Source: a virus. From it: a stretch of 5,834 nucleotides of DNA. The stretch spans positions 1-5,834 of IMG/VR virus record IMGVR_UViG_3300045988_007363, one strand, 5' to 3'. The notes under the pieces were generated by a model. The model saw only the letters and a list, made by a program, of their open reading frames with translations. It made no database searches and was not told the DNA's origin. The translations under genes were made by a program, and so were the position numbers. Shown in pieces: positions 1 through 5,834 of the stretch (the first letter of the stretch is position 1; every line of letters starts with the position of its first letter).

Positions 1-99
1 GTACAACGCCGCAGAAAGCTGGCAACAGATGCTCAGCACAACACATATGACACCCTACGGACTGACAAAAGCATTAACAAAAATTGCAAGCGGCACAGA
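1..99. repeat. Terminal redundancy, left copy, identical to 5736-5834. This is an assembly overlap of a circular genome.
   Basis: Base-by-base comparison shows all 99 nt identical to the last 99 nt of the window. The repeat lies inside one continuous reading frame (VP2). Confidence 0.95.
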
Positions 100-223
100 C
101 GATGCAATCAAAGATGCAGTAAAACCAACAACAAAACAACCAGACAAAAAAAACTACGTTAAACCGCAAGACAAAACAGGCAAATACGGAGAAAAAAGGA
201 AACCGGGTGATTATTTAAAATGA
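2..223 (+). CDS. VP2: 3' part of the minor capsid / DNA pilot protein VP2, continuing the frame opened at 5095 across the circular junction. Bases 2-99 duplicate 5737-5834.
   Basis: Position 1 (= 5736) is the third base of a TGG codon in the 5095 frame, and that frame continues to TGA 221-223. The track lists only the 29-223 fragment. The tail is Lys/Pro/Thr-rich (KPTTKQPDKKNYVKPQDKTGKYGEKRKPGDYLK). The stop overlaps the VP4 start (ATGA). Confidence 0.85.
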   Translation, partial: YNAAESWQQMLSTTHMTPYGLTKALTKIASGTDDAIKDAVKPTTKQPDKKNYVKPQDKTGKYGEKRKPGDYLK

Positions 224-1239
224 GTTGCTACAAGCCATTAATAAGGCTGTACAACCCGAACGATAAAGACATTAGCGGGAGGGTGTATTCACTCTCCCGC
301 TTTTCTCAATTAGCGGGAAGACAGCTCAAATATGAAGATCTAATGTACAGGAAAGATATAATGTTGATACCATGCGGGCAGTGTATCGGATGCAGAATCA
401 GACAAAGAGAGGACTGGACAACACGAATAGAATTAGAAGCAAAAGATTATCCAAGAGAACAAGTCTGGTTTATCACGCTAACCTATGATGACAATCATGT
501 ACCGGGCATGATAGTAAATACAGGCGAAATCATGCGAAAAGTTCAATACGTCTGGAAGCCAGGAGAGAAGCGCCCTGAAAGCGTCCAAACGTTGCTGTAT
601 ACTGACGTTCAAAAATTCTTAAAACGCCTCAGAAAGGCTTATAGGGGCAAATTACGCTATTTTATAGCGGGAGAGTACGGAGAGCAGACAGCAAGACCAC
701 ATTATCACATGATACTGTATGGATGGCAACCGACAGATCTAAAACACCTATACAAGATACAACACAACGGATACTTTACAAGTGAATGGCTATCAAACAT
801 ATGGGGAATGGGTCAAATACAGATAGCACAAGCAGTACCAGAAACCTATAGATATGTTGCTGGATACGTCACAAAAAAAATGTATGAGATAGACGGTCAC
901 AAAGCAAACGCATACTACGAACTAGGGCAAGCAAAACCATTCGCATGCATGAGCCTAAAGCCAGGTTTAGGCGATCACTATTACAAAGAGCACAAAGCAG
1001 AAATCTGGGAACAAGGCTATATCCAATGCACAAACGGCAAACACGCACAAATTCCGCGCTATTATGAAAAAATGATGAAAGCTGAAAACCCACAAAGATT
1101 ATGGCGAATTAAACAGAACAGACAAGCAAAAGCAATTGCAGAAAACCGGCTAAAATACGAAAACGCAGACTTTGCAGAACAGTGCAAGACAAAAGAAAGA
1201 GTGATCAAGAAGCAAATGAAGAGAAAAGGGACACTTTAA
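220..1239 (+). CDS. VP4: Replication initiation protein VP4, an HUH rolling-circle endonuclease analogous to phiX174 gene A.
   Basis: The 339-aa ORF has an N-terminal MSCYKPL followed by the IPCGQCIGCRIRQREDW cysteine cluster typical of gokushovirus VP4. It carries FITLTYDD (motif 1), the HUH motif PHYHMILYG (motif 2), and the two-tyrosine YxxxY motif YVAGYVTKK (motif 3), as in phiX174-type initiators. Confidence 0.95.
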   Translation: MSCYKPLIRLYNPNDKDISGRVYSLSRFSQLAGRQLKYEDLMYRKDIMLIPCGQCIGCRIRQREDWTTRIELEAKDYPREQVWFITLTYDDNHVPGMIVNTGEIMRKVQYVWKPGEKRPESVQTLLYTDVQKFLKRLRKAYRGKLRYFIAGEYGEQTARPHYHMILYGWQPTDLKHLYKIQHNGYFTSEWLSNIWGMGQIQIAQAVPETYRYVAGYVTKKMYEIDGHKANAYYELGQAKPFACMSLKPGLGDHYYKEHKAEIWEQGYIQCTNGKHAQIPRYYEKMMKAENPQRLWRIKQNRQAKAIAENRLKYENADFAEQCKTKERVIKKQMKRKGTL

Positions 1240-1256
1240 CAGTGTCATGGTGTCAC

Positions 1257-1292
1257 ATAGCCCAGTACCTATCAAGTAAGGTACTGGGCTAT
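1257..1292 (+). other. Perfect 14-bp stem-loop with an 8-nt loop, 18 nt after the VP4 stop. It is a candidate terminator or ssDNA origin/priming structure.
   Basis: Bases 1257-1270 (ATAGCCCAGTACCT) pair without mismatch to 1279-1292 (AGGTACTGGGCTAT). The loop is ATCAAGTA. The following TGTCGTCT is only moderately T-rich. The structure is certain; its function is not. Confidence 0.6.
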
Positions 1293-1351
1293 TGTCGTCT
1301 AAAGAGTCCATGTATCAAACTATTCAGTCTATCAAATAGCTATACTTTTAT

Positions 1352-1397
1352 CGCGCGTGCGCACGCGCGCGAAGCGCGCACGCGCGCATGCGCGGCC
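1352..1397. repeat. GC island of alternating purine/pyrimidine palindromes. It is prone to cruciform, Z-DNA or stable hairpin formation and may also act as an intrinsic terminator.
   Basis: 39 of 46 nt are G/C in an otherwise A-rich genome. There is an 18-nt perfect palindrome at 1352-1369 (CGCGCGTGCGCACGCGCG) and a 12-nt perfect palindrome at 1383-1394 (CGCGCATGCGCG). The 12-mer GCGCACGCGCGC occurs twice (1359-1370, 1376-1387). An alternative 11-bp pairing joins 1352-1362 with 1376-1386. Alternating Y/R tracts of 20 nt (1352-1371) and 21 nt (1374-1394) are present, followed by GCCTTTT. Confidence 0.85.
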
Positions 1398-1409
1398 TTT
1401 TAGGCACTA

Positions 1410-1439
1410 TTGTTCGCAAACTCACAAGTGCCGTATAAT
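1410..1439 (+). promoter_or_regulatory. Candidate sigma70-type promoter (weak -35, perfect -10).
   Basis: TTGTTC at 1410-1415, an 18-nt spacer, then TATAAT at 1434-1439, immediately downstream of the GC hairpin and T-run. The -35 matches only 3/6. Confidence 0.3.
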
Positions 1440-1479
1440 ATATAACTTGTTGTAGGAGTAGTAGTAGGGGTGGTGGAAA

Positions 1480-1647
1480 AGTTGAAAAGTACTAAAATTT
1501 AACGCTAAAGCGTAAATAAAAAGCAAAAAACACTGTTGAAAGTTTTGTTGAAAACTTGTTGAATTGTTGAAAGTTCGTCAAAATGACGGAAATCATTGTG
1601 CAACATTTTGTTGAAAACCTGTTGAAAGTGTTGAAAGTGTTGAAAAC
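1480..1647 (+). repeat. Iteron-like array of TGTTGAAA(AC/GT) repeats, all in the same orientation, in two clusters.
   Basis: Exact TGTTGAAA starts at 1534, 1546, 1565, 1609, 1620, 1629 and 1638. Near copies are AGTTGAAA at 1480 and TGTTGAAT at 1557. Spacings are 12, 11, 8 nt and 11, 9, 9 nt. Bases 1621-1647 form a 9-bp tandem run, GTTGAAAGT x2 followed by GTTGAAAAC (one mismatch). The clusters are separated by the small hairpin CGTCA-AAA-TGACG (1576-1588). Confidence 0.9.
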
Positions 1648-1680
1648 GCGCACAGCGCTTACAATGAATGGATTAGCCGA

Positions 1681-1699
1681 GCTCCGCATACGCTCCGCA
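1681..1699 (+). repeat. Direct repeat GCTCCGCA x2 with an 11-nt period.
   Basis: GCTCCGCA occurs at 1681-1688 and 1692-1699. The function is unknown. Confidence 0.5.
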
Positions 1700-1743
1700 C
1701 GGCAAGGCGCTAAAGCGCTCTCGAAACAAAGGAGCAAAACCAG

Positions 1744-1774
1744 GTTACAAGAGAAAGTTACAATTTTATTACAA
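1744..1774 (+). repeat. Three (G)TTACAA repeats immediately upstream of the peptidase promoter.
   Basis: GTTACAA occurs at 1744-1750 and 1757-1763, and TTACAA at 1769-1774, with spacings of 13 and 11 nt. They end 14 nt before the -35 box. Confidence 0.5.
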
Positions 1775-1787
1775 AACAGCAAAACCA

Positions 1788-1816
1788 TTGAAAAGCCTAT
1801 TGACAAGTAGTATAAT
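1788..1816 (+). promoter_or_regulatory. Near-consensus sigma70-type promoter for the peptidase-to-capsid gene train.
   Basis: TTGAAA at 1788-1793 (5/6), an exact 17-nt spacer, then TATAAT at 1811-1816 (6/6). It lies 44 nt upstream of ATG 1860 with AGAGGA in between. Confidence 0.6.
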
Positions 1817-1859
1817 AAAATTAGAGGAAGGTAAACAAAATAGAAGAGGATTAACAAAC

Positions 1860-2252
1860 ATGGAAATCAAAGCATATTTAGCAGAAGCGCAAGGAAACGA
1901 ACAAATTACAGATCACTTCAAAGTAAAGGAATTTGCATGCAAAGACGGAACACCAATCGTATTCGTTGACGATTATTTAGCAACCATTCTAGAAATCGCA
2001 AGAAAAAAAATCAATAAACCAATTATCATCACAAGCGGATATCGCACAGTAAGCCACAACAAAAAAGTAGGCGGAGCAAAATATAGCTATCACATGCGCG
2101 GCATGGCGGCAGACATCAGAGCGAACGGAATGACGCCAAAAGAACTTGCAAAAGTACTAAACAACATCGTCCCAAACAACAGCGGCATCATCGTATATGA
2201 CAACTGGGTACATTTCGATACACGAAATGAAAAATACAGAAAGGGGATGTAA
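1860..2252 (+). CDS. Zinc D,D-/L,D-peptidase of the M15 (LAS) family, resembling Peptidase_M15_3 / YcbK-like cell-wall peptidases. It is a putative peptidoglycan hydrolase.
   Basis: The 130-aa product from ATG 1860 has an upstream SD (GAGGA 1846-1850, 9-nt spacer). Signature sequences are HFKVKEFACKDG, then ITSGYRTVSHNKKVGGAKYSYHMRGMAADI, then WVHFDTR. This gives the expected H/D/H metal triad (H78, D85, H118). The track start at 1788 is a TTG lying inside the promoter, so I prefer 1860. Confidence 0.85.
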   Translation: MEIKAYLAEAQGNEQITDHFKVKEFACKDGTPIVFVDDYLATILEIARKKINKPIIITSGYRTVSHNKKVGGAKYSYHMRGMAADIRANGMTPKELAKVLNNIVPNNSGIIVYDNWVHFDTRNEKYRKGM

Positions 2253-2253
2253 A

Positions 2254-2367
2254 ATGGCACTGATTTCCATTAAAGACGTCAAGCAAGCAATCCGCATTAT
2301 GATGCAGATTCTCGAAAAGCTTGACGAAATCTATCATGCATTGCACGATAGTACCAACAAAAATTAA
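2254..2367 (+). CDS. Small hypothetical protein, 37 aa (MALISIKDVKQAIRIMMQILEKLDEIYHALHDSTNKN).
   Basis: It is not in the ORF track because it is too short. ATG 2254 lies 1 nt after the peptidase stop, with SD AAGGGG 2241-2246 (7-nt spacer). It exactly fills the gap to the next SD. It is predicted amphipathic-helical with no TM segment. Confidence 0.45.
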   Translation: MALISIKDVKQAIRIMMQILEKLDEIYHALHDSTNKN

Positions 2368-2379
2368 AAGGAGTAAACC

Positions 2380-2607
2380 ATGATGCACAAAACATGGAAC
2401 GTAAGAGACCAGACCACAGAAGCACTAAAAGAACTACTCATACGAAAATTAAAAGAAATTGACAACGACTACAAAATGCTTAGAAAAGTGTCAAATATCG
2501 AAGACGCTAAAAAGCTAGTAGATGAAATGTGGCAAATAAGAAGCTTTGCAAACGAAATTGATTTAGAGCTAATACGAAGGGAATATGAAAATGGCGCGAC
2601 ATCGTAA
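2380..2607 (+). CDS. Hypothetical protein, 75 aa, charged and helical.
   Basis: AAGGAG at 2368-2373 lies 6 nt upstream of ATG 2380. The ORF is co-directional and fits the gene train. I recognise no motif in it. Confidence 0.7.
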   Translation: MMHKTWNVRDQTTEALKELLIRKLKEIDNDYKMLRKVSNIEDAKKLVDEMWQIRSFANEIDLELIRREYENGATS

Positions 2608-2713
2608 GAAAATGAGCGGCGCAAAAGATCGCCGAATATTCAACACAACTGCACGAAAGACGAAAACTATCAACCTTAGCCAGAAACCTATGCGCGGTGG
2701 CATCCGGCTGTAA
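2591..2713 (+). CDS. Small basic DNA-binding/packaging protein (gokushovirus VP8/ORF8-like, functional analogue of phiX174 J).
   Basis: It is not in the ORF track. The sequence is MARHRKKMSGAKDRRIFNTTARKTKTINLSQKPMRGGIRL, with 13 of 40 residues Arg/Lys. The C-terminal PMRGGIRL matches the MRGGIR[LF] ending I recall for Chlamydia-phage-type ORF8 proteins. An alternative in-frame ATG lies at 2585. The ORF overlaps the end of the previous gene by 17 nt. Confidence 0.75.
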   Translation: MARHRKKMSGAKDRRIFNTTARKTKTINLSQKPMRGGIRL

Positions 2714-2729
2714 AAGAAAGGAAAAGACA

Positions 2730-2969
2730 ATGGAACATCTGTATTATGGACTGTGGGACAACGTAGCAAAGTGCTATGCATGGGTAGGCGAGAATAAGAA
2801 CAACGCAACGTTTGCACGAATGTGCAATGTAATGGAAAAGGATGAAAAAACCTTTGTAGGGCAGTCGCCGGAAGATTACACCGGCTATAAGTTAGCAAAA
2901 TTCAACGATGAAAACGGCGAATTTGTCAACGACAAGGAAAAAGTCTGGGAGGGCAAGCCGCATGAATAA
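2730..2969 (+). CDS. VP5-like non-structural protein, 79 aa.
   Basis: AAGGA at 2718-2722 lies 7 nt upstream of ATG 2730. The N-terminal LYYGLWDNVAKCY...NNATFARMC and central SPEDYTGYKLAKFNDENGEF resemble the pattern (xFxVxDxK...A.R.F...PEDFxLYxIGxFDdxxG) I recall for gokushovirus ORF5/VP5. The track start at GTG 2697 lacks an SD. Confidence 0.6.
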   Translation: MEHLYYGLWDNVAKCYAWVGENKNNATFARMCNVMEKDEKTFVGQSPEDYTGYKLAKFNDENGEFVNDKEKVWEGKPHE

Positions 2970-3360
2970 ACGATACGAGGAAGGGCGAGAGCCCTTCTTT
3001 TCCGAAAGCGGAGAAAAATTCCGGAAACAATACGTCTGGACAAAAGACGAAAAAGGACAAGAAGTACTGCAAGAAACAGCACCGATCGAAATTCAGCAAG
3101 AAATCGAAAGCTATGCTGAAGAATGCGATATTAAGAACATTATCCGAAAAGCAAGTTTTGACCCGCAATTTCTGAAAAGTCTATCACAGGGAGCACTAGA
3201 AGGAACAGAAGTGGACATCACCGAATTTCCACAAAACATTCATGAGTATCACCGCATGATAGCAACCGCACAGGCAAACGCAATAAAGCTTGAAGAGCTG
3301 AAAAAAATGGAAGCGGAAAAAGCAGAAGCAAAACCTGAAGCAAAGGAGGAAGAAAAGTGA
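2962..3360 (+). CDS. VP3: Internal scaffolding protein VP3, 132 aa.
   Basis: GGAGG at 2948-2952 lies 9 nt upstream of ATG 2962, which overlaps the upstream stop (ATGAATAA). The motif ECDIKNIIRK matches the conserved ECDIN.I..K core of Chlamydia-phage-type scaffold proteins. The C-terminal tail is acidic with alternating lysine/glutamate. It lies directly upstream of the capsid gene. The track start at 2908 has no SD. Confidence 0.75.
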   Translation: MNKRYEEGREPFFSESGEKFRKQYVWTKDEKGQEVLQETAPIEIQQEIESYAEECDIKNIIRKASFDPQFLKSLSQGALEGTEVDITEFPQNIHEYHRMIATAQANAIKLEELKKMEAEKAEAKPEAKEEEK

Positions 3361-5054
3361 ATCGAAACAATGAACGACACTTCAACCAAATTCCGGAAAT
3401 GAAAGCAAGCCGAACACGATTCAACCGTGACCAGACTATTCTCACAACGTTTGATGCTGGAAAACTGATTCCGTTTTACGTTGACGAAGTATTGCCGGGC
3501 GATACATTTAACGTGAACACGACAGCAATCATCCGAATGACGACACCGAAATTTCCGGTGATGGATGATGCATTCATCGACTTCTATTACTTCTATTGTC
3601 CAAATCGCATCCTATGGAAAAACTTTAAGCAGTTCATGGGAGAAGTAGAAAACAAACCCTGGATGCCAGAAAAAACGTACAAAGTACCAGAAATAAAAAT
3701 CGAAGGAACTGCAAATTCGGCAAAACCTCTCGAAAGAAGCATCCTAGACTACATGGGAGTGCCGACAAAAGTAAAAAGCACCTTCAAAATTAACGCATTG
3801 CCAATCAGAGCATATGTAATGATCTGGAACGAATTTTTCAGAGACGAAAATGTAGGAAATGCGGCAGTATGGAAAGATGATGACAGCGATGTAACATACA
3901 CCCAGAGCTACAATGAAAACTCAACCAACGCGGACAAAATGGAAAAAGAGCTAAGAGAAGCAATTACCGGCGGACTCTGTCTACCGGTAAACAAATTCCA
4001 CGACTACTTCTCAAGCTGTCTCCCCTATGCTCAACGTGGGCCGGCAGTGGCGCTACCAATGGAAGGTAATGCACCTATCAGATTGGGAAACACCAACGGA
4101 GAATACCAAGATTTCCGCGGACCATTAGAAATGGTAGTAGACGCACATGGAGCCAACACACCCGGTTCTCTGGTATACACAAATAGCACAGGAGCACCCG
4201 GTGAAAAGAAAACGATGCAGTTCACCGGAAAAGACAGAACAACCAACGAACTAGGCGGAGGGGGCTGGATGTATGCAGACATCAGCACAGTAACCGCAAC
4301 AACCATCAACGACCTGAGAAAAGCCGTAGCAGTGCAACAGTACTACGAGGCACTAGCACGAGGGGGTAGCAGATACCGCGAACAGGTACAAGCACTGTGG
4401 GATGTAGTAATCAGCGATAAAACCGTACAGGTGCCGGAATACCTAGGCGGTGGCAGATACCACGTAAATATTAACCAAATCGTACAGACAAGCGGACAGC
4501 AGACCAACACGGACACGCCTATTGGTGAAACTGGTGCAATGTCAGTAACGCCCATCAATGAAAGCAGTTTTACAAAATCTTTCGAGGAACACGGATTTGT
4601 AATCGGAGTATGTTGTGTACGACACAATCACAGTTACCAGCAAGGGCTTGAACGATTCTGGAGCCGAAACGACAGGCTTGACTACTACGTGCCTCAATTT
4701 GCAAACCTGGGAGAACAGCCGGTAAAAAAGAAAGAAATCATGCTCACTGGCACGGCAACAGATGAAGAAACCTTCGGATACCAAGAAGCATGGGCAGAAT
4801 ACAGAATGAAGCCAAACCGAGTATCTGGCCTGATGAGAAGCAACGCAGTCGGAACGTTAGACTTCTGGCACTATGCCGACAACTATTCAACCGTACCGAC
4901 ACTGTCGCAAGAGTGGATGGCAGAAGGAAAGAAAGAAATCGCAAGGACATTGATCGTGCAGAACGAGCCACAGTTTTTCGGCGCAATCCGAGTAGCAAAC
5001 AAAACCACAAGACGTATGCCGTTGTACAGCGTACCGGGCTTGTACAAACTGTAA
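3357..5054 (+). CDS. VP1: Major capsid protein VP1 (F-like jelly-roll capsid).
   Basis: The protein is 565 aa. The N-terminal FNQIPEMKASRTRFNRDQTILTTFDAGKLIPFYVDEVLPGDTF is the canonical gokushovirus VP1 signature. AAGGAGGA at 3343-3350 precedes GTG 3357 (GGAGG core 7 nt upstream), which overlaps the VP3 stop (GTGA). A downstream alternative ATG lies at 3399. Confidence 0.95.
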   Translation: MNRNNERHFNQIPEMKASRTRFNRDQTILTTFDAGKLIPFYVDEVLPGDTFNVNTTAIIRMTTPKFPVMDDAFIDFYYFYCPNRILWKNFKQFMGEVENKPWMPEKTYKVPEIKIEGTANSAKPLERSILDYMGVPTKVKSTFKINALPIRAYVMIWNEFFRDENVGNAAVWKDDDSDVTYTQSYNENSTNADKMEKELREAITGGLCLPVNKFHDYFSSCLPYAQRGPAVALPMEGNAPIRLGNTNGEYQDFRGPLEMVVDAHGANTPGSLVYTNSTGAPGEKKTMQFTGKDRTTNELGGGGWMYADISTVTATTINDLRKAVAVQQYYEALARGGSRYREQVQALWDVVISDKTVQVPEYLGGGRYHVNINQIVQTSGQQTNTDTPIGETGAMSVTPINESSFTKSFEEHGFVIGVCCVRHNHSYQQGLERFWSRNDRLDYYVPQFANLGEQPVKKKEIMLTGTATDEETFGYQEAWAEYRMKPNRVSGLMRSNAVGTLDFWHYADNYSTVPTLSQEWMAEGKKEIARTLIVQNEPQFFGAIRVANKTTRRMPLYSVPGLYKL

Positions 5055-5064
5055 GAAAGGAGGA

Positions 5065-5092
5065 AGCCCGGAGAAATCCGGGCTATTATTTT
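5065..5092 (+). terminator. Intrinsic terminator/attenuator-like hairpin between VP1 and VP2.
   Basis: A perfect 7-bp GC-rich stem pairs AGCCCGG (5065-5071) with CCGGGCT (5078-5084). The loop is AGAAAT and is followed by ATTATTTT. Confidence 0.5.
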
Positions 5093-5094
5093 AA

Positions 5095-5834
5095 ATGAAT
5101 GTATTATCAGGACTCTTAACAGGACTCAACGTAGCGGGAAACGTAGCAAACACGCTCAACACACTAACAAATACAGGAAAAAACATCGCGGGAATGTTCG
5201 GCGGCTGGGGACAAACCGGAAACAGCCAAAGCCAGGGCGGGAGCGTAAGCCAGGGAGGCGGGCACTCGGAAAGCGGAAGCCAATCCGGAACAAACATCCA
5301 ACAGGTAAATGACTGGCTTAAACAGGCATATGCATACCAAGGGCAAGAAGCCGCCATGCAAGGTAAATACAACAGTCAAAGTATGCTTAAACAGATGGGC
5401 TACAATACCTTACAAGCAATAATGCAAGGCGTATATAACCACATTGAAAACAGCGTAGCAATGAACTACAACAGTGCAGAAGCACTAGCAAACCGTGAAT
5501 GGCAAGAACACATGTCAAGCACCGCATACCAGCGTGCAGTTGAAGACATGAAAAAAGCGGGACTTAATCCAATCTTAGCCTTTTCAAACGGCGGAGCGAG
5601 CACGCCGGGCGGCTCAGCGGGAACAATCAGCGGTGCAAGTATGGGACTTGCAAGCAGCAGCGCACTAGGAGTAAGCAGAAGCAGCGGATTCGTACCGAAC
5701 GCATACGAAAGCACTAGCTGGTCGAAAAGCGACTGGTACAACGCCGCAGAAAGCTGGCAACAGATGCTCAGCACAACACATATGACACCCTACGGACTGA
5801 CAAAAGCATTAACAAAAATTGCAAGCGGCACAGA
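5095..5834 (+). CDS. VP2: Minor capsid / DNA pilot protein VP2, 5' part. The frame is open to the window end and continues at position 100 of the circle (287 aa in total).
   Basis: An in-frame TAA (5092-5094) immediately precedes ATG 5095, and no stop occurs through 5834. The hallmark NREWQEHMSSTAYQRAVEDMKKAGLNPILAF (5491-5583) is characteristic of gokushovirus VP2. There is a Gly/Ser/Gln-rich linker at 5218-5289. It is absent from the ORF track because it has no stop inside the window. Confidence 0.9.
   Translation, partial: MNVLSGLLTGLNVAGNVANTLNTLTNTGKNIAGMFGGWGQTGNSQSQGGSVSQGGGHSESGSQSGTNIQQVNDWLKQAYAYQGQEAAMQGKYNSQSMLKQMGYNTLQAIMQGVYNHIENSVAMNYNSAEALANREWQEHMSSTAYQRAVEDMKKAGLNPILAFSNGGASTPGGSAGTISGASMGLASSSALGVSRSSGFVPNAYESTSWSKSDWYNAAESWQQMLSTTHMTPYGLTKALTKIASGT
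5736..5834. repeat. Terminal redundancy, right copy, identical to 1-99.
   Basis: See the left copy. All 99 nt are identical. Confidence 0.95.

What the first reader, a model, noticed from the sequence alone, without database searches (positions are those of the whole stretch)
1240..1859. About 620 nt (11% of a 5.7-kb genome) with no convincing gene but densely packed with ordered structure
Microviruses are extremely compact. Here eight of the nine junctions in the gene train overlap or lie within 16 nt, the exception being the 40-nt VP1-VP2 spacer, which holds the hairpin described below. Yet one contiguous block of 620 nt between VP4 and the peptidase has no SD-supported ORF.

In order, it contains:
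- a 14-bp perfect hairpin
- three (C/G)TATCAA motifs at 1269-1275, 1312-1318 and 1329-1335
- an 85% GC palindrome island followed by a T-run
- a TATAAT box
- a G-rich (GTA)n/GGTGG tract
- two clusters of TGTTGAAA repeats
- the 10-mer CGCTAAAGCG twice (1503-1512, 1708-1717), each a small hairpin
- GCTCCGCA x2
- TTACAA x3
- a near-consensus promoter

This organisation fits a replication and transcription control region. It may instead be a structured leader or ncRNA of about 400 nt if the 1434 -10 box is active. It looks far more elaborate than the intergenic regions of the characterised microviruses I know, such as phiX174, G4 and Chlamydia phages.
Basis: partly seen in the sequence, partly recalled or inferred. 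Interest (0 to 1): 0.7.

Follow-up and report, generated by a model that had tools for sequence, protein, structure and literature searches.

The report
Bacterial-origin-like DnaA module in a microvirus
The gene-free 620 bases of this small gut virus hold a conserved copy of the DNA signals that bacteria use to start copying their own chromosome, which suggests the virus recruits the host's replication starter protein, something not described for this virus family.

Summary
Window 1240-1859 has no conserved ORF, and every listed motif is at the stated coordinates.

The region is not one element. It is four modules that recombine between lineages:
- A (1249-1335): a GTGTCA motif plus a hairpin with covarying stem and invariant loop CTATCAAG. 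It always lies on the gene strand next to VP4.
- B (1352-1394): an 84% GC island of alternating purines and pyrimidines.
- C (1434-1646): the core.
- D (1647-1816): GC-rich hairpins, TTACAA repeats and a near-consensus sigma-70 promoter.

Module C has the architecture of a bacterial oriC basal unwinding system. It contains an A/T tract, TAG-type DnaA-trios, a 4-nt G-rich spacer, two overlapping DnaA boxes and eight further same-strand boxes in helical phase.

Module C occurs in more than 100 gokushovirus genomes whose VP4 is only 38-94% identical. Trios and boxes are conserved and the spacers are not. It is inverted relative to the genes in 22 genomes. It shows no consensus RNA structure and no conserved reading frame.

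A related trio-spacer-box pattern hit only four places in 185,579 species genomes. Two of them are canonical dnaA-dnaN origins.

Best reading: a module on the double-stranded replicative form that host DnaA binds to open the DNA. I found no prior report. Binding, unwinding and host are untested.

The parts
1249..1256 (+). GGTGTCAC motif. GTGTCA is invariant and lies just 5' of the hairpin (module A).
   Evidence: Invariant in 14 diverse and 68 distinct hairpin sequences. The VP4~40% clade has GGTGTCAAC.
1257..1292 (+). Hairpin with 14-bp stem and loop ATCAAGTA. The conserved loop motif CTATCAAG is at 1269-1276. It is locked to the strand of VP4. Candidate site where VP4 acts (viral-strand origin); this role is inferred.
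   Evidence: I1; 9 consensus pairs, 5 with compensatory double changes, loop invariant; on the gene strand in every locus where it was found, even where module C is inverted.
1312..1335 (+). Two further (G/C)TATCAA copies (1312-1318, 1329-1335).
   Evidence: Conserved only in close relatives.
1352..1394 (.). Module B: 84% GC island of (CGCGCA)n type with alternating purines and pyrimidines. It is palindromic and can form a hairpin or cruciform.
   Evidence: (D3, I3, I4, I9). Similar islands abut the A/T tract in many relatives. It stays in place when module C is inverted (L019).
1434..1446 (+). A/T tract TATAATATATAAC (8% GC). Candidate DNA unwinding element of module C.
   Evidence: In 65 non-redundant copies the uninterrupted A/T run has a median of 12 nt and a maximum of 25 nt. 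The exact sequence is not conserved.
1444..1452 (+). Invariant AACTTGTTG between the A/T tract and the trios. Function unknown.
   Evidence: Not part of the published definition of the basal unwinding system (BUS).
1453..1467 (+). DnaA-trio array TAG GAG TAG TAG TAG (5'-TAG-3' = 3'-GAT-5'). The complementary strand carries overlapping 5'-TnnT-3' motifs, the DnaD recognition element type.
   Evidence: the three box-proximal trios are TAG in 65, 64 and 61 of 65 copies, while trio 4 has a central A in only 34 of 65. Definitions from PMC8287927, bioRxiv 10.1101/2022.03.18.484894 and PMC10201434.
1468..1471 (+). 4-nt G-rich spacer GGGT.
   Evidence: The spacer is 4 nt in 52 of 65 copies and 60% G+C. 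The published average for this GC-rich gap is 4 bp.
1472..1488 (+). Two overlapping DnaA boxes, GGTGGAAAA (1472-1480) and AGTTGAAAA (1480-1488). The family consensus is TGTGGAAAA/AGTTGAAAA.
   Evidence: The 8-nt offset resembles the overlapping boxes 6 and 7 of B. subtilis and the box pairs in the Poribacteria oriC loci L132 and L135.
1489..1533 (+). Variable A-rich spacer with the small hairpin CGCTAAAGCG (1503-1512).
   Evidence: The sequence is variable and only an ACG...CG core is conserved.
1534..1573 (+). DnaA-box cluster 1: TGTTGAAAG (1534), TGTTGAAAA (1546), TGTTGAAT (1557), TGTTGAAAG (1565).
   Evidence: At homologous positions other genomes have TGTGGATAA, the perfect consensus, or TGTGGAAAA.
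1574..1608 (+). Spacer between the clusters, with lineage-specific inverted repeats.
   Evidence: (I7).
1609..1646 (+). DnaA-box cluster 2: boxes at 1609, 1620, 1629 and 1638.
   Evidence: Distances from the first box cluster at multiples of 10.5 bp.
1647..1787 (+). Module D, upstream part: GC-rich hairpins (GCGCACAGCGC, GCTCCGCA x2, GGCGCTAAAGCGC) and GTTACAA x3 (1744-1774).
   Evidence: The same sequence follows the VP4 stop directly, without module C, in the VP4~40% clade, where the CGCTAAAGCG hairpin is followed by TTTTC.
1788..1816 (+). Sigma-70-type promoter TTGAAA-17-TATAAT for the peptidase and downstream genes.
   Evidence: At least 11 of 12 positions match in 58 of 79 related genomes, 24 of them perfectly, 90-145 nt after the last box in most of them.

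Best explanation
The core of the region (1434-1646) is a virus-borne copy of the bacterial chromosome-origin 'basal unwinding system'. It is most likely worked by the host initiator DnaA on the double-stranded replicative form.

Proposed mechanism:
1. ATP-DnaA binds about ten same-strand DnaA boxes that are in helical phase. A few are stronger TGTGG-type boxes and the rest are weaker TGTTG-type boxes.
2. DnaA oligomerises from the overlapping box pair, across a 4-nt G-rich spacer, onto the three invariant TAG trios.
3. This melts the adjoining A/T tract.
4. The opened DNA then serves as an entry point for the host helicase and replisome. The (CTA)n strand offers TnnT motifs of the kind bound by DnaD in Firmicutes.
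5. In 93 of 101 genomes the A/T end faces the VP4-linked hairpin (20-258 nt away). The opening may therefore also expose that hairpin to the VP4 rolling-circle nuclease.

The flanks are a VP4-associated hairpin (candidate viral-strand origin), a GC island, and a promoter region for the downstream genes.

Shown: the architecture, its conservation pattern, orientation independence, and the absence of RNA or coding signatures.

Inferred: DnaA binding, unwinding, helicase loading and the link to VP4.
For: 1. Architecture. A strict pattern was tested: at least three TAG trios, a spacer of at most 6 nt, a box with at most 2 mismatches, and correct polarity. It occurs once in the window, at 1453-1480, and in 1 of 2000 Markov-shuffled windows.

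2. The published BUS criteria are met. These are a box, a 0-16-nt spacer, at least three NAN trios with TAG preferred, a tandem or overlapping second box, distal boxes, and an A/T tract.

3. Conservation.
- blastn finds the block in 44 GenBank gokushoviruses.
- A pattern scan finds it in about 90 IMG/VR genomes.
- VP4 in these genomes is only 38-94% identical.
- Core nucleotide identity is still 60-81% where VP4 is below 60% identical.
- The conserved columns are the trios and boxes, and the spacers vary.

4. Trios. Trios 1-3 are nearly invariant and trio 4 is free. This matches B. subtilis, where only the three proximal trios are required.

5. Box variants. At homologous positions the boxes interchange between TGTGGATAA (perfect consensus), TGTGGAAAA, TGTTGATAA and TGTTGAAAA. 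Position 4 is G in 37% and T in 63%, never C. There are 4.7 forward boxes against 0.37 reverse boxes per element. Some lineages add an inverted TTTTCCACA.

6. Phasing. Box distances of 62, 74, 85, 93, 137, 148, 157 and 167 nt are close to multiples of 10.5. Phase coherence is 0.62, against 0.29-0.36 for periods of 9, 10 and 11.

7. Independent check. The pattern GTAGTAGTAG-N5-TGTKGAAAA hit only 4 places in the 596-Gb species set. Two of them are dnaA-[boxes-trios-AT]-dnaN-recF origins.

8. Orientation. The module is inverted relative to the genes in 22 of 101 genomes. In three of these VP4 is about 90% identical to this one, and exactly the A/T-tract-to-last-box cassette is flipped. This points to action on duplex DNA.

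9. Host. Gut gokushoviruses are predicted to infect Clostridiales (PMC10159846). The C. difficile trio array is TAGTAGTAATAGTAGTAG-GTG. The sigma-70 promoters agree with such a host.
Against: - No binding or unwinding data exist, and the host is unknown.
- Most boxes are TGTTGAAAA. This differs from TTATCCACA at a position (C6) that, from my knowledge of E. coli DnaA, is important for binding. If they bind at all, they would be low-affinity cooperative sites.
- Rolling-circle microviruses have no known need for DnaA.
- The invariant AACTTGTTG next to the trios is not explained by the BUS model.
- The lenient published BUS pattern is not discriminating on its own in 5.8 kb: 3 boxes observed against 5.0 at random.
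- My genome scan used a 5-nt spacer by miscount, whereas the viral mode is 4 nt. It shows that such patterns mark real origins. It did not search for the host's own origin.
- Part of the trio conservation was forced by the retrieval pattern. Only trio 4, the first two bases of trio 3 and the centre of trio 2 were free.
Confidence: 0.68

Rival explanations
1. DnaA sink or DnaA-responsive switch. The box array binds host DnaA but does not fire as an origin. It would either titrate DnaA away from the host oriC (datA-like), stalling host initiation during infection, or couple the nearby strong promoter to the host's DnaA-ATP state.
For: - There are about ten boxes per genome, multiplied by many replicative-form copies.
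- The array lies 90-145 nt upstream of a near-consensus promoter in most genomes.
- Orientation independence fits a binding array.
Against: - Titration or transcription control does not need three invariant box-proximal trios at a fixed 4-nt spacing, nor an adjoining A/T tract.
- In the VP4~40% clade the module is not next to that promoter, because module D follows VP4 there.
Confidence: 0.15
2. Iterons for a virus-encoded protein. The TGTTGAAA repeats and the invariant AACTTGTTG would be the binding and nicking sites of VP4, making this the rolling-circle plus-strand origin itself.
For: - The block lies next to VP4 in all genomes.
- AACTTG is shared with the phiX174 nick site CAACTTG^A (from memory).
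- Iterons beside a nick site are usual for HUH Rep proteins (my knowledge).
Against: - The boxes do not co-vary with VP4 over 38-94% identity, whereas the GTGTCA-hairpin does change with the VP4 clade.
- The block is inverted in genomes whose VP4 is about 90% identical, which would switch the packaged strand.
- No phiX-type 18-mer is present at up to 3 mismatches.
- The same trio-spacer-box arrangement occurs in chromosomal origins that have no VP4.
Confidence: 0.07
3. Array for another host DNA-binding protein, for example Spo0A. Its 0A box TGTCGAA is one base from TGTTGAA. This would link viral replication to sporulation, as in phi29.
For: - TGTTGAA is one mismatch from the 0A box (my knowledge).
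- The predicted hosts are Clostridiales.
- In B. subtilis oriC, 0A boxes overlap DnaA boxes (my knowledge).
Against: - Position 4 is never C in about 300 boxes, and its alternative is G, the DnaA consensus.
- Perfect TGTGGATAA boxes occur at homologous positions.
- The adjacent trios and spacer are specific to DnaA.
Confidence: 0.05
4. Structured non-coding RNA or leader of about 400 nt, transcribed from the 1434 TATAAT.
For: - TATAAT is at 1434.
- There are many small inverted repeats.
Against: - RNAalifold gives 0 consensus pairs over 62 diverse copies.
- There is no Rfam hit in the region, even at E<=1.
- The TATAAT is not conserved and no -35 was found.
- Conservation lies in short direct repeats, not in paired columns.
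- 1640-1745 folds no better than shuffles.
Confidence: 0.03
5. A small protein gene: ORF 1583-1810 (+, 75 aa) or ORF 1492-1857 (-, 121 aa).
For: - ORF 1583-1810 has a weak PHROG hit (phrog_15214, E=0.004).
- It shows a mild excess of third-position changes, 56/45/79.
- Some GenBank records annotate hypothetical proteins here.
Against: - The frame is broken by 1-nt indels or stops in 4 of 9 close homologues, and the ATG is lost in more distant ones.
- No plus-strand frame is stop-free in any of 65 cores.
- Core lengths differ by amounts that are not multiples of 3.
- The 9-nt box repeat itself produces a 3-base periodicity.
- There is no Pfam hit.
Confidence: 0.02

Closest known systems
Basal unwinding system (BUS) of bacterial chromosome origins, e.g. 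Bacillus subtilis incC (DnaA boxes 6/7 + DnaA-trios + AT-rich 27-mer) and C. difficile oriC2
   Same: - Same parts in the same order and polarity: distal DnaA boxes, an overlapping proximal box pair, a ~4-bp GC-rich gap, at least three 3'-GAT-5' trios and an A/T tract.
- Only the three proximal trios are constrained.
- The complementary strand carries TnnT (DnaD recognition element) motifs.
- The trio array resembles B. subtilis TAGTAGAAGTAATAGTAG and C. difficile TAGTAGTAATAGTAGTAG.
   Different: - It sits in a 5.8-kb ssDNA virus that replicates by rolling circle, not between dnaA and dnaN.
- Most boxes are the TGTTGAAAA variant.
- All boxes point one way and are tightly phased.
- There is an extra invariant AACTTGTTG.
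- The proximal box, not the distal one, is closer to the consensus.
- DnaA binding is untested.
Plasmid and phage origins that use host DnaA boxes as auxiliaries (pSC101, F, P1, RK2, R6K; from my knowledge)
   Same: A mobile replicon carries DnaA boxes beside an A/T-rich region and its own initiator gene.
   Different: - Those origins depend on iterons bound by the plasmid's own Rep, and DnaA only helps.
- To my knowledge they lack a trio-type BUS.
- Here the virus initiator is an HUH nickase and the DnaA module looks complete on its own.
DnaA-dependent 'ABC primosome' at the R6K A-site hairpin, which can replace the complementary-strand origin of ssDNA phages (Masai and Arai; from my knowledge)
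   Same: DnaA used by a single-stranded replicon to load helicase and primase.
   Different: - The A-site needs a DnaA box inside a hairpin stem on the single strand, so it is strand-specific.
- Here the boxes are direct repeats that cannot pair, and the module works in either orientation.
phiX174 30-bp viral-strand origin and G4 complementary-strand origin hairpins
   Same: - Cis-acting replication signals of Microviridae.
- The strand-locked GTGTCA-hairpin (module A) is the likelier counterpart of these.
   Different: - No phiX-type origin sequence is present.
- phiX174 and G4 have no DnaA boxes or trios that I know of, and their intergenic regions are far shorter.
datA and DnaA-box clusters that titrate or inactivate DnaA
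   Same: A dense cluster of DnaA boxes outside oriC.
   Different: datA needs no trios or unwinding tract. The fixed trio geometry here argues for unwinding.

Membership tests
oriC-type basal unwinding system (BUS) | DnaA box with at most 2 mismatches to TTATCCACA | tested here: met
   The window has GGTGGAAAA at 1472-1480 (2 mismatches). The family consensus TGTGGAAAA has 1 mismatch. Perfect TGTGGATAA occurs at distal positions in some genomes.
oriC-type basal unwinding system (BUS) | Spacer of 0-16 bp between box and first trio, with a GC-rich gap of about 4 bp | tested here: met
   4 nt (GGGT) in the window. 4 nt in 52 of 65 copies, 60% G+C. Criterion.
oriC-type basal unwinding system (BUS) | At least three consecutive trios with a central A, preferring 3'-GAT-5', on the strand and side fixed by the box polarity | tested here: met
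   TAG GAG TAG TAG TAG at 1453-1467. Polarity is identical to the dnaA-dnaN origins L132 and L135 and to the published B. subtilis strand. Trios 1-3 are TAG in 61-65 of 65 copies.
oriC-type basal unwinding system (BUS) | Second, tandem or overlapping DnaA box next to the first | tested here: met
   AGTTGAAAA at 1480-1488, offset 8 nt. B. subtilis box 7 overlaps box 6.
oriC-type basal unwinding system (BUS) | A/T-rich unwinding element beyond the trios, and distal DnaA boxes upstream | tested here: met
   1434-1446 is 8% GC. Eight further boxes lie 62-167 nt away, in helical phase. Distal boxes act at a distance and show phasing in B. subtilis.
oriC-type basal unwinding system (BUS) | ATP-DnaA binds and separates the strands | not testable with these tools
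   Needs EMSA, footprinting and strand-separation assays with DnaA from a candidate host.
Bacterial chromosomal oriC (the locus) | Located on a bacterial chromosome, typically beside dnaA/dnaN | tested here: not met
   It lies between VP4 and a peptidase gene of a 5.8-kb gokushovirus. All VP4 homologues are on contigs of at most 8.4 kb. It works like an oriC part but is not an oriC.
Structured RNA family (Rfam or new) | Conserved secondary structure with covariation, or a match to a curated model | tested here: not met
   No Rfam hit in the region at E<=1. 0 consensus pairs in 62 copies of module C. Only the separate hairpin 1257-1292 covaries.
phiX174-type viral-strand origin | Conserved origin sequence CAACTTGATATTAATAAC (from my knowledge) | tested here: not met
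   0 matches at up to 3 mismatches. There is only a 6-mer AACTTG at 1444, and ACTTGATA on the minus strand of the hairpin loop.
Iteron-type replicon origin | Direct repeats that co-vary with, and are bound by, the replicon's own initiator | tested here: inconclusive
   The repeats do not co-vary with VP4 over 38-94% identity, which argues against this. Binding was not tested.
Spo0A-box array | TGNCGAA core with a conserved C at position 4 (from my knowledge) | tested here: not met
   Position 4 is G 37%, T 63%, C 0%.

The most novel reading that the evidence does not exclude
These gut gokushoviruses carry a complete second origin operated by host DnaA. Their double-stranded replicative form can then be opened and replicated by the host's chromosomal initiation machinery. 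This could happen in two ways:
- as a minichromosome-like episome that persists without an integrase, in step with the host cell cycle; or
- as a DnaA-assisted start for the VP4 rolling circle.

Either way, a rolling-circle ssDNA phage would be tied to the bacterial initiator. That could help explain the long-term stable carriage of microviruses in the gut.
Probability: 0.25. Interest if true: 0.9.

Novelty: new variant of a known kind. Interest (0 to 1): 0.78.

Why it matters
- Replication model. Microviridae are the textbook rolling-circle phages and are among the most abundant viruses of the human gut, yet gokushovirus replication signals and hosts are largely unknown. A conserved DnaA-box/DnaA-trio module of chromosomal-origin type would mean that a large gut clade engages the host's master initiator. 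This challenges the phiX174-derived view that only Rep/A protein plus the host elongation machinery is needed.
- Persistence. It offers a route to plasmid-like persistence or to manipulating host initiation.
- Host prediction. It gives a host-linked sequence signal, since box and trio dialects could help predict hosts.
- Replication research. It supplies a natural, minimal and highly sampled 215-bp BUS variant. More than 100 natural 'mutants' show which positions tolerate change. The pattern already matches B. subtilis biochemistry, where the three proximal trios are essential.
- Testability. Everything can be tested with oligonucleotides, purified DnaA and synthetic 5.8-kb genomes.

Tried and rejected
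- Known RNA. Rfam at E<=1 gave only a chance hit inside VP4. There are no tRNA or tmRNA genes.
- ncRNA structure. RNAalifold on 62 cores gave no pairs. 1640-1745 folds no better than shuffles.
- Coding.
  - No Pfam hit.
  - One weak PHROG hit for ORF 1583-1810.
  - That frame is broken in 4 of 9 close homologues, and no frame is conserved in 65 cores.
- Plasmid relatives. blastn against PLSDB found no match.
- Host through prophages. 2785 VP4 homologues were found and the 120 best listed. All 120 are on contigs of at most 8.4 kb. One is labelled Chlamydia trachomatis, probably sample carry-over.
- Host oriC through the genome scan. It found real origins, but in Poribacteria, which is not a plausible host.
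- 'A close relative lacks the region'. MG945219 looked like a case, but it is a partial record that breaks off inside the trio array. KT264793 carries the element with one mismatch to my search pattern.
- phiX174-type origin. Absent.
- The lenient published BUS search. It is not discriminating in a 5.8-kb sequence, so I used a strict version.
- Literature. 'Microviridae' + 'DnaA box', 'gokushovirus' + 'DnaA' and 'microvirus' + 'DnaA boxes' each gave 0 papers. 'DnaA-trio' + 'phage genome' gave nothing relevant.
Full report
**What the window is**

The window is a complete gokushovirus genome.
- VP4, the rolling-circle Rep protein, is at 220-1239.
- A peptidase M15 is at 1860-2252.
- VP5 is at 2697-2969, VP3 at 2908-3360 and VP1 at 3357-5054.
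- VP2 runs across the window end.

Its nearest GenBank relatives are human and pig gut gokushoviruses, such as KX513868 at 87% identity. The finding covers the 620 nt between VP4 and the peptidase gene.

**Check of the observation**

Every listed feature is present at the stated coordinates.
- The 14-bp perfect hairpin is at 1257-1292.
- The three (C/G)TATCAA copies are present.
- The GC island at 1352-1394 is 84% GC, and 42 of 47 steps alternate purine and pyrimidine across 1349-1396. It folds strongly; 1240-1440 has z = -6.7.
- TATAAT is at 1434.
- The TAG/GTA tract is at 1453-1467.
- TGTTGAAA occurs seven times in two clusters. The window has 8 copies against 0.58 expected, and 0 of 200 shuffles reach that.
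- CGCTAAAGCG x2 and GCTCCGCA x2 are present, as is TTACAA x3.
- The TTGAAA-17-TATAAT promoter is at 1788-1816.
- No ORF in the region has a Pfam match.

**Conservation**

The region is conserved, but unevenly. blastn finds window 1434-1650 in 44 phage records. These include gokushoviruses whose genes are too diverged for nucleotide matching.

Together with the GenBank loci it gave 101 genome-sized loci carrying the block.
- VP4 in these genomes is 38-94% identical to the window's, and VP1 is 38-93% identical.
- Where VP4 is below 60% identical, the 213-nt core still keeps 60-81% nucleotide identity.
- In 65 non-redundant copies, the conserved columns are short motifs and the stretches between them vary freely.

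**What the core is**

The consensus reads: A/T tract - AACTTGTTG - TAG NNG TAG TAG TAG - 4 nt - TGTGGAAAA/AGTTGAAAA. About 50 variable nt follow, then four TGTKGAAA boxes, about 35 variable nt, and four more boxes.

TGTGGAAAA is the reverse complement of TTTTCCACA, one mismatch from the DnaA box TTATCCACA. [quoted passage not shown]

The published basal unwinding system (BUS) is defined as follows (PMC8287927; PMC6669920):
- a DnaA box with at most 2 mismatches;
- a spacer of 0-16 bp, including a GC-rich gap of about 4 bp;
- at least three trios with a central A;
- often a second tandem box;
- an A/T-rich region beyond the trios.

All of these are met at 1434-1488. That lenient definition is not discriminating in 5.8 kb, where I found 3 boxes against 5.0 at random. 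A strict version requires at least three TAG, a spacer of at most 6 nt and correct polarity. It occurs once in the window and in 1 of 2000 shuffled windows.

**Finer agreement with experimental work**

- In B. subtilis only the three box-proximal trios are necessary and sufficient. Box 7 overlaps box 6 (bioRxiv 10.1101/2022.03.18.484894).
- In the viruses, trios 1-3 are TAG in 65, 64 and 61 of 65 copies. Trio 4 has a central A in only 34 of 65. Part of this was forced by my retrieval pattern. The free positions were trio 4, the first two bases of trio 3 and the centre of trio 2.
- The two proximal boxes overlap by one base, an 8-nt offset.
- The spacer is 4 nt in 52 of 65 copies.
- The strand complementary to the trios, (CTA)n, carries overlapping 5'-TnnT-3' motifs. 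This is the DnaD recognition element of Firmicutes (PMC10201434).
- The C. difficile trio array, TAGTAGTAATAGTAGTAG-GTG, is very similar (PMC7561715).

**The boxes behave like DnaA boxes**

- At homologous positions different genomes carry TGTGGATAA (the perfect consensus), TGTGGAAAA, TGTTGATAA or TGTTGAAAA.
- Position 4 is G in 37% and T in 63%, and never C.
- Boxes are almost all on one strand, 4.7 against 0.37 per element.
- Some lineages add an inverted TTTTCCACA at the far end.
- The median is 9 boxes per element.
- Their distances from the first box cluster at 62, 74, 85, 93, 137, 148, 157 and 167 nt. These are close to multiples of 10.5. Phase coherence is 0.62, against 0.29-0.36 for periods of 9, 10 and 11.
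- This phasing is what a cooperative protein array on one face of the helix would show. It recalls the helical phasing of the distal box in B. subtilis.

**Independent check against bacterial genomes**

I scanned 185,579 species genomes with GTAGTAGTAG-N5-TGTKGAAAA and found four hits.
- Two lie inside ORFs and are chance matches.
- Two, both in Ca. Poribacteria MAGs, are textbook origins. Their order is dnaA, many TTATCCACA boxes, TGTGGAAAAGTGGAWAAC, a 5-nt spacer, (TAG)5-6, an A/T tract, dnaN and recF.

I later realised the viral modal spacer is 4 nt, not 5. The scan therefore shows that this motif combination marks real origins. It was not a search for the host's own origin.

**Orientation and modularity**

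The module is on the gene strand just 3' of VP4 in 79 loci. It is inverted relative to the genes in 22.
- In L019, L081 and L127, whose VP4 is 89-93% identical to the window's, exactly the cassette from A/T tract to last box is flipped. It sits between the GC island and the sequence that corresponds to window 1647 onwards.
- In the VP4~40% clade the module lies between VP2 and VP4. There, window-like 1647-1816 follows the VP4 stop directly.

So the 620 nt consist of four modules, A to D. Module C works in either orientation. This argues for action on duplex DNA, and against a strand-specific signal on the single-stranded DNA or a cis-acting RNA.

**Module A**

GTGTCA followed by a hairpin with loop CTATCAAG is a real structure.
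- It has 9 consensus pairs, 5 with compensatory changes, and wholly different stems such as AGCCCAGTACCT and GTGGGCCTAATCCT.
- It is always on the gene strand beside VP4.
- The VP4~40% clade has a variant, GGTGTCAAC plus a hairpin with loop ATAGACAAGGAAG, 20 nt from the A/T end of module C.
- In 93 of 101 loci the hairpin lies on the A/T side of module C.

It changes with the VP4 clade while the boxes do not. It is therefore the better candidate for the site where VP4 acts. This is an inference, and no nick site has been mapped. No phiX174-type origin is present.

**Alternatives tested**

- RNA: there is no Rfam family, and RNAalifold gives 0 pairs in 62 copies.
- Coding:
  - No plus-strand frame is stop-free in any core, and lengths differ by amounts that are not multiples of 3.
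  - ORF 1583-1810 has a weak PHROG hit but is broken in 4 of 9 close homologues.
  - Its mild third-position bias is explained by the 9-nt box repeat.
- Spo0A boxes (TGTCGAA): excluded by the absence of C at position 4.
- Plasmids: no similar DNA.
- Prophages: none found.

**Module D and the host**

A promoter matching TTGACA-17-TATAAT in at least 11 of 12 positions is present in 58 of 79 genomes. In most of these it lies 90-145 nt after the last box. Canonical sigma-70 promoters and a Firmicute-style BUS with a DnaD recognition element fit the published prediction that gut gokushoviruses infect Clostridiales (PMC10159846).

**Mechanism proposed**

On the replicative form, ATP-DnaA fills the phased box array. 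It extends from the overlapping box pair onto the three TAG trios and opens the A/T tract. Host helicase-loading proteins then enter.

The outcome could be any of three things:
- replication of the replicative form in theta mode;
- help for VP4 in reaching its hairpin;
- merely sequestration of DnaA.

The fixed trio geometry favours real unwinding over pure titration. Binding, unwinding and the biological role are all inferred.

**Novelty**

Full-text searches linking Microviridae, gokushovirus or microvirus with DnaA boxes returned nothing. The kind of element is known. Its presence as a conserved cassette in a rolling-circle ssDNA phage clade appears to be new.

Noticed in passing
L146 ~1208-1232(-), L166 ~12777-12801(-), L138/L147/L162, L155, L160, L161: An IMG/VR scan with TAGTAGTAG-N3-7-TGTGGATAA found complete BUS-like sites on large contigs that look like dsDNA phages. 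Each has an A/T flank, (TAG)3-5, a 4-nt G-rich spacer, an overlapping box pair and 5-9 DnaA boxes within 300 nt. Neighbouring genes are RecT or cell-wall hydrolase/ExoX-like. In the loci whose flanking ORFs were checked (L146, L166, L138, L155, L160), none matched dnaA or dnaN. Origin-type DnaA modules may be more widespread in phages.
   Followed up: partly
window 1444-1452: AACTTGTTG, immediately 5' of the trios, is invariant in all copies, yet it is not part of the published BUS definition. One Poribacteria origin (L132) has AAACTTAG at the same place. It shares AACTTG with the phiX174 nick site (from memory). Unexplained.
   Followed up: partly
window 1270-1277 (-): The minus strand of the conserved hairpin loop reads ACTTGATA. 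This is the 8-mer spanning the phiX174 origin nick site (CAACTTG^ATA, from memory). It is the only copy in the window, and 33 of 200 shuffles have at least one copy somewhere. It may be coincidence.
   Followed up: no
L136 (MG945219) 5191-5201: This 'partial genome' GenBank record ends inside the TAG trio array. The repeat-rich module probably breaks short-read assemblies. If so, presence or absence of the module in draft microvirus genomes is unreliable.
   Followed up: yes
P0071; L087 (5753 nt): A VP4 that is 83% identical is deposited as 'Uncharacterised protein [Chlamydia trachomatis]' on a 5753-nt contig. An IMG 'genome' contig of the same length (L087) carries the element. This is most likely gut gokushovirus carry-over in a clinical sample, not evidence of a host.
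   Followed up: no
L005, L012, L017, L035, L042, L061: distal end of module C: Several lineages carry an extra DnaA box of opposite polarity, (AAG)TTTTCCACA, just after the last forward box. This gives a convergent pair.
   Followed up: no
window 1647-1816 versus L021/L035/L054/L089 downstream of VP4: The block after the last box is nearly identical in the VP4~40% clade, where it follows the VP4 stop directly. It includes the GC hairpins, CGCTAAAGCG, GTTACAA x3 and the promoter. In that clade the CGCTAAAGCG hairpin is followed by TTTTC, which looks like an intrinsic terminator. The T-run has decayed in the window.
   Followed up: partly
window 29-223: The 64-aa ORF at the start of the window is the C-terminus of VP2, the pilot protein (phrog_8742, E=5e-8). 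The window is therefore a circular genome opened inside VP2.
   Followed up: yes
window 270-355: A weak Rfam match to Termite-leu (20.9 bits against a gathering score of 51, E=0.55) lies inside the VP4 coding region. I treat it as chance.
   Followed up: no

Follow-up and report, generated by a model that had tools for sequence, protein, structure and literature searches.

The window analysed here, a stretch of 5,834 nucleotides of viral DNA (IMG/VR record IMGVR_UViG_3300045988_007363), comes from a gokushovirus genome. Between its VP4 and peptidase M15 genes lies a conserved module of about 215 bp (1434-1646), of which the repeat array forms the downstream part. The module consists, in order, of an AT-rich stretch, a run of five trinucleotides of TAG type, a G-rich gap of 4 nt, a tandem pair of boxes and two clusters of four boxes each. 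BLAST alignments with divergent genomes begin at 1434. The features of the region are as follows, TGTGGATAA being the consensus DnaA box.

1257-1292, minus strand: inverted repeat forming a hairpin with a perfect 14-bp stem and an 8-nt loop; minus-strand loop TTACTTGATA
1434-1452, plus strand: AT-rich, DUE-like end, TATAATATATAACTTGTTG, 84% A+T
1445-1452, plus strand: near-invariant ACTTGTTG inside the AT-rich end
1453-1467, plus strand: five DnaA-trio-type trinucleotides, TAG GAG TAG TAG TAG
1468-1471: G-rich gap GGGT, 4 nt, from the trios to the first box
1472-1479, plus strand: trio-proximal box GGTGGAAA; as the 9-mer GGTGGAAAA, two mismatches to TGTGGATAA
1480-1488, plus strand: distal box AGTTGAAAA, offset by 8 nt from the proximal box; three mismatches to TGTGGATAA
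1497-1517: small hairpin of spacer 1, ATTTAACGCT / AGCGTAAAT, strong in some lineages and absent in others
1534-1542, plus strand: array 1, box 1, TGTTGAAAG
1546-1554, plus strand: array 1, box 2, TGTTGAAAA
1557-1564, plus strand: array 1, box 3, TGTTGAAT, in a tandem pair of 8-nt offset with box 4
1565-1573, plus strand: array 1, box 4, TGTTGAAAG
1576-1588: small hairpin of spacer 2, CGTCA AAA TGACG
1609-1617, plus strand: array 2, box 1, TGTTGAAAA (TGTGGAAAA in many relatives)
1620-1628, plus strand: array 2, box 2, TGTTGAAAG
1629-1637, plus strand: array 2, box 3, TGTTGAAAG
1638-1646, plus strand: array 2, box 4, TGTTGAAAA; right end of the conserved module

The repeat array and its possible roles in RNA, transcription or coding

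The repeat TGTTGAAA is present in seven exact copies, all on the plus strand (starting at 1534, 1546, 1565, 1609, 1620, 1629 and 1638), and in two copies with one mismatch, at 1480 (AGTTGAAA) and 1557 (TGTTGAAT). The original prediction had described these nine copies correctly, along with their spacings (12/11/8 and 11/9/9), the two 10-mer subtypes (TGTTGAAAGT four times, TGTTGAAAAC three times) and a 9-bp tandem repeat, which TRF places at 1620-1645 (2.9 copies, 100% match). In 200 dinucleotide-preserving shuffles, exact TGTTGAAA had a mean of 0.35 and a maximum of 3, and none of the 200 reached seven. The shorter core GTKGAWA occurs 12 times in the window against 3.1 expected, nine of the 12 lying on the plus strand at 1473-1645, and the composite pattern TAGNAGTAGTAGTAG-N5-GTGGAAA-N-GTTGAAA has a single match in the window and none in 200 shuffles. 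The first reading had overlooked the additional box GGTGGAAA at 1472-1479 and, directly upstream of the boxes, the run of TAG-type trinucleotides at 1453-1467. Its supposed tenth copy (1787-1795) is just the -35 hexamer of a consensus promoter, TTGAAA-17-TATAAT at 1788-1816; it has two mismatches to the box and lies outside the conserved module. The two spacer hairpins were significant in just 38-44% of modules and are not counted as defining parts; the first had z < -2 in 38% of 86 modules by per-sequence DNA folding, and the second spacer exists in three lineage-specific versions.

We considered whether the region might serve as a small RNA whose repeated single-stranded motifs sponge a protein, as a stack of -35-like TTGAAA elements, or as repeats coding for the leucine/valine/lysine heptad of the ORF at 1583-1810. 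A TATAAT at 1434-1439 and the -35-like TTGAAA would suit a promoter, but no conserved -10 was found and the plus strand has no terminator-like site at 1434-1700. An RNA-level role, also among the alternatives of the original prediction, is opposed by the lack of any Rfam match in the region and by RNAalifold, which gave no consensus structure and zero conserved pairs over 43 modules. At a permissive E-value, the sole Rfam match in the whole window was sub-threshold and lay inside VP4. The ORF is open in the window, but array 1 has TGA in all three plus-strand frames, and relatives lose the start codon, gain in-frame stops, shift the frame or split the ORF between two loci; the coding alternative was dropped with the RNA one. 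Indels in the module alignment are not multiples of three, and the 75-aa product of the ORF had no Pfam match. We give this group of explanations scarcely any credence. On the minus strand, an ORF at 1492-1857 spans both arrays merely since TTTCAACA has no stop codons, and a dif/XerCD-like site at 1427-1460 was discarded, its arms matching poorly by eye.

Conservation of the module among phages

The module is carried by hundreds of gut ssDNA phages. Matches in IMG/VR to the pattern TAGTAGTAG-N3-6-GTKGAWA-N-GTKGAWA, mostly from one very large dataset (3300045988), fell almost exclusively in gokushoviruses and comprised 109 microvirus contigs and 15 others; GenBank genomes of faecal origin (human, pig, monkey, dog, mink and raccoon) give the same picture. 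At least 72 of 80 VP1 relatives have the module, and the remainder are mostly partial contigs. BLASTN aligns it between genomes whose genes fail to align, and column identity falls from 0.91 in the box cores to 0.72 between them and 0.43-0.52 in the flanking sequence. The consensus of 86 modules runs from AT-rich sequence through TTGTTG, five TAGs and a 4-nt gap to TGTGGAAA and AGTTGAAAA. In these modules the three TAGs nearest the boxes are 99% conserved, a value partly forced by the search pattern, which also partly imposed the apparent invariance at 1445-1467. The gap measures 4 nt in 68 of 80 phage modules, and the AT-rich stretch is AT-rich in every aligned module. Boxes number 7-12 per module (median 10), all in the same direction, toward the trios, and their start-to-start spacings are solely 8, 9, 11 or 12 nt, bar one of 10. 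The profile of 838 boxes from the 86 modules is T-G-T-(T.85/G.15)-G-A-(A.95/T.05)-A-(A). In 13 cases orthologous positions exchange TGTTGAAAA, TGTGGAAAA and TGTGGATAA, the last being the perfect consensus; box 2 of array 1, for example, is TGTGGATAA in L017, L031, L066, L079 and L095. A second microvirus lineage, 35% identical in VP1 and 30% in VP4, has the same layout with canonical boxes: five to six TAGs, GCAT, TGTGGAAATGTGGAAA, then four to five canonical TGTGGATAAC boxes. The element also occurs, with TGTTGAAAAC arrays, in two viral contigs from outside the microviruses (L259 and L329).

These comparisons bear on the main proposal of the original prediction, namely that the repeats are iterons which VP4 binds to position itself at its origin, like the Reps of plasmids and CRESS viruses. 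Same-orientation repeats are indeed found close to a conserved hairpin, within the main non-coding region that adjoins the VP4 gene, and geminivirus, CRESS and pT181/pC194-type origins likewise combine direct repeats with a conserved-loop hairpin in an intergenic region. Iterons of HUH-Rep systems, however, co-vary with the Rep and abut the stem-loop, and the phage boxes do neither. A single box profile, unchanged in sequence, spans VP4 identities of 38-93%, whereas the stem of the hairpin is free to vary; the drift of the boxes is toward the universal DnaA consensus, and the lineage with 30%-identical VP4 uses canonical TGTGGATAA. In the window the distance from the hairpin to the first repeat is about 240 nt; among genomes the module occurs on both sides of the hairpin, in mirrored orientation, and in a few it is inverted in place. 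The array is joined to a complete DnaA-trio-type unwinding element, and the same boxes are used by bacterial chromosomes. Binding by VP4 is thus very unlikely; what stands of the earlier interpretation is that these are initiator-type sites next to hairpins, in a region resembling a replication origin. The plasmids pSC101, P1, F, RK2 and R6K recruit host DnaA beside their own initiator. The phage module differs from them, since they have one to few boxes, no trio and opening by Rep at iterons. It also differs from the A-site of the DnaA-dependent ABC primosome, which needs a double-stranded box made by a hairpin; no such pairing is available in the module because all its boxes are direct repeats.

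Relative to the genes, the module is inverted in 19 of 86 genomes, and the A/T skew of the coding strand is alike in the two orientations (+0.57 and +0.58). Inversion with unchanged strand composition argues that the module acts on double-stranded DNA, and the module does not appear to be what defines the packaged strand. Spacer types follow VP4 clades, which suggests vertical inheritance. A miniature mobile element was considered and rejected, as the module alignments revealed neither terminal inverted repeats nor target duplications.

Likeness to the DnaA-dependent unwinding element of bacterial origins

A basal unwinding system was reportedly described for B. subtilis by Richardson in 2016. 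Such a system is composed of DnaA boxes, a gap, DnaA-trios and AT-rich DNA (Pelliciari 2021). Its functional hallmark is binding by DnaA-ATP and a separation of strands for which boxes and trios are both needed. As comparators we took from Tables S1 and S3 of Pelliciari 2021 the B. subtilis element TATAAAAAA-TAGTAGAAGTAATAGTAG-GGCC-TGTGGATT-TGTGGATAA and a scaffold of D. radiodurans, CAGTAGTAGCAGTAGTAGGGCCTGTGGATACTGTGGAAAACT; the polarity of the boxes was checked against the 5'-3' oligonucleotides in Table S3 of that work. Trios were defined as uninterrupted runs of three or more trinucleotides, each with A in the middle (3'-GAT-5', that is, 5'-TAG-3'), the best match being nearest the box. 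A box had to follow the trios in the 3' direction on their own strand with at most two mismatches to TGTGGATAA, optionally followed by a second with at most four, and at 0-16 bp from the trios (gap about 4 bp; mode about 13 bp from the upstream box). In the window, the trio run TAG GAG TAG TAG TAG at 1453-1467 is followed by GGTGGAAAA (two mismatches) and AGTTGAAAA (three) at 1472-1488, for which the relatives' consensus is TGTGGAAA and AGTTGAAAA; the trios are separated by 4 nt from the proximal box and by 12 nt from the distal one, and AT-rich DNA lies beyond them at 1434-1452. The element sits on a gokushovirus genome and not in a dnaA-dnaN intergenic region, and is therefore an oriC-like module and no oriC proper.

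With the basal unwinding system of bacterial oriC the phage module shares the order of elements, the strand polarity, the 4-nt G/C-rich gap, the AT-rich flank and the preference for TAG beside the box. The strand opposite the trios has 5'-TnnT-3' repeats, the type of element recognised by DnaD, as in the bacterial system, and the 8-nt offset of the tandem pair at 1472-1488 is that of B. subtilis boxes #7/#6. Unlike bacterial oriC, the module belongs to a 5.7-kb rolling-circle ssDNA phage, away from dnaA and dnaN; it has eight added same-orientation boxes in two tight clusters, and its boxes are mostly of the TGTTGAAAA dialect. It also faces a nick-type hairpin and includes, beside the trios, the invariant phage-specific ACTTGTTG, which is without counterpart in bacterial origins.

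Two positions distinguish the TGTTGAAAA dialect from TGTGGATAA, and one falls inside the CACA core of the DnaA box, which matters for E. coli DnaA. The pattern TAGTAGTAG-N3-6-GTKGAWA-N-GTKGAWA matched at least 120 loci in bacterial genomes, where by our own estimate about one was expected. Among the listed loci with enough flanking sequence, dnaA ends 56-1174 nt past the boxes on the opposite strand in 64 of 84. The bacterial gap is 4 nt in 118 of the 120 matches listed, the pattern having permitted 2-5, and 29 of these 120 have a GTTG-type box, including some from genomes with a canonical RDHTTV DnaA. The idea that a variant DnaA signature motif goes with GTTG boxes was given up, these boxes also accompanying canonical RDHTTV. 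In one Oscillospiraceae MAG the organism's own origin boxes, beside dnaN and dnaA, are TGTTGAAATGTTGAAAA, and the box clusters of Subdoligranulum variabile mix TGTTGAAAA, TGTGGAAA, TTTTCCACA and TTTTCAACA. A search of a plasmid database with the module gave four weak matches (E about 0.7), two of them in Subdoligranulum box clusters, which are useful solely as evidence on dialect. Some Clostridia thus use the TGTTGAAA dialect in boxes of their native origins as well. Together with a published peptidase phylogeny, the box dialect leads us to infer a host among the Oscillospiraceae.

Sequence comparison establishes the anatomy of the module, its identity with elements of bacterial oriC, its conservation, and its independence from VP4 divergence and gene orientation. 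On this footing the TGTTGAAA repeats are very probably DnaA boxes in an unwinding-type module, and 1434-1646 as a whole is probably a phage-borne copy of the module with which DnaA opens the origins of bacterial chromosomes. Host DnaA had entered the original prediction as a speculative alternative; the swaps to canonical boxes and the DnaA-trio-type element make it the best-supported reading.

A different use of DnaA binding would be titration, as at datA or the B. subtilis clusters, or regulation of phage promoters, with no unwinding. Same-orientation arrays of DnaA boxes are expected either to guide DnaA-ATP into cooperative oligomers or to sequester the protein. Ten boxes per copy of a multicopy replicative form would make a strong sink; DnaA doubles as a transcription factor, and a consensus promoter lies 140 nt downstream of the array, and in one clade the array lies about 70 nt from the VP4 start. 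The low-affinity arrays of E. coli oriC, datA and the B. subtilis DBCs also consist of multiple same-orientation boxes at short fixed spacing. Phage arrays differ from these in their 8-, 9-, 11- and 12-nt spacings and abutting boxes, and sinks are without the trio element to which the phage clusters are joined. TAG trios, a constant gap of 4 nt, a box pair offset by 8 nt and an AT-rich flank would be superfluous in a sink, but no other parts of the module are better conserved, and its ten boxes, fused to them, uniformly face the trios. The position of the module relative to promoters varies among genomes, which speaks against regulation. We regard a role confined to titration or regulation as improbable, and the evidence points to origin opening over titration alone.

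The neighbouring hairpin and a proposed route to replication

The hairpin at 1257-1292 may be a strand-specific origin or the site nicked by VP4. In a strict scan its loop was kept while the stem covaried at 156 of 226 microvirus loci, and its polarity relative to the genes never changed. The loop carries ACTTG-ATA, the core of the phiX174 nick site, and at 1268-1279 it contains, as its reverse complement, ACTTGATA, the octamer that straddles the point of cleavage in phiX174. The viral-strand origin of phiX174 (CAACTTG^ATATTAATAAC) lies in coding DNA, within gene A, whereas in the window the motif belongs to the strand opposite the genes; we know of no DnaA boxes in phiX174. Chp2 has a 14-bp hairpin with the loop TCTACTTGAT.

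Sequence comparison also establishes a fixed relation of the module to this hairpin. The AT-rich end is 24-367 nt from the hairpin in 170 genomes (median 119) and faces it in about 180 genomes as against about five in which it points away. A clade with 39% VP4 identity has a mirrored arrangement in which the AT-rich end is still beside the hairpin. In the complete genomes L010, L099, L366 and L376 and the partial L021, the module is inverted in place, with the AT-rich end away from the hairpin, and coupling to the hairpin is therefore not obligatory. No CTTG-loop hairpin was evident beside the module of the second lineage. A coupling of module opening specifically to the hairpin is plausible, if somewhat in doubt.

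Based on this arrangement, in which the module's end points at the ACTTG^ATA-loop hairpin, we propose that opening of the module licenses the phage origin. On the double-stranded replicative form, domain IV of host DnaA would bind the ten same-orientation boxes. From the tandem boxes at 1472-1488, DnaA-ATP would oligomerise across the 4-nt gap onto the TAGs of one strand (1453-1467), and the oligomer would melt the neighbouring AT-rich DNA at 1434-1452. The opening could then give the HUH nuclease VP4 access to single-stranded DNA, or, alone or together with this route, admit helicase loaders, with DnaD on the TnnT strand followed by DnaB/DnaI. What we infer from the sequence features is that DnaA binds, that the DNA is unwound, and that this is coupled to VP4 or to helicase loading.

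The module could instead be a self-sufficient mini oriC that loads the host replicative helicase independently of VP4 and the hairpin, a possibility we regard as unlikely. The replicative form would then replicate by a theta mechanism or persist like a plasmid under the control of DnaA. Every sequence element for DnaA-driven opening is present, including the DnaD-type TnnT strand; the module tolerates inversion and relocation, and the non-microvirus contigs L259 and L329 have it too. Nevertheless, the strong bias of the AT-rich end toward the hairpin (about 180 against about five genomes) suggests coupling, the genome still encodes a full rolling-circle initiator, and we found no report of a plasmid-like state in gokushoviruses. 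A lysogenic cycle is probably rare in the family (Roux 2012).

We found no published description of the module in gut ssDNA phages. A full-text literature search for gokushovirus or Microviridae with DnaA or DnaA box returned nothing, the literature on DnaA-trios and phages, judged by titles, held no phage-borne trios, and no experimental mapping of a gokushovirus replication origin was found. The earlier statement that no such array had been described for microviruses thus holds in the searchable literature. To our knowledge, rolling-circle ssDNA phages are thought to need just their own HUH nuclease and host elongation factors.

Taken together, the hairpin and DnaA module would, if the proposal is true, provide a concrete candidate for the gokushovirus replication origin. 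The phages would supply an independent evolutionary sample of the constraints on DnaA boxes, gap and trios, and the box dialect would help to predict hosts for uncultured microviruses. Gut Clostridia are hard to manipulate genetically, and a natural minimal origin could seed replicating vectors for them. More tentatively, double-stranded replication, and possibly a plasmid-like carrier state free of integrase, might be gated by DnaA-ATP on a portable 215-bp mini-oriC opening at a phiX174-type nick hairpin. Were this so, the dialect would predict an Oscillospiraceae host such as Faecalibacterium or Subdoligranulum, and the gokushovirus family may package the antisense strand, a possibility that follows from the nick motif lying on the strand complementary to the genes and from the T-richness of that strand. 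We know of no characterised microvirus that packages the antisense strand. Most broadly, a major group of human-gut phages would have taken over the initiator of the host chromosome.

Setting and anatomy of the repeat module

The window is a single circular gokushovirus genome with a unit length of 5,735 nt, positions 1-99 being identical to 5736-5834 (99-nt terminal overlap). The gene strand is + throughout:

220-1239, + strand, VP4 rolling-circle initiator
1860-2252, + strand, peptidase M15
2730-2969, + strand, ORF5-type protein
about 2962-3360, + strand, scaffold protein
3357-5054, + strand, major capsid protein (VP1)
from 5096, across the junction, + strand, VP2

The repeats lie in the 620-nt non-coding region from VP4 to the peptidase gene. 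A direct count recovered, in place and on the + strand only, all seven exact copies of TGTTGAAA reported by the original prediction; shuffled windows gave a mean of 0.35 copies, and seven or more occurred in 0 of 200 shuffles. The two near copies, the spacings of 12/11/8 and 11/9/9, and the 9-bp tandem repeat were likewise borne out by the sequence. The proposed tenth copy (1787-1795) is indeed the -35 hexamer of a consensus promoter, but it falls outside the conserved element. Two components had been overlooked: an additional box, GGTGGAAA, at 1472-1479 and, directly upstream of it, the trinucleotide run TAG GAG TAG TAG TAG at 1453-1467.

These components belong to a conserved module (1434-1646), for which we derived a consensus from 86 non-identical examples. 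Read 5' to 3' on the box strand, it begins with an AT-rich stretch, ACTTGTTG and TAG-nnn-TAG-TAG-TAG, and continues through a 4-nt gap (often GGGn) into TGTGGAAA abutting AGTTGAAAA. A spacer of ~45 nt then leads to four boxes spaced 12, 11 and 8, and one of ~35 nt to a further 3-4 boxes spaced 11, 9 and 9. There are 7-12 boxes per module (median 10) under a one-mismatch definition, and the 838 boxes found in this way have the profile T(.89) G T T(.85)/G(.15) G(.96) A A(.95)/T(.05) A(.90) A(.54). Neighboring boxes of a cluster start 8, 9, 11 or 12 nt apart, a distance of 10 nt being seen once. Box cores have a column identity of 0.91, against 0.72 between boxes, ~0.6 in spacers and 0.43-0.52 in flanks; the identity at 1445-1467 is partly imposed by the search pattern. 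The concern that the repeats are slippage-generated junk is answered by the constancy of box copy number and spacing across the 86 modules. ACTTGTTG (1445-1452), directly 5' of the TAG trios, varies little or not at all across the main phage family, the variants AGTTGTTG and ATTTGTTG accounting for 5 of 109 contigs; no counterpart of it was found in bacterial origins or in a second phage lineage described below. The sequence AACTTGTTG recurs where two boxes join (1553-1561).

BLASTN against GenBank phages matched 1434-1647 at 70-94% identity in ~45 gokushovirus genomes from faeces of human, pig, monkey, dog, mink and raccoon, with recurring match boundaries at 1434, 1572 and 1636/1647; several of these genomes have no gene alignable to the window by megablast. 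A search of IMG/VR with a pattern based on the module's left end added >70 microvirus contigs, each with 3-9 exact boxes inside the following 260 nt, and exact boxes were absent from ~45 chance matches on non-microvirus contigs there. When 80 genomes were picked by capsid similarity alone (72-84% amino-acid identity), 65 passed a strict module test and another 7 had 5-10 boxes, most genomes without a confirmed module being partial contigs. The VP4 proteins of module carriers are 38% to 93% identical to that of the window. All counts are raw, many IMG/VR contigs coming from one dataset and the genomes sharing ancestry.

Two other readings of the array were rejected. An RNA element is not supported by any Rfam hit, consensus structure or terminator. 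As to ORF 1583-1810, array 1 (1534-1573) is closed in all three + frames, and relatives have lost the start, gained stops, shifted the frame or split the ORF.

Two neighboring sequences are also of note. A second conserved non-coding block at 1646-1787 (GCGCACAGCGC ... GAGCTCCGCATACGCTCCGCACGG ... GGCGCTAAAGCGC), directly upstream of the consensus promoter (1788-1816), may be a promoter-control region; in a clade with ~39% VP4 identity it is ~87% identical (tblastn, frame of ORF 1583-1810) and stands directly after VP4, apart from the module. The other is a 43-nt G+C-rich palindrome of alternating purines and pyrimidines, CGCGCGTGCGCACGCGCGCGAAGCGCGCACGCGCGCATGCGCG (1352-1394), located between the hairpin at 1257-1292 and the module's AT-rich end. 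It might adopt a Z-DNA or cruciform structure, or serve as a G+C clamp that bounds a melted region. Similar CGCGCACGCG tracts occupy this position in many relatives, and poly-G/poly-C hairpins in others.

Likeness to the bacterial origin-unwinding system

The left half of the module matches the basal unwinding system (BUS) of bacterial oriC, which by definition comprises one DnaA box or two in tandem, a spacer that includes a ~4-bp gap, and three or more trinucleotides centered on A. BUS elements are given 3' to 5' in Table S1 of Pelliciari 2021; reversed, that of B. subtilis reads TATAAAAAA-TAGTAGAAGTAATAGTAG-GGCC-TGTGGATT-TGTGGATAA, a polarity confirmed by the 5'-3' scaffold oligonucleotides of Table S3 (e.g., D. 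radiodurans CAGTAGTAGCAGTAGTAGGGCCTGTGGATACTGTGGAAAACT). The phage module shares its order, strand relationship, 4-nt gap and 8-nt two-box offset with the B. subtilis BUS. Opposite the phage trios, the complementary strand has TnnT repeats, which in B. subtilis are the binding motif of the helicase co-loader DnaD.

We scanned 185,579 bacterial and archaeal genomes with the pattern TAGTAGTAG-N3-6-GTKGAWA-N-GTKGAWA, for which we estimate ~1 chance match. It returned at least 120 loci, in Bacillota, Acidobacteriota, Chloroflexota, Deinococcota, cyanobacteria and candidate phyla. Among the matches listed, dnaA lies on the opposite strand in 64 of the 84 loci with enough flank, ending 56-1174 nt past the boxes (mostly 56-260), which is the classical dnaA-dnaN origin site. 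The gap, for which the pattern permitted 2-5 nt, is 4 nt in 118 of 120 bacterial loci, again among the matches listed; of 80 phage modules, 68 have a 4-nt gap and 12 a 3-nt gap. The same pattern in IMG/VR identified 109 microvirus contigs and 15 others, and its restriction to GTGG boxes left 22 matches in all of IMG/VR.

The TGTTGAAA repeats are very probably DnaA boxes within an unwinding-type module, as four lines of sequence comparison argue. First, orthologous box positions across phages are occupied by TGTTGAAAA, TGTGGAAAA, TGTTGATAA or, 13 times, the perfect consensus TGTGGATAA. Second, T at box position 4 is frequent in native origin boxes: it occurs in 29 of 120 bacterial loci among the matches listed, including genomes with canonical RDHTTV DnaA. 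Third, such boxes occur in bacterial origins and in box clusters. An Oscillospiraceae genome (L233, MAG JAJQDP010000025) has its own trio-adjacent boxes TGTTGAAATGTTGAAAA between dnaN and dnaA, followed at short spacing by more (G/T)GTTGAAA boxes; TGTGGAAATGTTGAAAA is found in origins of Ruminococcus, Ruthenibacterium and Selenomonas; and Subdoligranulum variabile (L403, OY725881) has intergenic clusters combining TGTTGAAAA, TGTGGAAA, TTTTCCACA and TTTTCAACA. Fourth, a separate microvirus lineage from IMG/VR (L277, L281, L407 and L410; ~4.7 kb; VP1 35% and VP4 30% identical) has a module of TAG x5-6, GCAT and TGTGGAAATGTGGAAA, followed by 4-5 canonical TGTGGATAAC boxes; in L277 it follows VP4, inverted relative to the genes. 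The array boxes thus track the DnaA consensus and the boxes beside the trios rather than the phage initiator. Such boxes could also act purely as a DnaA sink or regulator, which we regard as improbable since the best-conserved parts of the module (trios, gap and AT-rich flank) would be left unexplained.

The DnaA of L233 has RNHSTM instead of the usual RDHTTV signature, and the S. variabile cluster adjoins a 770-aa ORF resembling ribonucleotide reductase by size and N-terminal sequence only. The candidate host is Oscillospiraceae; this fits the grouping of M15 peptidases of human-gut gokushoviruses with Faecalibacterium (Roux et al. 2012).

The hairpin and the orientation of the module

A perfect 14-bp hairpin stands at 1257-1292, 18 nt past the VP4 stop. 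Its type was present in 156 of 226 microvirus loci under a strict scan that required a TATCAAG loop and a stem of 8 bp or more. The loop is kept as (C)TATCAAG(T/A) on the gene strand and ACTTGATA on the other, and the stem covaries (cccagtacc/ggtactggg, gggcctaatcc/ggattaggccc, gccaagta/tacttggc, ggcctagtcc/ggactaggcc). On the gene-complementary strand the loop reads TTACTTGATA, which matches the cleavage core CAACTTG^ATA of the phiX174 origin (CAACTTG^ATATTAATAAC); Chlamydia phage Chp2 has a similar 14-bp hairpin with the loop TCTACTTGAT. The hairpin is likely a strand-specific gokushovirus origin or VP4 nick site.

Hairpin polarity relative to the genes is constant in the strict-scan loci, also where the module is inverted. 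When the scan was loosened to an ATCAAG loop and a stem of 7 bp or more, the hairpin was found in 170 same-orientation genomes, 24-367 nt (median 119) from the module's AT-rich end. Of 86 genomes, 19 have the module in the opposite orientation to all genes. In the ~39% VP4 clade the module is located between VP2 and VP4, mirrored across the same hairpin family (loop ACTTGTCTAT, then GTTGACACC), its AT-rich end still adjoining the hairpin. The complete genomes L010, L099, L366 and L376 and the partial contig L021 have the module flipped in place, downstream of the hairpin; since some of these have a VP4 ~90% identical to that of the window, inversion happened more than once. Inverted-in-place variants persist in complete assembled genomes. 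A reading of the repeats as VP4 iterons was rejected: they do not covary with VP4, their position relative to the hairpin is variable and mirrored, and their sequence fits the consensus of the host.

Coding-strand composition is alike in both orientation classes (A 36%, T 17-18%; four-fold AT skew +0.57 and +0.58). The module therefore does not set the strand asymmetry, and its action on double-stranded DNA is more likely. The coding strands of the window and 86 relatives are very A-rich and T-poor (A 36-38%, T 17-18%; four-fold AT skew ~+0.57), in contrast to that of Chp2, where T exceeds A. Together with the phiX-type nick motif on the gene-complementary strand, this makes packaging of the antisense strand a possibility for this phage family.

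Proposed mechanism and wider occurrence

Our DnaA account of the module is built from sequence. Host DnaA would take up the boxes on the replicative form, DnaA-ATP would spread from the tandem pair along the TAG strand, and the AT-rich stretch would melt; these steps follow the established BUS model and the anatomy of the module. Given the conserved module-hairpin geometry, the opening would be directed at the hairpin, exposing single-stranded DNA for VP4, which needs it as an HUH nuclease, or letting in host helicase loaders. An autonomous theta-type origin, in place of this hairpin-coupled opening, appears unlikely.

Elements of this type are already known; what appears to be new is that a rolling-circle ssDNA phage has one, together with its conservation and arrangement there. 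In a full-text search covering part of the journals, we found nothing on DnaA or DnaA boxes in gokushoviruses or Microviridae, in agreement with the original prediction that no such array had been described for microviruses. Among papers mentioning DnaA-trio and phage, no title is on phage-borne trios, and the Microviridae surveys checked (including Roux et al. 2012) discuss only hairpins or peptidase genes.

Two non-microvirus loci, a fragment of a 23.6-kb viral contig (L259) and a 12.1-kb locus (L329), have a trio-plus-box element with TGTTGAAAAC arrays. The former has three boxes with an 11-bp period, and the latter two large ORFs that are gyrase/topoisomerase-like by size and N-terminal sequence. 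These elements suggest that the host-initiator strategy may extend to other phages of the same hosts, presumably double-stranded DNA phages.

Follow-up and report, generated by a model that had tools for sequence, protein, structure and literature searches.

A predicted M15-family zinc peptidase, probably an endolysin, in a gokushovirus genome without a holin-like plus-strand protein

We know of no gene that accounts for lysis in gokushoviruses in general. In phiX174, lysis is achieved from a very small microvirus genome and without a holin by protein E, a small transmembrane (TM) protein that is encoded by an overprinted gene, inhibits MraY and is non-enzymatic. The gene analysed here is similar to E in that a lysis function would be carried by a very small microvirus genome with no holin, but its predicted product is a wall-degrading enzyme. 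Roux et al. (2012) found M15_3 peptidases in five Gokushovirinae of the human gut and in six Alpavirinae. They showed that such genes were acquired horizontally; four gokushovirus peptidase genes clustered with Faecalibacterium. Gram-positive hosts were speculated on and an endolysin role was proposed (PMC3394797). Later studies described the peptidases of microviruses as accessory genes that recur, are acquired horizontally and are associated with lysis (Kirchberger and Ochman 2020, PMC7062461; Kirchberger et al. 2022, PMC9239249). Zhang et al. (2024) described them as recurrent lysis-associated accessory genes, cultured Roseobacter microviruses included. An endolysin-type role has been proposed for microvirus peptidases repeatedly (PMC3394797, PMC9239249, PMC11499846).

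Purified Gp7 (~146 aa) of microvirus Ebor, which infects Rhodobacter capsulatus, degrades peptidoglycan in vitro (PMC11980548). This finding establishes that functional wall-degrading enzymes can be carried by microviruses. Gp7 differs in class from the peptidase studied here; structurally it comes closest to the amidase-type LysC (6SSC). Ebor belongs to the Tainavirinae and has a Gram-negative host. It also carries a gene for a predicted membrane protein of 45 aa, Gp1; no membrane protein is encoded in the present genome. We found no enzyme assay of any M15_3 microvirus peptidase in the literature. A preliminary description of the present DNA had stated that no functional study was known; this appears to hold for M15_3 enzymes, but Ebor Gp7, an amidase-type enzyme, has been assayed.

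The closest described counterpart of the locus is in the GenBank record KX513868.1, "Human gut gokushovirus". Its "peptidase M15" (ARQ16010.1) is 90% identical to the peptidase, is also 130 aa long and is likewise encoded between VP4 and VP5; VP4 is 92% identical. The two genomes belong to the same species-level cloud and show no difference of substance. KX513868 and others have extra ORFs between promoter and peptidase gene, whereas here the peptidase gene directly follows the promoter. The preliminary description had regarded the peptidase as atypical and sporadically reported. That view is not supported: such genes were described in 2012, were recurrent in later surveys and include this 90% identical GenBank protein. 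Known since 2012, and confirmed in later surveys, are the gene with its family and horizontal origin, the link to Faecalibacterium and Clostridia and the proposed endolysin role; the find is real and ordinary. The present analysis adds the fixed slot of the gene, its divergence independent of the backbone, its viral base composition, its homologs in gut Clostridia, the TM neighbours of its homolog in phage Toutatis, and a 37-aa gene downstream.

The window (the whole stretch of DNA analysed, 5,834 nt) has identical first and last 99 bases, a terminal redundancy left by assembly. The genome is therefore circular and complete, at 5,735 nt, in agreement with the preliminary description, which had taken it for a complete small microvirus genome. 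Profile searches against Pfam and PHROG identified a gokushovirus-type microvirus. Every gene is on the + strand, which is unusually A-rich (38%) and T-poor (18%). The slot that holds the peptidase gene has the order VP4, non-coding region, promoter, peptidase gene, 37-aa gene. An Rfam scan of the whole window matched no family. Features are listed in Table 1.

Table 1. Features of the genome, in window coordinates
Feature	Position	Strand	Basis or remark
VP4, replication initiator	220..1239	+	profile search
Non-coding structured region, VP4 to promoter, ~550 nt	1240..1787	+	conserved across relatives
Perfect 14-bp hairpin	1257-1292	+	in non-coding region
CG-alternating palindromes	1352-1393	+	in non-coding region
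Conserved block	~1433-1490	+	in non-coding region
Seven exact TGTTGAAA repeats	1534-1645	+	0.35 expected by chance
Promoter-like site: TTGAAA (1788-1793), 17-nt spacer, TATAAT (1811-1816)	1788..1816	+	consensus scan
Shine-Dalgarno-like GAGGA, 9 nt 5' of peptidase ATG	1846..1850	+	read from sequence
Peptidase gene, 130 aa, stand-alone Peptidase_M15_3/LAS zinc peptidase	1860..2252	+	ATG at 1860, stop ends at 2252
Shine-Dalgarno AAAGGGGA of 37-aa gene, within last codons of peptidase (YRKG)	2240..2247	+	alignment
37-aa gene (MALISIKDVKQAIRIMMQILEKLDEIYHALHDSTNKN)	2254..2367	+	codon periodicity, conservation
Downstream 75-aa gene, soluble, helical-looking product	2380..2607	+	codon positions 0.177/0.125/0.34
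J-like DNA-binding peptide	2585..2713	+	profile search
VP5	~2730..2969	+	profile search
Scaffold VP3	~2962..3360	+	profile search
VP1, major capsid protein	3357..5054	+	Pfam Phage_F, E = 2e-137
VP2, pilot protein, 287 aa, spans junction	5095..5735 plus 1..223	+	profile search

The peptidase matched Pfam PF08291 (Peptidase_M15_3) with E = 7.4e-23 and 81.2 bits, against a cutoff of 23.2. The match spanned residues 19-120 of the protein and positions 2-108 of the 108 in the profile. PHROG 894 ("endolysin") was matched with E = 3.3e-43. The zinc-binding H-x6-D, the C-terminal H and the substrate-binding Arg of the SxxR motif were all present. Residues R62, H78, D85, H118 and D120 were invariant in an alignment of 37 homologs (66-91% identity), and the motif and triad positions given in the preliminary description proved correct. 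We propose H78, D85 and H118 as Zn ligands. H78 and D85 aligned with positions 154 and 161 of 1LBU; H118 was assigned as the third ligand from the end of the Pfam profile and its invariance, not from residue-level structural superposition. Substitutions per site at codon positions 1, 2 and 3 of the gene were 0.231, 0.136 and 0.439 among 79 relatives.

An AlphaFold2 model of the peptidase had a mean pLDDT of 90.3 and a pTM of 0.85. In a Foldseek search of solved structures, the first match was 1LBU (probability 1.00, TMq 0.50), the Streptomyces albus G zinc D-Ala-D-Ala carboxypeptidase, which is the M15A/LAS prototype. By sequence, too, 1LBU was the solved structure that matched best. Hedgehog N-domains, VanXYc, ChiX, LdcB and the RB49 endolysin followed. 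These structural neighbours indicate that the peptidase has the LAS fold. Matches among viral models were phage "Peptidase M15/M15A" proteins with TM-scores up to 0.89, and included marine microvirus peptidases. The full-domain Pfam match and the LAS fold of the model bear out the preliminary identification of an M15-family zinc peptidase; the enzyme almost certainly belongs to the M15/LAS family. The peptidase and 1LBU share the same core fold, with 29% identity over 89 aligned columns, but 1LBU is a secreted bacterial enzyme with an extra N-terminal wall-binding domain, and its substrate specificity is not transferable to the peptidase.

M15 enzymes include DD- and LD-carboxypeptidases, endopeptidases and L-Ala-D-Glu endolysins. 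Because the family includes carboxypeptidases and housekeeping endopeptidases, and because the peptidase shows weak similarity to MepK and to the DD-carboxypeptidase 1LBU, a non-lytic function was considered: remodelling of the wall in the course of infection, superinfection exclusion, or alteration of a receptor by a carboxypeptidase. We regard such a function as extremely improbable. Equivalence to the L,D-endopeptidase MepK (YcbK) was rejected, as the score for NCBIfam NF053624 was 41.5 bits, far under the family cutoff of 185; the score for Pfam PF05951 was 25.6 against a cutoff of 27. The nearest relatives of the peptidase are phage endolysins in lysis cassettes. An enzyme with a non-lytic function would, moreover, face the same problem of access to the wall as a lysis enzyme.

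The promoter-like site upstream of the peptidase gene is sigma-70-like, matches the consensus at 11 of 12 positions and scored highest in the genome-wide scan. It ends 44 nt 5' of the peptidase ATG, and the peptidase gene is the first gene downstream. The site was conserved in the alignment with relatives L005, L006 and L003, and several relatives have TG before the -10 element (extended -10). The preliminary description had placed the peptidase gene first after the strongest promoter, and the simple consensus scan agreed. The longer form of the peptidase, with an upstream start at TTG (1788), lacks conservation and overlaps the promoter.

The preliminary description had listed a 75-aa ORF product as a possible helper. 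The + strand ORF of this length upstream of the peptidase gene (1583..1810) is not a gene, and most of it simply translates the TGTTGAAA repeat array. Where the window has the ATG of this ORF, relative L002 has ATA, and L003 and L008 have a deletion. Its substitutions showed no codon periodicity (0.071/0.083/0.089). For the spurious ORFs of 1240..1787, 51 of 74 alignments were gapped. The 75-aa helper had been named by length only, and a second ORF of this length, downstream at 2380..2607, is evidently a gene (see below).

TM segments were searched for by a hydropathy scan, rather than with a dedicated predictor such as TMHMM or SignalP, as 19-residue Kyte-Doolittle means with a threshold of ~1.6. 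The peptidase showed neither a signal peptide nor a TM segment; its highest 19-residue mean was 0.91. Its N-terminus (MEIKAYLAEAQGNEQ) is acidic and hydrophilic. No hydrophobic stretch that could form a signal or SAR segment was present in the N-terminal sequence MEIKAYLAEAQGNEQITDHFKVKEF, and no lipobox-like segment was found at the N-terminus. The scan was extended to all + strand ORFs of at least 20 aa in the three frames of the circularised genome, overprinted ORFs included. None reached TM grade, the maximum being 1.12 (VP2), and no TM protein of the phiX174 E type was present in these frames. The preliminary description had reported neither a signal peptide or TM segment in the peptidase nor a holin- or spanin-like + strand ORF, and both statements were upheld. 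Related genomes, 93 in number, contained 2,697 + strand ORFs, of which 26 were of TM grade, nearly all from two over-long, chimeric-looking contigs; no TM-grade + strand ORF was conserved across the 93 genomes.

On the - strand, 42% of ORFs were of TM grade, because this strand is T-rich. Roux et al. (2012) noted a complementary-strand ORF beside one peptidase gene (PMC3394797). In the present genome, a hydrophobic 121-aa ORF on the - strand (1492..1857) was considered as a complementary-strand holin and rejected. It is 48-65 aa long in relatives and shows no codon periodicity (0.079/0.068/0.094), hence it is spurious.

A canonical holin-endolysin cassette combines a soluble enzyme with a holin. 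The peptidase is such a soluble enzyme, without secretion signal, but no TM protein is encoded with it. Its nearest relatives outside the microviruses, at 45% identity over the whole peptidase length, are the stand-alone endolysins of the Faecalibacterium siphoviruses FP_Toutatis (AUV56799.1) and Lelie. Like the peptidase, these endolysins are single-domain proteins of ~130-137 aa without a signal, and have the same N-terminal and catalytic motifs. The Toutatis homolog (137 aa) is annotated as the endolysin of that phage. Two TM proteins come directly after it, the first of 131 aa with its TM segment at the N-terminus (Kyte-Doolittle 2.59) and the second of 105 aa with the segment at the C-terminus (1.91); the microvirus has no such + strand proteins. 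This is the canonical setting of a holin-dependent cytoplasmic endolysin, with the two TM proteins as holin-like candidates.

Some endolysins are secreted or exported with a chaperone, including Lys44 of phage fOg44 and LysA of mycobacteriophage Ms6. The peptidase might similarly cross the membrane independently of a holin, by a host-dependent or non-classical route like those reported for certain endolysins of Gram-positive hosts, and remain inactive at the wall for as long as the membrane potential persists. The clade as a whole lacks a holin and any TM protein, which is consistent with such export, as is the basic character of the peptidase (pI 9.4, net charge +6). We nevertheless consider export unlikely, in view of the lack of any N-terminal signal, SAR or lipobox-like segment, the maximum hydropathy of 0.91, the homology of the N-terminus to that of the holin-associated Toutatis endolysin, and the lack of a chaperone-like partner specific to the peptidase.

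To place the gene among related viruses, we used 80 relatives from IMG/VR whose VP4 was 88-94% identical. Wherever a contig covered the whole locus, the peptidase was there. Apparent losses in L052, L044, L087, L011, L074 and L060 were due to assembly, as these linear contigs break inside the gene. Identity of the peptidase to that of the window ranged from 45 to 92% and was mostly 60-68%, compared with ~90% for VP4 and ~92% for the 37-aa protein. In 23 fully covered genomes, the identities of backbone genes co-varied (Spearman rho 0.62-0.69). Peptidase identity, in contrast, was uncorrelated with that of VP4, VP1 and the 37-aa gene (rho 0.20, 0.05 and 0.01). This pattern fits an exchange of peptidase alleles between conserved flanks, with the alleles diverging faster than the backbone. 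Such exchange was described in other microviruses by Kirchberger et al. (2022; PMC9239249).

A survey of microvirus carriers, one of the checks named in the preliminary description, gave 421 IMG/VR contigs with this peptidase subfamily. The best 80 of the 421 contigs were nearly all microvirus-sized. A search of the protein database gave 1,321 homologs, more than 1,300 protein clusters, and the top 120 of the 1,321 were all on contigs of at most 6.2 kb. Some of these 120 are named "peptidase [Microviridae sp.]". The complete circular sister genomes MG945157, KT264799 and KT264798, with VP1 ~44% identical to that of the window, share the small genes and have neither a peptidase nor a TM protein.

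At third codon positions, the peptidase gene has 45% A and 14% T, and VP4 has 43% A and 15% T; the Toutatis homolog has 15% A. Since its base composition matches the virus and not the Faecalibacterium-phage homolog, the peptidase gene is a long-term resident. When each bacterial species was represented by a single genome, a scan revealed 113 loci encoding the nearest cellular homologs, at 36-49% identity. Almost all were in gut Clostridia (Faecalibacterium, Oscillospiraceae, Lachnospiraceae, Eubacteriales and Peptococcaceae), and together with the Toutatis and Lelie endolysins they mark the donor lineage. Clostridiales have been predicted independently as hosts of gut gokushoviruses (Shah et al. 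2023; PMC10159846). The strong Shine-Dalgarno sequences and the sigma-A-type promoter would fit a Firmicute host. The host is probably a single-membraned, thick-walled Clostridial bacterium. A scan of 185,579 representative bacterial genomes for relatives of VP1, which could indicate a host through a prophage, found none. We are not aware of any microvirus grown in culture on a Gram-positive host.

A thick-walled Clostridial host would also pose a barrier at entry, and the peptidase might act there: a few copies in the virion would digest the wall locally for delivery of DNA by VP2. M15A domains do occur in tail and baseplate proteins of tailed phages, as Gp5 OB-fold fusions and in "cell wall hydrolase" proteins of ~1,000 aa, and Ebor Gp7 was detected in virions in trace amounts (PMC11980548). 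The present peptidase, however, is a stand-alone protein with no structural domain and with no fusion or similarity to structural proteins, and the characterised proteins most similar to it are likewise stand-alone, endolysins encoded in lysis cassettes. Further points against entry are that a T=1 capsid leaves little room, that sister viruses with the same VP1/VP2 architecture have no peptidase, and that the peptidase is swapped independently of VP1 and VP2, which would be unexpected for a virion component that has to fit the capsid. An entry enzyme is thus distinctly unlikely.

These findings point instead to a role at exit, and we consider it likely that the peptidase acts in lysis. It would be a small, soluble, cytoplasmic zinc peptidase that cleaves peptide bonds of peptidoglycan, and most likely is the endolysin of this gokushovirus; activity on peptidoglycan is presumed. 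In the distant past, an ancestor of this lineage of gut gokushoviruses would have acquired the gene from gut Clostridia, where it belonged to the lysis cassette of a tailed phage or prophage; only the enzyme was taken, and the holin was left behind. The gene now occupies a fixed slot and would be exchanged among related viruses. Transcribed from the strong promoter at 1788-1816, the peptidase would build up in the cytoplasm in a folded and harmless form. It would reach the wall only after the cytoplasmic membrane had been compromised by some function of the viral backbone, and would then speed up or complete the breakdown of the thick wall in a probably single-membraned Clostridial host. Because sister gokushoviruses without the peptidase share the backbone, the backbone must hold a lysis function that is independent of the peptidase. 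On balance we favour this account as a whole, namely an acquired cytoplasmic M15_3 endolysin released by a membrane function of the backbone; the membrane step, taken on its own, is tentative.

An abundant clade of human and animal gut viruses thus keeps a cytoplasmic wall-degrading enzyme and encodes no membrane protein that would release it, and herein, and in the conserved, unannotated small proteins beside the enzyme, lies the residual interest of the locus. The peptidase and the conserved small proteins of the backbone would offer a direct route into the question of gokushovirus lysis. The same question bears on whether gokushoviruses infect thick-walled Clostridia.

Two small genes downstream belong to this backbone. 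The downstream 75-aa gene is shortened in relatives L002 and L005. Its product matched a 68-aa ORF of the peptidase-less genome L091 (BLASTP E = 4e-8) and had no match in Pfam, PHROG or NCBIfam; it is a real backbone gene. The 37-aa ORF is a real gene under strong constraint. Its substitutions at the three codon positions were 0.101/0.042/0.26, and 75% of its changed codons were synonymous, as in VP4. Its product is among the most conserved proteins of these genomes. The peptidase gene is an insertion into a backbone that carries the 37-aa and 75-aa genes.

The Shine-Dalgarno sequence AAAGGGGA of the 37-aa gene was kept in the nine closest relatives compared, third codon positions included. 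In the alignment of 37 peptidase homologs, R127 and K128 were invariant and G129 nearly so. The peptidase stop codon (2250-2252) and the ATG of the 37-aa gene (2254) are separated by 1 nt. The location of the Shine-Dalgarno sequence inside the end of the peptidase gene and the 1-nt gap suggest that the 37-aa gene is translationally coupled to the peptidase gene. The 37-aa protein has a strongly amphipathic helix pattern with heptad periodicity, a hydrophobic moment of 0.70 (18 residues) and a net charge of ~0.

The preliminary description had named the 37-aa product as a candidate helper of the peptidase. It could be a dedicated partner, a TM-less holin-like disruptor or an activator, made in a fixed ratio to the enzyme through translational coupling. 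The conserved Shine-Dalgarno sequence and 1-nt gap, the strong purifying selection, the amphipathic pattern and the retention of both genes in L009, a relative whose VP1 is only 40% identical, all agree with a partnership. Nevertheless, the 37-aa gene was found at 65-75% identity in the complete peptidase-less genomes L091, L092 and L094, and its divergence did not track that of the peptidase (rho 0.01). The protein has a net charge near zero and no TM segment, and its heptad pattern would equally fit a coiled-coil assembly or regulatory protein. The ORF is therefore real, as the preliminary description had it, but a dedicated partnership is very improbable. As it is present in the peptidase-less sister clade, the 37-aa gene is a backbone gene.

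A TM-less breach of the membrane by the backbone is conceivable because these genomes encode no membrane protein, keep a cytoplasmic endolysin under selection and have peptidase-less sisters that must also lyse their host. The backbone may encode such a breach in place of a holin, and the 37-aa amphipathic protein would be the best candidate; we regard this proposal as a long shot. If true, the 37-aa protein would represent the long-missing lysis function of gokushoviruses and a new kind of endolysin release. The 37-aa gene was found in 31 GenBank microvirus records, in almost none of which it is annotated. With the 56-aa stop-to-stop ORF as query, its family comprised 443 protein clusters, all on microvirus-sized contigs.

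Two small genes follow the peptidase gene. The 37-aa protein is among the best conserved in these genomes (~92% identity, vs. ~76% for the major capsid protein VP1), and annotation of its gene is nearly always missing from GenBank records. Its family comprised 443 clusters, found only on microvirus-sized contigs, and the gene is also present in the sister gokushovirus clade that has no peptidase. No database family was found for the 75-aa gene. Pairwise comparison with a 68-75-aa ORF of the peptidase-less clade (1617-1844 in L091, a complete genome of that clade) gave E = 4e-8, and the two share the motif IRKL...EDAKKLV.E. In the peptidase-less clade this counterpart sits before the 37-aa gene, whereas in the window the 75-aa gene follows it; gene order differs between the clades.

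Most relatives have one or two additional small ORFs in the interval from the conserved promoter to the peptidase: L001 (~1530-2010), L007 (~4050-4500), L003, L005, L006, L008 and L009. In most of these genomes the gap between the gene of replication initiator VP4 and the peptidase was 640-990 nt, vs. 620 nt in the window. Because the inserts vary from genome to genome, the promoter-peptidase interval is a second variable slot. No TM segment was observed in the insert ORFs of the relatives. In six linear IMG/VR contigs of close relatives (L011, L044, L052, L060, L074 and L087), one end falls within the peptidase gene or at its edge. Assembly breaks seem to be concentrated at this gene, a pattern that would be expected if it were the most divergent locus among co-occurring strains.

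Three IMG/VR "microvirus" sequences came from over-long contigs: L034 (10,917 nt), L041 (8,781 nt) and L045 (from a 10,711-nt contig). L045 contains two distinct VP4/VP1 sets, 90% and ~40% identical to those of the window, indicating that two distinct microviruses were joined. Nearly all apparent TM ORFs originated from L034 and L041. The coding strand of the window clade (the window, L001-L009 and L011-L090) contains 38% A and 18% T; Dulem virus 195 (L010), also a peptidase-bearing microvirus, is T-rich (32% T). The A bias of the window clade makes the + strand poor in hydrophobic codons and leaves 42% of the ORFs on the - strand resembling membrane proteins.

Several noncoding elements were found in addition to the two small genes.

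Small genes, repeats and potential secondary structures in the window
Feature	Position	Strand	Description
Stem-loop ATAGCCCAGTACCT / AGGTACTGGGCTAT	1257-1292		perfect 14-bp stem, 8-nt loop; directly 3' of VP4
CG/CA alternation	1351-1395		~45 nt, giving nested palindromes
TGTTGAAA array	1534-1645	+	seven exact copies on a single strand, 112 nt; 0.35 expected by chance
37-aa gene MALISIKDVKQAIRIMMQILEKLDEIYHALHDSTNKN	2254-2367	+	heptad a/d amphipathic pattern
75-aa gene	2380-2607	+	real coding signal
Terminator-like hairpin AGCCCGGAGAAATCCGGGCT	5065-5084	+	followed by T-rich tail; directly after VP1 stop, before VP2

The TGTTGAAA array, kept in relatives, is iteron-like in appearance and possibly belongs to a replication origin or has a regulatory role. 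A spurious 75-aa ORF (1583..1810) is also a product of these repeats. The hairpin behind VP4, kept across the close relatives compared, may serve as a terminator or an origin hairpin. At the CG/CA alternation the exact sequence varies among relatives; however, the GC-rich alternating purine-pyrimidine character is retained at an unchanged position, which suggests that selection acts on a structure (a hairpin or Z-DNA-prone DNA) and not on the sequence itself.

The window has an exact 99-nt direct repeat at its termini (1-99 = 5736-5834); it represents one full circular genome (5,735 nt) plus an assembly overlap. The gene of pilot protein VP2 (287 aa) spans the circular junction (5095..5735 plus 1..223).

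Outside the microviruses, the highest peptidase identity was 49%, in Bacteroidales MAG contig JAFZDU010000001.1. The homolog is present twice (loci L114 and L118), close to each end of this 70,871-nt contig, possibly a phage genome with terminal redundancy that was binned into the MAG. Both copies depart from the Clostridial pattern of peptidase homologs.
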